Source: Atribacterota bacterium (GTDB taxonomy: Bacteria; Atribacterota; Phoenicimicrobiia; Phoenicimicrobiales; Stramentimicrobiaceae). Taken from it: DNA of 53,411 bases. The stretch lies in the NCBI GenBank assembly GCA_028703475.1, contig JAQVMU010000003.1:1-53411 (forward strand), written 5' to 3'. The position numbers and the translations under genes were made by a program. Position 1 is the first letter of the stretch, and each line of letters starts with the position of its first letter. The notes under the pieces were generated by a model. That model was not told the DNA's origin. It did not search any database and was given only the letters and a program-made list of their open reading frames with translations. Below are positions 1 to 53,411 of the stretch, one piece after another.

Positions 1-39
1 AGATAGTGAATTACTATTAATTCAGTAATGAGTAAAATT

Positions 40-310
40 GGTCTACCTGTCTGCCAGTCACCCGGTCTACCTGTCAAATACAAAAGAAAAAAATACGGAG
101 AGTGGGTTGCAAGAAAAGAAATTAGTTTTCGGTGTACAGTTAATTCCGTATACCGTATACGGTATAACGTGAAAATGTGCAAGCAAGAGTTATAAAGTAC
201 AAGTTGCAAGATGAAAATTTCGTTTTCAGTTTACAGTTTGCGGTTTTTAGTCAAAATACAAGAATAAAAAAAGAAAGCTAAACTTGTACATAGTATAACG
301 TATAACGTAA
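40..310. repeat. Mosaic of short-period (7-8 bp) degenerate tandem repeats
   Basis: Octamers GGTCTACC/TGTCTGCC/AGTCACCC/GGTCTACC at 40-75. Heptamers CCGTATA-CCGTATA-CGGTATA at 146-166, TTTCAGT-TTACAGT-TTGCGGT at 224-244, and GTATAAC x2 at 293-306. No ORF in the track here. Confidence 0.75.
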
Positions 311-330
311 AGAAAATAAAAGCAAATTCA

Positions 331-514
331 CCACCCCCACCTTAATCCTCCCCCCTCAAGGGGGAGGAGACTGGGTTGGAAAATCCTTCCCTCAAGGGGG
401 AGGAGACGAAGAGAGCTAAATCTTTTCCTCAAGGGGGAGGAGACGAAGAGAGCTAAATCCTACCCTCAGGGGGAGGAGACGAAGAGAGCTAAATCTTTCC
501 TGAAGGGGGAGGTT
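331..514. repeat. Tandem array of ~37-bp purine/pyrimidine-skewed palindromic units (BoxC/REP-like)
   Basis: First unit has a perfect stem TCCTCCCCC(346-354)-CTCAA-GGGGGAGGA(360-368). It is followed by near-identical units at 381-417, 418-454 and 455-490 (AAATCyTwyCCTCArGGGGGAGGAGACGAAGAGAGCT) and a partial unit at 491-512. Confidence 0.9.
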
Positions 515-660
515 TATATTTATTGGCTATATGTATAGGAAAAGATTTAAAAAATATGATTTAAAGAGTTGAGATTAGTGAATTATATGTTTATACTATA
601 ATTCAATTCATTATAATTACATTTTTAGTGTAGAATATATAGTAGTACTTATATTTTAAA

Positions 661-1830
661 ATGAGGCAAAAAGAACATATGAAAATATTAATTGTTGGGG
701 CTGGGCCGGTGGGCTGTTATGCTGCGCAGCTGTTAAAAGAAAGAGGATATAAGCCGATAGTATTAGAAGAGCATCCTAATGTAGGCAAGCCGGTGCAATG
801 TGCCGGTATTGTTTCATCAAAACTTATTTCAACTATAACACCATATATATCTGAAGAAGCAATTCTCAGAAAAGTTGACGGATTCGTAATAAATACTCCC
901 TGGACAGAGGAGTTTACTATTAATGTTCCACAAATTGCCTGTATTGTAAACAGGGAAAGATTTGACATAGATATTGGAAGAGGACTGGATATCCGTCTCG
1001 GGAGGCGGGTTACAAGAATAACCAGAGAAAATAAAGGTTATTGTGTTTACACAAATCAGAAGGAAGAGTTTGAAGCAGATGTATTGATTGGTGCAGATGG
1101 CCCTGATTCAATTGTACGCAAGTACCTGCTTAATATATATAATAGTAAAAGTAATAATAATGAATTTAGAATAATCTATTATTATGGTATGCAGTATCAG
1201 ATAAAATTAAAGGAAACCTATTCAAAAATTACCAATGGTTTTATACAGGTCTATTTTGATAAGGATATTCCCTTTTTTCTCTGGGTGATACCTGAAAGTA
1301 GCAGGGTATTACGTGTAGGAGTTGTTGGTATAAAACCCGGGAATGCAAAAAAGTTATTAGATGATTATATTGATAATAAAAAGATAGAGGGAGAAATATC
1401 TGATGTAGTTGCCGGTAAGATAGCCATAGGGTATATACCTACCTATAGTGATAATATTGCCCTGGTGGGAGATGCAGCCTGTCAAATGAAACCATTAACA
1501 GGAGGAGGGCTTTCTTTTGGGATCAAATCTGCAAAAATTCTTGCTGATTGCATAGCGGAGCATAAGCTGGAAGAATATGACAGCATATGGAAAAGGAATG
1601 TAGGTAAAGAAATAAATTTTGGTTTAAAGGCAAGAGAAATATATGAACAACTGGATGAAGCACAGAAAAAGAAAGTTTTTTTGTTGTTTAAAAAAAATTC
1701 TGCTTTTATTGAGCAGGCAGCTGAATTTGACAACCATTCCAGGTTATTCAGCAAAGCCCTTAAAAACCCGCAGTTATTGTTGGATGCAGGTAAATTATTG
1801 GTATATTATCTGGAAAACATGCTAAAATGA
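661..1830 (+). CDS. Geranylgeranyl reductase-family FAD-dependent oxidoreductase (start may be ATG 679)
   Basis: N-terminal GAGPVG dinucleotide-binding motif, PVQCAG, LIGADGPDS, FFLWVIP (YxWxFP-like), GDAACQMKPLTGGG. Confidence 0.8.
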   Translation: MRQKEHMKILIVGAGPVGCYAAQLLKERGYKPIVLEEHPNVGKPVQCAGIVSSKLISTITPYISEEAILRKVDGFVINTPWTEEFTINVPQIACIVNRERFDIDIGRGLDIRLGRRVTRITRENKGYCVYTNQKEEFEADVLIGADGPDSIVRKYLLNIYNSKSNNNEFRIIYYYGMQYQIKLKETYSKITNGFIQVYFDKDIPFFLWVIPESSRVLRVGVVGIKPGNAKKLLDDYIDNKKIEGEISDVVAGKIAIGYIPTYSDNIALVGDAACQMKPLTGGGLSFGIKSAKILADCIAEHKLEEYDSIWKRNVGKEINFGLKAREIYEQLDEAQKKKVFLLFKKNSAFIEQAAEFDNHSRLFSKALKNPQLLLDAGKLLVYYLENMLK

Positions 1831-1857
1831 TATTAACAAGAAATAGGAGGGAAAAGT

Positions 1858-2928
1858 ATGAAAGCAATAATATTATGTGCCGGAAAAGGAACAAGGTTAA
1901 GACCGCTTACCCATACCAGTGCTAAACATCTTATTCCTCTGGCGAATAAACCTGCCTTAGAGTACGGTATCGAAAAAATAATAGAGTGTGGAATAAATGA
2001 AATCGGTATTATTATTGGAGAAGAAACCGGGGATGATATCAGGAGAGAGATTGGTGATGGTGAAAATTGGGGAATTAATATCAGCTATATTTTACAGGAA
2101 GAGCCTTTAGGCTTAGCCCATGCGGTCAAGATAGCCCGTGATTTTCTGCAGGAAGAACCTTTTTTGATGTACCTGGGTGACAATTTACTAAAGGACGAAA
2201 TATCTCAATATCGCAAAAAATTTGAAGAGGGCAAAAGGCAAGCTTTTGTACTTTTGACTCATGTGGAGAATCCTCAGTCTTTTGGTATTGTTGAATTGAA
2301 GGACAAAAAGATTGTGCGAATGGTGGAAAAACCGAAAAATCCTTCTTCAGATCTGGCGCTTATTGGAGTTTATTTCTTTGAAAAAACCATTCACGAGGCT
2401 ATTGATAATATTAAGCCTTCTGCCAGGGGGGAACTGGAAATTACTGATGCTATCCAATGGCTTATTGATAATAATTATGATGTAGAGGCTGAAGTCATTG
2501 ACGGCTGGTGGAAAGATACCGGCAAACCTGCTGATATTATTGAGGCAAACCGTCTCATATTGGAAGATATTCACCGGGATTTAGGAAATGCCAGCATTGA
2601 TAGTAAATCAAAAGTATTAGGCAGGGTTAATTTAGGAAAAAATGTAGAAATTATTAATTCAACGATATTAGGCCCGGTGATGATTGGTGATAATGCACAG
2701 ATAATAAATTCATATATTGGCCCTTTTACTTCATTGTCTAATGCTGTCAGGGTTGAAAATGGTGAAGTCGAATACAGTGTGATAATGGCAAATACTCATA
2801 TTGAAAATGTAAATTGCCGTATGCAGAATTGCTTGATTGGAAAAGATGTACGTATTTATCGTTCACAAAAAATGCCTATTAATTATGAATTTATACTGGC
2901 AGATGACAGCCAGGTAAGGTTGATTTGA
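1858..2928 (+). CDS. rmlA: Glucose-1-phosphate thymidylyltransferase, long form with C-terminal left-handed beta-helix
   Basis: LCAGKGTRLRPLT, QEEPLGLAHAV, YLGDN, EKP, RGELEITDA, WWKDTG motifs; hexapeptide-like C-terminus; RBS GGAGGG upstream. Confidence 0.88.
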   Translation: MKAIILCAGKGTRLRPLTHTSAKHLIPLANKPALEYGIEKIIECGINEIGIIIGEETGDDIRREIGDGENWGINISYILQEEPLGLAHAVKIARDFLQEEPFLMYLGDNLLKDEISQYRKKFEEGKRQAFVLLTHVENPQSFGIVELKDKKIVRMVEKPKNPSSDLALIGVYFFEKTIHEAIDNIKPSARGELEITDAIQWLIDNNYDVEAEVIDGWWKDTGKPADIIEANRLILEDIHRDLGNASIDSKSKVLGRVNLGKNVEIINSTILGPVMIGDNAQIINSYIGPFTSLSNAVRVENGEVEYSVIMANTHIENVNCRMQNCLIGKDVRIYRSQKMPINYEFILADDSQVRLI

Positions 2929-2969
2929 TAAAACTATTATTTGTAGCAAAGAAAAATTGTACTCAATAA

Positions 2970-5900
2970 TTAAAAAGAAATTCCTGTTTGAAAATAAAAT
3001 CGAAATGCAGAATCGCCAGTAAGGGATTTTCCTGCTCCAATTGTCAGGGTAAGAGGTGTTCCCCGGGCTTGTTTAAATTTAAAATGCAACTCTGCACCGG
3101 CAGAAGCATGGATATTTTGATCAAATGGAATAAAATTTCCTTCCCATGAATTTCCGGCATCTAAAAATAGTGTGCCGGAGATTCTATCTAAAAAGACAGA
3201 TGCCCAGTCAAATCCGATTTTTTTCTCGACTGACTTGATAGGGAAACGATATTCTGCACTAAAGGATAATAAGTTGTTCCCGCTAAATGCATTTGAGGGG
3301 AATCCCCGCAAGGGAAAGCTTCCTCTGTTAACTGAGCTGGGAGAAGTATTGTTAGCATTCCCGCCTAAATAGAAAAGCTCTTCTTTATTTAATTCTCCTG
3401 TTGCTGTACCGGCAACCAATCTTAATGCCAGTACCTGATTTTTACCTGAAAGGGGTAAATAATTTCTTCCATCAAATAATACTTTATGGAATGTATCATC
3501 ACTCCCGATGAGATGATTTGCATGCTGATAACTTAAAGACAATGAATAGCCGGTTTCCGGGCTAATAGAGGACTGGTAAGTTTCTGTATCATTATAGTTA
3601 TAGCTAAAGATGATAGAATTAATATTCTTGTAAACATTATTGTTATCATTATCGTCACCTGAATTTATACTGTATAAATCATTTTGAAATGCAAAAGAGA
3701 TATTTTTATTGTAAAAGCGGCCATAATCCTGTTGTGAAGTATAGCCCTCCCGGTGAAAAGTTGTTTTTGCCTGAAATCTTGAAGTAGTTGATTCAGGGTC
3801 AAGGAAATTATTCAATCGATTATCTTCAAGCAAGGTTTCTCCCTGCCATGATAATGAATAAATGGGATTGTTATTGGCATAATCGATAAGACTGATATCA
3901 TAGTAGACCGCTGGACTCATAAGACCTTTGGCTATGGTAAATGGCAAATTATAGAATTGCAGATAATCCTGGGCTATGCTTGAAAAACCCAGGTATAGGT
4001 CATTCCGGGTTAAGGTAAGATAGGGAGTCCAGTAGGTTGGCAGGATGCTGTCCCATGGGGAATAGGGTTTAGTTATATTTTGATACAGGGGACGGTTCTC
4101 TGTATCACGGTTTTCGCCCTGCAGTGTCTGATACAGAGAACCGTCCCCTGTATCAGTATGGTCAACCGGTTCCCAGAGCAGGTCTTCAGTTTTGGAAAGA
4201 TGCAGTTCATAACCTGTGGGATGGTATTGTATGAAAGCCATATAATTATTGCAGGGAGATACTGCCGGCTCGAAAGCACCTGTTAGTACATTGGTCATTC
4301 TAAACAGTTCTTTATCTTCTATACTATAAGCATACAGGTTATATATTCCGGTCCTGTCTGAAGAAAAGTACAGGTGTTTTCCGTCTGCTGACCAGCTGGG
4401 GCTTATATCGGTATAATTATCAATGGCAATGGCATAGGAAGACTCTATCTGGTTATCTTTGTCTAATGCTAAAATATAAATATCCTGGTAACCGTTTTGC
4501 CATAAAGAAAGGGCAATATGGCTTCCGTCCGGTGACCAGACCGGATGCGATATCTGTGTGCCATCTTTAAAGTCGGTGAGGTAGATTAAATCAGAAAAAG
4601 ATAATAAATCCCCCTCTTTATAATTATCAACAGGTATTGCAGTAGAACCAGTATTTAGATTTTTCATAAGGTCCTGGCTAACAGAGAAAAGAACAAGATT
4701 ATTGGTTCCTGCATTATTGATAACCGCCACAACCTGGTTCCTGGATTTATCCGGATTCCAGCTTGGGTCTTTAATTCTCATTCCGTCTGATATTTTTAAC
4801 TGCCTGCCTGTTTGCAGGCTGTATAGAAAAATATCGCTGTATTGATAATATTGTTCATATTGAGACAGTCTTGTATAAAGAAGAAATGAATTATCTGGAG
4901 ACAGGCTATATGAAAACCCATGTCCGTTAACACGATTAATAATAATGTTTTCTTCTTTGCTATTTAGTGAATAACTGCGAATAGTTGGGTATAATTCTAA
5001 ATTGTTTACTCTGTATAAAATAGAGGTAGAATTATTCCCAGTATTTGTTAGCCATATTGGATTATCAACCCAGTATTTGTGGTTTGTGATTTGGTCAGAA
5101 GCGGTAAGAGAACTATTTTGATATACTTCTTCAGCCTGTTTTTGATAATGGCTGAACTGTTCTTCCTGCCACTCCTGGTAAAGCTGTTCCTGGTCAATAT
5201 TAAGGGTTTTTTTAATTGCCCAGTTCATACCCAGAAGAGGATATGCGCAAAAATATTCACTAATTTTAATTAAGTTTTCTTCACCAAACTTAGCAGCGAT
5301 ATAATGTACCAATGATTGACCGTAAACATAAGGTGCGGTACCTGCTGGCCAGGAAGTTAGGTAGGAACTTTGAAGCAGTTTAAGGTCAATAGGCTCACTT
5401 TTTAAAAAATCTGAACGGAGGTACATATCATACCTGGTATCCTGTAATCGGCCACCACTGCTGTTCTGGCTTTCATAATAAATTGCCATACCTTCGGTTG
5501 CCCACATGGGCTGCAAGGCATTTGGTGCAATAATTTGTCCTAAAAAAAAGCGAAGAAAGGAAGTTGTCTTAGCGGTCATTTCAAAATGTGCCAGATGAGT
5601 ATATTCATGGGTTATTACTATCTTAAGCCAATTTTCAAATTTCGTATCAAAGCTTTTAAAATTGGGAGCAGTCAGGTTTATCCTTATTAACCGATGCGGT
5701 AAGACAGTAGCAAATCCATAGACAGAATCGCTAAAGTCTTCAAGTATAATTGCTATTTTCCGGTTTTTATGAAAAGGTTCACCAAAATTGGGAGTTATTT
5801 GCTCATAAGTCGCTTCGGCTATTTCCAGGACATTAGATGCTGTATTACTGTAGTCGAAATAATATTGGTTGAGTGGGCTTTCACCTGGGAAAATAACTAA

Positions 5901-6056
5901 AAAATGTGTACTTTCGGTAACCTGCCAATTCAGAGAAGGGTCATAAGTTTTTGATTGAACACAGGTGCTAAAAAGAAAAATTTGTATTAATATTAGTGTT
6001 ATCAATATCAATGGATTGGATTTAATTAAAAAAATATTCTCTTTTAATTTAATCAT
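2970..6056 (-). CDS. Omp85/BamA-barrel outer-membrane protein with N-terminal gluzincin-like metallopeptidase domain and PD40/TolB beta-propeller
   Basis: Signal peptide. HEYTH (aa 150-154) plus WATEG. PD40-like repeats (SLSPDNS, DPSWNP, HPVWSPDG, SPSWSADG, EPAVSP). Omp85 barrel motifs (FYLGG, FPLRGF, SAEYRFP, LFLDAGNSW). C-terminal Phe (FQTGISF). Confidence 0.8.
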   Translation of the reverse strand: MIKLKENIFLIKSNPLILITLILIQIFLFSTCVQSKTYDPSLNWQVTESTHFLVIFPGESPLNQYYFDYSNTASNVLEIAEATYEQITPNFGEPFHKNRKIAIILEDFSDSVYGFATVLPHRLIRINLTAPNFKSFDTKFENWLKIVITHEYTHLAHFEMTAKTTSFLRFFLGQIIAPNALQPMWATEGMAIYYESQNSSGGRLQDTRYDMYLRSDFLKSEPIDLKLLQSSYLTSWPAGTAPYVYGQSLVHYIAAKFGEENLIKISEYFCAYPLLGMNWAIKKTLNIDQEQLYQEWQEEQFSHYQKQAEEVYQNSSLTASDQITNHKYWVDNPIWLTNTGNNSTSILYRVNNLELYPTIRSYSLNSKEENIIINRVNGHGFSYSLSPDNSFLLYTRLSQYEQYYQYSDIFLYSLQTGRQLKISDGMRIKDPSWNPDKSRNQVVAVINNAGTNNLVLFSVSQDLMKNLNTGSTAIPVDNYKEGDLLSFSDLIYLTDFKDGTQISHPVWSPDGSHIALSLWQNGYQDIYILALDKDNQIESSYAIAIDNYTDISPSWSADGKHLYFSSDRTGIYNLYAYSIEDKELFRMTNVLTGAFEPAVSPCNNYMAFIQYHPTGYELHLSKTEDLLWEPVDHTDTGDGSLYQTLQGENRDTENRPLYQNITKPYSPWDSILPTYWTPYLTLTRNDLYLGFSSIAQDYLQFYNLPFTIAKGLMSPAVYYDISLIDYANNNPIYSLSWQGETLLEDNRLNNFLDPESTTSRFQAKTTFHREGYTSQQDYGRFYNKNISFAFQNDLYSINSGDDNDNNNVYKNINSIIFSYNYNDTETYQSSISPETGYSLSLSYQHANHLIGSDDTFHKVLFDGRNYLPLSGKNQVLALRLVAGTATGELNKEELFYLGGNANNTSPSSVNRGSFPLRGFPSNAFSGNNLLSFSAEYRFPIKSVEKKIGFDWASVFLDRISGTLFLDAGNSWEGNFIPFDQNIHASAGAELHFKFKQARGTPLTLTIGAGKSLTGDSAFRFYFQTGISF
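4081..4155. repeat. Perfect 27-bp inverted repeat pair with 21-bp spacer (REPIN-like doublet) inside the Omp85 gene
   Basis: TGATACAGGGGACGGTTCTCTGTATCA (4081-4107) is the exact reverse complement of 4129-4155. Each arm is itself an imperfect palindrome (TGATACAG...CTGTATCA). Confidence 0.95.
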
Positions 6057-6219
6057 TTCTTACTAATCAATTCTCCCTGAGTTATGTTATTATAATTATA
6101 ACTATAACTTGTTTTGAAATTGCTTACAATAAAAACAAAGAAAAAAATATGATTGTCTTGGAAACTATAACAATATTAAGGTATAATAAAAAAATTCAGA
6201 ATTGGTCCGGAGGTATACT

Positions 6220-7353
6220 TTGGCAATAAAAAAAGATAAAAATAAGAAAAATACAGCTGTGAAGAAAAAGAATAAATTATTTGATATTATGTTTTATAGT
6301 ATAAGTGTTATAGTAATACTTGTTTTACTTTTTATTGGACTCAGACAAAGAGGCTGGTTGCCTTTATGGATTGATAAATTACCATCATCACAAGTTGCAG
6401 AGTTATCTGCAGAAACCAGGGAAAGAAGAGCCGGATTTGATATTATTAATGCCCATGAGCATGTCCAAAGTGAGGAGAATATCCCCATGTTAAAACAGGC
6501 AATGGAAGACTGCCAGGTTGAAAAAATGGTTATGCTGGGAACCTCTGACTTTACATTTTACCTTAATCCTGATTATGGGTTTACAGGCTATGACGAAAAT
6601 AATGAAATTATCATAAAAATCAGTAATGAAAATCCTGATGAATTTGCAGCTCTGATAACCATGGATCCCAGGGATGATATGAAACTGGAAAAATTAAAAA
6701 GATATATTGATGCAGGGGCGGCAGGAGTAAAGTTATATAACGGACATGGCAGTTTTTATGATTTATTTTTTAAGATGCCATTAGATGAACCAGGAATGAT
6801 GGAAGTATATGAATATTGTGAAAAAGAATCCATACCAATACTTCATCATATTAATAGCGGGAGATTTTTAGAAGAAATGGAACATGTTTGCCAGGAATAT
6901 CCGGACCTGGTACAGATTGTTCCTCATTTTATGTTATCTTCCGGCAATTTAACAAGATTAACAAGATTGATGGATACTTATCCACAACTCTATACAGATA
7001 TAAGCTTTGGCCACCCGGATTTTTTAGTAGCCGGATTTGGAAGGATATCCAATAACTATATTGCCTTTAGAGATTTTATAAAAAAATACCGGGAACGGAT
7101 TACATATGGCACCGATTTGGTTGTTACGACCTATCAGGCAAAAACACGTGCTTACATAGATGATATACATCTCGCCTATATGGATTTGTTGGAAAAAGAA
7201 GAATTTTCATTACCAGGAAGTATTTACAAGATGATGTCTGCCGGTGAGAGGGAAAAGGTTGACCAGGAGAGAGTATTTAAGGGTTTGAATCTGGATGACG
7301 AAACGCTTCAGCTGATTTACCATGATAATGCACAAAAATTGTTTTTTCAATAG
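6220..7353 (+). CDS. Membrane-anchored amidohydrolase (amidohydro_2 / TIM-barrel metal-dependent hydrolase)
   Basis: TTG 6220 follows RBS GGAGGT (6209-6214) and is preferred over 6202. Lys-rich N-tail plus one TM helix. Metal-ligand motifs NAHEH, VKLY, ILHH, VPHF, YGTD. Confidence 0.75.
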   Translation: MAIKKDKNKKNTAVKKKNKLFDIMFYSISVIVILVLLFIGLRQRGWLPLWIDKLPSSQVAELSAETRERRAGFDIINAHEHVQSEENIPMLKQAMEDCQVEKMVMLGTSDFTFYLNPDYGFTGYDENNEIIIKISNENPDEFAALITMDPRDDMKLEKLKRYIDAGAAGVKLYNGHGSFYDLFFKMPLDEPGMMEVYEYCEKESIPILHHINSGRFLEEMEHVCQEYPDLVQIVPHFMLSSGNLTRLTRLMDTYPQLYTDISFGHPDFLVAGFGRISNNYIAFRDFIKKYRERITYGTDLVVTTYQAKTRAYIDDIHLAYMDLLEKEEFSLPGSIYKMMSAGEREKVDQERVFKGLNLDDETLQLIYHDNAQKLFFQ

Positions 7354-7365
7354 TATAATATGATA

Positions 7366-7470
7366 CAGTTTTCGGTTTTCAGTAAAATACAAACAATAAA
7401 AAGATAAAGGATAATCAATAAATGCAGTCGGTTAGTCCTCCGGTCTGCCGGTCTACCAGTCATTACAAAA
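7366..7470. repeat. Second copy of the 7/8-bp periodic intergenic element
   Basis: 7366-7402 CAGTTTTCGGTTTTCAGTAAAATACAAACAATAAAAA resembles 221-270. 7426-7465 AGTCGGTT-AGTCCTCC-GGTCTGCC-GGTCTACC-AGTCATTA resembles 40-75. Confidence 0.7.
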
Positions 7471-7666
7471 GATAAGAAAGAGCAAGATTAGGGGAATAAA
7501 AAGGCAGTATTCTTATTGCCGATATGGTATGTGTATTGTATATTAACCATATTTACTGATATTAAATAGCATAAAGCAGGCTTTGAAAAAGATGTGAATC
7601 GGTAATTTTTTTTGTATATAATCATATGAGTTTACTGGAATATTTTAGAAAGGGAACATATAAAGA

Positions 7667-8611
7667 GTGGATTATATATTAGTTGCAGGAATTGCATTTT
7701 TTGTGTCATATATTATAACACCCTATATTGCCCGGGTCGGGAAAAAACAAAACCTGGTTGATAACCCTGGCTATCGAAAGATCCATAGTGATTCAGTGCC
7801 GAACTTAGGTGGGATTGTTATCTTTTTTGGTTTCATTATAAGTGTATTGCTTGTTATTCCGATAGAGTTTAACACAAGAGGACTGTTAGCCGGTGGTGCT
7901 ATTATTCTTTTGTTGGGAATAATTGATGATATTGTTGACTTAAGACCCCGTTATAAATTTATAATTCAGATGATACCTGCCTTATTAGTTATTATCTTTA
8001 ATTATCAACTTTTCAATAATTTTATAATCCTGAAATTATCTGTTTTTGGCATTGCTGGTTATTTATTTTATCCCTTGATATTATTCTGGATTACAGGGGT
8101 TACTAACTCGATTAACCTGATTGACGGATTGGACGGATTAGCTTGCGGGGTGTCGGTTATATCCCTGGGAACCCTTTTTTTACTGGGTTTAAATATTAAT
8201 GGTAATTTTGCGATATATAATCTTCTAACTGTTGCTTTATCAGGGAGCATGCTGGCTTTTTTATATTATAATTTTTTTCCGGCGAAGATGTTTTTAGGAG
8301 ATTCAGGCAGCACTTTTGCCGGTTATATGATTGCATCAATAGGCTTATTATGGGTGGTCCTGTCAGGGGAAGCTTTGTTATTATTGGTGCCCCTGGTTAT
8401 TTTGGTTCTTCCGATAGGGGACACACTATTTGCAATATTTAGAAGGTATAGAAATAAAAAACCTATTTTTCAGGCAGATCAGGGGCATTTACATCATCGA
8501 TTGTTAAAAAAAGGAATTACTCATCGTAATGTAGTGCTGATATTATTAGGAGTTAATCTAATATGCTGCTTAATAGCTTTAGGTATTGCTTATTTTGTGA
8601 TAAAATCCTGA
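7667..8611 (+). CDS. wecA: Undecaprenyl-phosphate GlcNAc-1-phosphate transferase (WecA/TagO, MraY-like GT4 family)
   Basis: PNLGG, GIIDD, NSINLIDGLDGL, FLGDSGS and DQGHLHHRL motifs intact; polytopic membrane protein; GTG start after AAGGGA. Confidence 0.88.
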   Translation: MDYILVAGIAFFVSYIITPYIARVGKKQNLVDNPGYRKIHSDSVPNLGGIVIFFGFIISVLLVIPIEFNTRGLLAGGAIILLLGIIDDIVDLRPRYKFIIQMIPALLVIIFNYQLFNNFIILKLSVFGIAGYLFYPLILFWITGVTNSINLIDGLDGLACGVSVISLGTLFLLGLNINGNFAIYNLLTVALSGSMLAFLYYNFFPAKMFLGDSGSTFAGYMIASIGLLWVVLSGEALLLLVPLVILVLPIGDTLFAIFRRYRNKKPIFQADQGHLHHRLLKKGITHRNVVLILLGVNLICCLIALGIAYFVIKS

Positions 8612-8903
8612 GTAGTGAAAAATAATTATAATCAGACAACCATCTATAACATTTAATAAATATATAATTAATGAATGTTTACTCAACATTAAAAATATGT
8701 TAAAATTAACAAGTTAATAAGTAGCTGTATAATTGGAATTAGCTGCTTAAATTAATAATATAATAGTTAAAAATATGGAAAAGATAAACTACATTTAAAT
8801 CAATTGTTTTCTTTACTGAAGGGAAATAGTTGATTTTTTATGATTTTTGTTTATAATCAGCATGATAAACATAATTTACAGATAGTAACTTCTGGAGGGA
8901 TAA

Positions 8904-10535
8904 TTGGCTGAATGGTTTGATGTTATAGTCAGAATATCAGGAATATGCCTTGCTGGAATATTAATGATATTCCTGGGCAAGTACGACCAAAAGAAAAAAC
9001 TTTCTCCATGGCTAAAAGTTATCTTGCAGGGAATTATTTCCGTTATAGTTATCCTGGTGGGGGTAAGGATAGAATTTTTAAGGGATTCTTCCGGTAGTTA
9101 CTTGTATCTTGCAAACTTATCCATTCCCTTAACTATAGCGTGGTTGCTGATTATTACAAATTCTGTAGGACAAACCAACGAATTAAGCAGCCTGACACCA
9201 ATTATAGTTTTTATAGCTTCTGTAACCTTTTTGATTGTATCGGTCTTTCAGAGACAGGGTCTGATATTGGCAGAGATATTATCCGTACTGCTGGCAATAT
9301 TTTCTTTGTTTGTTATTTATCTTAAGAAAAAACAACTTAATAATAGTATTGGTTTTTCAAAATATTATATGTTTTTTGGCTTTATGTTAGCCATTATTGC
9401 GATTGTGGGTGTGCTCAAAAGCACAGCTGCACTTACATTATTGACACCATTTTTAATTTTAGGGTTGCCGATAATTGACGCCTCTTATTCATTTTTTTCC
9501 GGGTATTTTAATGATAGTTATTTAGAGGCTATGAATGAAAGTAAAATAATACAGCAGCTTATAAGCCAGGGTTTCTCCCTGAGAGGATCTAAAGCCATAA
9601 TAGTTTTTACAAGTGTTTATTTAAGTATAATCGCAATAGTTATATCAGTTTGGGAAAATGTTTATTTATTTACCGGAATGACTGCCCTCTGGTTTGTAGG
9701 ATTTCATTGGCTAAAAACTCAAGTTGCAAATGGAAATAATATAATTACAGTTGATAATAAAAGGCAAAAAATAGAATTGTTTGATGTACCGATTGACCGC
9801 ATAAATTGTAACCAGGCTATGGAAAGAATTGATAAATTTATTTCAGAAAAAAACCCTTCTTATGTAGTGACACCTGATACCCTGGCTGTTTTACGGGCAC
9901 GGAAAGATAAAAAATATCTCAGCATTACAAAAAAAGCAAGCCTGGTAACTCCTGACGGGTCAGGATTATTATGGGCCACTGCAACGCTGGAAAATCCCCT
10001 GATAGAAAGGATTACCGGCATAGATTTAATAAATAGGATTTGTCAATCTTCTGTGGAGAAAGGATATCGGCTTTTTCTGTTAGGTGCAAAAGAGGATATA
10101 ATAAATAAGGCTGTGGTTAATTTAGAGAAAAAATATCCCGGGATTAATATTGTCGGATTTCATCATGGATATTTTAAGCAAGAAGGATATACGGGCAACC
10201 AATATGAGAAAAATGAAAAAGATATAATAAGAGAGATAAAAGAGAAAAAACCTGACTTTTTGTTAGTGGGATTAGGAGTACCGAAACAGGAAATATGGAT
10301 ATCAAAATATAAAGATTTACTGAACGTTCCAGTGTGTATTGGCATCGGAGGAAGTTTTGATGTTTTATCTGGCAAAATACCCAGAGCTCCCTTATGGATG
10401 CAAAATCACGGTATGGAATGGATTTACAGATTAATAAAAGAACCGAAACGAATTAAAAGAGTGATTGCTTTACCCTATTTTATGTGGTTAATTATCTTAG
10501 GAAAAATTGAATTATATTTTAGAGTAAACGAGTAG
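8904..10535 (+). CDS. Fusion of a degenerate WecA/MraY-like membrane domain with a WecB/TagA/CpsF (WecG) glycosyltransferase
   Basis: C-terminal ~250 aa has PDGSG, ERITGIDL, GFHHGYF, VGLGVPKQE, GIGGSFD and RAP..MQ..G.EW.YRL. N-terminal ~290 aa is polytopic with GT4-like spacing, but the catalytic motifs are altered. TTG start after GGAGG. Confidence 0.85.
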   Translation: MAEWFDVIVRISGICLAGILMIFLGKYDQKKKLSPWLKVILQGIISVIVILVGVRIEFLRDSSGSYLYLANLSIPLTIAWLLIITNSVGQTNELSSLTPIIVFIASVTFLIVSVFQRQGLILAEILSVLLAIFSLFVIYLKKKQLNNSIGFSKYYMFFGFMLAIIAIVGVLKSTAALTLLTPFLILGLPIIDASYSFFSGYFNDSYLEAMNESKIIQQLISQGFSLRGSKAIIVFTSVYLSIIAIVISVWENVYLFTGMTALWFVGFHWLKTQVANGNNIITVDNKRQKIELFDVPIDRINCNQAMERIDKFISEKNPSYVVTPDTLAVLRARKDKKYLSITKKASLVTPDGSGLLWATATLENPLIERITGIDLINRICQSSVEKGYRLFLLGAKEDIINKAVVNLEKKYPGINIVGFHHGYFKQEGYTGNQYEKNEKDIIREIKEKKPDFLLVGLGVPKQEIWISKYKDLLNVPVCIGIGGSFDVLSGKIPRAPLWMQNHGMEWIYRLIKEPKRIKRVIALPYFMWLIILGKIELYFRVNE

Positions 10536-10748
10536 ATATATAGTTTCCATATTTTCTTATTCATTTAAAGACCTAATCTGCATTATTATTATAGAATAAT
10601 AAATCATACCCGAAATTAGTTCAGTGACAATAATCCACCACTATATAGTCTGAAAAAAATAGAGCTTTACATAATTATCGGATTTTAATATTTAATTTGT
10701 GAGTAAATAATGTAATATAAAATATTTTAATATAAGGAATTGTAGATA

Positions 10749-11246
10749 ATGATGTTATTGGTTAAGGCAGGCATAATACTTATAACTATGGCAATAGAAC
10801 TGCTCTTTGCCAGTATTGTAGAAATAGATGTTATAAAACCGGATTTTATACTGATTGTAGTTATTTGCATATCGTTTATATCGGGAGCGGAAGAAGGCAC
10901 TATCTTTGGTTTTGCAGGCGGTTTGCTGAAAGATATATTTTCAGTTCACTTGCTTGGTATTAATGCCCTGACTAAGACATTAATCGGATATGTTGCAGGT
11001 ACTATAAGGGAAAAAATATTTTCACATCATATTATCTGGATAGCTGCAATATCTGCTTTTGTTTTTACAGTAATTAATAATGTAATGACATATTTTTTAC
11101 TGAAATCCCTTTATTCCAACTATAATTTTGATGCCAATTTCAAAAATATTACAATAACTCAAGCTTTAATCAATGCCATTGTTTTGCCGTTATTTTTTAT
11201 CGGGATAAATAAAATATTTTATTATTTTAGGCGAAAGAATAAGTAA
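10749..11246 (+). CDS. mreD: Rod shape-determining protein MreD
   Basis: Hydrophobic 165 aa; KPDFILI and GFAGGLLKD motifs; directly upstream of mrdA. Confidence 0.9.
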   Translation: MMLLVKAGIILITMAIELLFASIVEIDVIKPDFILIVVICISFISGAEEGTIFGFAGGLLKDIFSVHLLGINALTKTLIGYVAGTIREKIFSHHIIWIAAISAFVFTVINNVMTYFLLKSLYSNYNFDANFKNITITQALINAIVLPLFFIGINKIFYYFRRKNK

Positions 11247-11249
11247 ACT

Positions 11250-13046
11250 ATGTTTAAACAGGAAAATAATAAGGTAACAAAAGATCTTACTGTAAAAAGA
11301 CTGGGAAGTCTTTTTACCTTTATAATATTTTGTTTTTCAATATTTTTTATAAACTTATGGTACTTACAAATTATAAAGGGGCAGGAATACCAGCAGAGGG
11401 CAATGAGTAATTGTATCCGTTCTCTGGTTGAAGAGGCACCCAGGGGCGAAATATATGACAAAGAAGGAGTACTATTGATAACAAATCGACCATCGGTTAA
11501 TCTCTCTGTAATTCCGGCAGAAGTAGATGATTATCAACTATTATCAAGTGAGATAAGTACAATTATTCCTGTTGAAGAATCACTGATTGCTGAAAAATTT
11601 CAAAGGACAAAATATAATCCATTTCAATCCCAAACAATTAAAAGAGATCTCGACAAAGAGCAAATTGTTGCTATTGAAGAGCAAAAATATAAATTCAAAG
11701 GAACCATTCTGACAGTACAGCCTGAAAGAAAATATCTTTATGATAGTTTGGCATCTCATATATTGGGGTATGTTAACGAAATAAGTGTAGATGAGTTAAA
11801 GTCTACCGGGTATAGCCATCTTTCTGGAGGAGATATAGTTGGGAAAAGCGGAATCGAGAGATACTATGATTCTTACCTGAGAGGGGAAAAAGGTAACAAG
11901 GAAGTCGAAATAGATGCATTGGGAAGAGAAGTATTAACACTGGAAGAAATTGAGCCAATTGCCGGTAATGATATTTTTTTAACAATTGACAGTCATCTAC
12001 AGGCATTTATTGAAAATATGATTATCGGAGAGAAGAGTGCAATTATAGTAAGTGAAGTACAAACCGGAAAAATATTAGCTATGGTCAGTCAGCCAGGTTA
12101 TAATCCAAATATCTTTACTCAACAAATTTCTGTTGAACAATGGCAGGAAATATCCCAAAGTACCGAAAATATCTTATGTAATCGTAATATTCAAAGTATT
12201 TATCCTCCCGGGTCAATATTTAAATTAGTGACCGCAATTGCTGTTTTGGAAGAGGGGCTTGTTAATTTGAATGAAAAAATATATTGCCCAGGTTACTTTG
12301 AACTGGGAGACTCAAGATTTAAATGCTGGAGAGAAACAGGTCATGGAAACCAGACATTCCTGGAAGCGATCAGTAATTCCTGCAATGTCTTTTTTTATAA
12401 TATGGGACAAAGACTTGGTATAGATAAATTAAGCCAATATGCGGCAATGCTGGGATTGGGAGAAAAAACAGGAATCGATTTACCCGGGGAATTAGAGGGC
12501 TTGCTGCCTTCTCAAGACTGGAAGAAAAGAACGCTAAACCAAATATGGTTTCCAGGGGATACGGTAAATCTTTCTATTGGCCAGGGTTATTTAGTGACCA
12601 CTCCATTTCAAATACATACTATGCTTAGTATTATTGTGAATGACGGTATTAAATACAGACCTTATCATGTAGAAAAAATAATATCTCAATCAGGAGAATT
12701 AGTAGAACAATTTATGCCGGAAATAATGGGAAAAACTGATATATCTGCTGAAACTTTTCAAACAGTTAAAAAAGGTATGAAAATGGTTATTGAGAGTGGG
12801 ACAGGTAAAAATGCTCAAGTTGAAAACATGGAAGTTGCAGGTAAAACAGGTACTGCCCAGAATTCTCATGGTGAAAATCATGCCTGGTTTGTTGGATATG
12901 CTCCTTATCAGGACCCGGAAATATGCATAACAGTATTTGTGGAGCACGGAGGAGATGGCAGCCAGGCCGCTGCTCCTCTTGCACGTGAGATTATTCAGGA
13001 ATATTTTATAAACAAAAATGTTAAAACCCAGGATCAGGTAAATTAA
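11250..13046 (+). CDS. mrdA: Penicillin-binding protein 2
   Basis: N-terminal TM, APRGEIYD; transpeptidase motifs SIFK, SCN, KTGTAQ. Confidence 0.95.
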   Translation: MFKQENNKVTKDLTVKRLGSLFTFIIFCFSIFFINLWYLQIIKGQEYQQRAMSNCIRSLVEEAPRGEIYDKEGVLLITNRPSVNLSVIPAEVDDYQLLSSEISTIIPVEESLIAEKFQRTKYNPFQSQTIKRDLDKEQIVAIEEQKYKFKGTILTVQPERKYLYDSLASHILGYVNEISVDELKSTGYSHLSGGDIVGKSGIERYYDSYLRGEKGNKEVEIDALGREVLTLEEIEPIAGNDIFLTIDSHLQAFIENMIIGEKSAIIVSEVQTGKILAMVSQPGYNPNIFTQQISVEQWQEISQSTENILCNRNIQSIYPPGSIFKLVTAIAVLEEGLVNLNEKIYCPGYFELGDSRFKCWRETGHGNQTFLEAISNSCNVFFYNMGQRLGIDKLSQYAAMLGLGEKTGIDLPGELEGLLPSQDWKKRTLNQIWFPGDTVNLSIGQGYLVTTPFQIHTMLSIIVNDGIKYRPYHVEKIISQSGELVEQFMPEIMGKTDISAETFQTVKKGMKMVIESGTGKNAQVENMEVAGKTGTAQNSHGENHAWFVGYAPYQDPEICITVFVEHGGDGSQAAAPLAREIIQEYFINKNVKTQDQVN

Positions 13047-13077
13047 TTGTTAATAGTAAAGAGGTTTCAAGATAATA

Positions 13078-14223
13078 ATGAATAAAACAGCTTCTTTCTC
13101 AGGATTTGGATGGGCTTCCTTAATGAGAGGCTTTCGCATAATTAAACATATTGATTATACTCTTCTCTTTATTGTCTTGCTTTTGTGTTCAATTGGTTTA
13201 CTGGTTATATACAGCACAACTAATATTCAAATAACCGATATCGGTTCCCCGGTCTTTTTTCATAAACAGTTGTTGTACATTGCTGCAGGCCTGGTGATGT
13301 CAATTTTAATAGCAACCATTGATTACCACGAAGTGGAAAAAATATCTGCACCCTTATATATATTATCAATATTATTATTGATATATGTAATATTTTTTGG
13401 AAGGGTATCAGGTGGAGCTCAGCGCTGGATTGTAATTGCCGGTTTTGACTTTCAGCCAACAGAATTTGCAAAAATTACATTAATAATATTTTTAGCAGAT
13501 TTTTTCAGCAGGCAGAAAGATAAATTGTCTTATCCCGTATATTTTATAGCACCTTTTATATTTACAGGTATCCCGATGCTTCTTATTTTTAAACAGCCTG
13601 ATCTGGGTAGCTCAATGATATTTTTAGGTATATTATTATTTATGATATTTATAGCAGGAATCAGATGGAAGCATATTATTATAATGGCTTTGTTGTTTTT
13701 ATCTTCATTTCCTATTATGTGGTCATTTTTAAAAGATTATCAAAAGAATAGAATAATTTTATTTATAAATCCCAACCTGGACCCATTGGGAGCCGGGTAT
13801 AATGTGATACAATCAAAGGTGGCAATAGGGTCCGGTGGATTATTTGGACAGGGAATTTTTAGCGGGATTCAAAGCCAGTTAAAATTTTTACCTGCTCAAC
13901 ATACTGATTTTGTATTTTCTGTAGTTGGTGAAGAGATGGGGTTTGTTGGAGCGGTAATATTACTGGTATTATTTATATTTTTGATATGGAAGGGTATAAA
14001 GATTGCACAGGAGGCGGTTGATTTTTTGGGAACATTTTTAGCAGCTGGTGTGGTTGCATTCTTTTTTTTACACGTTTTAATAAATGTAGGTATGGCGATG
14101 GGTTTGATGCCTGCAACCGGGTTGCCGTTACCATTTATCAGCCATGGCGGAACCTTCATGATAAGTAATTTTATCGGGATAGGTATCTTGCTGAATGTTC
14201 ATATAAGAAGTATTTATTCCTGA
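13078..14223 (+). CDS. rodA: Rod shape-determining protein RodA (SEDS)
   Basis: GAQRW, FQPTEFAK, QPDLG, GYNVIQS..AIGSGG, HTDFVFS, TGLPLPFISHGG. Confidence 0.95.
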   Translation: MNKTASFSGFGWASLMRGFRIIKHIDYTLLFIVLLLCSIGLLVIYSTTNIQITDIGSPVFFHKQLLYIAAGLVMSILIATIDYHEVEKISAPLYILSILLLIYVIFFGRVSGGAQRWIVIAGFDFQPTEFAKITLIIFLADFFSRQKDKLSYPVYFIAPFIFTGIPMLLIFKQPDLGSSMIFLGILLFMIFIAGIRWKHIIIMALLFLSSFPIMWSFLKDYQKNRIILFINPNLDPLGAGYNVIQSKVAIGSGGLFGQGIFSGIQSQLKFLPAQHTDFVFSVVGEEMGFVGAVILLVLFIFLIWKGIKIAQEAVDFLGTFLAAGVVAFFFLHVLINVGMAMGLMPATGLPLPFISHGGTFMISNFIGIGILLNVHIRSIYS

Positions 14224-14285
14224 TTAGAAATGTATTAAATTTATCTTAATTATTATAAAAGATAAGATATAGAAAGGATTATACG

Positions 14286-16145
14286 CTGAATAGGAAAAAA
14301 GAGAATATAGAGAATATACTTAAGAAAGAAATACTTGGAAATGTAGAAAAACCTGGTAGGTACATTGGTAAAGAGTATAATCAGATTGTTAAAAAAGATA
14401 ATATTGGTACTGTAAAAGTAGCCCTGGCTTTTCCTGATTTATATGAGATAGGAATGAGCTATCTGGGTTTTAAAATTCTTTATGATATTATTAACAAACG
14501 TGAAGATGCCCTGGCAGAGAGGGTTTTTGCACCTGCTGAGGATATGGAAAAACAGATGTTAGAAAATAATATTCCATTATTTTCACAGGAATCTTACAGA
14601 CCATTAAATGAATTTGACATTGTTGGATTCAGCTTACAGCATGAATTATGCTATACAAATGTATTACATATGTTGAATATTGGCAATATACAATTAAAAG
14701 CAGGTAAAAGAAGTGAAGATGAACCTCTTGTAATTGCCGGAGGCCCAGCCACTTTTAACCCTGAACCATTAACAGATTTTATTGATTTATTTGTTATAGG
14801 TGATGGGGAAGATATTATTAATGAGATTATTGCTGTATATAGTTCATGGTCAAAAAAAGGAAAGAAAAGCGGGAAAAAAGGACTTTTACAGGAATTGGGT
14901 AGCATACAGGGTATATATATTCCTTCCTTTTATACAGTTGATTATTATCCTGATGGAACTATTAAATCTTTTTCCTGCAGGAATAAGTATGCAAAAGAAA
15001 AAATAACCAAAAGAATAGTAGCCGACTTGAACTCTGCACCATTTCCAACATCTCCTATTGTGCCAAATATTGATATTGTTCATAACAGAATTACCCTTGA
15101 AGTGTTCCGTGGATGTACCAGGGGTTGCCGATTCTGCCAGGCTGGAATGATATACAGGCCGGTAAGGGAGCGTTCTGAAGAAAATCTTCTGAAGCTGGCT
15201 GAAGAGTCACTGAAAAATACAGGGTATGAAGAAATTTCTTTATCATCATTAAGTTCAAGTGATTATAGCAGGGTTTCCAGTTTAATTAAAGAGTTAGTTG
15301 ACAGGTATGAAGAAAAAGGGGTAGGAGTTTCTCTTCCATCATTGAGAATAGACAGTTTTTCAGTACAGCTGGCAAGAGAGACTCAGCGTGTTAGAAAAAC
15401 CGGACTTACCTTTGCTCCGGAGGTTGGAACTGACAGATTGAGTAATACGGTTAATAAAAATGTAACTGAAAATGATTTATACAATACTGTTCAATATGCT
15501 TTTAATGAAGGGTGGAGAAGGGTTAAGTTATATTTTATGATTGGATTACCTACTGAAACCCGGGATGATATTGACGGAATTATTCAAATGATTAAAAGAG
15601 TGGAAAAAATCGGCAGGAAAACCGTAGGTGCTCGATTTTCTCTAAATGTAAGCATAAATGCTTTTGTGCCAAAGGCTCATACGCCTTTTCAGTGGGTGGG
15701 ACAGGAAAAAGAAGAAATACTGATAGAAAAATTTAATTATATTGGAAAAAAGATTCGTAGTAAAAATATTTCTTATAGTTTCCCTGATACTAAAGAAAGC
15801 CTGCTGGAGGCAGTTTTTGCCAGGGGTGACAGGCGGTTAAACAGGGTAATAGAAGAAGCTTATCAGGCAGGATGTAAATTTGATTCATGGCGGGAATTTT
15901 TTAACTTTGACAAATGGAAAGAGACATTTCAGAAAAATCACCTTGATATTTCTTTTTATGCTAACCGGGAAAGAAAAGAAGAAGAAATAATGCCCTGGGA
16001 TATAATTGATTGCGGGGTATCCAAAGAGTACTTCTGGCTTGAATGGAAAAAGGCTATTGAAGGCAAAACAACCCGGGATTGTCGGACTGCTGATTGTCAA
16101 GGGTGCGGATTACAGAAGATTTGTAAAGAAATTTCGAAGAAATAA
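14286..16145 (+). CDS. B12-binding radical SAM protein (TIGR03960-like); probable CTG start at 14286
   Basis: CTRGCRFC motif, GGP..FNPEP, C-terminal Cys cluster. The conserved N-terminus (VEKPGRYIG.E.N...K...V.LAFPDLYEIGMS) lies in frame upstream of the tracked ATG 14454. RBS AAAGGA is 7 nt before CTG 14286. Confidence 0.85.
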   Translation: MNRKKENIENILKKEILGNVEKPGRYIGKEYNQIVKKDNIGTVKVALAFPDLYEIGMSYLGFKILYDIINKREDALAERVFAPAEDMEKQMLENNIPLFSQESYRPLNEFDIVGFSLQHELCYTNVLHMLNIGNIQLKAGKRSEDEPLVIAGGPATFNPEPLTDFIDLFVIGDGEDIINEIIAVYSSWSKKGKKSGKKGLLQELGSIQGIYIPSFYTVDYYPDGTIKSFSCRNKYAKEKITKRIVADLNSAPFPTSPIVPNIDIVHNRITLEVFRGCTRGCRFCQAGMIYRPVRERSEENLLKLAEESLKNTGYEEISLSSLSSSDYSRVSSLIKELVDRYEEKGVGVSLPSLRIDSFSVQLARETQRVRKTGLTFAPEVGTDRLSNTVNKNVTENDLYNTVQYAFNEGWRRVKLYFMIGLPTETRDDIDGIIQMIKRVEKIGRKTVGARFSLNVSINAFVPKAHTPFQWVGQEKEEILIEKFNYIGKKIRSKNISYSFPDTKESLLEAVFARGDRRLNRVIEEAYQAGCKFDSWREFFNFDKWKETFQKNHLDISFYANRERKEEEIMPWDIIDCGVSKEYFWLEWKKAIEGKTTRDCRTADCQGCGLQKICKEISKK

Positions 16146-16197
16146 AGTAAAATAATGTTGTTAAATACGTTATAATATAAATAAAGAGAGCAAGTAA

Positions 16198-16890
16198 ATG
16201 TCCTATTCGTATCGTTTAAAATATAAAAAGGACGGTCCGCTGAAGTTTATATCACATCTGGATTTAAATACACTATTCAGCAGGACTGTAAGAAGAAGCC
16301 AATTGCCTGTGGAGTTAACACAGGGTTTTAATCCCAGGTATAAAATATCTTTTGGCCCGGCTTTGCCATTAGGATTTGTCGGGTTGCAGGAAGTCCTTGA
16401 TATAAATCTGTTAAATGAATTAGATAAAATTCAAATAAAGGAAAGCATTAATAAATTTGCCCCACAGGGTTTAGAGATTTTAGACATAGAAGCGGTTACA
16501 GAAAATAAAAACACATTGAGTCATATTTTAAGGTATGCTGTTTATCTTATCAAAATAGAATATAATTCAAACAATTACGACAATAAAGAAAGTGAATTAA
16601 CAGAATTGGTCAACTCTAATATTCAATGTTTCGTAAGCCAGGAGAGTATTATTACTGAAAAAAGGACCAAAAAAGGACTAAGGGATGTAGACTTAAAACC
16701 TTATATTGAAGGTATGGAAACAATACCTGTTGATGAGAAAAATTGCTTATTAATTAAATTGATTATTGATATTCAATATAAAGGGAGTATTAATCCGTTA
16801 ATAATCATAAATAAATTTTTCGGAATGTTCAATGAGAAAGAATTGTTTTCTATAAGAGAAGCAACCAGAGAACAGATTATGACTAAATAA
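16198..16890 (+). CDS. Radical SAM-linked protein (TIGR03936 / DUF2344-like)
   Basis: KFISHLD, GFNPR.KISFGPALPLG and RTKKG motifs; canonical partner of the upstream gene. Confidence 0.88.
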   Translation: MSYSYRLKYKKDGPLKFISHLDLNTLFSRTVRRSQLPVELTQGFNPRYKISFGPALPLGFVGLQEVLDINLLNELDKIQIKESINKFAPQGLEILDIEAVTENKNTLSHILRYAVYLIKIEYNSNNYDNKESELTELVNSNIQCFVSQESIITEKRTKKGLRDVDLKPYIEGMETIPVDEKNCLLIKLIIDIQYKGSINPLIIINKFFGMFNEKELFSIREATREQIMTK

Positions 16891-16989
16891 GATATGATAA
16901 ATTAATATAAATGATTTATAGGGATTATTTGTATTTAATATTTATTTTAAGTTTATAAAATTTTAAAATAGGAAGGTGATACATGAAAT

Positions 16990-18492
16990 ATGGAGATTAA
17001 AGGAAAACAAGTTATTATTGATAGTGGATTAAGTGAAGAGCGTGTCGCTATTTTAGAAAATAATAAATTAGTTGAGATACATATAGAAAGACTGGAAGAT
17101 AGGAAAATTATTGGAAATATCTACAAAGGAAAAGTAAAAAATGTCTTGCCGGGAATTGAAGCTGCTTTTATTGATATCGGTATTGATAGAAATGCATTTT
17201 TACACCTGAATGACTTAGAGCAATCTGGTACTACTAATAACGATAAAAAAATTGATGTTAATGAACTAATTAAAGTAGGACAGGAGATAGACGTTCAGGT
17301 GGTAAAGGAAGCCATTGTACCGAAGGGTGCAAGAGTAACAACCGATATCAGTCTGCCGGGACGCTATCTGGTATTAATGCCGAACAATAAAGGAATTGCT
17401 GTTTCCAGAAGGATAGAGCAGGATGAAGAAAAAGATAGATTAAAAAAAATAGTACAGAAAATCAAACATAAGGATTTTGGTTTTATTGTAAGAACAGCGG
17501 GTATTGGTAAGAATGAAGAAGATTTTGCTCCTGATATGGACTTACTGGTACGACTCTGGACCAAAATACAAAAAAGAAGTAAGAAAGCAAAAGCTCCAAT
17601 GCTTTTGCATGAGGATTTAAATCTGACATACAGGGTTATACGGGATCTGTTTACTGAAGATATTGATGAATTTGTGGTTAACACAAAAAAAGATTACCAA
17701 AAAATAGTCAGCTTTCTTGATACTCTGTCACTTCTTGATTTGAAACCGCGTGTTTCCTATTATAATGGTGATAAGCCAATCTTTGAAGAATATAATATAG
17801 AAAAAGAAATAAACCGGGCTTTAGAGAAAAAAGTATGGATAAAATGCGGGGGATATCTGGTCTTTGATGAAGTGGAAGCCCTGACTGTTATTGATGTAAA
17901 TACCGGAAAGTATGTTGGCGGAAAAAAGATGAAAAACACTATATTGAAAACCAACATGCAAGCTGCTGAAGAGATAGCCAGGCAATTACGTCTTAGAGAT
18001 ATCGGGGGAATAATTATCATTGATTTTATTGATATGGATAACAAGGAAGATCAGGAAAAGGTCATGAAAAAGCTGGAGGATGCGCTTAAAAAAGATAAAA
18101 CAAAGACTAATATAGTTCAAACATCTGAATTAGGGCTTGTGGAAATGACTCGCAAACGATCGAAGAGAGATTTGGATTCTTTATTAAGAACTTCCTGCCC
18201 GTATTGTTCCGGTAACGGAAGGGTGTTTTCTATTGAAACAGTAAGTAATCAGGTTATGCATAAACTGGAAGATCTAAGCATTCACTCCAAGGCAGAGGCA
18301 ATTCTATTAGGGGTGCATCCAAAAGTTGAAGAAGAACTTGCTGGTAGCAAAATGATGTTAATAAAACAACTGGAAAAAGATTACCGGAAGTCAATTTATA
18401 TTAAGCCATTAAGTGACTTGCATATTGAAAAAATCAAAGTAATTGCTGTTGGCAGGAAAAAAGAAGTTAAAAAAATTGTAAAGATTTTATAA
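16990..18492 (+). CDS. rng: Ribonuclease G/E family
   Basis: GNIYKGKV.NVLPGIEAAFIDIG, KGARVT, IDVNTG, GGIIIIDFIDM, GLVEMTRKR, CPYCSG. Confidence 0.95.
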   Translation: MEIKGKQVIIDSGLSEERVAILENNKLVEIHIERLEDRKIIGNIYKGKVKNVLPGIEAAFIDIGIDRNAFLHLNDLEQSGTTNNDKKIDVNELIKVGQEIDVQVVKEAIVPKGARVTTDISLPGRYLVLMPNNKGIAVSRRIEQDEEKDRLKKIVQKIKHKDFGFIVRTAGIGKNEEDFAPDMDLLVRLWTKIQKRSKKAKAPMLLHEDLNLTYRVIRDLFTEDIDEFVVNTKKDYQKIVSFLDTLSLLDLKPRVSYYNGDKPIFEEYNIEKEINRALEKKVWIKCGGYLVFDEVEALTVIDVNTGKYVGGKKMKNTILKTNMQAAEEIARQLRLRDIGGIIIIDFIDMDNKEDQEKVMKKLEDALKKDKTKTNIVQTSELGLVEMTRKRSKRDLDSLLRTSCPYCSGNGRVFSIETVSNQVMHKLEDLSIHSKAEAILLGVHPKVEEELAGSKMMLIKQLEKDYRKSIYIKPLSDLHIEKIKVIAVGRKKEVKKIVKIL

Positions 18493-18596
18493 GAGTAAAT
18501 AGTGTTAAAATAATAACTGGTTATGGAAAAATAGATGATTAGCGCTATTAATATTTAGACACATATTTTAACAAATGCAAAAAAAGAAAAAATGAT

Positions 18597-18625
18597 TTGA
18601 CATGTATTATCATATATGATAAATT
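18597..18625 (+). promoter_or_regulatory. Sigma70/SigA promoter of rplU-rpmA
   Basis: TTGACA 18597-18602, 17-bp spacer, TG-n-TAAATT 18617-18625. Confidence 0.6.
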
Positions 18626-18629
18626 TTAT

Positions 18630-18692
18630 AAGCCAACTAACGCACTGAATAGGCTGTAAAAGCTTTTATTATGGCTGCCTATTCAGGCGATT
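18630..18692 (+). ncRNA. L21 leader-like cis-regulatory RNA
   Basis: CGCA before the stem CTGAATAGGC (18645-18654) / GCCTATTCAG (18677-18686), followed by GCGA, directly upstream of the rplU RBS; matches the position and layout of the L21 leader family. Confidence 0.75.
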
Positions 18693-18716
18693 TTTTAAGC
18701 AGGAGGAAAATGCTAA

Positions 18717-19034
18717 ATGCATGCAGTTATCGCAACGGGAGGAAAACAATACATAGTTGAAGAAGGTAATGTTATCAAGGTTGAAAAACTTGAAGCAAAA
18801 GAGGGCGATAAGATAAAGTTTGATCAGGTATTGATGTTAGAGAAAGACGGAGAATACCAGTTTGGTCGGCCATTATTAACTGATAGCTATGTTGAAGGTG
18901 TAGTGTTAAAACAGGGAAGGGCAAAAAAAATAGTAGTATTTAAATATAAACCAAAGAAAAAATACCAGAAAAAAGCAGGGCATCGACAGGCCTTTACCGA
19001 AGTTAAGATTGAAAAAATAAGCGACAGCAAATAG
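18717..19034 (+). CDS. rplU: 50S ribosomal protein L21
   Basis: AVIATGGKQY.V.EG, VFKYKPKK..QKK.GHRQ.FT; RBS AGGAGG. Confidence 0.98.
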   Translation: MHAVIATGGKQYIVEEGNVIKVEKLEAKEGDKIKFDQVLMLEKDGEYQFGRPLLTDSYVEGVVLKQGRAKKIVVFKYKPKKKYQKKAGHRQAFTEVKIEKISDSK

Positions 19035-19079
19035 AATTACTAATTGAAAGTTACAGCTTTTAAAGAGAGGTGAGATTAT

Positions 19080-19340
19080 ATGGCTCATAAAAAAGGACAG
19101 GGTTCAGCTAAGAACGGTCGCGATAGTATATCGAAACGTTTAGGAGTAAAGAAATTTGGCGGTCAGCTGGTAAAAAGTGGTAATATTATTATCCGACAGA
19201 GAGGTACCCGGATTTTACCAGGTAAAAATGTAGGCCGTGGCAATGATGATACATTATTTGCATTAATTGACGGATATGTTGATTTTCAGAACAAAGGTAA
19301 AAATAGAAAACAGGTTTCTGTCAAGGCGTTGGAAGAATAG
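19080..19340 (+). CDS. rpmA: 50S ribosomal protein L27
   Basis: [44 protein letters not shown]. Confidence 0.98.
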
Positions 19341-19365
19341 TTATATAATTAATTCAACAAAATAT

Positions 19366-19398
19366 ACCCTGGGTTTTGAAAAAGCTCAGGGTTTTTTG
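19366..19398 (+). terminator. Rho-independent terminator after rpmA
   Basis: Hairpin ACCCTGGGTTT-TGAAA-AAGCTCAGGGT followed by a T-tract. Confidence 0.75.
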
Positions 19399-19454
19399 TT
19401 ATAAATTAAAAATACACATATTACGAAATATAAAAAATATATAAAAGGATTATA

Positions 19455-20741
19455 ATGTTTTCAGATAAGGTTATTATATTTGCAAATGCCGGTAACGGCG
19501 GTAACGGATCTGTAAGTTTCAGAAGAGAGCGCTTTGTTCCCAGAGGAGGTCCTGATGGAGGTGATGGCGGGAAAGGCGGAAATATAATTATTCAGGCTGA
19601 CTATCACACAAGAACACTGATTCAGCTTTACCGAAGCCCCCATTGTAATGCAGAAGATGGAGGGAATGGCAGAGGGCAAAAAAAGAACGGTAAAGATGGA
19701 CAGGATTTGCTGCTTAAGGTACCTGTGGGAACTGTTGTAGAAGACACTGAGAAAAATGAACTCCTTGCAGATCTCTCTAAGCCCGGAGAACAAATACTTG
19801 TGGCCAAAGGCGGTGCTGGCGGAAAAGGGAACTATCGTTTTAGAGGTTCACAGCGACAGGCTCCTATGTTTGCTCAAAGAGGGGAACCGGGAGAAAGAGT
19901 AAAATTAAGGCTTAACTTAAAACTAATTGCTGATGTTGGGCTTGTCGGATTTCCCAATGCAGGAAAGTCTACTCTTCTTTCACGGGTTTCTGCTGCAAAA
20001 CCAAAAATTGCTGATTATCCTTTTACTACAATCGAACCCTGTTTGGGTGTTGTGCAGGTAGATGAAGAAAATTCTTTTGTAATTGCAGATATTCCGGGTT
20101 TGATTGAAGGAGCTCATCAGGGTGTTGGAATGGGCACGCGATTTTTAAAACATATCGAAAGAACAAAGGTATTAATACATCTTATCGACGGCTCTCTGAT
20201 AGTATTTCACAATAATGATAAGTTGTTTCAGAATTATCTTATTATAGAAAATGAACTAAAACAATATGCCGATATTTTACAGAAAAAGGAAAAAATTGTT
20301 GTAATAAATAAATATGATTTACCGGAAGTAAAAGAAAAGGAAGAATTTATAAGAAAGCAATTTTCAAAAGAAAATGTTCCGGTGATGTTCATATCAGCAA
20401 TCAGCGGTGAAGGTGTAGATGGACTTATTTATGAGTTGCAGAAACTAATATCTATTGCTGAAAAAAAGGAGAGCAGAAAAATATTTACCAAAAAGGAAGA
20501 GCTGGCTCATTATCGATATGAGCCGGATTTTGTCGTTACAAAAGAAGGTGACACATTTATTGTTAAAGGGAATACAATAGTTAAGATGGTGAATAGGTAT
20601 GATCTGCAAAATCCCCAGGCATTAGAATACTTTCAAAAAATATTAAAAAAAACCGGGGTTGAAAAAGCCCTGAAAAATAAAGGAATAAAGGACGGGGATA
20701 AGGTAAAAATTGGAGATACAGATTTTTACTTTTATTCATAG
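19455..20741 (+). CDS. obgE: GTPase ObgE with C-terminal OCT (DUF1967) domain
   Basis: GGPDGGDGGKGG, GFPNAGKSTLL, DYPFTT, DIPGLIEGA, NKYD, SA; C-terminal GIKDGDKVKIG. Confidence 0.97.
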   Translation: MFSDKVIIFANAGNGGNGSVSFRRERFVPRGGPDGGDGGKGGNIIIQADYHTRTLIQLYRSPHCNAEDGGNGRGQKKNGKDGQDLLLKVPVGTVVEDTEKNELLADLSKPGEQILVAKGGAGGKGNYRFRGSQRQAPMFAQRGEPGERVKLRLNLKLIADVGLVGFPNAGKSTLLSRVSAAKPKIADYPFTTIEPCLGVVQVDEENSFVIADIPGLIEGAHQGVGMGTRFLKHIERTKVLIHLIDGSLIVFHNNDKLFQNYLIIENELKQYADILQKKEKIVVINKYDLPEVKEKEEFIRKQFSKENVPVMFISAISGEGVDGLIYELQKLISIAEKKESRKIFTKKEELAHYRYEPDFVVTKEGDTFIVKGNTIVKMVNRYDLQNPQALEYFQKILKKTGVEKALKNKGIKDGDKVKIGDTDFYFYS

Positions 20742-20824
20742 ATACTGTATAATATTATGTTAAATAAAATAAATCTTGCTGGTATAATAATAAGCATATA
20801 GAAATAATTATGTAAAGGATAAAA

Positions 20825-23800
20825 ATGATTTACTGGTTTAAGCTATTTAAAAAATATTATAAGGTTAACCAATTCCAAAGCCAATTATTAACCTGGTTTA
20901 TTGCTATTGGTTTAATAATATTCACAGCAGTACCAGAGATAATTGCATCTCCAGCACCAGATATAGCAATCTATTATTTCAACAATCAAACCGGAGATGA
21001 AGGTTTGCAGTGGTTAGAAGAAGATTTGGCTGTTACAATAAGTCAATCTTTATCAAAAATTGATCAGGTAAATCTTATGCCATTGTCTGAAATAAATACA
21101 ATAGCTGATCAAGGGCAATACCAAAATATGGTTCAAAAGAAAGACTCGATATCATTTGGTCATTTAGCCAATCTTTTGAAGGTTGATTTGATATTTTCCG
21201 GGAACTATTTCCAGGATGCTGAAGGTCAGATTGATTTGGATTTATTAATGTATGCTTCTTCCACCGGTCATTTGGTTGAATTTCGCAGAATTTCAGCTCC
21301 CCTGGACGATTTATACAATTTAAAAGAAAGAATAATCAGAAATATATTACAGGAATCCGATATTGATCCAAACAGAGTTCCCTTGGAGGCTATCATAGAA
21401 GCTGAAATTGTTGAAATAGAGACTGATGTAGCTGAAGAAATGCCTCCTGATATGCCTGTTGTCGAAGAACCCCGCAGGGACCTTGCTCAAATTGCATCAC
21501 TTTTTCTGGATGACCAATCAGCTTCAGAGTATTATAAAAAAGCTTTAGAATTAAAGGAAAAGGCTATTTTAGAATATGGAGGTGCTGATTATCCCAGCAA
21601 ACCATTGTGGAATGAGGCAATTCAAAATGCAACAAAAGCTGTTGAGTTAGACCCTGATTTTGCCGATGGTTATTATCTGTTATATGAAATTTTTCGAAAA
21701 ACAAAGTGGATTGCCCGGGAAATAGAAAGTCTTGAACTATATGTGGATACTGTACAGAGAACCGGTAAGCAGGTTAATAATATTGAATTTTCTATATTGC
21801 TTACCAGGCTTGCTCATTTGAAGTACAATGCCGGTGACCCTTCATCTGCTGTCTACTATTTAGAGAAGGCAATATCATATAATCAAAACGATATTGATGC
21901 CCGGTCATATTTAATGAGGATTTATTATGACACCGGACAGGGGACAAAGGCATTGCAGCAGGCAGAGGCGATTAAAAGAATTCAGCCGGAAAGCATTGAA
22001 CTGGATTGGTTTGCAAGTAGAACGCAAAGAATATCAATATTTGGCCAGCAAGCCTTCGAGAGTTATGAAAGAGGGTATAATTCTTATATTGTAAAAAATT
22101 ACAGTGAGGCCATAAATTATTTAGAACAGGCAATCAGTATGGCTCCTGCATTTAAGGATGCCCATTATTATTTAGGTTTAAGCTATTATCACTATGGAAA
22201 TTTAGATGGAGCAATTCGCCATTGGGAGGAAGCAGTCAGGTTAGACCCGTTTGACAATCATGCCAGGATTTATTTAAATAAAGCGCTTGAAGAAAAAGAA
22301 TACGGGAGAGATGCTGTCTGGAGATTTAATGAGGGTTATGAGCACTATATAGCCGGCGAATATGAGGACGCTTTAGCCGTATTCAAATCATCCACTCAGT
22401 TGAATCCTAATTTTGAAAAGGCGAGAACGTTTTTAATGCGCACATATTTCCATTTAGACCGCATGGATGAATATGCGGAAGAGAGAAGAAGAATTGGTGA
22501 AAACATTGAATATACCGGAGGAATGGAGAGAGAGTTTTACCAGTTAGGATATGATTTTTACTCAATAGGTGATTATAATGTAGCATTGGAAAAATTAAGA
22601 GAATCATTAGAGATAAATCCTGATTATTTAGAGGCAAGATTTTTAATTGCTGAAACCCTTTACCAGCTAAAAGATTATCATGAAGCAAATATTCATTATA
22701 AATATATAATTGATAATTACCCCAATAGTGAGTATTATGAAAATTCTTTATTGGGAAGCGGATGGTGTTTATATTTACTTGAAGAATATCCCCAATCTGA
22801 AGAACATCTTAAGCTGTTAATAGATAATTTTCCAAAAAGCCCTTTATATGAAGAGGGGATTTATAAATTAGGAAGAGTCTATTTTGTTCAGGAGAAATAC
22901 CCCCTTGCAATTCAATTATATGAGGGATTATTAGACTCAGAATCATCCGAATATGATTTGGTAGATATAAAATATATCCTGGGTCAATCATATTTCTGGT
23001 TAGAAGACTATGAACAGTCAAAAAAATATCTGCTGGATATCATAGAGAATAATCCAGGTTTTAAACAGATAGACGAGACAAAATATTATTATAGTTTTAC
23101 ATTATTCAGGGAAGAAAGATATCACGAAGCTATGGGTGTTTTAGAAAAGTTGCTGGAGAAGAAAAACAGTCCAGTAGAAAATGAGGCAGCATATCTTTTA
23201 GGAAGGACATTGCTTGAGCAAAGAGAATATGATAGAGTTATTGAAATTAATAGTTCTTTGATAGAAAAGGATGCAGTAGAAGAATATATATTGGAAAGAG
23301 CGTTATTTGATTTAGGTTTATCATATTCCCGAAAAGATGATGATGAAAATGCAGTGCCCTATTTCCAGCGTGTTATTAAAGAATTTCCACTGGGAGAGCT
23401 TGCAGGCTTAAGTAAAATTGAGCTCGCTCAAAGTCTTTATCACCTTGGAAAATACCAGGATTCAATTGATGTACTGGAAGATACAAACACAAAAGAAGCT
23501 ATGGAAATTAAACTTGATTCTGCAACAAGACTGGGTGATGAGGAATTATTGCTTTCACTGTATAAGGAGGCTGAAGAGATATATCCTGATGGTGATTTAT
23601 CTGTAGATGGATTTTATGCTCTGGCAAAAACACAATTTGAAAGTAATAAGTACCAGGAGGCAATTGAAACCTTTATTATGATTGAAGGCATGGATATTAC
23701 TGAACAGATGAGAATGGAAATAAATTACTGGAAAGGATTGAGTTTTTACAGGCTGGCGGATTATAATCAGGCTAAAGATAATTTTCAGAAAGTTGATTAT

Positions 23801-24532
23801 CTGGAAGAAAGCGAAATTTCTGCAAGATCTCTATATATGTTAGCTGAAACCTGTTATCAGCAGGCAGACTTTAAGTCAGCAATTACTTATTATAAAGATT
23901 TTTTACAACACTATGGTACCCATTCATTAACAGAGCATGTTCAATATAGTATTGCCTGGAGTTACTTAAATGATAAAGATTATCAGAATGCATTGTTATC
24001 ATTCCAGGAGCTCATACAGCAATACCCTGATAGTTCATTTATAGAGGAAAGTGTTTTTCTTACTGGAAAGATAAACTATTTAATATCTGATAATAATAAC
24101 TCTATGACAAAATTAACAGGTTTTATTGATAAATATCCGGATAGTGAATATCTGGAAGAGGCTATTTATATTATTGCTCAGATTGTACTGGAAGACCAAC
24201 AGTGGATTGATAGCATATTATACTTTGAAAGGCTAATAAATAATTACCCCGATAGCCGATATATGCCCGGTTCCCTTTATGGGCTTTGTTTGAGCTATTA
24301 TAAAAAAGAAGAATATAACAAGGCTGTTTCTGCAGGTGAAAGGTATTTAAATTCCTACCCGGGTGGCACTTTTAAATGTGATATATTGTATATCTCTGCT
24401 ATCAGCCAGCAGGAATTAGGAAACATGGATGAGGCATATAATTATTACACACAGATTGTAAATGATTGTCCTGACAGCAGCTATTCAGATAGTGCACAAG
24501 AACAATTAGATTATCTTAATGACTTATTGTAA
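20825..24532 (+). CDS. Large exported TPR-repeat protein (1235 aa) with N-terminal TolB-N/FlgO-like alpha/beta domain and CpoB/BamD-like C-terminal repeats
   Basis: Signal-like N-terminus; IAIYYFNNQTGD..LQWL domain; many ~34-37 aa repeats (A.YYLG..YY..G....A, 'LI..YPDS.Y'). Confidence 0.8.
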   Translation: MIYWFKLFKKYYKVNQFQSQLLTWFIAIGLIIFTAVPEIIASPAPDIAIYYFNNQTGDEGLQWLEEDLAVTISQSLSKIDQVNLMPLSEINTIADQGQYQNMVQKKDSISFGHLANLLKVDLIFSGNYFQDAEGQIDLDLLMYASSTGHLVEFRRISAPLDDLYNLKERIIRNILQESDIDPNRVPLEAIIEAEIVEIETDVAEEMPPDMPVVEEPRRDLAQIASLFLDDQSASEYYKKALELKEKAILEYGGADYPSKPLWNEAIQNATKAVELDPDFADGYYLLYEIFRKTKWIAREIESLELYVDTVQRTGKQVNNIEFSILLTRLAHLKYNAGDPSSAVYYLEKAISYNQNDIDARSYLMRIYYDTGQGTKALQQAEAIKRIQPESIELDWFASRTQRISIFGQQAFESYERGYNSYIVKNYSEAINYLEQAISMAPAFKDAHYYLGLSYYHYGNLDGAIRHWEEAVRLDPFDNHARIYLNKALEEKEYGRDAVWRFNEGYEHYIAGEYEDALAVFKSSTQLNPNFEKARTFLMRTYFHLDRMDEYAEERRRIGENIEYTGGMEREFYQLGYDFYSIGDYNVALEKLRESLEINPDYLEARFLIAETLYQLKDYHEANIHYKYIIDNYPNSEYYENSLLGSGWCLYLLEEYPQSEEHLKLLIDNFPKSPLYEEGIYKLGRVYFVQEKYPLAIQLYEGLLDSESSEYDLVDIKYILGQSYFWLEDYEQSKKYLLDIIENNPGFKQIDETKYYYSFTLFREERYHEAMGVLEKLLEKKNSPVENEAAYLLGRTLLEQREYDRVIEINSSLIEKDAVEEYILERALFDLGLSYSRKDDDENAVPYFQRVIKEFPLGELAGLSKIELAQSLYHLGKYQDSIDVLEDTNTKEAMEIKLDSATRLGDEELLLSLYKEAEEIYPDGDLSVDGFYALAKTQFESNKYQEAIETFIMIEGMDITEQMRMEINYWKGLSFYRLADYNQAKDNFQKVDYLEESEISARSLYMLAETCYQQADFKSAITYYKDFLQHYGTHSLTEHVQYSIAWSYLNDKDYQNALLSFQELIQQYPDSSFIEESVFLTGKINYLISDNNNSMTKLTGFIDKYPDSEYLEEAIYIIAQIVLEDQQWIDSILYFERLINNYPDSRYMPGSLYGLCLSYYKKEEYNKAVSAGERYLNSYPGGTFKCDILYISAISQQELGNMDEAYNYYTQIVNDCPDSSYSDSAQEQLDYLNDLL

Positions 24533-24638
24533 AAGCTTTATCAAAAAAGCATAACATATTAATTGTCAAGGCAAAAAAGTTAAGATTTAAAAAGAAATTA
24601 AAAAATTATTTATAGATATTAGAGGAGGCAACTATTTA

Positions 24639-25292
24639 ATGTTTGAACTATTTAATAAGGGCGGTTTCTTAATGTACCCGATATTTTTCAGTTCTTTGCT
24701 GGCTATTGCTATTTTTTTTGAAAGAATGTTTTACCTGAAGAGTATTAAAACATCAACAAGAAAATTTGGCAAAAGAATCAGTGATTTAATCAGAAAGGGA
24801 AACATTAATTTTGCAATATCCGCCTGCAGAAAGAATATTACACCTATCTCCCAGATAATCCTGGCAGCACTATTAAAATATGGCAGTTCGAGGGATGAGA
24901 TAAAGGAGACTATTGAAGACACTGCCAGACATGAAATTACAATATTGGAAAGAAATTTACCTATATTGTCTACTGTCGGCAATATTGCTCCTTTGTTGGG
25001 CTTATTAGGAACTGTTTTTGGTATGATTAAAGCTTTTCAGGTTGTGTCAGTCGTTGGAGTGGGTAATCCGGAAGCTTTAGCAGGTGGAATTTCTGAGGCA
25101 TTACTGACTACTGCATTTGGTCTTTCAGTGGCTATTCCTACGATTGTTGCTTATAATTACCTTGCACACCGTGTGGACAGACAGGTTAAAGAAATGGAAT
25201 CCACATCTATAGAAATACTGGAATTATTATCTAATAATAAAGAAGAAAAAGAGGAAGGTGTGAAATTAGATGAAATTTTATCACATCAGTAA
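24639..25292 (+). CDS. exbB: MotA/TolQ/ExbB proton-channel protein
   Basis: GG.LMYPI, APLLGLLGTVFGMIKAF, LAGGISEALLTTAFGL.VAIP. Confidence 0.92.
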   Translation: MFELFNKGGFLMYPIFFSSLLAIAIFFERMFYLKSIKTSTRKFGKRISDLIRKGNINFAISACRKNITPISQIILAALLKYGSSRDEIKETIEDTARHEITILERNLPILSTVGNIAPLLGLLGTVFGMIKAFQVVSVVGVGNPEALAGGISEALLTTAFGLSVAIPTIVAYNYLAHRVDRQVKEMESTSIEILELLSNNKEEKEEGVKLDEILSHQ

Positions 25293-25680
25293 AAAAACTA
25301 TTGGTTTTGATATTACACCCTTAATTGATGTGGTTTTCTTATTACTTATTTTCTTTATGCTGACTACTACATTTATAAATGTTGAAAGCGGTGTAAAAGT
25401 AGACCTTCCAAGCGGGGATTTTGCCGAGGTGAGTGAGAAGCAAAATCTTGTTGTTTCCATTACTGAAAATAATGTTCTATATCTAAATAACAGGTTAATT
25501 GATCCTAATAATTTATCAGAGTACATAAGAGAGGAAATTGGCAATAATGTAGATACATTGGTTGTATTGGAGGCAGATCAGAATATTACTCATGGAAAAG
25601 TGGTTAGGGTAATGGATTTAATAAAAAAAGGCGGAGCTGAAAAAATAGCCATTGCAACCAAGCCAATTGAAGAAAATTGA
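25270..25680 (+). CDS. exbD: ExbD/TolR biopolymer transport protein
   Basis: DITPLIDVVFLLLIFFMLTT (TM Asp), VDLP, EADQ...HGKVV.VMD; overlaps the exbB stop. Confidence 0.92.
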   Translation: MKFYHISKKTIGFDITPLIDVVFLLLIFFMLTTTFINVESGVKVDLPSGDFAEVSEKQNLVVSITENNVLYLNNRLIDPNNLSEYIREEIGNNVDTLVVLEADQNITHGKVVRVMDLIKKGGAEKIAIATKPIEEN

Positions 25681-25719
25681 TAATTCTTTTGAAAAATTGT
25701 TAGAAAACAGGGTGATTAA

Positions 25720-27213
25720 TTGAAAAATACTATTGGATATAGAGCAAAAAGAAGAAAAGTAAAGCAAAAAAGTTTTTTAGGCCGTTCTTTTTTGATTTCT
25801 GTGATTATAAATATATTGTTTATATTTGCCTTCAGCAATTTAATTACCTTTGACATTTTTGATTTACCACCTGAGGAAGAGATCATTGAAGTAACCATGA
25901 TGGAGTTGCCTGCTGCCAGGACGCCTGTATCACCAAGACCGGAAATAATCAGGGAAGAGCCGCTTGCAGAAATGGATGTGAAGCCGAAAGTAGATCCCAT
26001 GATGCCTGAACCGGCTCAAATACAGGAAGTAGAGACACTGCACGAGATAGAAGAGCAGGTTGAAATTGAAGAGAGTACCCCAAAGGTCGAAGTAAAGGTT
26101 CCGGAAATTGAAATTCCTGCTGAGGAAGACATTGCGCCAATAAAGGAAGAAATTGCATTGAGGCAGGATGTACAGATGGCAGCAAGGGAGATTGACCCAT
26201 CTTTAACCAGCAGAAGAGAAATTGAAGGCCAAATGCTGGAAGAGGGTAGTTATGAAATGCAGGCAAATTTAGGCACGGAAGGTCGTGAGCGTATTGAGTC
26301 AACATATGGTTCAGTAGTAACTCCCGGAAGAATAACCAGTTTACCTGATGCAATTGAAAAAGAATCACCTTTTGGCAATAGACCATTAGCGGTTATGATT
26401 GATAATGCAAGTTTTGCCCGCCCACAAAGTGGTTTGGACAAGGCAGATATTGTTTATGAAGTGCTGGCTGAAGGCGGAATCACCAGATTTTTAGCCATAT
26501 ATGCAACCAAAGAAGCTGACAAAGTAGGTCCTGTACGGAGTGCCAGACCTTATTTTATAACCAAAACATTAGAACATAATGCTATTTATGTTCATGCCGG
26601 GGAGAGCCCGGATGCGGCAAGGTTTATTCGGGAAGAGAGAATTGACGATATTAATGAATTAGTCCATTTTCAGCCATTCTGGAGAAGTCAGGATCGCAAT
26701 GCGCCGCATAATCTTTATGCCTCTACTGAACAGCTTAGAGATGAGACAAGAAGATTGGGCTATATTGAAATGGTCAACAAGGGAGACTACCAGTTTGAGA
26801 TTGACAGAGAAGAGGTTCTTACAGGCAGAGATGCTCAGAAAATTGATATTAGATACCATAATGACTATATAGTAAGCTATCAATATATATCGGATGGGCA
26901 AAGATATGTCCGCTATATTAATGGCCAGCTCCATATTGATGCGGAAACCGGGAGACCTATTGATGTAAAAAATATCATCATTCAGCATAGTGAGAAAAAG
27001 GTAATAGATGAAGAGGGAAGGTTATCTATTGATTTTATTGGAGAAGGCAGCGGGCTGATAATATTTAACGGAAAGTCTGAAGAGATTACCTGGAAAAAAG
27101 AGAGCCTTCAATCTAAAACGCTTTTTTATAATAAAGAAGGCAATAGATTAGCCATACAGCCAGGAAATGTATGGATACAGGTAATTCATCCTGATACCCA
27201 GATAAGCTATTAA
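25720..27213 (+). CDS. TonB/TolA-like N-terminal anchor and Pro/Glu linker fused to a DUF3048 (YerB-like) domain
   Basis: Basic N-tail, TM with S27-x3-N31, ~180 aa Pro/Glu-rich linker, then RPLAVMIDN..ARPQSGL..AD.VYE..AEGGITR..A and GPVRSARPYF (DUF3048 hallmarks). TTG start after AGGGTG. Confidence 0.8.
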   Translation: MKNTIGYRAKRRKVKQKSFLGRSFLISVIINILFIFAFSNLITFDIFDLPPEEEIIEVTMMELPAARTPVSPRPEIIREEPLAEMDVKPKVDPMMPEPAQIQEVETLHEIEEQVEIEESTPKVEVKVPEIEIPAEEDIAPIKEEIALRQDVQMAAREIDPSLTSRREIEGQMLEEGSYEMQANLGTEGRERIESTYGSVVTPGRITSLPDAIEKESPFGNRPLAVMIDNASFARPQSGLDKADIVYEVLAEGGITRFLAIYATKEADKVGPVRSARPYFITKTLEHNAIYVHAGESPDAARFIREERIDDINELVHFQPFWRSQDRNAPHNLYASTEQLRDETRRLGYIEMVNKGDYQFEIDREEVLTGRDAQKIDIRYHNDYIVSYQYISDGQRYVRYINGQLHIDAETGRPIDVKNIIIQHSEKKVIDEEGRLSIDFIGEGSGLIIFNGKSEEITWKKESLQSKTLFYNKEGNRLAIQPGNVWIQVIHPDTQISY

Positions 27214-27331
27214 AATATTATATAGTTATAAATTATTATCTTTTTAAGATATTTTGTAACATAGAGTTAATTAAAGTATGCAATTAGAATCTTATATTTG
27301 CTCAGTTGCTGATAAGGCTTGGTAATTATAT

Positions 27332-28228
27332 ATGAAACAACAACAGGAACTAATTGAATATTTTTTAGATTACCTCTCTCTGGAGAGGGGTTTGGCCTAT
27401 AATACAATTATTTCTTATAGATATGATTTATCAAAATTTCTCGAGTTTGTAGTTAAGAAACAAAATACATCCTTAAAAGCCGTCAACCGGGAGGATATTA
27501 CTGCTTATTATAAATATTTATCACAGTTAAAACTTGGCATTAACTCAGTATTCAGAAATTTAGTAGCATTAAAGATGTTTTATCGCTTTCTGTTTACTGA
27601 AGAATTGATTAAAAAAGATTTGACACATTTCATCGAATTTCCCCGAATAGAAAAAAAATTACCACAGGTGCTTAGTCTAAAAGAATTGGACAGATTGTTG
27701 GCTGAAAAGAATTTTAAAGGAATTTTGGGAAAAAGAGACCAGGCAATATTAGAGCTTCTATATGCAACAGGTATGAGAGTATCTGAACTTATTAGTTTAA
27801 GAAGAAATGATATTAACCTGGATCATCTTCTGTTAAAGTGCACAGGAAAGGGAAACAAAGAAAGATGGGTTCCTTTTACTGATAGAGTACACAATATTTT
27901 ATCCGATTATATAAATACAATAAGACCTCGCCTGGTAAAAGAACTGGATACCAATATATTATTTTTAAATAGTAATGGGAAACCTATTTCACGGCAAGGT
28001 GTCTTTTTTATAATAAAAAATTATGTAGAAAAATCCGGATTAAAAATTAAAGTAACACCACATACTTTCAGACATACGTTGGCAACCCATTTGATTGAAA
28101 ATGGAGCAGATTTAAGATCTGTTCAAGAAATGTTAGGCCATTCAGATATTTCTACAACACAAATCTATACTCATGTTAGTAGAAAATGGATTAGCGAAGA
28201 GTATTACAAGGCTTTTCCAAGAGTGTAA
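27332..28228 (+). CDS. xerD: Tyrosine recombinase XerD
   Basis: YLSLERGLA.NT..SY; catalytic R (YATGMRVSEL), K (GKGNKER), HTFRH, LGHSDISTTQIY. Confidence 0.9.
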   Translation: MKQQQELIEYFLDYLSLERGLAYNTIISYRYDLSKFLEFVVKKQNTSLKAVNREDITAYYKYLSQLKLGINSVFRNLVALKMFYRFLFTEELIKKDLTHFIEFPRIEKKLPQVLSLKELDRLLAEKNFKGILGKRDQAILELLYATGMRVSELISLRRNDINLDHLLLKCTGKGNKERWVPFTDRVHNILSDYINTIRPRLVKELDTNILFLNSNGKPISRQGVFFIIKNYVEKSGLKIKVTPHTFRHTLATHLIENGADLRSVQEMLGHSDISTTQIYTHVSRKWISEEYYKAFPRV

Positions 28229-28267
28229 AAATATTTTTCTCCCACAAAGGATACTTATTAATAAATT

Positions 28268-28305
28268 CCCTCTCCCCCAGGAGGGAGAGGGTTAGGGTGA
28301 GGGGG
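28268..28305. repeat. BoxC-like palindromic element
   Basis: CCCTCTCCC-CCAGGA-GGGAGAGGG stem followed by the tail TTAGGGTGAGGGGG; same architecture as 331-368 in the opposite orientation. Confidence 0.8.
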
Positions 28306-28434
28306 AGGAAGTAAAAAAAATTGTATAACATATACCGTGAAATACGAAGAAAAGACTTTAGGATATGAGATAAAAGGTGCAAAATAATAAAACAAAAACC
28401 AAAGACTAAAAAACTTTTATGTTGGAGGGAAATA

Positions 28435-29262
28435 ATGGAAAATATATTAGCCAGGATTGAAAGCAGCATTAAATCAATACAAGATTATAGTAAAGTAAGA
28501 CCGGAAATTGCAATTATTTTGGGTACCGGATTAGGTAAGCTGGCTGAGGAAATCGAAGAAAAAACGATTATACCTTACAATAAAATAAATAACTTTCCTG
28601 TTTCTACGGTTCATGGGCATAGCGGGAATTTGGTATTAGGTAAATTAGAAGGGAAGAATATAATAGCAATGCAGGGCAGATTCCATTATTATGAAGGATA
28701 CAGCATGCAGGAAATAACTTTTCCTGTCAGGGTTATGAAGAAAATGGGTGCTGGTATCATTATTATTTCAAATGCAGCAGGAGGAATGAACCGCTTTTTT
28801 AAAAGGGGAGACTTAATGCTTATCAATGATCACATAAATCTAATGGGAGACAATCCATTGATAGGTCCAAATGATGATAGTTTAGGACCTCGTTTTCCTG
28901 ATATGTCACGGGCATATGATTCAGGTTTAATTAAACTTGCAGAAGAAGCTGCTATTGAGGAAAAAATATCAATTCAGAAAGGAATTTATGCCGGCTTGAC
29001 TGGACCAATGCTTGAAACACCTGCTGAATACCGGTTTTTAATTAAAATTGGGGCTGATGCTGTAGGAATGTCTACTGTTCCTGAAGTTATAGTTGCAAAT
29101 CATATGGGGATGAGGGTTTTGGGAATATCCTGTATTACTGATTTAGCAATTGATGGTGTTGTAGAGGAAGTCCAGTTTGAAGAGATATTGAACGCAGCTG
29201 CAAAATCTGAACCAAAAATGACCAGGATTGTGAGAAAGGTAATCAGGAATATTGTTAATTAA
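28435..29262 (+). CDS. punA: Purine-nucleoside phosphorylase (trimeric PNP/MTAP family)
   Basis: ILGTGLG, VHGH.G, QGRFHYYEG, DHINL, GP.LETPAE, GADAVGMSTVPE. Confidence 0.9.
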   Translation: MENILARIESSIKSIQDYSKVRPEIAIILGTGLGKLAEEIEEKTIIPYNKINNFPVSTVHGHSGNLVLGKLEGKNIIAMQGRFHYYEGYSMQEITFPVRVMKKMGAGIIIISNAAGGMNRFFKRGDLMLINDHINLMGDNPLIGPNDDSLGPRFPDMSRAYDSGLIKLAEEAAIEEKISIQKGIYAGLTGPMLETPAEYRFLIKIGADAVGMSTVPEVIVANHMGMRVLGISCITDLAIDGVVEEVQFEEILNAAAKSEPKMTRIVRKVIRNIVN

Positions 29263-29710
29263 TCTTTTAAAAATCACCTTGCTTTCAACATTACCGGTGT
29301 TAGAATTACGTGGATCTATACCTATTGCAATATCTTATTATCATTTGCCGGTTTTAGAAAGTTATATTTTTGCGGTTTTTGGAAACTTAATACCCGCAGT
29401 ATTTTTGCTTCTTTACCTGAAACCGTTTTCAGATTTTTTAAGAAAATGTCCTATATTTGATATATTTTTTTCATGGTTATTCAAAAGAACCAGAAGGCAT
29501 GAAAAAAAATATGAGAAGTATGGAGCGCTGTTTTTATTATTTTTTGTTGCTATACCTTTGCCTGTAACTGGTGCATGGACTGGTTCAGTTGCTGCTTTTT
29601 TATTTGGAATACGTTTTTGGTATGCCTTCCCGATGATAGCGGGAGGTGTTATGATTGCCGGAATTATTGTTACTTTTGCTAATCTGGGAATTATTAATTT
29701 ATTTTTATGA
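29252..29710 (+). CDS. Small multi-drug export-like membrane protein (COG2426 family)
   Basis: LPVLELRGSIP, GNLIP, FVAIPLPVTGAWTG motifs. Confidence 0.8.
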   Translation: MLINLLKITLLSTLPVLELRGSIPIAISYYHLPVLESYIFAVFGNLIPAVFLLLYLKPFSDFLRKCPIFDIFFSWLFKRTRRHEKKYEKYGALFLLFFVAIPLPVTGAWTGSVAAFLFGIRFWYAFPMIAGGVMIAGIIVTFANLGIINLFL

Positions 29711-29790
29711 GAGAAAAATACAGAGGTTACTGATATTTAATAATTATTAATTGAAAAAATAATTATTCAGGAAATAAATGGTGTTATGAG

Positions 29791-30843
29791 ATGATAAAGA
29801 CAATAGAGTGGAGAGAAGATAAAGTATTCATGATTGACCAGAGAAAACTCCCCGATGATTTGGAGATAATAAGTTGTTCAAATCATTATGAGGTGGCTGA
29901 TGCTATAAAGGATATGGCAATTAGAGGTGCTCCTGCAATTGGAGCTGCAGCTGCATATGGAATGGCTCTCGCTGCTAAAAATTATGAAACTGATGATATT
30001 TCAAAGTTTATCAACTATTTAGAAAAAGCAAGGGATTTGCTGGCTGCAACCAGGCCTACAGCAGTTAATCTATTTTGGGCTTTGGGAAAAATATGGGAAT
30101 TGACTATAAATAGTGATATTACGGTGAAAGAATTACGTGATAAAATCATATCAAAGGCCAAAGAAATTGCCGAAACAGATATTCAAACCAATTATAAAAT
30201 TGGAGAGAATGGAGTACAGTTATTCGATGACGGAGATATTATATTGACCCATTGTAATGCTGGTTCTCTGGCAACAGTATTTTATGGAACCGCTCTGGGA
30301 GTAATCAGATCAGTATACAGGCAGAAAAGGAATATTAAAGTCTTTGTTGATGAAACCAGACCCGTGTTACAGGGAGCAAGATTAACGGCATGGGAATTAT
30401 TGGAAGAGAAAATACCCGCAACTCTTATTTGTGATTCTGTTGCTGGTTTTTTAATGTCCCGGGGGGAAATAAGCAAAGTGATAGTTGGGGCTGATCGAAT
30501 CGGAGCCAATGGTGATGTTGCAAATAAGATTGGCACATACAGCATTTCTGTGTTGGCGAAGGAGCACAACATACCTTTTTATGTTGCGGCACCTTTTACG
30601 ACTATTGATTTTGAAATTAACAATGGAAATGAAATTAAAATCGAAGAACGTAGAGAATCCGAAGTAACAACAATAATGGGAAGGCGAATTGCTCCGATTG
30701 GTATTGATGTATACAATCCTGCTTTTGATGTTACACCAAATAAAAATATATCTGCAATAATTACAGAAAAGGGAATTGTAAAACCCCCTTTTTTTAATAA
30801 TCTAAAAAGATTAATAAAATTAAATAAATGCAAAAAAAATTGA
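29791..30843 (+). CDS. mtnA: Methylthioribose-1-phosphate isomerase
   Basis: DQRKLP, IRGAPAIG, TRPTAVNL, THCNAGSLAT, ETRP.LQGARLTAWEL, NKIGTY, NPAFDVTP. Confidence 0.95.
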   Translation: MIKTIEWREDKVFMIDQRKLPDDLEIISCSNHYEVADAIKDMAIRGAPAIGAAAAYGMALAAKNYETDDISKFINYLEKARDLLAATRPTAVNLFWALGKIWELTINSDITVKELRDKIISKAKEIAETDIQTNYKIGENGVQLFDDGDIILTHCNAGSLATVFYGTALGVIRSVYRQKRNIKVFVDETRPVLQGARLTAWELLEEKIPATLICDSVAGFLMSRGEISKVIVGADRIGANGDVANKIGTYSISVLAKEHNIPFYVAAPFTTIDFEINNGNEIKIEERRESEVTTIMGRRIAPIGIDVYNPAFDVTPNKNISAIITEKGIVKPPFFNNLKRLIKLNKCKKN

Positions 30844-30852
30844 GGTGGAAAA

Positions 30853-32112
30853 ATGCAAAATCCGGATAAATTTTATATTGCCGGTGGTAAACAGCTTAAT
30901 GGAACTGTTGTTATTGACGGTGCAAAAAATTCTGCTTTATCAATCATGGCTGCTTCTCTTCTGTCAAGAGAGGTAAGTATCTTAGAAAATGTTCCTAGAC
31001 TAAAGGATGTTTACAGCATGATTGAGGTAATTAAGATTCTGGGAGTAAAAGTAGAATGGATTGATGATAATACACTCTCGATAGACCCGGATGATTTTAA
31101 TAATTATGAAGCACCATATGAACTGGTAAAAACTATGAGAGCTTCCTTTTTGGTAATGGGGCCACTGTTAGCCAGGTTGAAAAAGGCAAAAATATCTTTG
31201 CCAGGCGGATGTGCCATTGGTGCCAGACCCGTTGATTTTCATTTAAAAGGATTTCGAGCCATGGGAGCTGATATTGTTACAGAGAAAGGATATATCAGGG
31301 CTGAGGTAAACAAATTAACCGGTGATGATATCTATTTAGATTTCCCAAGCCTGGGGGCTACCGAGAATATAATGATGGCAGCTTCTTTAGCAGAGGGCAC
31401 TACGACAATAGAGAATGCCGCTAAAGATCCTGAAGTAATTGAGCTGGGTAATTTTTTAAATGAAATGGGAGCAAAAATAGATGGATTAGGGAATGATATA
31501 ATAATTGTCGAAGGTGTTAAAAAATTGAGGGGTGTAAAATATAAAATTATTCCGGATAGAATAGAAGGTGGAACTTACATGGTTGCTGCTGCTATTACCG
31601 GAGGTAATGTGGAAATTAAGAATGTTAATCCTTACTATTTAAAATCATGTACGGTGAAATTAGAAGAGGCAGGATTAGATGTTCAAGTAAAAAAGGATAG
31701 CATTTTTGTTTCCTGTCCGGATGGAATTAAATCAGTTGACATTAAAACTATGCCTTTTCCTGGTTTTCCTACAGATATGCAGGCACAGTTTATGGCTTTA
31801 ATGACTATTGCTAATGGAACAAGTGTTATCACAGAGAATGTTTTTGAAAGCCGGTTTGCTCATGCAGGTGATTTAAGAAGAATGGGGGCTGATATTAAGA
31901 TTGAAGGAAGAAACAGTATTGTAAAAGGTGTTAAAAAACTTAGCGCTGCCCCGGTAATGGCTTCTGACTTAAGAGGTGGGGCTGCATTGGTACTTGCAGC
32001 ATTAGTTGCAGAAGGAATAACTGAGATAAGCAGGATATATCATATCGATAGAGGATATGTTAAATTAGAAGAAAAGTTAAAGGCACTGGGTGCTAATATA
32101 AAAAGGGACTAA
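30853..32112 (+). CDS. murA: UDP-N-acetylglucosamine 1-carboxyvinyltransferase
   Basis: GAKNSAL, MRASF, PGGCAIGARP (active-site Cys), PDRIEGGT, PGFPTDMQ, DLRGGAAL, HIDRGY. Confidence 0.97.
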   Translation: MQNPDKFYIAGGKQLNGTVVIDGAKNSALSIMAASLLSREVSILENVPRLKDVYSMIEVIKILGVKVEWIDDNTLSIDPDDFNNYEAPYELVKTMRASFLVMGPLLARLKKAKISLPGGCAIGARPVDFHLKGFRAMGADIVTEKGYIRAEVNKLTGDDIYLDFPSLGATENIMMAASLAEGTTTIENAAKDPEVIELGNFLNEMGAKIDGLGNDIIIVEGVKKLRGVKYKIIPDRIEGGTYMVAAAITGGNVEIKNVNPYYLKSCTVKLEEAGLDVQVKKDSIFVSCPDGIKSVDIKTMPFPGFPTDMQAQFMALMTIANGTSVITENVFESRFAHAGDLRRMGADIKIEGRNSIVKGVKKLSAAPVMASDLRGGAALVLAALVAEGITEISRIYHIDRGYVKLEEKLKALGANIKRD

Positions 32113-32229
32113 GAAATTGCCATTAAAATTTAACTTGTATGATACAATATTAAATAATTTGTATTTTATTTTAAAAATCAATAATTTTAAGAATAAGTTA
32201 TTAGCGTTTTTGGGGAGGTAGCTTAAAAT

Positions 32230-33249
32230 ATGCTTGGAATAGATAAAAGTTTAGGAATAGATTTAGGAACTGTAAGTGTATTAATATTCCAAAAAGGTGC
32301 AGGTATAGTATTACAGGAACCATCTGTTGTTTCCATTTATAAAGATACGGGAAAAGTATTCGCAGTTGGAAAAGAAGCCAAAGAAATGTTAGGAAAAACT
32401 CCTGGAAATATTGTTGCCATTGAACCGATGAAGGCAGGAGTTATAGCTGATTATGATGTAACAGAAAAAATGCTTACCTATTTTATCAAGAAAGTGTCAT
32501 CAAATTCAAGACTATTCAGGCCACAGGTAGTTATCTGTGTTCCTGCCGGGGGGACAGAAGTTGAAAAAAGAGCGGCCCTGGAGGCTGCGGTTGCGGCGGG
32601 AGCAAAAAAAGCATACCTGGTTGAGGAATCAATTGCAGCTGCTATCGGCGCAGGTCTTGATATCAGTGAACCTTATGGTAATATGGTCGTTGATGTGGGG
32701 GGAGGTACTACTGATATCGCAGTTATTTCCCTTGGAGGAATTGTCGAGAGCGAATCTCTAAGAGTTGCTGGAAATACTTTTGATGAGAATATTGTGAAAT
32801 ATATTAAGAGCAAGTACAATCTTATGATTGGCGAAAAAACTGCCGAAAATCTGAAGGTCGAGATAGGTTCCGCTATGGAGCAGGAACAGGAGACGTATGC
32901 AGAGATAAGAGGAAGAGACCTGGTGTCGGGACTGCCAAAAAGTATTGAAGTGGGGTCTTCAGAGGTATTGGAGGCTATATCCAAAACTTTGGAATCAATA
33001 TTAGATGGAATTAAGCTGGTTTTAGAAAGAACTCCTCCAGAATTAGCTGCTGATATTGCTGACAAAGGCATGGTGCTAACTGGTGGAGGAGCACTTTTAA
33101 GAAATTTTGATGTTTTGTTAACAAAGGTAAATAAGATTCCTGCTTATGTCGCTGAAAATCCAATTTCATGTGTAGCATTAGGAGCCGGTAAAGTGCTGGA
33201 TAAGATTCACCTGTTAAAACAGGGTTTAATCAGTAGTACACAACGGTAA
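32230..33249 (+). CDS. mreB: Rod shape-determining actin-like ATPase MreB/Mbl
   Basis: GIDLGT, EPSVV, PMKAGVIAD, EESIAAAIGAG, DVGGGTTD, LTGGGALL. Confidence 0.95.
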   Translation: MLGIDKSLGIDLGTVSVLIFQKGAGIVLQEPSVVSIYKDTGKVFAVGKEAKEMLGKTPGNIVAIEPMKAGVIADYDVTEKMLTYFIKKVSSNSRLFRPQVVICVPAGGTEVEKRAALEAAVAAGAKKAYLVEESIAAAIGAGLDISEPYGNMVVDVGGGTTDIAVISLGGIVESESLRVAGNTFDENIVKYIKSKYNLMIGEKTAENLKVEIGSAMEQEQETYAEIRGRDLVSGLPKSIEVGSSEVLEAISKTLESILDGIKLVLERTPPELAADIADKGMVLTGGGALLRNFDVLLTKVNKIPAYVAENPISCVALGAGKVLDKIHLLKQGLISSTQR

Positions 33250-33290
33250 AAAATAAAGTAATGGGGAGTATATAAAATTTTATTTTTTGT

Positions 33291-35162
33291 ATGTTAAAAA
33301 AAGTGATTAGTGATAAGAAAAACAAATTTAAAAAAATAATTACACTGATTTTATTATTGAATATCTTATTTTTTTTCCAGTTGGCCATTAATGCCCAGGT
33401 ACAGGGAGGCTTTATTCATATAAATGAGATATCGCCTGGAATCAAAGGTATTGGGAAAACTGTATTTTCCGGAACAGAAATTGAAGAATTTGATATCCAG
33501 GTAATTGATATAATTTCCGGAACCGGGATTGATGACAGTTATATTTTAGTTAAATTAAATGGTGAAAAAATAGAAGAGAATGGCGGCATCTCTGCAGGAA
33601 TGAGCGGTACTCCGGTTTATTTTGATGGAAAGTTAGCTGGAGCAATTTCCCATGCATGGGAAATGAGTGAGCATAATTTATGCCTTGTAACACCAATAAA
33701 TAGAATGCTTAAATTATTCGATTACAATAAACAGGATACTGATAATGAATTACTCTACAAACAAACAATGCAACCAGTGCCTGTATCCTTAGATAGTGAT
33801 TTAAAAAATAGAATAGTCAAAAATATATCAAAAAAAGAAGAAATTACCAGTATTTTTGAATTAGCTGATAATAGTGGAAGTGTTCTTAATTTTGAATATA
33901 TCAATACTCCAATATTCATAAGTGGTTTTAGCGGACGTTCAATAGAAATAATTCAAAACAGTCTTGGTAATGCAGAAGGCTCTGTTGTTAAAAATATATC
34001 AGGAACAAGCAATATTGGCATCGAGCTGGAAATGAACTCAGAATTGAATACCCTTGAACCTGGTTCAGCTGTCGGAGTGCAGCTATCTACAGGTGATGCG
34101 AGTGTTCTTACTATAGGAACATCTACATATTGTACAGATAATTTAGTTTTAGCATTTGGTCACCCTTTTTTGCATCAGGGTAATGTTTCATATTTATTTT
34201 CTGCTGTTTATATTTACCACAGTTTTCCCAGTATATTAATGCCTTTTAAAATGGGAACCCCTTATAAGTTATTAGGTGAAGTAGTGCAAGACAGAAATGC
34301 AGGTATCCTGGCAAGGTTAAATCATTTTCCAAAGGTAGTATCCTGTAAAATCAATATTTATGACTTAGATAAAGCAAAAAATATCCAGAGTGGTACAAAA
34401 ATTGTTCCACAGAATAGTATTATACAAAGTGTGACTAATGCGCTACTTGTGCAAACAATAGACCATGCTATTGATAGAATTGGATTGGGAACGGCAAATG
34501 TTCACATTGAATTGAAACCTTCTTACGGAGAAGATACGTTTTTATATGATAATATGTTTTTCAGTAAAGAGGACATTGCTGTGCAATGTGGTCGCGATTT
34601 TGAGGAAATATTTGATTTAATGATTAATAATTATGGTGAACAGATTGATTTAAATGAAATAAAACTTGATGTCACTGTATCTGAAGATAATAAAAATGCA
34701 ATAATAAAGGAGATTGAGACTGACAAAGAAGAGTATTATCCCGGTGATATTATAATTGCAAAGGCTGTTATTCAACCATTCAGGCAACCTGTAGAAGAAA
34801 AAGTATTCAGTATAGAAATACCGGAAGATATTACAGTAGGGGAAGTAATTTTGCTGGTTAACGGGGGTTCATCCATAGAGCCGCTTAATAAAGAAGTCCT
34901 CTCATATAATGAAGAGAAATATTTAATAGATGGTTGGGATGAAATAAAAAAGTTTTATCAGGAAAAAGTTAAGAATAATCAAATTGTAGCTGAATTAGTT
35001 GGGGTAAATGTTTTTGAAAGCACTTCTCCTGATGGAATAGAAAATATAGAAGGCAATGATGATATTAAAAAGGTTATAGACACCAATTTTGTTATAGAAG
35101 GAAGACATGAAATGTATTTAAGTATCAAAGAAAATAAGAGCAAGGATAGGAATAATGAGTAA
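33291..35162 (+). CDS. Exported SpoIVB-like peptidase S55 domain protein
   Basis: Signal peptide; GIGKTVFSG, GISAGMSGTPVY.DGKLAGA, AFGHPF. Confidence 0.8.
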   Translation: MLKKVISDKKNKFKKIITLILLLNILFFFQLAINAQVQGGFIHINEISPGIKGIGKTVFSGTEIEEFDIQVIDIISGTGIDDSYILVKLNGEKIEENGGISAGMSGTPVYFDGKLAGAISHAWEMSEHNLCLVTPINRMLKLFDYNKQDTDNELLYKQTMQPVPVSLDSDLKNRIVKNISKKEEITSIFELADNSGSVLNFEYINTPIFISGFSGRSIEIIQNSLGNAEGSVVKNISGTSNIGIELEMNSELNTLEPGSAVGVQLSTGDASVLTIGTSTYCTDNLVLAFGHPFLHQGNVSYLFSAVYIYHSFPSILMPFKMGTPYKLLGEVVQDRNAGILARLNHFPKVVSCKINIYDLDKAKNIQSGTKIVPQNSIIQSVTNALLVQTIDHAIDRIGLGTANVHIELKPSYGEDTFLYDNMFFSKEDIAVQCGRDFEEIFDLMINNYGEQIDLNEIKLDVTVSEDNKNAIIKEIETDKEEYYPGDIIIAKAVIQPFRQPVEEKVFSIEIPEDITVGEVILLVNGGSSIEPLNKEVLSYNEEKYLIDGWDEIKKFYQEKVKNNQIVAELVGVNVFESTSPDGIENIEGNDDIKKVIDTNFVIEGRHEMYLSIKENKSKDRNNE

Positions 35163-35856
35163 TATTGCGATTATCGCTGCTGCTGGAAATGGAGAAAGAC
35201 TTGATTCCTGTGACAGTAAGATGTTGGTAAATATAGCAGGAAAACCGCTACTTGTACATACTTTAAATGTATTTGAGAAATCTGAAAAAATAGATGAAAT
35301 TGTATTGGTTGTTCATAAGAAAGATTTAAAAAAAATAGAGAAGGAAGTAATAGAAAAAAATAAATATCAGAAATTAAGTAAAATTGTATTAGGTGGATTT
35401 ACCAGGCAAGAATCCGTATATAAAGGATTACAAGCTATAAAAGAAAATAACGGGCGAGTATGTATTCATGATGGTGCCAGGCCTTTAATTGAAGAATGGA
35501 TGATAGAGAGAACTATAGAGGAAGTTGATACCCATGAAGGGGCAATTATGGCTGTACCGGTTATTGAAACAATAAAAAAAGTTATAATAGAGGAAATGCT
35601 GGTTAAGGAGACAGTTAACCGGGAAGAATACTGGATAGTTCAGACACCCCAGGCTTTTAATATAAAATATGCCAAAAACATTTATAAAAGGGCTATAGAG
35701 GAAGAATTGTCAGTCACAGATGATGCATCAATTGCAGAACATTATGGTGGAAAAGTAAAAATTATCCCGGGTTCTAGAGAAAATATAAAGATTACTACAT
35801 CCATTGATATTTTATTAGCAGAAATATTAATAAAAAAGAGATTAAATAATATATAA
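35155..35856 (+). CDS. ispD: 2-C-methyl-D-erythritol 4-phosphate cytidylyltransferase
   Basis: AAAG.G.R, GG.TRQESV, IHDGARP, QTPQAF, TDDAS, NIKITT..D. Confidence 0.95.
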   Translation: MSNIAIIAAAGNGERLDSCDSKMLVNIAGKPLLVHTLNVFEKSEKIDEIVLVVHKKDLKKIEKEVIEKNKYQKLSKIVLGGFTRQESVYKGLQAIKENNGRVCIHDGARPLIEEWMIERTIEEVDTHEGAIMAVPVIETIKKVIIEEMLVKETVNREEYWIVQTPQAFNIKYAKNIYKRAIEEELSVTDDASIAEHYGGKVKIIPGSRENIKITTSIDILLAEILIKKRLNNI

Positions 35857-35857
35857 A

Positions 35858-36760
35858 ATGATTAGACTGAAAAGTTATGCTAAGATAAATCTGTATCTTG
35901 ATATAAAAGAAAAAATGGAAAATGGTTACCATTGTATTGAAACATTATTCCAAACGATTAATATCTATGATGAGATTATAATAAGAAAAATAAATAAGCC
36001 AATTTATCAGATTAAATGTGATAATCCTATAGTGCCTGTTGGAAGAGAGAGCATAGTCTATCAAGCAGTAGATTGCTTAATGAGAGATAAAGATTATGGA
36101 GTTGAAATAAGGATAAGAAAAAATATTCCTGTTGCAGCAGGATTAGGGGGAGGCTCTTCAAATGTTGCATCAATTTTAGCAGGAATATGCAAATTATTCC
36201 AATTAGATGTGAAACCCACCAGGTTAATTAACATTGCACTCAGTTTAGGAATGGATATTCCTTTTTTTTTAAAAAGGGGTACTGTTTATGCTACCGGAAG
36301 AGGAGAATTGCTGTATCCTATTTTAACAGCAGGAAACCCACTTCATGTCTTATTGGTTAACCCGGGAATTAAGGTCTCGACAAAATGGGCTTATGATGAA
36401 TTCGATAAGGAAATAAAAGGCAATTTTAAAGAAACAAAGATAACTTTTAACCATTATATGAATAATTATATAAATAAAAGAAAACCTCTTTATCTTAATG
36501 AATTTGGAAAACATATATATAACAGATTTGACTCTATTATTAGCAGAAAATTTCCGGTTATCAGTGAAATAAAAGAGAAGATAATTGAGCTGGGTGCAGT
36601 ATCTACAACAATGTCCGGGAGCGGACCAACTGTATTCGGGATTATGGAAAATAGTCGCCAGGCAAAGTTGGCATGCAGAGAATTGAAGAACAAATACCCA
36701 TATGTCTGCACCGCTAAGACTGTTAAAGCTAAAAATATATTTTTAAAAAATAGTTTTTAA
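35858..36760 (+). CDS. ispE: 4-diphosphocytidyl-2-C-methyl-D-erythritol kinase
   Basis: AKINLYL, IPVAAGLGGGSSN, G.DIPFF, MSGSGPTVFG. Confidence 0.93.
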   Translation: MIRLKSYAKINLYLDIKEKMENGYHCIETLFQTINIYDEIIIRKINKPIYQIKCDNPIVPVGRESIVYQAVDCLMRDKDYGVEIRIRKNIPVAAGLGGGSSNVASILAGICKLFQLDVKPTRLINIALSLGMDIPFFLKRGTVYATGRGELLYPILTAGNPLHVLLVNPGIKVSTKWAYDEFDKEIKGNFKETKITFNHYMNNYINKRKPLYLNEFGKHIYNRFDSIISRKFPVISEIKEKIIELGAVSTTMSGSGPTVFGIMENSRQAKLACRELKNKYPYVCTAKTVKAKNIFLKNSF

Positions 36761-36778
36761 AATGGAAAAAGGTAATAA

Positions 36779-37267
36779 ATGAGAGTAGGATTTGGATATG
36801 ATATCCATCGGTTAAAAACAGGAAATAAACTAATATTAGGCGGAGTGGAAATAGAACACATAAAAGGTTTGGAAGGCCACTCTGATGCAGATGTACTAAT
36901 ACACTCTGTTGCGGATGCTTTATTAGGTGCAGCTGGTTTGGAAGATATTGGTGTACATTTTCCTGATAGTGATAATTCTTTAAAAGGTATTTCCAGTTTA
37001 AAAATATTAAAAAAGGTACAGGAAATGCTGGATTTAAAAAAGTATGCAATCGTGAATATTGATGTGGCTGTTGTAATGGAAAAACCAAAACTATCTCCTT
37101 ATTATAAAAGAATAAAAGAAAATATTTCAAAAGTGTTAAGATTGCCTGAAGATAAAATAAATATTAAAGCCTCAACCAATGAGGGACTGGGATTTATTGG
37201 AAAAGAAGAAGGAATTGCAGCTTTTTGTGTAACTTCATTGAAAAAAAAAGATAAAATCTTCAAATAA
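36779..37267 (+). CDS. ispF: 2-C-methyl-D-erythritol 2,4-cyclodiphosphate synthase
   Basis: RVGFGYDIH, GHSDADV..H, DIG.HFP, KA.TNEGLGF.G. Confidence 0.96.
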   Translation: MRVGFGYDIHRLKTGNKLILGGVEIEHIKGLEGHSDADVLIHSVADALLGAAGLEDIGVHFPDSDNSLKGISSLKILKKVQEMLDLKKYAIVNIDVAVVMEKPKLSPYYKRIKENISKVLRLPEDKINIKASTNEGLGFIGKEEGIAAFCVTSLKKKDKIFK

Positions 37268-37428
37268 TCATTTATTTTATTGTATAATAAATTATGTTTT
37301 TGTGTTTGAATATTGTTTAAAAAACAGGTTTTAATAAAAAGTTTTTGATAATATTTTAAATTTTAACATTAAAAAAAATATTAAATAAAAAATATAAAAA
37401 ATATCCAAATATCGGAAGGAGTTTACAG

Positions 37429-37794
37429 ATGGAAAATAAAGACCAGGAAGTTAAGGAAAATAACCTTGAAAGTAATGATGAAAATCAAAAATTATATCCA
37501 CACCAATTACCATTATCAACATTGTTTGCCTGGTTTATCAGCATATTAAATGGCAAGTCATGGGAATACCTGGGCTTAATGATGAATCCGGAAACAAAAG
37601 AAGTAAACCAGGATTTGGACAAAGCCAAAATTACTATTGACAGTATTGAATTTTTGTTAAGTAAGATAAAAAATGAGCTTGGAAAAGATGAAAAAATACA
37701 GTTAGAAGATCTATTAGCAAACCTTCAGATGAATTATGTTGAAAAAAGAAGAGAAGAAAAAGAAAAAGTAGAAAAGAAGGTTAATGAAAAATAG
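37429..37794 (+). CDS. DUF1844-family protein
   Basis: LG...NP.T......DL..AK..ID.....L..K motif and L..L...LQMNYV motif. Confidence 0.75.
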   Translation: MENKDQEVKENNLESNDENQKLYPHQLPLSTLFAWFISILNGKSWEYLGLMMNPETKEVNQDLDKAKITIDSIEFLLSKIKNELGKDEKIQLEDLLANLQMNYVEKRREEKEKVEKKVNEK

Positions 37795-37842
37795 TATTAA
37801 GCCGGATGGTGTAATCATAAATATCCAGGAAGAGGTGAATAG

Positions 37843-38859
37843 ATGATTCCAGCAATTAATAAAGAGAAATCGTTTAGAGTAATATTTATTATTTTTTTCA
37901 TAGTATTTTTAGGGATAACTGCAAGTATGCATGCTACAGCACAGGATGCCCAAACTTTTTATGAGAATGGCTATCAATTTTTTTCTAAGGGAAACTACAA
38001 AGAAGCAGAGGAAAGTTACCAAAAAGCTATTGACCTGGATTCAAATTTCGAAGATGCTCATTATTGGCTGGGCAAAGTCTACCGTCAAACCGGACAATAT
38101 GATAATGCTATTACTCAATGGATAGAAGTTCTAAGAATTAATCCTCGAAATCCTTATGCCTTCAGGTACTTGAACGAAAGCTACCGCAGTACTTCACGTG
38201 TCCAGGGTACTAATGGAATCGATTATTTCAATATGGGAATAGAAATGCTTGATATTGATAATGAAATATTCCTTAATGAGTCTTCTTACAGCACCCAGGC
38301 GTTATTACAGACTGTTCCTTATTTTAAAAGAGCAATAGAATTAAAGAATGATTTGACAGCTGCTCATTATTGGCTGGGAGAAGTTTATTATGCTTTGTCA
38401 AAAAGGGTTAGCTGGCAATATACATCTATGGCAATGAGCAGTTTTGAGAATGCCATTAAAACTGAAGAGGAAAAAAATCAGAATACTTTCCAGAAACCTT
38501 CTGAATACTGGCACTCCTACCAGGAACTATTAACAATATTTCAGTCATTGGGCTTAAACGAAAGAAAAGAGAATTTACTGAAGCAGTTAACCGAAAAAAA
38601 GAAAATGCCTTATAAGGAAATATTAGTAGAAGGTGGATACCCGGATTTAGAATATCCTGACCAGATTGAAATATTCAGTGATGGTGAAGAGGTGACTGAA
38701 TTATGGATATTTGTTCAAGAGGGGATAAAACTCAGGGTTGTTGACAAAAAAATAGTTGGAGAGGAAATTAATAATAATATATCGAATATGCCAGAAGATG
38801 CGATTATGAATGCAGAAAATATGACCGAGGGAGAAATCATGGATGAAGATCAACAATAG
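37843..38859 (+). CDS. Exported TPR-repeat protein
   Basis: Signal peptide ending ATA-QD; TPRs (DAHYWLGKVY, AAHYWLGEVY). Confidence 0.75.
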   Translation: MIPAINKEKSFRVIFIIFFIVFLGITASMHATAQDAQTFYENGYQFFSKGNYKEAEESYQKAIDLDSNFEDAHYWLGKVYRQTGQYDNAITQWIEVLRINPRNPYAFRYLNESYRSTSRVQGTNGIDYFNMGIEMLDIDNEIFLNESSYSTQALLQTVPYFKRAIELKNDLTAAHYWLGEVYYALSKRVSWQYTSMAMSSFENAIKTEEEKNQNTFQKPSEYWHSYQELLTIFQSLGLNERKENLLKQLTEKKKMPYKEILVEGGYPDLEYPDQIEIFSDGEEVTELWIFVQEGIKLRVVDKKIVGEEINNNISNMPEDAIMNAENMTEGEIMDEDQQ

Positions 38860-39511
38860 AGAAAAGAGTGAGCCTGAAAAGATTCACAACAATGTCAGGA
38901 TTGGTATTATGGGAGGAGTTTTTGATCCCATTCATATCGGTCATTTATTTACAGCAGAAGAGGCAAGAAATAACTTATCATTGGATAAAGTGATATTTGT
39001 TCCCTGTCTAAATCCGACGCATAAAAGAAATGACAGAGTAACAACAATTAAACATAGATTACAAATGACTTATCTGGCTATCAAAGATAATCCGTATTTT
39101 GAAGTTTCAAAGATTGAGATAAATCGTCCGGGTCCATCATATACAATTGACACTATCAAAGAATTCCGTAAAATTTATGGCTGGGATGCTGAGATATTTT
39201 TTATTACCGGGGCAGATGCTTTTTTGGAAATTGAAAGCTGGTATAAAAAAGAGGAGTTGTTTACAATGTGCCAATTTGTTGCAGCTACCAGGCCTGGTTA
39301 TGATTTAGATAAATTAAATCCAAATTTTAAAAGAGTTTTAAAAATAATGGAGATACCTTTACTGGCAATATCATCCACTGATATAAGATTTAGAATTAAG
39401 AATAAATTAAGCATTAAATATATTGTATTAGAAGAAATCCGAAAATATATTTATGATAACAAATTATACTCAAAGGAAAGACAAGCAAGTGTTGGAAATA
39501 AAAACAGGTAA
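38843..39511 (+). CDS. nadD: Nicotinate-nucleotide adenylyltransferase
   Basis: GIMGGVFDPIHIGH, SYTIDT, FITGADA, ISSTDIR. Confidence 0.95.
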   Translation: MKINNREKSEPEKIHNNVRIGIMGGVFDPIHIGHLFTAEEARNNLSLDKVIFVPCLNPTHKRNDRVTTIKHRLQMTYLAIKDNPYFEVSKIEINRPGPSYTIDTIKEFRKIYGWDAEIFFITGADAFLEIESWYKKEELFTMCQFVAATRPGYDLDKLNPNFKRVLKIMEIPLLAISSTDIRFRIKNKLSIKYIVLEEIRKYIYDNKLYSKERQASVGNKNR

Positions 39512-40115
39512 AATAGAGAAATATAATTTTTACAAAATTGAGGAATGGATAAAAAAAAGGTTAAGTGAAGAACGTTATATTCATTCTCACAAAGTCAGTT
39601 TAGTTGCAGAAAAAATAGCAGGTCATTACAGTGTTTCTACTGAAAAAGCTAAATTCTTAGGATTAGTACATGACTGTGCAAAGGACTATACTTATAATGA
39701 ATTAGGAGATTTAATTGGGAAATATAATATAAATCTATCAGATGTTGAAAAGGATATTCCCGCTTTATGGCATGGATATGTTGCTGCAGCTATAATTAAA
39801 GAAAGTTTTTTTATTAACGATGAAGAGATGTTGGATGCTATAAGATATCATAGCACTGCCTATCGGGGGTTTGGTATTTTAGGAAAAATAATATACATTG
39901 CTGACAAGATTGAACCAGATAGAGAGATAAAAAAGGTTGAGGAAATAAGAGAATTAGTTTGGAAAGATATTGATTCAGCATTATTAGTCTTATTGAATCA
40001 GGAAATCAAAAGCCTTATTGATAGAAATTTACTTATTCACCCGGAAACATTGTTTGCCAGGAATAAAGCAATAATAGAACAAAAAGTAAAAAGGAATAAG
40101 ATAGCAAATGAGTAG
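39489..40115 (+). CDS. yqeK: HD-domain Ap4A hydrolase YqeK
   Basis: RYIHS, LVHDCAK, LWHG, IRYHST, IYIADKIEP. GTG 39489 (or TTG 39492) after AAGGA is a more likely start than 39453. Confidence 0.88.
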   Translation: MLEIKTGKIEKYNFYKIEEWIKKRLSEERYIHSHKVSLVAEKIAGHYSVSTEKAKFLGLVHDCAKDYTYNELGDLIGKYNINLSDVEKDIPALWHGYVAAAIIKESFFINDEEMLDAIRYHSTAYRGFGILGKIIYIADKIEPDREIKKVEEIRELVWKDIDSALLVLLNQEIKSLIDRNLLIHPETLFARNKAIIEQKVKRNKIANE

Positions 40116-41268
40116 AGTGGAAAGAAAACAAAAATCAAAGAAAAAAGGAAATAAAAAATTTCTTCAAATATTAGCTTTTGTTGCATTGCTAATAATCTGC
40201 TTTGTGACTTTATATTTATTTAACATATTTCCATTTAGTTCTGATACATTTGCTCATGATAGAGTAAATATTTTAGCCGTTGGAACAGACTGTGCCGAAA
40301 ACATTGGAAGGGCGGATACAATATTCGTATTAAGCTTTTCACCTAAAACTAAAGACACTTTATTATTTTCTATTCCCAGAGATACCAGGGTAATGATACC
40401 TGATCGGGGGATGGATAAAATAAATCATGCTTTTGCTTTTGGCGGAATCGAGCTTCTTGAAGAAACAATTGAACAATTCATAGGATTGACAATTCATTAT
40501 TATGGAGTAATTGATTTTGAAGGATTTCAATACCTGATTGACGCCCTGGGAGGTATTGATATAAATGTGGAAAAGGATATGTATTATGTTGATTATGCCG
40601 GTTCACTGAAAATAAATTTACACAGTGGACAGCAGACTTTAGACGGAGAAAAGGCACTTGAATATGTAAGATTTAGATTTGATGAATTAGGAGATCTGGG
40701 TCGAATACAAAGGCAACAGAATTTAATCAATGCTGTTGTTGATAAGGTTATGAATTTTGAAAGCATGGTAAAATTACCAAATATTATTAACAATTTAACA
40801 GAATATATTGATACCAATATGAATACAAATGAAATAATATCTTTGGCAAGAATTATGAAGGATATTGACCGTAATGAAGTATGGGTTGAAACGATTCAGG
40901 GTGAACCCAGATATATCGATAGAGTAAGTTACCTGGTAGTTGATTCCCAGGAGGTTAAAAAGCGTGTACAATATTTAATAGATAATAAGCAAAGAGGACT
41001 TCGGGTAGAAGTCTTAAACGGGAATCAGGTTCCGGGCATAGCCCATTATGTAGCAAAAAAAATGGGTGAATTTGGATACGATGTAGTAAATATTGATAAT
41101 GCAGATAACTTTGATTATCAAAAAACAGTTTTAATTATTTATTCAAAAAAGATTGAAATAGATAATCGAATTAAGCAATTTTTTGATGATATTGAAATAA
41201 TCAGAAAAGAAGAACCTGATAGCGATTTAGACATGACTGTAATAATAGGAAAAAACGTGGTATACTAA
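40108..41268 (+). CDS. LCP (LytR-CpsA-Psr) family protein with LytR_C domain
   Basis: TM anchor; NILAVGTD, RADT, SIPRDT, KINHA, YVRFR..GDLGRIQRQQ; C-terminal VEVLNG...PGIA. Confidence 0.92.
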   Translation: MSRVERKQKSKKKGNKKFLQILAFVALLIICFVTLYLFNIFPFSSDTFAHDRVNILAVGTDCAENIGRADTIFVLSFSPKTKDTLLFSIPRDTRVMIPDRGMDKINHAFAFGGIELLEETIEQFIGLTIHYYGVIDFEGFQYLIDALGGIDINVEKDMYYVDYAGSLKINLHSGQQTLDGEKALEYVRFRFDELGDLGRIQRQQNLINAVVDKVMNFESMVKLPNIINNLTEYIDTNMNTNEIISLARIMKDIDRNEVWVETIQGEPRYIDRVSYLVVDSQEVKKRVQYLIDNKQRGLRVEVLNGNQVPGIAHYVAKKMGEFGYDVVNIDNADNFDYQKTVLIIYSKKIEIDNRIKQFFDDIEIIRKEEPDSDLDMTVIIGKNVVY

Positions 41269-41310
41269 GCGAAATTTGAAATAAATCAAAAAATAAAAGG
41301 AGTTGTATAT

Positions 41311-41655
41311 TTGAATAATACCAAAGATATTGTGCGATTTTTTGCTGAAACATTGGAAGAGAAAAAAGCGGAAGACGTAATTATTTTAGATATTAGAAAG
41401 ATATCATTCATTGCTGATTATTTTATTATTTGCACTGCACAATCTCCTGCCCATTTGAAAACACTTTCCAATACTATTTTAAAAGAATTGAAGGAAAAAG
41501 AAATCAATCGAAATTTGAAATTTGAAGGCAATCCCCAAACAGGATGGATATTACTTGATTGTGGTGATATAGTAATCCATCTTTTTTCTAAGGAAAAAAG
41601 AGAGTATTATCATTTAGAGTATATCTGGCAAGAAGCCGAAAAGGTTTCTCTTTAA
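41311..41655 (+). CDS. rsfS: Ribosome silencing factor RsfS
   Basis: EKKAEDV.ILD, ADYFIICT, EG....GWILLDCGDIVIH.F...REYY.LE.IW. Confidence 0.95.
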   Translation: MNNTKDIVRFFAETLEEKKAEDVIILDIRKISFIADYFIICTAQSPAHLKTLSNTILKELKEKEINRNLKFEGNPQTGWILLDCGDIVIHLFSKEKREYYHLEYIWQEAEKVSL

Positions 41656-41739
41656 TTATATATTTTGTGTTAAATGTAAGATCATCATAAATATTTATAA
41701 TTAAAATATTATATTTTTTTAAAAGGGGGCAAATAAATA

Positions 41740-42144
41740 ATGGGTGATACAAGAAGAAATTCCGGTCAATGGCTTTTTGGACTGATTATACTTATAATTG
41801 GTATTATATTTTTACTGGAAAATCTATTTGGAATTGAGGTATGGGAAAATGTTTGGTTGTTTTGGCCGATTGTCTTTCTGTTTTGGGGTTTGGTGGAAAT
41901 GTTTCAGAAAAAATCAATATTTTTTGGTGTCATTTTAATTGCAATAGGATTAGTATTCCTCGCAAAAAATTTCGAGCTTTATCAATTACCTGAATCAGTT
42001 TGGAAATATTGGCCTGTTATTATAATAGCAATAGGCATAGACCAGATATTCAGAAAAAATTATACTGGAACACCAACTATGGGAAATACTAAAGCTAAAA
42101 AAGGAAGGAAAGACGTGATTACTACCGATGATGAAATAATATAA
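41740..42144 (+). CDS. LiaF/DUF5668-like membrane protein (two tandem TM units)
   Basis: Two repeats of G.ILI.IG..FL..N......W..WP...I..G. Confidence 0.7.
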   Translation: MGDTRRNSGQWLFGLIILIIGIIFLLENLFGIEVWENVWLFWPIVFLFWGLVEMFQKKSIFFGVILIAIGLVFLAKNFELYQLPESVWKYWPVIIIAIGIDQIFRKNYTGTPTMGNTKAKKGRKDVITTDDEII

Positions 42145-42168
42145 AACAGGTAATCATGACTATGTAAT

Positions 42169-42852
42169 ATGATTGGAACAATTATAAATAGCATTGCTAT
42201 TGTTGTAGGATGCATTATAGGTATATTTTTAAAAGGACGATTCCCGCAGAGGATTGGATATATTCTTTTTCAGGGTATTGGATTAACTACTCTGATGATA
42301 GGAATACAAATGGCGGTAAAGGGAAATAATGTATTGATAATTATTTTATCAATGGTTATCGGTGGAATAATTGGAGAGATTATTGACATTGAAAAAAGAT
42401 TAGACCAGACGGGAAACCATATAAAAAAAATATTTAAGAAACAAGAGGGGAATGAAAAATTTACAGAAGGATTTATTGCAGCTAGCTTACTTTATTGTGT
42501 TGGATCTATGGCAGTCATGGGTGCTATAGAGGAAGGAATCAACGGAAATCCGGATATTTTGTTAGCAAAGGCTGCATTGGATGGTATTTCATCTATTATA
42601 TACACATCTTCTTTAGGTATTGGTGTTATTTTTTCAGTAATTCCTGTTTTTTTATATCAAGGTGTAATTACAAAGCTTGCAAACCTGGCTCAGAATATAA
42701 TTAATTTAGAGATAATTAATGAAATGACTGCGGTTGGTGGAATACTCATTATTGGCCTTGCTTTAGGAATATTGGAAATTAAAAAAATAAAAGTTGCAAA
42801 TTTATTACCATCATTATTGATAGTCATAGTTCTTACAGCTATAAAAATTTAG
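42169..42852 (+). CDS. DUF554-family membrane protein
   Basis: MIGTIINS, GGIIGE.IDIE, GF..ASLLYCVGSMA, K..LDG, GGILI.GL. Confidence 0.88.
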   Translation: MIGTIINSIAIVVGCIIGIFLKGRFPQRIGYILFQGIGLTTLMIGIQMAVKGNNVLIIILSMVIGGIIGEIIDIEKRLDQTGNHIKKIFKKQEGNEKFTEGFIAASLLYCVGSMAVMGAIEEGINGNPDILLAKAALDGISSIIYTSSLGIGVIFSVIPVFLYQGVITKLANLAQNIINLEIINEMTAVGGILIIGLALGILEIKKIKVANLLPSLLIVIVLTAIKI

Positions 42853-42904
42853 AATATTATTCTAGACGGAAATGTAGAATGAAATCTTTAAAGGAGATTT
42901 GCAG

Positions 42905-44134
42905 ATGGAATATAGAAAGTCAATATTATTTTTAAGGGACATGAAAGCCGAAAAATTACACAACAAAAAAGTGCTGGTAAGAGTTGATTTTAATGTTCCT
43001 ATCGATAAAGATTTACAGGTTACTGATGATACTAGAATAAGAGCTGCTGCTGATACAATCAAGTTTCTTTTAGCTTCAAATTGCATAGTAATACTAATGA
43101 GTCATTTAGGTAGACCCAAGGGAAAAATAGTTGATAAATTAAGGCTGGATTCTGTCGCAAAAAAAACTGGAGAAATATTAAAGACAAAAGTATTAAAATT
43201 AGATGATTGTATAGGTAAGGAAGTAAAAGAAACTATTTCAAAATCAAAGCCAGGTGATATTGTATTATTAGAAAATTTACGCTTTCATCAAGAAGAGGAA
43301 AAAAATGAAACTGGTTTTGCAAGAGAGTTAGCTTCACTGGCCGATATTTATGTTAATGATGCTTTTGGAACGGCACACAGGGCTCATGCTTCTACAGAAG
43401 GAATTACTGAATACCTGCCATCATTTGCAGGTTTTCTTATGGAAAAAGAGATTAAGTCCCTTGAAAAATTGACAACATATCCTGATAGACCATTTGTGTC
43501 AATAATTGGCGGTGCCAAGGTTTCCGGCAAGATTGAGATACTGGAGAGACTATTTGAAATATGTGATGTACTGTTGATTGGAGGCGGAATGGCATATACC
43601 TTTTTAGCAGCCCAGGGTAATGAAATAGGAAAATCAATCTTAGAAATTGATCATGTTGAATTTGCAAAAAACCTGATAGATAGAGCAAAAAAGATAGATA
43701 AAGAAATAATCTTGCCCCTGGATACAGTTGTAGCGGATGAATTTAAGGAAAATGCTAATAGTTATAATGTTTCTGTTAATAATATTGAAAAAGACATGAT
43801 GGGGATGGATATTGGGGAAAAAACAGTTGCATTGTTTAAGCAAAAGATAAATAATGCAAAAACTATTTTTTGGAATGGGCCGCTGGGAGTATTTGAGATG
43901 GTAAAATTTTCCAATGGCACTTATCAGATTGCTGAACAAATTGCCAGTTTAGGTGATGATGTATTCTCGGTCATAGGTGGAGGAGATTCTATAGCTGCAA
44001 TTAATAAAATAGGATTAGCCAGAGGTATTTCGCATATATCCACCGGAGGAGGGGCTTCACTGGAATTTTTGGCAGGGAAAATATTGCCTGGATTGGAAGC
44101 ATTAAAAAGACAGAAAAACCAGCAGATTGAGTAG
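42905..44134 (+). CDS. pgk: Phosphoglycerate kinase
   Basis: VRVDFNVP, SHLGRP, LLENLRF, NDAFGTAHRAHAS, GGAKVS.K, WNGPLGVFE, GGGDS, STGGGASLE. ATG 42905 is 8 nt after AAGGAG. Confidence 0.97.
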   Translation: MEYRKSILFLRDMKAEKLHNKKVLVRVDFNVPIDKDLQVTDDTRIRAAADTIKFLLASNCIVILMSHLGRPKGKIVDKLRLDSVAKKTGEILKTKVLKLDDCIGKEVKETISKSKPGDIVLLENLRFHQEEEKNETGFARELASLADIYVNDAFGTAHRAHASTEGITEYLPSFAGFLMEKEIKSLEKLTTYPDRPFVSIIGGAKVSGKIEILERLFEICDVLLIGGGMAYTFLAAQGNEIGKSILEIDHVEFAKNLIDRAKKIDKEIILPLDTVVADEFKENANSYNVSVNNIEKDMMGMDIGEKTVALFKQKINNAKTIFWNGPLGVFEMVKFSNGTYQIAEQIASLGDDVFSVIGGGDSIAAINKIGLARGISHISTGGGASLEFLAGKILPGLEALKRQKNQQIE

Positions 44135-44194
44135 ATCTGCTAAAATTATTATTTAAAATAATAAAATGTCAGATCAATAAAAAAAGCAATTAGC

Positions 44195-44228
44195 AGGATA
44201 AACATACATGTGTTTATCCTTTTTTTAT
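44195..44228 (+). terminator. Rho-independent terminator after pgk
   Basis: AGGATAAACA (44195-44204) / TGTTTATCCT (44211-44220) 10-bp stem followed by a T run. Confidence 0.8.
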
Positions 44229-44296
44229 TTTAGTAATTTCACAATTATCTTTATGATAAGTATAAGTTGATAATTCTCTTATAATCTGCAATACTA

Positions 44297-44324
44297 TTGA
44301 CAAAAAAATAAGGCATTGTATAAT
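44297..44324 (+). promoter_or_regulatory. Sigma70/SigA promoter of the csoR-like gene
   Basis: TTGACA 44297-44302, 16-bp spacer, TATAAT 44319-44324. Confidence 0.8.
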
Positions 44325-44327
44325 AAT

Positions 44328-44346
44328 TATACCCTGGGGGGGTATA
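44328..44346. promoter_or_regulatory. CsoR-family operator
   Basis: TATACCC-TGGGG-GGGTATA palindrome with a G-tract, just downstream of the -10 box and upstream of a CsoR-family gene; matches the known TACCC-N-GGGGGTA type operators. Confidence 0.85.
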
Positions 44347-44354
44347 GTAATATT

Positions 44355-44639
44355 ATGCCACAAGAAGAAAGAATTGATGAAATCGGTAGAATAAAAATAT
44401 TAAAGCGCTTAAAGAGAATAGAAGGACAAATAAGAGGGATTCAAGGAATGATTCTTGATAATAGATCCTGTGAAGAAATCCTCATGCAGGTTGCAGCAGT
44501 TAAATCTGCCCTACAAATGATAAATAAATTAATATTGGAAGAAAAAATAAATTCATGTTTTAACTACTCTGAAGAAATATATCTTCCCCAAAGTGCTCTT
44601 GATGAAATAATTAAACTTATAAACAGGTTTATGAGATAA
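44355..44639 (+). CDS. CsoR/RcnR/CstR-family transcriptional repressor
   Basis: KRLKRIEGQIRGIQ.M, CEEIL.QVAAVKSAL; Cys39 and Cys68 present. ATG 44355 is preferred because the tracked start 44316 lies inside the promoter. Confidence 0.9.
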   Translation: MPQEERIDEIGRIKILKRLKRIEGQIRGIQGMILDNRSCEEILMQVAAVKSALQMINKLILEEKINSCFNYSEEIYLPQSALDEIIKLINRFMR

Positions 44640-44640
44640 A

Positions 44641-44670
44641 TTGACACAAATTTATTCTATGTCCTATAAT
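44641..44670 (+). promoter_or_regulatory. Internal sigma70 promoter upstream of mcsA
   Basis: TTGACA 44641-44646, 18-bp spacer, TATAAT 44665-44670. Confidence 0.7.
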
Positions 44671-44709
44671 TAATTGGATAAAATAGACACCTTGAAAGAG
44701 GGTGATAGA

Positions 44710-45249
44710 ATGCTATGCCAGATGTGTAAAAAAAATAAGGCAACTGTAAAAATTGTCAAGGTTGCAGGGTTGAGCAAAACAGAGCTAAATGTTTGTAATG
44801 AATGTGCTAATTATCTGTTGGGAAATACAATCACTACAATTTCCTTTACACAAAATAGTTTAAATGAAATATTGTTTAATTTACTGAATACATTTTCAAA
44901 ATATAGCAATGAAGACAGTAATGTTACTTCAGAATCTGAGGTGAAATGCTCGAACTGCGGTATGACTTATGCTGAATTTGTAAAATCAGGAAAACTTGGA
45001 TGCAGCAATTGCTATAGTGTGTTTAGAAAATATATCAAGCCACTTTTAAATCGGTTACATGGAAATTATCAGCATTCCGGAAAGATACCGGATTCGTTAC
45101 AATTGCGTTTGGATATAATAAAAAAGATTGAAAAAATAAAGGATGAACTGAAAGAGGCAGTGTCAAGAGAAGAATATGAAAAAGCAGCAAAATTAAGAGA
45201 TACCATAATAGATGAAGAAAAAAAAGCGGGAATAAGAGACAACGAGTAG
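44710..45249 (+). CDS. mcsA: McsA, activator of protein-arginine kinase
   Basis: CQMC...CNEC, CSNCG...GKLGCSNCY, C-terminal UVR motif ([11 protein letters not shown]). ATG 44710 follows GAGGGTG. Confidence 0.93.
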   Translation: MLCQMCKKNKATVKIVKVAGLSKTELNVCNECANYLLGNTITTISFTQNSLNEILFNLLNTFSKYSNEDSNVTSESEVKCSNCGMTYAEFVKSGKLGCSNCYSVFRKYIKPLLNRLHGNYQHSGKIPDSLQLRLDIIKKIEKIKDELKEAVSREEYEKAAKLRDTIIDEEKKAGIRDNE

Positions 45250-45254
45250 TAAAG

Positions 45255-46310
45255 ATGGATGTAAACATAAGAAAATTAAGAGATTCAACAGCATACTGGA
45301 TGAAAAAAGACGGTCCTTTGAGCCATATTATAATAAGCTCGAGAATAAGATTGGCCAGAAACATAAAGAATATTCCATTTCCATTTCGAGCAACTGATGA
45401 GCAATTGCTGACCGTAATAGAAAAAGTCGAAAAAATATTAAAGGAAAATAAGGAATTTTATGGTTTCCAAATAATAAAATTAGATAATTTGTCACCGGTT
45501 GAAATTGAATTTTTGGTGGAAAAAAGGTTAATCAGCTTTGCCCTGGCAAGATTTAGTAAACCTTATCGTGGGATATTATATAATACCGATGAGACGATGA
45601 GCATTATGATTAATGAAGAAGATCACTTTAGATTACAGAGTATGCTGCCGGGATTCCAGCTTAAAAAGGTCTGGGAAATCATAAATTATTATGATGATAA
45701 GATTGAAAAGGAAATAAAGTATGCATTTAATGAGAAAGAGGGATTTCTCACCTGTTGCCCTACAAATGCCGGCACAGGTTTAAGGGCATCTGTGATGCTT
45801 CATTTGCCGGGATTGATAATTTCTAACAAGATAAGTGAATCAATAAATACAATAATTAAACAAGGATATGCTGTAAGAGGTTTCTATGGTGAAGGAACTG
45901 AATTTCAAGGAAATTTATTTCAGATATCAAATCAGGTCACATTAGGTTTAAGCGAAGAAGATATTATAAACAGGTTAGAGATTAGTATCAAGCAGCTAAT
46001 TGAAAAAGAACAGAAAGCAAGAGAAAAGTTGATAATTCAGGCTAAGCACAAGATAGAGGATCAGGTTATGCGGTCATATGGTATTTTAACAAATGCAAAA
46101 ATTATTACGACCGCTGAAGCACTAAATTTGCTTTCATATGTCAGATTTGGAATCGAAATGGGTATAATAGCAAGAATAGGCTATGATGTTATAAATCGAC
46201 TTATGTTAATAGTGCAGCCCGGGTATCTGCAATTAATCAAAGGGCAAAATATGAAAAAAATGCAAAGAGATACAGTAAGAGCAGAATTAATTAAGGAAAT
46301 ATTAGATTAG
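45255..46310 (+). CDS. mcsB: Protein-arginine kinase McsB
   Basis: SSRIRLARN, LVEKRLIS, INEEDH.R.Q, GFLTCCPTN.GTGLRASVMLHLP, VRG.YGEG, FQISNQ.TLG. Confidence 0.96.
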   Translation: MDVNIRKLRDSTAYWMKKDGPLSHIIISSRIRLARNIKNIPFPFRATDEQLLTVIEKVEKILKENKEFYGFQIIKLDNLSPVEIEFLVEKRLISFALARFSKPYRGILYNTDETMSIMINEEDHFRLQSMLPGFQLKKVWEIINYYDDKIEKEIKYAFNEKEGFLTCCPTNAGTGLRASVMLHLPGLIISNKISESINTIIKQGYAVRGFYGEGTEFQGNLFQISNQVTLGLSEEDIINRLEISIKQLIEKEQKAREKLIIQAKHKIEDQVMRSYGILTNAKIITTAEALNLLSYVRFGIEMGIIARIGYDVINRLMLIVQPGYLQLIKGQNMKKMQRDTVRAELIKEILD

Positions 46311-46400
46311 TATTTACTAAATAAGTATCATGAAATAATATAAACAGACTTTTGTAAATTTGCTTGTAACACTTATAATAATTAAGGGAAGGGTTAAAAC

Positions 46401-48875
46401 ATGTTTAAAAGATATACAGAAAAAGTAAGAAAAGTAATTATGATGGCACAGGAAGAAGCTGTAAATCTTAATCATAATTATATTGGAACCGAGCATATAT
46501 TGGTAGGTCTTGTAAAAGAGAATGAGGGGCTTGCCGGTAAAGTATTAAGAGAACTTGGGGTAGAACCTGAAAAGGTTATTGAAGCAATTGAAAAGATAGT
46601 GGGAAAAGGAGAATACCAGGAAGTTAGTGAGATTACATTTACACCGAGAGCAAAAAAAGTATTAGAGTTAGCTTCACAAGAAGCAAGCCAGTTAGGGCAG
46701 AATTACATTGGCACCGAACATATTCTTTTAGGTCTAATTAAAGAGGGAAGCGGAGTTGCTACTAGAATTCTAAATGATATGGGAATCGACCTGGAAAATG
46801 TTTACTCACAAGTTATGAAGGTGTTAATGGAAAACGGGCAATCAGAGCCAACAGTGGCTAATAGTATTACTCGTAAGGATAGTAAGGTTCCCACTCTGGA
46901 TGAGTTTGGAAGAGATTTAACAGAATTAGCCAAAGAAGACAAGTTGGATCCGGTAGTTGGAAGGAGCAATGAGATACAAAGGGTTATACAGATATTGAGC
47001 CGTAGAAAGAAAAACAATCCTTGTTTGATTGGAGAAGCCGGAGTAGGGAAAACTGCAATTGTAGAGGGTTTAGCTCAGAAGATTGCAAATAATGATGTTC
47101 CCGAAATATTGAAAGACAAGAGGATTATCAGCTTGGACCTTGCTTTAATTGTAGCCGGAACAAAATATAGGGGTGAATTTGAAAAAAGATTAAAGAAAAT
47201 TGTAAAAGAAGTGCAGAATTCAAATGATGTTATTCTGTTTATCGATGAATTCCATACATTGGTTGGTGCGGGAGCAGCAGAAGGAGCCATTGATGCCTCA
47301 AATATTTTGAAGCCTGCCCTGGCAAGAGGTGAAATCCAAGCTATTGGTGCCACTACAACTGATGAGTATAGAAAATATATTGAGAAAGATAAAGCATTAG
47401 AAAGACGTTTTCAACCAATTAATGTACCTGAACCCACAACCGATGAAGCAGTTCAAATTTTAGCTGGATTAAGGGATAAATATGAAGCCCATCACAAGCT
47501 TACTATTACTGATGAGGCATTGGAATCTGCAGTAAAACTTGCCGCAAGGTATGTTTCAGGACGGTTTTTACCGGATAAGGCTATTGATGTTATAGATGAA
47601 GCCTCATCAAAAGTTAAACTAAAAAATACTGTCTATCCTCCTGATGTAAAAGAGGTAGAGGATGAGTTGCTTAAAATAAGAAAAGAGAAAGAAGCCTCTG
47701 TTAAACTTCAGGAATATGAGAAAGCAGCAAAATTAAGGGATAAAGAGCGTAAATGCCTGGAACGTTACAGTGAAATAAAAAAAGAGTGGGAAACAGGCAG
47801 GACAAAAGATAAAATTGAAGTAACTGTTGAAGATGTTGCAGAGGTTGTTTCCAGTTGGAGCGGTGTACCGGTCTATTCTTTAAAAGAAGAAGAGGCCAAA
47901 AAGCTTATACGGATGGAAGACGAATTGCATAAAAGGATTGTTGGACAAGATGAAGCCATTAATGCTATTTCAAGGGCAGTCAGGCGTGCCCGTGCAGGTA
48001 TGAAAGATCCAAAAAGGCCAATCGGGTCATTTATTTTCTTAGGTCCGACCGGAGTTGGAAAAACTGAATTGGCAAGAAGTCTTGCAGAATTCCTTTTTGG
48101 AGACGAAAATGCTATGATAAGTCTGGATATGTCTGAATATATGGAAAAATTTGCCGTTTCACGTTTGGTGGGCGCACCTCCCGGATATGTTGGTTATGAT
48201 GAAGGTGGGCAGTTAACTGAAAAGGTTAGAAGAAGACCTTATTCGGTAATATTGCTTGATGAAATAGAAAAGGCACATCCCGACGTATTTAATATACTTT
48301 TGCAGATATTTGAAGATGGCAGGTTAACCGATGCACAGGGAAGGGTAGTTGATTTTAAGAATACTGTAATCATAATGACCTCCAATGTGGGAGCTACTTT
48401 AATTAAAAAAGGAACATCTTTAGGATTTAGAAGTGTCACAGAACCTGTCCAAATGTCTTATAAAGATATAAAGGAAAGTGTAATGGGTGAACTTAATAAG
48501 ACTTTCAGACCGGAATTTCTAAACCGCATAGACGAAGTTATCGTATTTAAGGGACTCACTCAGAATGATATCAAAAAAATATCAGAAATATTATTGAAAG
48601 AAGTCGGAGAATTATTGGAAGAGCAAAAAATAACTTTCAATGTTAGAAAGAGTGCAAAAGACATTTTGGCAAAAGAAGGATATGATCCTAATTTTGGTGC
48701 AAGACCATTAAGAAGAACAATTGAGAGATTAATTGAAAATCCCATATCTGAAATGATACTTTCTGGAGAGTTTAAAGAAAATGACCAGATTATTATAAAG
48801 GGTAAGAAGGGGAAGATTACATTTGAAAAAGATAAGAAAAAGCATCCCGAGATTCTAAAAAGAAATAACAAATAA
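46401..48875 (+). CDS. clpC: ATP-dependent Clp protease ATPase subunit ClpC
   Basis: Double Clp-N (IGTEHIL x2), [20 protein letters not shown]-domain, [16 protein letters not shown]. Confidence 0.97.
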
Positions 48876-48924
48876 ATAATGATGGTAATCAACATATTAG
48901 AATAATGAATATTATGATAAAGGT

Positions 48925-50310
48925 ATGGCAACAAAGATTACAATGAAAAACAATAGCAAAGAATATTTCAGATGTACGACTTGCAGTTATGAAACCCCAC
49001 AATGGTTAGGACGCTGTCCGAGTTGCGGGGAGTGGAATACTTTTATCCGGCAGGAAAGAAATGGTAAAGGTAAGACTAATTTAAAGAATAAAAAAGAAAA
49101 TCGAGCTCAACTTATAAATGATTTTGTAATAGATAAAGAAAATCAGCGCTATCAATCAGGGATTAGGGAGCTTGACCGGGTATTAGGAGGGGGATTGGTT
49201 TCAGGTTCTTTAATTCTCGTTGGAGGAGAACCTGGAATTGGAAAATCAACCCTTGTTCTTCAAGCAGCTGATCAGCTTTCAAAAAATATCGGGTGCACGC
49301 TTTATGTGACTGCAGAAGAATCAATAAGACAGATACATATAAGGGCAAAGAGATTATCAGTAAATGCTGAAAAATTATACTTACTCTCAGAGACGGACCT
49401 GGATCAAATAATTGAACAGATATTGTACATAAAACCAAAGGTGGCTATTATTGATTCTATACAAATTATTAATGATAATTCTATACCATCAGCTCCTGGC
49501 AGTATAAATCAGGTAAAAAACTGTACCTCCCGACTGATGGAAATAGCAAAAAAGAATAACATTGCCCTGATTATTATAGGTCATGTAACAAAAGGTGGTA
49601 TTATTGCCGGACCAAAAATACTTGAGCATATGGTGGATACAGTATTATATCTTGAAGGGGAAAGGTTTCATTCATTTAGATTATTGAGAGGAATAAAAAA
49701 CCGGTTTGGGACTACAAATGAGCTTGGAATATTTCAGATGCAAAATGAAGGACTGAAAGAAGTACTTAATCCCTCAAAAATGCTGTTATCATCGAGGAGT
49801 GAACCAATTCCCGGAACTGTCACGACTGTTACATTTGAGGGGAGCCGTCCATTGGCAATTGAAATTGAAGCCCTGGTAAGTAATTCATTTTTAACAAATC
49901 CAAGGCGTATAACTACCGGTGTTGATTATAATAGAGTATCCTTAATTATTGCAGTATTAGAAAATAAGTTAGGATTGAACTTTCAGTATAAAGATATCTA
50001 TGTAAATGCTGCAGGTGGCATCAAGGTAAGTGAGCCTGCAATTGATTTGGGAATTGGCTTAGCAATAATCAGCAGTAGCAAAGGCTTTGCTGTTGATATG
50101 GATACCGTAGTTTTTGGTGAGCTGGGACTAACAGGAGAGTTGAGAGCAGTTGGTATGTGTGAAAGAAGGGTCAAAGAGGCACAAAAAATAGGCTATAAAA
50201 AAATAATCATGCCTTCAGAAAATGCCCGGCAATCAGGTCATTTATATAAAGGGATGGATATAAAAGGTATTTCTAATGTACATGAAATATTAAATTTTAT
50301 TAAAAAATAA
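48925..50310 (+). CDS. radA: DNA repair protein RadA/Sms
   Basis: C4 zinc finger, GEPGIGKST, IDSIQ, KNRFG, Lon-like C-terminus. Start could be ATG 48943. Confidence 0.96.
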   Translation: MATKITMKNNSKEYFRCTTCSYETPQWLGRCPSCGEWNTFIRQERNGKGKTNLKNKKENRAQLINDFVIDKENQRYQSGIRELDRVLGGGLVSGSLILVGGEPGIGKSTLVLQAADQLSKNIGCTLYVTAEESIRQIHIRAKRLSVNAEKLYLLSETDLDQIIEQILYIKPKVAIIDSIQIINDNSIPSAPGSINQVKNCTSRLMEIAKKNNIALIIIGHVTKGGIIAGPKILEHMVDTVLYLEGERFHSFRLLRGIKNRFGTTNELGIFQMQNEGLKEVLNPSKMLLSSRSEPIPGTVTTVTFEGSRPLAIEIEALVSNSFLTNPRRITTGVDYNRVSLIIAVLENKLGLNFQYKDIYVNAAGGIKVSEPAIDLGIGLAIISSSKGFAVDMDTVVFGELGLTGELRAVGMCERRVKEAQKIGYKKIIMPSENARQSGHLYKGMDIKGISNVHEILNFIKK

Positions 50311-50371
50311 TATCAGAATGTTCATGAAGTAAAAGTGCATTAAAATAATCATATTATATTTTTTTCTTATT

Positions 50372-50400
50372 TTGACACTGTTTTTTTCCGATGATATAAT
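50372..50400 (+). promoter_or_regulatory. Consensus sigma70 promoter upstream of the PIN/TRAM gene
   Basis: TTGACA 50372-50377, 17-bp spacer, TG-n-TATAAT 50392-50400. Confidence 0.85.
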
Positions 50401-50480
50401 TTAGTTGCTTTTAGTGTAATGTAAACAGTTTTTTTTAATAAAAGTTAGAACTAATTCAGATGTTATTTTAAAGGTGGTGA

Positions 50481-51674
50481 ATGCCACGCCAAAAGCTTAA
50501 TATTTTTAAAAAGAATCTTATAAAATTGAATATAGGAGGTATTATTATTTTGTCAGGGCTTGTCAAAAAAATAATTTGCATTATTTTTGTTCTAATTGGG
50601 GGGATAATAGGTTATGAAATAATTCCTGACATTGAAGCCATATCATCTATCGATATACTTAGTGGCAACAGTTGGATGTTATTTTTATTTTCATTTATTA
50701 TAGGAACATTATTTGGATTTATAATATTTATACTAAGTTATAATAAGTTAGGGGTTTTAGGAAAACGTTTCTTAGCCTTTTTTTTAAAAATACCTACCCA
50801 GAATATTCTCTCCGGAGTTATTGGCTTAATTGTTGGACTTATCATTGCTAACCTGTTAGCCTACTCTTTGTCTTTTATACCTTTTATCGGAAGGTACTTA
50901 CCTATAGTATTAAATGTATCACTGGGGCTACTGGGCATGATAGTTGGGCTTCACAAGAGAGAAGAAGGTGTTAGTTTTTATAGAAAAAGTATTGAAAGAT
51001 TTAAAAAGAGGGATAAGCTACCTCAATACCAACCTAAGATATTAGATACTAGTGTTATAATTGATGGAAGAATAGCAGATATATGTGAAACAGATTTTTT
51101 GGAAGGAGAATTAATAATTCCCAGATTCGTACTGAGTGAGTTGCAAGCTATAGCAGATTCATCAGATCCTTTAAAAAGAAATAGAGGACGACGAGGTCTT
51201 GATGTACTCAATAAGATTAATAAGATACATGCAGATAAAATAAAAATAATAAGTCAGGATTATAATGACTTAAAGAGTGTTGATACTAAATTAATAAGAC
51301 TGGCAAAAGAAATGGATGCAAAGGTATTGACAAATGATTATAACTTAAATAAATTAGCACAATTAGAAAGTGTTTCTGTTCTAAATATTAATGATCTCTC
51401 TAATGCTTTAAAATCTGTTATACTGCCAGGAGAAGAATTAATTACACAAATTATTAAAGAAGGAAAAGAATCTGGCCAGGGTGTAGCTTATTTAGATGAT
51501 GGTACGATGATTGTAATAGAAAACGGTGTAAAAAATATTGGCGATAAGGTAAGGGTTACAGTAACCAGTATTTTGCAGACTCCTGCAGGTAGGATGATAT
51601 TTGGAAGAGTAAAAGAAAGAATAGCAAAGAAAAATTCCGATTCAAACTATAGCAGGAAAAACTATTATAATTAA
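50481..51674 (+). CDS. Membrane PIN/TRAM domain protein (YacL family); alternative start TTG 50550
   Basis: N-terminal TM helices; KILDTSVIIDGRI, ELQ.IADS.D.LKR.RGRRGLD, TNDYNLNK.A, GKE.GQGV.YLDDGTM, QT.AGRMIF. Confidence 0.92.
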   Translation: MPRQKLNIFKKNLIKLNIGGIIILSGLVKKIICIIFVLIGGIIGYEIIPDIEAISSIDILSGNSWMLFLFSFIIGTLFGFIIFILSYNKLGVLGKRFLAFFLKIPTQNILSGVIGLIVGLIIANLLAYSLSFIPFIGRYLPIVLNVSLGLLGMIVGLHKREEGVSFYRKSIERFKKRDKLPQYQPKILDTSVIIDGRIADICETDFLEGELIIPRFVLSELQAIADSSDPLKRNRGRRGLDVLNKINKIHADKIKIISQDYNDLKSVDTKLIRLAKEMDAKVLTNDYNLNKLAQLESVSVLNINDLSNALKSVILPGEELITQIIKEGKESGQGVAYLDDGTMIVIENGVKNIGDKVRVTVTSILQTPAGRMIFGRVKERIAKKNSDSNYSRKNYYN

Positions 51675-51749
51675 AAATATTAATTGGGATAGATAAAGTA
51701 ATAAAAAAATAATAAAATTAATATAATAAATTATAGTGAGGGAAGTTAA

Positions 51750-53177
51750 TTGGTTTTAAAAATTTATAATACATTAAGTGGTACCAAGGAAGAATTTATT
51801 CCCTTAAGAAAAGGCCATGTTGGAATTTATGTTTGTGGACCGACTGTTTATGATTTTTTTCATATAGGGAATGCAAGACCGTTTTTAATCTTTGAAGTTT
51901 TAAGAAGATATCTGAAGTTTAAAAAGTATAATGTTAAATATGTATCAAATTTTACTGACATTGATGATAAGGTAATAAAAAAAGCAAATGAATTGGGAAT
52001 GAAATTTTCAGAGGTTGCTGAAAAATATATTCAGGAATATTTTCAGGATGCTGACTGTTTGAATATTGGAAGAGCAGACATATATCCCCGGGCAACTGAA
52101 CACATCAGCGATATAATAGATTTTGTAAAGAAGTTAGAGGAAAAAGGATTTGCTTACTCTGTTGATGGTGATGTTTTTTTTGATGTTAATCGATTTGAGG
52201 AATATGGTAAATTATCAAAACAGAATTTAGAGGAAATCAGGGCAGGAGAAAGGATTCAAGTTGATGACAGAAAAAGAAATCCCTATGATTTTGTTTTGTG
52301 GAAAAAAGCAAAAGAAAATGAACCATCCTGGGACAGCCCATGGGGAAAGGGTAGACCCGGATGGCATATTGAGTGCTCGGTAATGTCTACTAAATATCTT
52401 GGAGAAAGTTTTGACATACATGCAGGTGGGGCTGATTTAATATTCCCTCATCATGAGAATGAAATTGCTCAAAGCGAAGCTCTCAGTGGGAAAATATTTG
52501 CTAAATACTGGTTGCATAATGGTTACCTGAAAATTGATAATAAAAAAATGTCAAAATCATTAGGTAATATTTTAAAGATCAGGGAACTATGCGAAAAGTA
52601 TGATGGCTCTGTTATAAGGCACTTCTTGCTTTCAGCTCATTACAGAAGTCCTTTAAATTTTTCTGAGGAACAAGTAGAACAGTCAAAGAATAGCATGGAT
52701 ACATTGATTAATATTATCTATAATTTAGAATTTTTTAAAAAGCAGGGAAGACTTACCAAAGAGATGAGGCCTGAAGATAAGGAATTATTGGATAAGAAAG
52801 TAGAAATGGAAAGCAAGTTTGTAGAAGCAATGGATGATGATTTGAATACGCCTGTGGCGTTAAGTACGCTCTTCTTATTGGCGAAGAGTGTTAATATCTA
52901 TTTAAATGATAATGAGCTGAAGAACGAAGAAATTATGAATGAAATATTAGGATTTTATAAAAAATATGGAAGTGATATTTTAGGATTAAAGTTTTCTTCT
53001 AAAAAAGAAACTAACACAATACTGGAAGACAAAGAAGTAGATAAAATGATTAGCGATAGAGAGTTAGCAAGAAAAAATAAAGAGTGGCAAAAAGCTGACA
53101 AGATTAGGGAACAACTTAAGTCAATGGGCATTATATTAGAGGATACAGCTGAAGGAATACGCTGGAAAAAAGGTTGA
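51750..53177 (+). CDS. cysS: Cysteine-tRNA ligase
   Basis: YVCGPTVY..FHIGNAR, GRPGWHIECS, DL.FPHHENE, KMSKS, AD.IR..L...GI.LED. Confidence 0.98.
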   Translation: MVLKIYNTLSGTKEEFIPLRKGHVGIYVCGPTVYDFFHIGNARPFLIFEVLRRYLKFKKYNVKYVSNFTDIDDKVIKKANELGMKFSEVAEKYIQEYFQDADCLNIGRADIYPRATEHISDIIDFVKKLEEKGFAYSVDGDVFFDVNRFEEYGKLSKQNLEEIRAGERIQVDDRKRNPYDFVLWKKAKENEPSWDSPWGKGRPGWHIECSVMSTKYLGESFDIHAGGADLIFPHHENEIAQSEALSGKIFAKYWLHNGYLKIDNKKMSKSLGNILKIRELCEKYDGSVIRHFLLSAHYRSPLNFSEEQVEQSKNSMDTLINIIYNLEFFKKQGRLTKEMRPEDKELLDKKVEMESKFVEAMDDDLNTPVALSTLFLLAKSVNIYLNDNELKNEEIMNEILGFYKKYGSDILGLKFSSKKETNTILEDKEVDKMISDRELARKNKEWQKADKIREQLKSMGIILEDTAEGIRWKKG

Positions 53178-53316
53178 TGTTGTTTAAAAAATTGTTCCAT
53201 AATTATATAATGTTATATTAAATTATTAAATATTGTAATAAAAAAAATAATAATTGTTAATATATTAAATATTTAATATAAATTATAATAATTTAAAATT
53301 ATCGGGAGATAGTGTA

Positions 53317-53411
53317 TTGGAAACATATGAAGATCAGTCTATTGTAGCTTATAAGAAATATGATGATTGCCAGCTGGTAAATATGGCAAACACTGGTGAC
53401 CAGATTGCTGA
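53317..53411 (+). CDS. Partial 5' end of a probable sigma-70 family factor (SigH-like), truncated by the window edge
   Basis: TTG 53317 after GGGAG reads LETYEDQSIVAYKKYDDCQLVNMANTGDQIA, resembling sigma region 1.2 (D..LV..A..GD..A); follows cysS as sigH does in Firmicutes. Only 31 codons are visible. Confidence 0.5.
   Translation, partial: METYEDQSIVAYKKYDDCQLVNMANTGDQIA

Follow-up and report, generated by a model that had tools for sequence, protein, structure and literature searches.

The host gene and its palindrome

The stretch of DNA that we analysed (hereafter the window) comprises 53,411 nt of a contig from an Atribacterota bacterium, and it carries a 75-nt palindrome within a long protein-coding gene. 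In agreement with an earlier note on this sequence, a repeat search delineated two arms of 27 nt each, 100% complementary and separated by 21 nt; shuffled versions of the window gave 0 matches to the palindrome. The host gene was defined using the ORF list, homologues, AlphaFold2 and domain matches. The features of the locus are:

2970..6056, minus strand: host gene, 1028 aa
4081..4107, no strand assigned: REP arm 1, which reads TGATACAGGGGACGGTTCTCTGTATCA on the plus strand of the window
4085-4103: conserved 19-nt core of arm 1, ACAGGGGACGGTTCTCTGT
4108..4128, no strand assigned: spacer of 21 nt, the loop of the long hairpin; species-specific
4129..4155, no strand assigned: REP arm 2, reverse-complementary to arm 1 without a mismatch, with its core at 4133-4151
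4073..4279, minus strand: shadow ORF of 68 aa, a mechanical product of the palindrome
4080..4286, plus strand: shadow ORF of 68 aa, likewise a mechanical product of the palindrome

The 1028-aa ORF has 689 homologues, and the protein it encodes is composed of a signal peptide, a HEYTH metallopeptidase-like region, a TolB-like PD40 propeller, the REP-encoded linker and an Omp85 barrel, in this order. Its C-terminal 364 aa match PF01103 Omp85 (E=5e-15), and its predicted fold resembles those of TolB and BamA. The element lies in frame, spanning the third base of codon 634 to codon 659, and the peptide it encodes includes HTDTGDGSLYQTLQGENRDTENRPLYQN. In the AlphaFold2 model residues 633-665 form a coil with pLDDT<50, preceded by the last propeller strand (615-622) and followed by the barrel from residue 672, and the REP-encoded segment is predicted to be a disordered inter-domain linker. 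This confirms the location given earlier, a tolerant propeller-to-barrel linker in which the doublet sits in frame and covers about residues 634-659. Neither in the window nor in any orthologue does the element interrupt the host ORF. We found no evidence that the two shadow ORFs, both located inside this conserved ORF, are genes, and they are best regarded as by-products of the palindrome, as had been suggested.

Each arm also folds on its own as an imperfect hairpin, a property already recognized from the sequence, with free energies of -5.7 and -5.3 kcal/mol for the single-stranded DNA of its two strands and irregularities that differ between the strands. A 135-nt mRNA segment containing the element folds at -62.8 kcal/mol (z = -7.8). 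The arrangement of two inverted REP units with a short spacer, capable of forming one long hairpin, is the architecture of a REPIN. The element had also been described as GC-richer than its flanks, which holds in part: 75-nt windows over it have a GC content of 0.49-0.53, but the nearby positions 4000-4074 and 4150-4224 also reach 0.48-0.49.

Several other identities for the hairpin were rejected. The window hairpin has no T-run behind it on either strand, where AAATATAAC (sense strand) and GTATGGTCA (other strand) come next, and an intrinsic (Rho-independent) terminator was rejected for the missing U-run. The gene context, Rfam or the inverted copies that flank PF01797 genes (see below) speak against the remaining candidates, which were rejected as well: a conserved RNA hairpin specific to this gene, a site for inversion by a recombinase, a CsrA/LexA-type binding site, a guanidine-II-like ACGR loop, domain V of a group II intron, a CRISPR repeat and an adapter from sequencing. 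Comparison of the window with Rfam gave only sub-threshold matches to miRNA precursors, as any long hairpin does; in the viral loci no family covered the motif, the matches there being miRNA-like junk and tRNAs. A search of literature full text for the motif sequence retrieved unrelated primers only. At many extragenic copies of the REP elsewhere, a T-run is present.

Some library artefacts are known to yield perfect palindromes, but it is next to impossible that assembly or sequencing produced the element artificially, for example from a chimeric hairpin or an adapter. Contigs of four independent DNA runs cross the palindrome without difference, the exact protein occurs in three separate Logan assemblies, the reading frame is kept, and orthologues from other studies carry the element with other spacers.

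A REP family associated with RAYT genes

Judged by its sequence and by the genes that its relatives adjoin, the arm is a genuine REP and the palindrome a REP doublet of the RAYT (REP-associated Y1/HUH tyrosine transposase) type. Many metagenomic contigs, some of them from Caldatribacteriota, have PF01797 (Y1/IS200-like) genes with inverted copies of the core on their flanks. This applies to at least 22 of the fetched loci, and in three of these (L052, L105 and L100) the exact 19-mer lies inverted on both sides of ORFs of 250-285 aa; RAYT homologues adjoining the motif were also detected by tblastn in L063, L086, L108, L126, L089 and L098. The motif-flanked ORFs match PF01797 Y1_Tnp, and reach E~1e-21 against the NCBIfam model REP_Tyr_transpos with 75-77 bits, slightly under its 80-bit cut-off. 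The RAYT of L100 is 90% identical to 'transposase [Candidatus Caldatribacteriota bacterium]', and a 27-mer identical to the window arm lies immediately downstream of this Caldatribacteriota-type gene. Among 13 loci with an L100-type RAYT (L146-L158), 12 have a plus-oriented REP ~96 nt upstream and a minus-oriented one ~10 nt downstream of the gene, while L147 has the downstream copy only; where the flanks of these loci are long enough, an AddA-RAYT-FakA context is conserved. The same layout was found in cultured Firmicutes, namely in Maledivibacter halophilus, with the close variant ACAAGGGACGGTTCTTTGT in 8 copies in 20 kb, and in Sporomusa rhizae, with the close variant CAGGGGACGGTTCC.

Close pairs of the REP have a uniform polarity, with 38 cases of plus followed by minus and 0 of the reverse, which matches the order around the RAYT genes. 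The REP is mostly extragenic, as only 23 of 170 exact copies (13.5%) fall inside long ORFs, as compared to 58% of random positions. These results bear out what the earlier note had stated of such palindromes, namely that they are tied to RAYT/HUH transposases and mostly intergenic. In 114 copies the outer stem of 3-5 bp covaries, and no conserved GTAG/CGTC tag was found at positions -6..-1 and +1..+6, which hold complementary, variable stem bases instead; CGTC does occur here, but on the reverse strand and within the apical loop. This is a REP-RAYT family outside Proteobacteria, and its apical motif, GGGACGGTTC, is common to Atribacterota, Clostridia and Negativicutes as well as to numerous uncultured organisms.

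Genes coding for AddB, amidase and SDR epimerase on unrelated contigs likewise contain in-frame doublets of this REP. The family repeatedly supplies peptides (TGDGSL, TENRPL, QRTVPC, EPSPV) to real proteins, and for annotators such peptides, together with paired shadow ORFs, are the signature of a repeat and not of new genes.

The surroundings of the host gene are poor in such elements. The 53-kb window has no RAYT gene and, even at 3 mismatches, no further REP copy beyond the one pair; neither AddA nor FakA was found in it. Orthologue flanks of up to 20 kb contain neither RAYT genes nor further REP copies, and more than 130 kb around the host gene and its orthologues are otherwise REP-free. 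Contigs of four organism-bearing DNA runs were compared with L100 at 80% likeness. They matched it only in brief conserved stretches or in doublets that belong to other organisms and have no RAYT, and gave no long match (>=80%) to an L100-type RAYT.

Age and descent of the element

All orthologues that bear the REP fall into a single clade, which has 15 members (SH-aLRT 95). The element is present in 15 of 15, in the same linker, and in 0 of 45 orthologues outside the clade; the sole apparent exception within it, P0013, has decayed arms. In every orthologue the proximal arm occupies an identical alignment position. No empty site was found in the clade or in the species, the insert is kept in all species-level variants read, and the element occurs in metagenomes from many studies. 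The earlier note had proposed aligning orthologues of close relatives to see whether the peptide is absent from them; the element is absent from the 45 sequences outside the clade, but present in all 15 within. Its retention throughout a clade of related species marks the element as old, not recent. The perfect complementarity of the arms had been taken to mean that a mobile palindrome inserted once, and recently, in this species. The orthologue comparison makes this extremely improbable, as the same site is occupied in orthologues of 58-66% protein identity; moreover, every species-level variant has the element, and it is likewise fixed across the metagenomes of many studies. The other option offered at the time, that something preserves the hairpin, is in line with the clade-wide presence and the lack of an empty site.

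Between its anchor motifs the linker measures 174-216 nt in REP-bearing genes (237 nt in L163), as compared to 240-261 nt in the REP-less sister clade. The REP-bearing linkers being shorter, ancestral linker was replaced; the insertion had been thought to add new protein sequence, which is right in that the REP is translated in the linker but not in that the protein was extended. More speculatively, the conserved linker motif P-x-I-x-[ND]-N-x-V-x-F of the sister clade may itself derive from an older, decayed REP copy read in the QGTVLC frame.

Conservation of the arms extends to the nucleotide level. The two 19-nt arm cores are identical to those of the window at 38 of 38 nt in 5 of 7 orthologues, in comparisons where the gene DNA identity is 0.64-0.69 and the protein identity 58-66%. 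Third-position identity at identical residues is ~0.5, meaning that synonymous sites are saturated, and the chance of such arm identity is P ~1e-7 per species. Where the arms did change, they tend to have done so together: L163 has four substitutions in one arm, each mirrored in the other, and its REP motif has gone from GGGG to AATA, yet over the 19-nt core its outer arms still pair without a mismatch. L017 shows a single compensated change. In L004 the decay is uncompensated and pairing is lost (-30.5 kcal/mol) with the ORF intact, and the constraint on the arms is therefore not universal. The inner flanks covary by lineage, and 8 of 10 loci fold into a single, essentially perfect stem of 24-31 bp. 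Other parts of the element are variable: a search of all fetched loci found the window spacer only in the same-species contigs L159-L161, the spacer differs in length and sequence in every orthologue, and both the arrangement of the REP units (+-, +-- or ++-) and the frame of the distal arm vary. Taken together, the orthologue alignments show a single clade-wide origin, nucleotide-level conservation and concerted change of the arms.

In principle, arm conservation could stem from repeated re-insertion and not from one old copy. The linker would then be a hotspot for recurrent independent insertions, and the recent origin of the copies in each lineage would account for the match between the arms and the consensus of the family. 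Such a history would agree with the variation in copy number, arrangement, spacer and distal-arm frame, and with the partial arm remnants in L003. The TGDGSL frame is also used by the independent in-frame insertions in other genes, and the shared frame is therefore weak evidence for a single origin. We nevertheless consider recurrent insertion improbable, in view of the strict confinement of the element to one fully occupied clade, the lack of any empty site in clade or species, the constant position of the proximal arm and the scarcity of the REP in the more than 130 kb around these genes. Moreover, the arms of L163 share derived substitutions, which implies evolution in place.

Maintenance of the arms and comparison with known systems

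The probable explanation, in our view, is that the palindrome is a REPIN of a RAYT-family REP that entered once in ancient times, has been inherited vertically and is translated as a disordered linker. It would consist of inverted REP hairpins, each with the core ACAGGGGACGGTTCTCTGT and a short variable outer stem, from a RAYT family shared by Atribacterota, Firmicutes and many uncultured organisms. The REPIN would have entered the linker in the common ancestor of the Atribacterota clade, replacing part of the old linker. From then on it would have been passed on vertically and translated as a disordered linker peptide, with spacer, copy number and distal-arm frame drifting freely and the arms staying near letter-perfect and mutually complementary. 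As the arms are conserved while the other features drift, the constraint would act on the nucleic acid and not on the peptide; the structure under constraint would be the 24-31 bp hairpin, in single-stranded DNA or in mRNA. IS200/IS605 TnpA and E. coli TnpA-REP provide the models for mobilisation, and by analogy with them we infer that a RAYT acting on ssDNA hairpins mobilised the element. Hairpin-dependent correction or turnover linked to the RAYT has presumably kept the two arms alike, perhaps along with selection on an mRNA hairpin.

A REPIN origin is also compatible with a different account of maintenance, in which the 27-bp stem is an exapted functional hairpin retained for the benefit of the gene. 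It could make translation pause where the periplasmic domains give way to the barrel, provide an RNase III or exonuclease-barrier site, which would set the 5':3' ratio of the mRNA, or offer a protein-binding site at the DNA level. The arms are conserved far beyond the saturated synonymous sites, the surroundings are otherwise REP-free, and in L163 the motif decayed while pairing was kept, which fits selection for pairing better than recognition by a RAYT. In two RNA runs the contigs stop precisely where the hairpin lies (4015/4129 and 4055/4121), and in X30 the depth is greater on the 5' side of the gene, although RNA-run contigs are too sparse to reveal processing there, one of them crosses the hairpin, and strong hairpins commonly break contigs for technical reasons. 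Selection is not the only possible source of mirrored changes, which can result, for instance, from correction of mismatches within an extruded hairpin or from one arm being copied anew; the hairpin has no T-run behind it on either strand, and L004 has lost pairing (-30.5 kcal/mol) while keeping its ORF. We therefore regard retention for the gene's benefit as a minority possibility, and the specific version, in which the long hairpin is selected as a cis-acting element of the coding region, such as a pause or an RNA-processing or stability site that separates the peptidase-propeller half in the periplasm from the barrel half in the membrane, as slightly more doubtful still. If it were true, a selfish repeat would have become a linker in the protein and a regulatory structure at once, and would have survived the divergence of species.

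Under the preferred reading of a single ancient REPIN, the locus is a rare case of an orthologous, datable REPIN in coding sequence, for which the host gene acts as a clock. It is thus a natural case for studying what keeps REPIN arms identical, be it RAYT-linked turnover, hairpin-templated correction or a function at the level of the host.

The element is of a known kind, an intragenic REP/REPIN that behaves like the palindromic elements of Rickettsia, and what is unusual is its long persistence at the nucleotide level. REPIN/REP-RAYT systems of Pseudomonas and Enterobacteria were reportedly described by Nunvar in 2010 and by Bertels and Rainey in 2011. They are also the subject of a later preprint (bioRxiv 10.1101/2021.07.10.451892). 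The present family resembles them in having two inverted REP hairpins that form one long hairpin across a short spacer, and in having the same REPs flank, in inverted orientation, a Y1/HUH transposase gene that is apparently single-copy and in a conserved chromosomal context. Further likenesses are the mostly extragenic location, vertical inheritance, long persistence and arms that change in concert. It differs in lacking a terminal GTAG tag, in having Atribacterota and Firmicutes and not Proteobacteria as hosts, in the greater length of its RAYT (250-285 aa, with a C-terminal extension) and in the very low copy density around this gene; moreover, the window copy is intragenic and conserved across species whose orthologues share 58-66% identity.

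Rickettsia palindromic elements (RPEs), said to have been described by Ogata et al. in 2000, are similar in being in-frame palindromic repeats within protein-coding genes, translated as tolerated extra peptides. RPEs comprise CGTC-tagged Rickettsia families with no associated transposase (PMC3733652). At 100-150 bp they are longer than the present element, which measures 75 bp and differs from them in its sequence, its lack of a tag, its Atribacterota host and its pairing with a RAYT family. For the wider GTAG/CGTC-tagged REP superfamilies, intragenic units in known proteins have already been reported (Di Nocera et al. 2013, PMC3733652). These superfamilies likewise consist of short stem-loop repeats in which head-to-head dimers predominate; in the present family, by contrast, covarying stem bases alone flank the 114 copies, with no conserved unpaired GTAG/CGTC end. 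Unlike in IS200/IS605 elements, both ends are formed by the same hairpin, inverted, and no transposase lies between the arms of the window doublet. Like the subterminal palindromes of those elements, however, the hairpins are imperfect, flank a Y1 transposase gene and have conserved irregularities, which here are two G.T pairs on one strand and, on the opposite strand, two A.C mismatches.

The palindrome and its host gene

The inverted repeat of the earlier note was confirmed as a perfect palindrome lying in frame within the ORF 2970..6056 (minus strand, 1028 aa), where it encodes the peptide ...TDTGDGSLYQTLQGENRDTENRPLYQ..., and it consists of the following parts:

4081-4107, arm 1: 27 nt, 100% complementary to arm 2
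4129-4155, arm 2: 27 nt, 100% complementary to arm 1
Between the arms, spacer: 21 nt, for a total element of 75 nt

Shuffled versions of the window gave zero matches to this repeat, and the 53-kb window contains neither further arm copies, even allowing three mismatches, nor a gene for a REP-associated tyrosine transposase (RAYT). The palindrome is real DNA: four independent metagenome runs gave contigs that pass through it with zero differences, and the exact host protein is present in three separate assemblies. Runs that contain the organism number at least 20; they belong to 13 studies that sampled landfills, digesters and sludge. The predicted mRNA fold of the element region reaches −62.8 kcal/mol (z = −7.8), and each single arm also folds by itself. 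Sparse contigs from RNA runs show that the host gene, the sole minus-strand gene of at least 150 aa in the window, is transcribed; at the hairpin the data are thin, with one contig spanning it and contigs of two other runs breaking there.

The host protein (window 2970-6056, minus strand) combines a HEYTH metallopeptidase-like N-terminal region, which is poorly modelled (pLDDT about 30, residues 110-250), with a TolB-like propeller and an Omp85 barrel. Homologous proteins come from Atribacterota and bear TolB-like or BamA/TamA-like annotations. Pfam detected PD40, matched the C-terminal 364 residues to PF01103 (Omp85, E = 5e-15) and found no POTRA domains; the structures matched by its AlphaFold2 model (mean pLDDT 63) are TolB propellers and BamA barrels. 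The model leaves residues 633-665, after the last propeller strand (615-622) and before the first barrel strand (672 onward), at pLDDT below 50 and devoid of secondary structure. The element therefore encodes the inter-domain linker, which bears out the placement proposed earlier.

A REP family and its transposases

Exact 19-mer scans of public collections retrieved 5 viral and at least 120 metagenomic stretches; such scans make the core invariant among matches by construction, but not the breadth of hosts. Among the matches listed, contig GC ranges from 0.28 to 0.66, and only one contig (L133) carries an orthologue of the host gene. In 114 copies, the 3-5 bases on either side of the core are complementary and covary (ggag/ctcc, taag/ctta, gat/atc, aac/gtt), often with a T-run after the outer stem; the repeat is a hairpin whose apical part is conserved and whose outer stem varies freely. 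Close pairs have one polarity, "+ then −" in 38 cases and "− then +" in 0.

In three loci (L052, L105 and L100) two inverted copies, separated by about 900 nt, bracket an ORF of 250-285 aa belonging to PF01797 (Y1_Tnp), which matches the NCBIfam model "REP-associated tyrosine transposase" at E ~1e-21 (75-77 bits, under the 80-bit cut-off); the same transposase gene adjoins the motif in six further loci. At 90% identity, the L100 protein matches a "transposase [Candidatus Caldatribacteriota bacterium]", and the REP downstream of its gene equals the 27-mer of the window letter for letter. Loci of this Caldatribacteriota-type RAYT (L146-L158, n = 13) carry a REP(+) ~96 nt upstream and a REP(−) ~10 nt downstream in 12 of 13 cases, the short contig L147 having only the downstream copy; where flanks suffice, the context is a conserved AddA-RAYT-FakA, and a few extra single REPs lie behind neighbouring genes. 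The exact 19-mer flanks the RAYTs of both L052 and L100, although these proteins are just 38% identical. In cultured Firmicutes, homologous RAYTs are flanked by close REP variants, namely ACAAGGGACGGTTCTTTGT in Maledivibacter halophilus (8 copies in 20 kb) and CAGGGGACGGTTCC in Sporomusa rhizae. These inverted copies around RAYT genes support the earlier REPIN/RAYT reading and show that the window arm is the REP of a widespread RAYT family, spanning Atribacterota and Firmicutes, with the doublet architecture of a REPIN (an inverted REP doublet). A full-text literature search of limited coverage retrieved no paper describing this family by its sequence.

Of 170 exact copies, only 23 are placed well within a long ORF, as compared to 58% of random positions on the same contigs. 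Three intragenic cases are certainly real genes with in-frame doublets:

AddB nuclease: in-frame doublet, ...KTGDGSLSCAEARQRTVPCL...
Amidase: in-frame doublet, ...KTGDGSLSCSAENKTENRPLS...
SDR epimerase: in-frame doublet, ...KTGDGSLSCGEHDSLTQKPGRVRQRTVPCL...

All sense frames of the REP core are free of stop codons. Earlier work already described intragenic REPs (PMC3733652); set against Rickettsia palindromic elements (RPEs), the window element is an intragenic REP/REPIN with RPE-like behaviour.

Several further arrangements were observed. Two distant Atribacterota orthologue loci (L013:1358-2143 and L015:325-1116) have a RAYT homologue immediately upstream of the peptidase-propeller-Omp85 gene, with a different hairpin, AAAGGTGCCWGGCACCTTT, on either side of the RAYT homologue; this makes a second REP-RAYT pair in the phylum, beside the same gene. 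One 88.7-kb IMG/VR contig (L021 and L025, GC 0.54-0.55) has several single REP-like hairpins on one strand, mostly between same-strand ORFs and in one case (L025:4167) directly upstream of a three-tRNA-gene cluster (4201-4428); no RAYT was found in its fetched stretches. In L045 (3447/3507, 7309/7369) and L046 (179/239, 1453/1513) entire doublets recur, each with a 41-nt spacer, identical in sequence in 3 of 4, and the doublet behaves there as a true multi-copy REPIN unit. The same metagenomes (window 4085-4151 in run X2; L100 joints 1581/2486 in runs X2, X3 and X6) contain further REP doublets whose flanks and spacers are unrelated, such as one on a 251-nt contig, with GC-rich flanks and 61 nt between its arms; other community organisms therefore carry the same REP.

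The element in orthologues

In orthologues of only 50-67% protein identity, the aligned linker contains the peptides TGDGSL[YF], TENRPLY, KQRTVPC, NREPSPV and GTVLCI, which are one nucleotide arm and its reverse complement translated in different frames, as the DNA of orthologue loci confirms. The 19-nt core ACAGGGGACGGTTCTCTGT and its complement form an inverted pair without mismatch in L001, L002, L003 and L005, with 1-2 mismatches in L004 and L017, and again perfectly in two added cases, L133 and L162. In L001-L005 and L017 the pair is always located in this linker, and flanks of up to 20 kb contained no further pairs.

The earlier note had considered a recent insertion, which these comparisons refute. 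The orthologous genes share 64-69% DNA identity with the window gene, and third positions at identical residues agree in only ~50%, so synonymous sites are saturated. In a maximum-likelihood tree of 60 orthologues the REP-bearing proteins form one clade of 15 (SH-aLRT 95), whose apparent exception, the orthologue protein P0013, has decayed arms. All species-level variants read retain the insert, one with a single G-to-S change within an arm, and no empty site was observed within the clade or the species. Between the same anchor motifs, REP-bearing linkers mostly measure 174-216 nt (237 nt in L163) vs 240-261 nt in the sister clade without REPs; ancestral linker was therefore replaced, not just lengthened. 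The window element thus stands out by its nucleotide-level persistence across a deep clade, and by a family spanning two phyla.

Orthologues without REPs (L006-L012, L014, L018) share the linker motif P-x-I-x-[ND]-N-x-V-x-F. In L162 (11924-12031) the homologous residues, PVIRDNVLCF, are enclosed by the two REP arms. Their DNA (cGGGACaatGTTCTCTGT) agrees with the REP in 13 of 19 bases, an exact 9-mer among them; this could be a third REP in decay, translated in the QGTVLC frame, or a coincidence. Behind the complete distal arm of L003 (11899-11956), two partial repeats of that arm's 3' half (TCCCCTGTATCA, ACCGTCCCCTGT), all translated, resemble what slippage or a partial deletion would leave behind. 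A REP-like sequence with 4 mismatches (ACAGGGGACGGCAGACTGT, L005:1085-1103), ~200 nt upstream of the orthologue start, may be a decayed extragenic copy.

Pairing between the arms

Both arm cores (38 nt in all) are identical to those of the window in 5 of 7 orthologues (P ~1e-7 each) despite saturation, which fits the other possibility raised earlier, that something preserves the hairpin. Of ten loci folded, eight form a single long stem of 24-31 bp that is essentially perfect, and the bases adjoining the core on its inner and outer sides are lineage-specific yet complementary. One L163 arm departs from the consensus at four positions (ATAGAATACGG...), with all four complementary changes in the opposite arm and three of them in a third copy. 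L017, in which only the second "+" copy pairs with the "−" arm (one mismatch), has one compensated change. These mirrored changes show that the arms evolve in concert within a locus, as expected if a hairpin is the selected or copied unit. This could reflect selection on RNA or DNA structure, or neutral homogenisation, for example when mismatches are corrected in an extruded hairpin, when one arm is copied again or when a RAYT turns the element over; concerted change alone does not separate the two. Since L163 has lost the conserved REP GGGG and kept the pairing, the sequences lean towards pairing as what matters. The L004 element is visibly decaying: it has three differences that the other arm does not compensate, and it folds much more weakly.

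Follow-up and report, generated by a model that had tools for sequence, protein, structure and literature searches.

In the Bacillota, the mcsA-mcsB-clpC module is normally headed by the gene for the repressor CtsR, and nearly all that is understood of the McsB/ClpC arginine-phosphorylation pathway comes from this CtsR-controlled form. In this form, it is established that CtsR is inactivated by McsB through phosphorylation of arginines in its DNA-binding domain, and that phospho-arginine constitutes a tag for degradation by ClpCP (PMC11046695; 10.1101/2025.11.26.690658). The locus considered here comes from an Atribacterota MAG of the class JS1, i.e., not a Firmicute, with a genome of 1.79 Mb and a completeness of 100%, and was analysed within a window of 53,411 nucleotides. 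Its module is preceded by a gene of another repressor family, namely CsoR/RcnR, together with a promoter and a predicted operator, and its parts are as follows:

44195..44230, + strand: intrinsic terminator of pgk, an 11-bp stem followed by a T-run
44297..44324, + strand: promoter P1, sigma-70-type, TTGACA-16-TATAAT, 12/12 matches
44328..44346, + strand: predicted CsoR-type operator of 19 bp, TATACCC-TGGGG-GGGTATA, forming the inverted repeat TATACCCTGGGGGGGTATA
44355..44639, + strand: CsoR/RcnR-family (PF02583) repressor gene, 94 aa, with the ATG at 44355 and the stop codon at 44637-44639
44641..44670, + strand: promoter P2, TTGACA-18-TATAAT, 12/12 matches, 2 nt after the repressor stop codon
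44710..45249, + strand: mcsA, with four CxxC motifs and a UVR motif (PF02151); NF053706, E = 1.5e-47, the 161.8 bits lying under the 210-bit cut-off of this model
45255..46310, + strand: mcsB, protein arginine kinase; NF002194, 426 bits for a cut-off of 385
46401..48875, + strand: clpC, with Clp_N repeats, two AAA modules and a short UVR middle domain (Pfam)
48925..50310, + strand: radA; TIGR00416, 570 bits

P1, the operator, the csoR-like gene and mcsA-mcsB-clpC-radA are all found where a sequence-only reading of this DNA had placed them, while the G-run it had taken for the ribosome-binding site is plausible only, being 13 nt away from the ATG in this genome and variably spaced among relatives. 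P1 is one of just 18 perfect sigma-70 sites in the genome, and the operator begins 3 nt 3' of its -10 element and covers the expected transcription start. As such, the operator has the form described for the CsoR/RcnR family, i.e., a G/C tract with AT-rich inverted-repeat flanks, lying over the promoter of the operon to which the repressor gene belongs. Upstream, the predicted pgk terminator isolates P1 from transcription arriving from that side, and one RNA contig ends beside it at 44232. From csoR to the end of radA no + strand terminator was found, the only nearby one being that closing pgk (44195-44220); since none precedes radA and a new perfect promoter follows it (50372-50400), the transcription unit probably ends with radA. 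McsB has its conserved CPTN/GTGLRAS motif intact and scores 326 bits against solved McsB structures, and the ClpC translation contains the LGF ClpP-binding loop. The best 120 matches in a protein search with McsB are all of JS1 type.

The absence of ctsR and of a CtsR heptad upstream, first remarked for this stretch alone, extends to the whole genome and, for the gene, to the whole class: CtsR (PF05848) gives no match at E <= 1 in this genome and is found in 0 of 52 JS1 genomes, the same search recovering both B. subtilis and L. lactis controls. No heptad repeat RGTCAAA-NAN-RGTCAAA within 1 mismatch occurs in the genome, and matches in the window stay at chance level; as a positive control, 15 of the 27 loci from sister classes have such boxes, with <=2 mismatches, just 5' of ctsR. 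In the other Atribacterota classes, CtsR is present in 27 of 29 genomes, directly upstream of mcsA (lysS-ctsR-mcsA-mcsB-clpC). In the present genome, groES and hrcA both have perfect CIRCE sites, which indicates that HrcA/CIRCE still controls groES and hrcA-grpE.

Conservation of the csoR-mcsA adjacency in relatives, which the sequence-only reading had proposed as a check, holds across the JS1 class. Of the 39 JS1 species that were informative, 34 have a csoR-like gene followed by mcsA. The order csoR-mcsA-mcsB holds in 29 of 29 informative loci from 13 genera, as well as in 24 JS1 records of the species collection and in five further genomes. The adjacency is still seen at protein identities as low as 45%, and among 55 CsoR loci of the outgroup there is no mcsA, mcsB or clpC within 4 kb; pgk upstream is syntenic across the class too. 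P1 and the operator are likewise retained in every JS1 locus having the repressor gene: a TTGACA -35 element and a consensus or near-consensus -10 element (TATAAT, TATTAT and variants) precede the operator in 30 of 30 loci, and ATACCC-N5-GGGTAT stands directly after the -10 in 29, the thirtieth showing one changed flank base. In the window, no second match to the operator pattern was found with 2 mismatches allowed (0.13 expected), nor was any convincing one genome-wide, either exact or with <=2 mismatches outside coding regions. A wider regulon including clpP, hsp genes or copA was considered and set aside, this genome holding no further operator copies. Most JS1 genomes have a single operator; in two genomes (G008 and G012) a second one precedes the gene of an unrelated Fer4 membrane protein, and G005 has an extra one at a separate CsoR paralogue, other additional exact sites in relatives being mostly within genes or chance matches.

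The repressor matches PF02583 over residues 14-91 with 88.3 bits (cut-off 22.8, E = 4e-25), and its solved relatives include CsoR, InrS, CstR and FrmR, the best being Geobacillus CsoR (4M1P, E = 6e-15). The window protein shows the fingerprint C39, K64 and C68, K64 aligning to the His ligand position of 4M1P. Among 30 JS1 sequences, the triad is C-H-C in 6, all from one of the two species families (f2), C-x-C in 12, and reduced to a single Cys in 12; the window protein thus has both Cys, as do 18 of 30 clade members, and the other 12 lack one. Of the 30 sequences, 28 retain Cys39, His64 and Cys68 are unevenly conserved, and R18, R27 and R37 together with the RLK-x-IEGQ-x-RGIQ helix are invariant; repressors with an incomplete triad still have a perfect operator. 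FrmR-like sensing through Pro2 and Cys was rejected as a conserved mechanism, Pro2 occurring in the window protein and few relatives only. In the tree, JS1 repressors are monophyletic (support 99/92), mirror the two species families (f1 and f2) and nest among C-H-C CsoRs linked to copA/copZ, not with the C-x-C groups sampled, which places the descent of the JS1 repressor in the C-H-C copper-sensor radiation. Since the sensing site is not uniform across the clade, no single inducer is named, and the candidates are Cu(I), thiol/persulfide chemistry or McsB: the near-invariant Cys39 points to one of the first two, and another input is conceivable given how unevenly His64 and Cys68 are conserved.

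P2 is found in 19-20 of 29 JS1 loci, i.e., about two thirds, in both families, and no CsoR-type or other palindromic site was seen in the aligned P2 regions. The pattern is unmatched in the 9-10 other loci, several of which may have weaker promoter-like hexamers; in two loci without P2, the csoR-mcsA gap is just 22-29 nt, so that P1 is the only possible promoter. Conversely, five JS1 species have lost the repressor with the pgk-to-mcsA region kept and P2 as sole promoter, mcsA-mcsB being intact in four and frame-disrupted in the fifth (G034). The caveat raised at the outset, that P2 could drive mcsA independently of the operator, is thereby well founded. Regarding transcripts, the 3' end of csoR and the region of P2 are represented in metatranscriptome contigs from three studies. 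Read-through from csoR into mcsA agrees with the lack of a terminator between them and is supported by RNA contigs spanning the junction, including one (44461-44720) that crosses into mcsA, these contigs being assembled, of depth 2-6, unstranded and possibly affected by DNA carry-over. The start of a contig at 44333 (run X26) was dismissed as a 5' end, a 29-nt overlap with its neighbour marking an assembly-graph break, and runs X25 and X26 may contain DNA. For family f2, the L076 locus appeared in none of the runs searched.

Taken together, it is likely that in JS1 a CsoR-family repressor with its own operator heads and regulates mcsA-mcsB-clpC-radA, with expression inducible via P1. By analogy with the behaviour of the family, the predicted repressor would bind the sole genomic operator just 3' of the P1 -10 element and silence this very strong promoter. 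Upon its inactivation, P1 would fire and, since no terminator follows, transcription would run through csoR into mcsA-mcsB-clpC-radA. In most species P2 would provide operator-independent expression of mcsA onward, so that P1 and the operator would supply a boost upon induction; where P2 is lacking, P1 with its operator would be the only promoter. With a CsoR repressor and its operator in JS1 versus the usual CtsR in sister lineages, it seems that the proteostasis operon was rewired to another stress signal.

The evidence can be read otherwise at three points, namely the reach of the repressor, its input and its origin. P1, the operator and csoR could form a self-contained, autoregulated passenger, adjacent to mcsA by inherited synteny, with P2 driving mcsA-mcsB-clpC and the repressor acting elsewhere or being vestigial. 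Indeed, P2 is a perfect consensus in both families and suffices alone in four repressor-less species; being perfect and devoid of a CsoR-type site, it may render mcsA-mcsB-clpC largely constitutive whatever the repressor does. The synteny of pgk further indicates that local gene order is generally stable, and two genomes do have a second operator at the unrelated Fer4 gene. Nevertheless, in family f1 the P2 -35 element begins 1-3 nt past the csoR stop codon and, with no terminator, read-through is structurally enforced; moreover, P2 goes undetected in 9-10 of 29 species, the single operator of most genomes leaves no other target visible, and an adjacency reaching down to 45% identity is seen in no outgroup, all of which make a mere passenger unlikely. 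As for the input, the gene stands in the ctsR operon position beside an intact McsA/McsB/ClpC set, and could encode a functional analogue of CtsR with a CsoR fold, inactivated by McsA/McsB phosphorylation of the invariant DNA-contact arginines or by ClpCP degradation, the metal/thiol site being dispensable. The invariance of the three arginines and of the helix while His64 and Cys68 drift, as well as the perfect operators kept beside incomplete triads, would agree with this. However, these arginines are family-wide features of CsoR rather than JS1-specific ones, the retention of Cys39 in 28 of 30 argues that thiol chemistry still matters, and weak conservation of the second (resolving) Cys is also known from bona fide persulfide sensors of the CstR type (PMC8643695), so that we regard such an analogue as improbable. 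It is equally doubtful that the repressor is a substrate of McsA/McsB and ClpC-ClpP from its own operon, with arginine phosphorylation of the DNA-contact helix, and not copper or sulfur, freeing P1; were it true, the CtsR-McsB feedback loop would have arisen anew, by convergence, on an unrelated scaffold, and this would explain a decaying triad beside an otherwise intact protein and operator.

The origin of the arrangement bears on the wording of the sequence-only reading, in which a thiol- or metal-sensing repressor had replaced the heat-sensing one: a CsoR-family gene does sit in the ctsR slot of the sister classes, but, given C39/K64/C68 and a triad that varies, with 12 of 30 lacking one Cys, thiol or metal is a candidate signal only, and "replaced" is too strong since independent recruitment is also conceivable. 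In the latter case, a copper-type csoR cassette with promoter and operator would have been inserted 5' of a CtsR-less mcsA-mcsB-clpC that the ancestor of JS1 already possessed or had acquired, the sister classes having gained or kept ctsR separately. Against Bacillota McsB, the McsB of JS1 scores 326 bits and that of the sister classes 107 bits, and identity between the McsA/McsB of JS1 and those of the sister classes is as low as 21-34%, so that the two modules are not simple vertical counterparts; besides, P2 directly before mcsA looks like the own promoter of the module. On the contrary, both other major Atribacterota lineages have ctsR in exactly that slot, JS1 McsA/McsB are Bacillota-like, where ctsR normally heads the module, and the downstream synteny (radA, a PIN-TRAM yacL-like gene and cysS) matches the Bacillus ctsR operon region. 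Independent recruitment thus keeps appreciable weight, although we lean against it.

Whichever the history, regulation of the module by the CsoR-family repressor would mean that a whole class of anaerobes abundant in the subsurface, landfills and digesters runs McsB/ClpC behind a repressor of another family while its sisters keep CtsR, i.e., a natural experiment on swapping the regulatory input of a proteostasis system, and that one CsoR-family clade acts on a target unrelated to the detoxification of metals, sulfur or aldehydes. Copper being strongly proteotoxic under anoxia, where it causes protein aggregation (PMC9040851), a copper/thiol-type sensor driving an unfoldase system would hypothetically be sensible in strict anaerobes. 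A literature search found no paper linking CsoR-family proteins to mcsA, mcsB or clpC, no mention of CtsR in Atribacterota and no published description of this arrangement. The proteins are small and amenable to work in vitro, despite the lack of cultures of these organisms.

Compared with the ctsR-mcsA-mcsB-clpC(-radA-disA-yacL...) operon of B. subtilis, the JS1 locus shares the order mcsA, mcsB, clpC, radA, PIN-TRAM yacL-like gene and cysS, as well as an autoregulated repressor as first cistron, a sigma-70-type promoter and an operator overlapping the start region. It differs in that (i) the first cistron is an all-helical PF02583 protein instead of the winged-helix CtsR, (ii) the operator is a G/C-tract inverted repeat instead of a heptad direct repeat, (iii) a second, internal promoter precedes mcsA and disA is absent, and (iv) clpP lies in tig-clpP-clpX without such an operator. 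With the Cu(I) sensor CsoR (B. subtilis; Geobacillus 4M1P), the likeness resides in the fold family and an ATACCC...GGGGGTAT-type operator after the -10 element, similar to that of copZA in B. subtilis; the C-H-C triad is partly retained in family f2, whereas the window protein, with Lys in place of the His ligand, lacks it. No copper efflux gene stands under the JS1 operator, the targets being a kinase and an unfoldase and not metal transporters, and the CopA-like ATPase gene of this genome (contig C118, 5731-7899) has no operator. With CstR (S. aureus, E. faecalis, S. pneumoniae; 7MQ1), a type of persulfide sensor characterized by two conserved Cys that make polysulfide links between protomers, the window protein shares the x-C-x-C fingerprint, and JS1 repressors vary as the cluster-10 CstRs do, with a conserved first Cys and a variable second one (PMC8643695). 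No sulfide/persulfide detoxification gene (sulfide-oxidation, rhodanese) was found within the operon or in the neighbourhood of its one operator, and in the tree the JS1 clade groups with C-H-C sensors instead.

The region was read from the sequence at 43900-45300 together with the ORF list, and the arrangement proposed in the sequence-only reading, i.e., a promoter, an operator, a csoR-like gene and then mcsA-mcsB-clpC-radA, proved accurate, each element being located as described:

44195-44220, + strand: hairpin/T-run terminator at the 3' end of pgk (sequence and ORF list)
44297-44324, + strand: P1, the promoter before the csoR-like gene, TTGACA-16-TATAAT (promoter match 12/12)
44328-44346, + strand: putative operator, inverted repeat TATACCC-TGGGG-GGGTATA (sequence)
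44355 (ATG) to 44637-44639 (stop), + strand: csoR-like ORF of 94 codons (PF02583, E = 4e-25)
44641-44670, + strand: P2, the promoter between the csoR-like gene and mcsA, TTGACA-18-TATAAT
44710-45249, + strand: mcsA, with four CxxC motifs and a UVR motif
45255-46310, + strand: mcsB, exceeding the NCBIfam cut-off for McsB
46401-48875, + strand: clpC, with the expected domains and the LGF loop
48925-50310, + strand: radA (ORF list)

The second consensus promoter suspected ahead of mcsA, namely P2, was confirmed with a 12/12 match. Perfect promoters of the form TTGACA-N16-18-TATAAT number 18 in the 1.79-Mb genome, three of which lie within this 6-kb locus. The operator repeat is the sole match in the window with up to two mismatches allowed (0.13 expected) and the sole convincing site genome-wide. 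On the + strand, no terminator was found between the csoR-like ORF and the end of radA, including the csoR-mcsA junction where one might have separated the two genes. According to the ORF list, a PIN-TRAM yacL-like gene and then cysS follow 3' of radA on the same strand; the third perfect promoter (50372-50400), with an extended -10, precedes the yacL-like gene.

The relatives belong to the JS1 lineage of the Atribacterota (Candidatus Oleincola, Oleihabitans, Stramentimicrobium, Phoenicimicrobium, and Sediminicultor), which sets the organism apart from the Firmicutes, and the window sequence recurs in metagenomes from landfill, digester, and biofilm. The order csoR-like gene, mcsA, mcsB, with pgk upstream, is found in 29 of 30 JS1 loci (13 genera), the 30th stopping at a contig edge; in a scan of the species collection, 25 JS1 records share the csoR-like-mcsA order, 24 of them informative, and five additional JS1 genomes also have this arrangement. 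Altogether, the adjacency, whose conservation had been proposed as a check, is kept in 34/39 informative JS1 species, and mcsA, mcsB, or clpC occurs within 4 kb of none of the 55 outgroup CsoR loci, many of which adjoin copA/copZ. Repressor and operator are both missing in the five remaining species (G025, G030, G038, G040, and G034), four of which show the order pgk, Mut7-C gene, P2, mcsA; P2 stands ahead of mcsA in the repressor-less loci read (L175, L176, L178, and L179). In G034 (L185), mcsA and mcsB appear frame-disrupted, which may reflect decay or an assembly error. In the tree, all JS1 repressors group together (one clade, support 99/92), and the split inside this clade mirrors the two JS1 species families (f1 and f2), consistent with the gene having been recruited once, anciently, and inherited vertically since.

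In all loci with the gene, the operator is preceded by a TTGACA -35 and a -10 of consensus or near-consensus sequence; the operator itself is ATACCCTAGGGGGGTAT in f1 and TATACCCCCATAGGGTATA in f2, most JS1 genomes having exactly one such site. P2 is present in 19-20/29 loci, with an identical unusual 18-nt spacer in f1 and f2; by the strict pattern it was not found in 9-10/29, a few of which retain weaker promoter-like hexamers. In two loci without a strict-pattern P2, the csoR-mcsA gap is just 22-29 nt, so that mcsA would be expressible solely from P1 there, and no genome lacks both promoters. Thus, P1 plus operator accompanies the repressor gene in every case, with P2 often providing an additional start for transcription. 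In G008 and G012 (L168 ~2072 and L169 ~1998), another exact CsoR-type operator precedes the gene of a 256-aa membrane protein that combines Fer4_5 and 4Fe-4S dicluster domains; a search of the window's genome revealed no orthologue of this protein. Since the mcsA-linked CsoR is the only one in both genomes, its regulon there may comprise two targets. G005 (L173, contig C154) carries a second CsoR paralogue with a canonical C-H-C triad and its own operator, adjoining a cation-diffusion-facilitator gene and a glutaredoxin-like gene.

In f1, the stop codon of csoR is followed after 1-3 nt by the P2 -35, and with no terminator present, transcription from P1 must continue into mcsA. A contig from metatranscriptome run X28 spans 44461-44720, i.e., the 3' half of csoR, P2, and the start of mcsA, and contigs from runs X31 (44524-44674) and X33 (44494-44671) span the P2 region, which is not transcribable from P2 itself; across 16 kb of X28, the csoR-mcsA pieces are the deepest. 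Read-through, which the sequence-only reading relied on, is thus backed by the uninterrupted junction and by contigs crossing it, the RNA support being in agreement with it but not decisive, as the contigs are unstranded, just 2-6 deep and possibly affected by DNA carry-over.

The stated lack of ctsR extends to the whole genome, rated 100% complete, where neither a CtsR domain (E <= 1) nor a CtsR heptad repeat (within one mismatch) was found; as a control, the same pattern with up to two mismatches allowed recovered boxes just upstream of ctsR in 15/27 related-class loci. hrcA is present as hrcA-grpE, and the two perfect CIRCE elements lie ahead of it and of groES, and clpP sits in tig-clpP-clpX without an operator of its own. 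Outside the window, a 13-nt palindrome, ATGCTAATAGCAT, occurs in identical form at contigs C74:8384 and C38:31168, each time shortly 3' of a perfect promoter, ahead of a gene for an Hsp20-type small heat-shock protein and of the gene of a 142-aa protein; these sites may constitute a small autoregulated hsp20 regulon.

CtsR is found in 0/52 species of the window's class, which comprises a single order, and in 27/29 genomes of the remaining Atribacterota, the two others also being without mcsA. In these other classes, ctsR lies directly upstream of mcsA-mcsB-clpC, e.g., lysS-ctsR-mcsA-mcsB-clpC, and this shared slot suggests that the csoR-like gene may have displaced ctsR in JS1, as do the Bacillota-like JS1 McsB (326 bits to the solved McsB) and the downstream synteny, which agrees with the Bacillus ctsR region. 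However, McsB of the sister classes is very divergent (107 bits, signature motifs altered) and McsA/McsB identity between JS1 and the sister class is just 21-34%, so the csoR-like gene may instead have been recruited independently. In sister-class loci L043-L057, e.g., L048 437-1462 (- strand), McsB has SHVNK for CPTN and GTGMDLS for GTGLRAS; McsB of the CtsR-bearing classes may have lost its kinase activity. A 531-aa JS1-type protein, P0048, combines UVR (McsA-like) and arginine-kinase domains and could be a McsA-McsB fusion or else an artefact of gene calling.

Alignment with Geobacillus CsoR gives Cys39, Lys64 (at the His ligand position), and Cys68 in the window protein, and these positions vary across JS1 as follows:

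Position 39: f1 Cys, with Tyr in 2; f2 Cys; overall Cys 28/30
Position 64: f1 Lys, Glu, or Arg; f2 His in all 11
Position 68: f1 Cys, or Tyr, Ser, Phe; f2 Cys, or Trp, Arg; overall Cys 20/30

Among the 30 sequences, 6 are C-H-C, 12 C-x-C, and 12 retain a single one of the two Cys, none lacking both; neither the DNA-contact helix (R18, E23-G24-Q25, R27-G28-I29-Q30) nor R37 varies, and operators are still perfect in species with an incomplete triad. An x-C-H-C fingerprint marks Cu(I) sensors and x-C-x-C persulfide sensors, and conservation of the second Cys is weak in one group of genuine CstRs (PMC8643695); in this light, the triad pattern could be that of a thiol sensor centred on Cys39. It would fit equally well an ancestral copper site that is decaying because another input has taken over. 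In the tree, the JS1 clade is placed among C-H-C copper sensors and separately from the Thermotogota/Desulfovibrio C-x-C group. Since copper leads to aggregation of proteins under anoxia (PMC9040851), a copper or thiol input makes physiological sense. The genome encodes a CopA-like P1B ATPase (C118:5731-7899; MTCINC, CPC, and DKTGT motifs) following ATP-synthase-like genes, but its gene has no CsoR operator, and the repressor is thus not wired to copper efflux; the adjoining gene holds a masked run of N. The most likely inducer is a Cys39-based chemical signal, be it Cu(I), a persulfide, or some other thiol-reactive species; that McsB or ClpC exerts the control is an attractive minority view. 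By family behaviour, the repressor would bind the operator as a tetramer, block the very strong P1 and autoregulate, and its inactivation would raise mcsA-mcsB-clpC-radA transcription above the P2 level.

In full-text literature searches, no paper was found that connects a CsoR-family regulator with mcsA, mcsB, or clpC, or that deals with CtsR in Atribacterota. The JS1 system differs from Cu-CsoR in having, in the window, neither the His ligand nor cop genes, from CstR in having no sulfur-detoxification genes, and from the CtsR regulon in its defining features. It works like an autoregulated CsoR operon and its repressor fills the same regulatory niche as CtsR; a non-orthologous regulator thus heads a known operon, and this arrangement is conserved class-wide.
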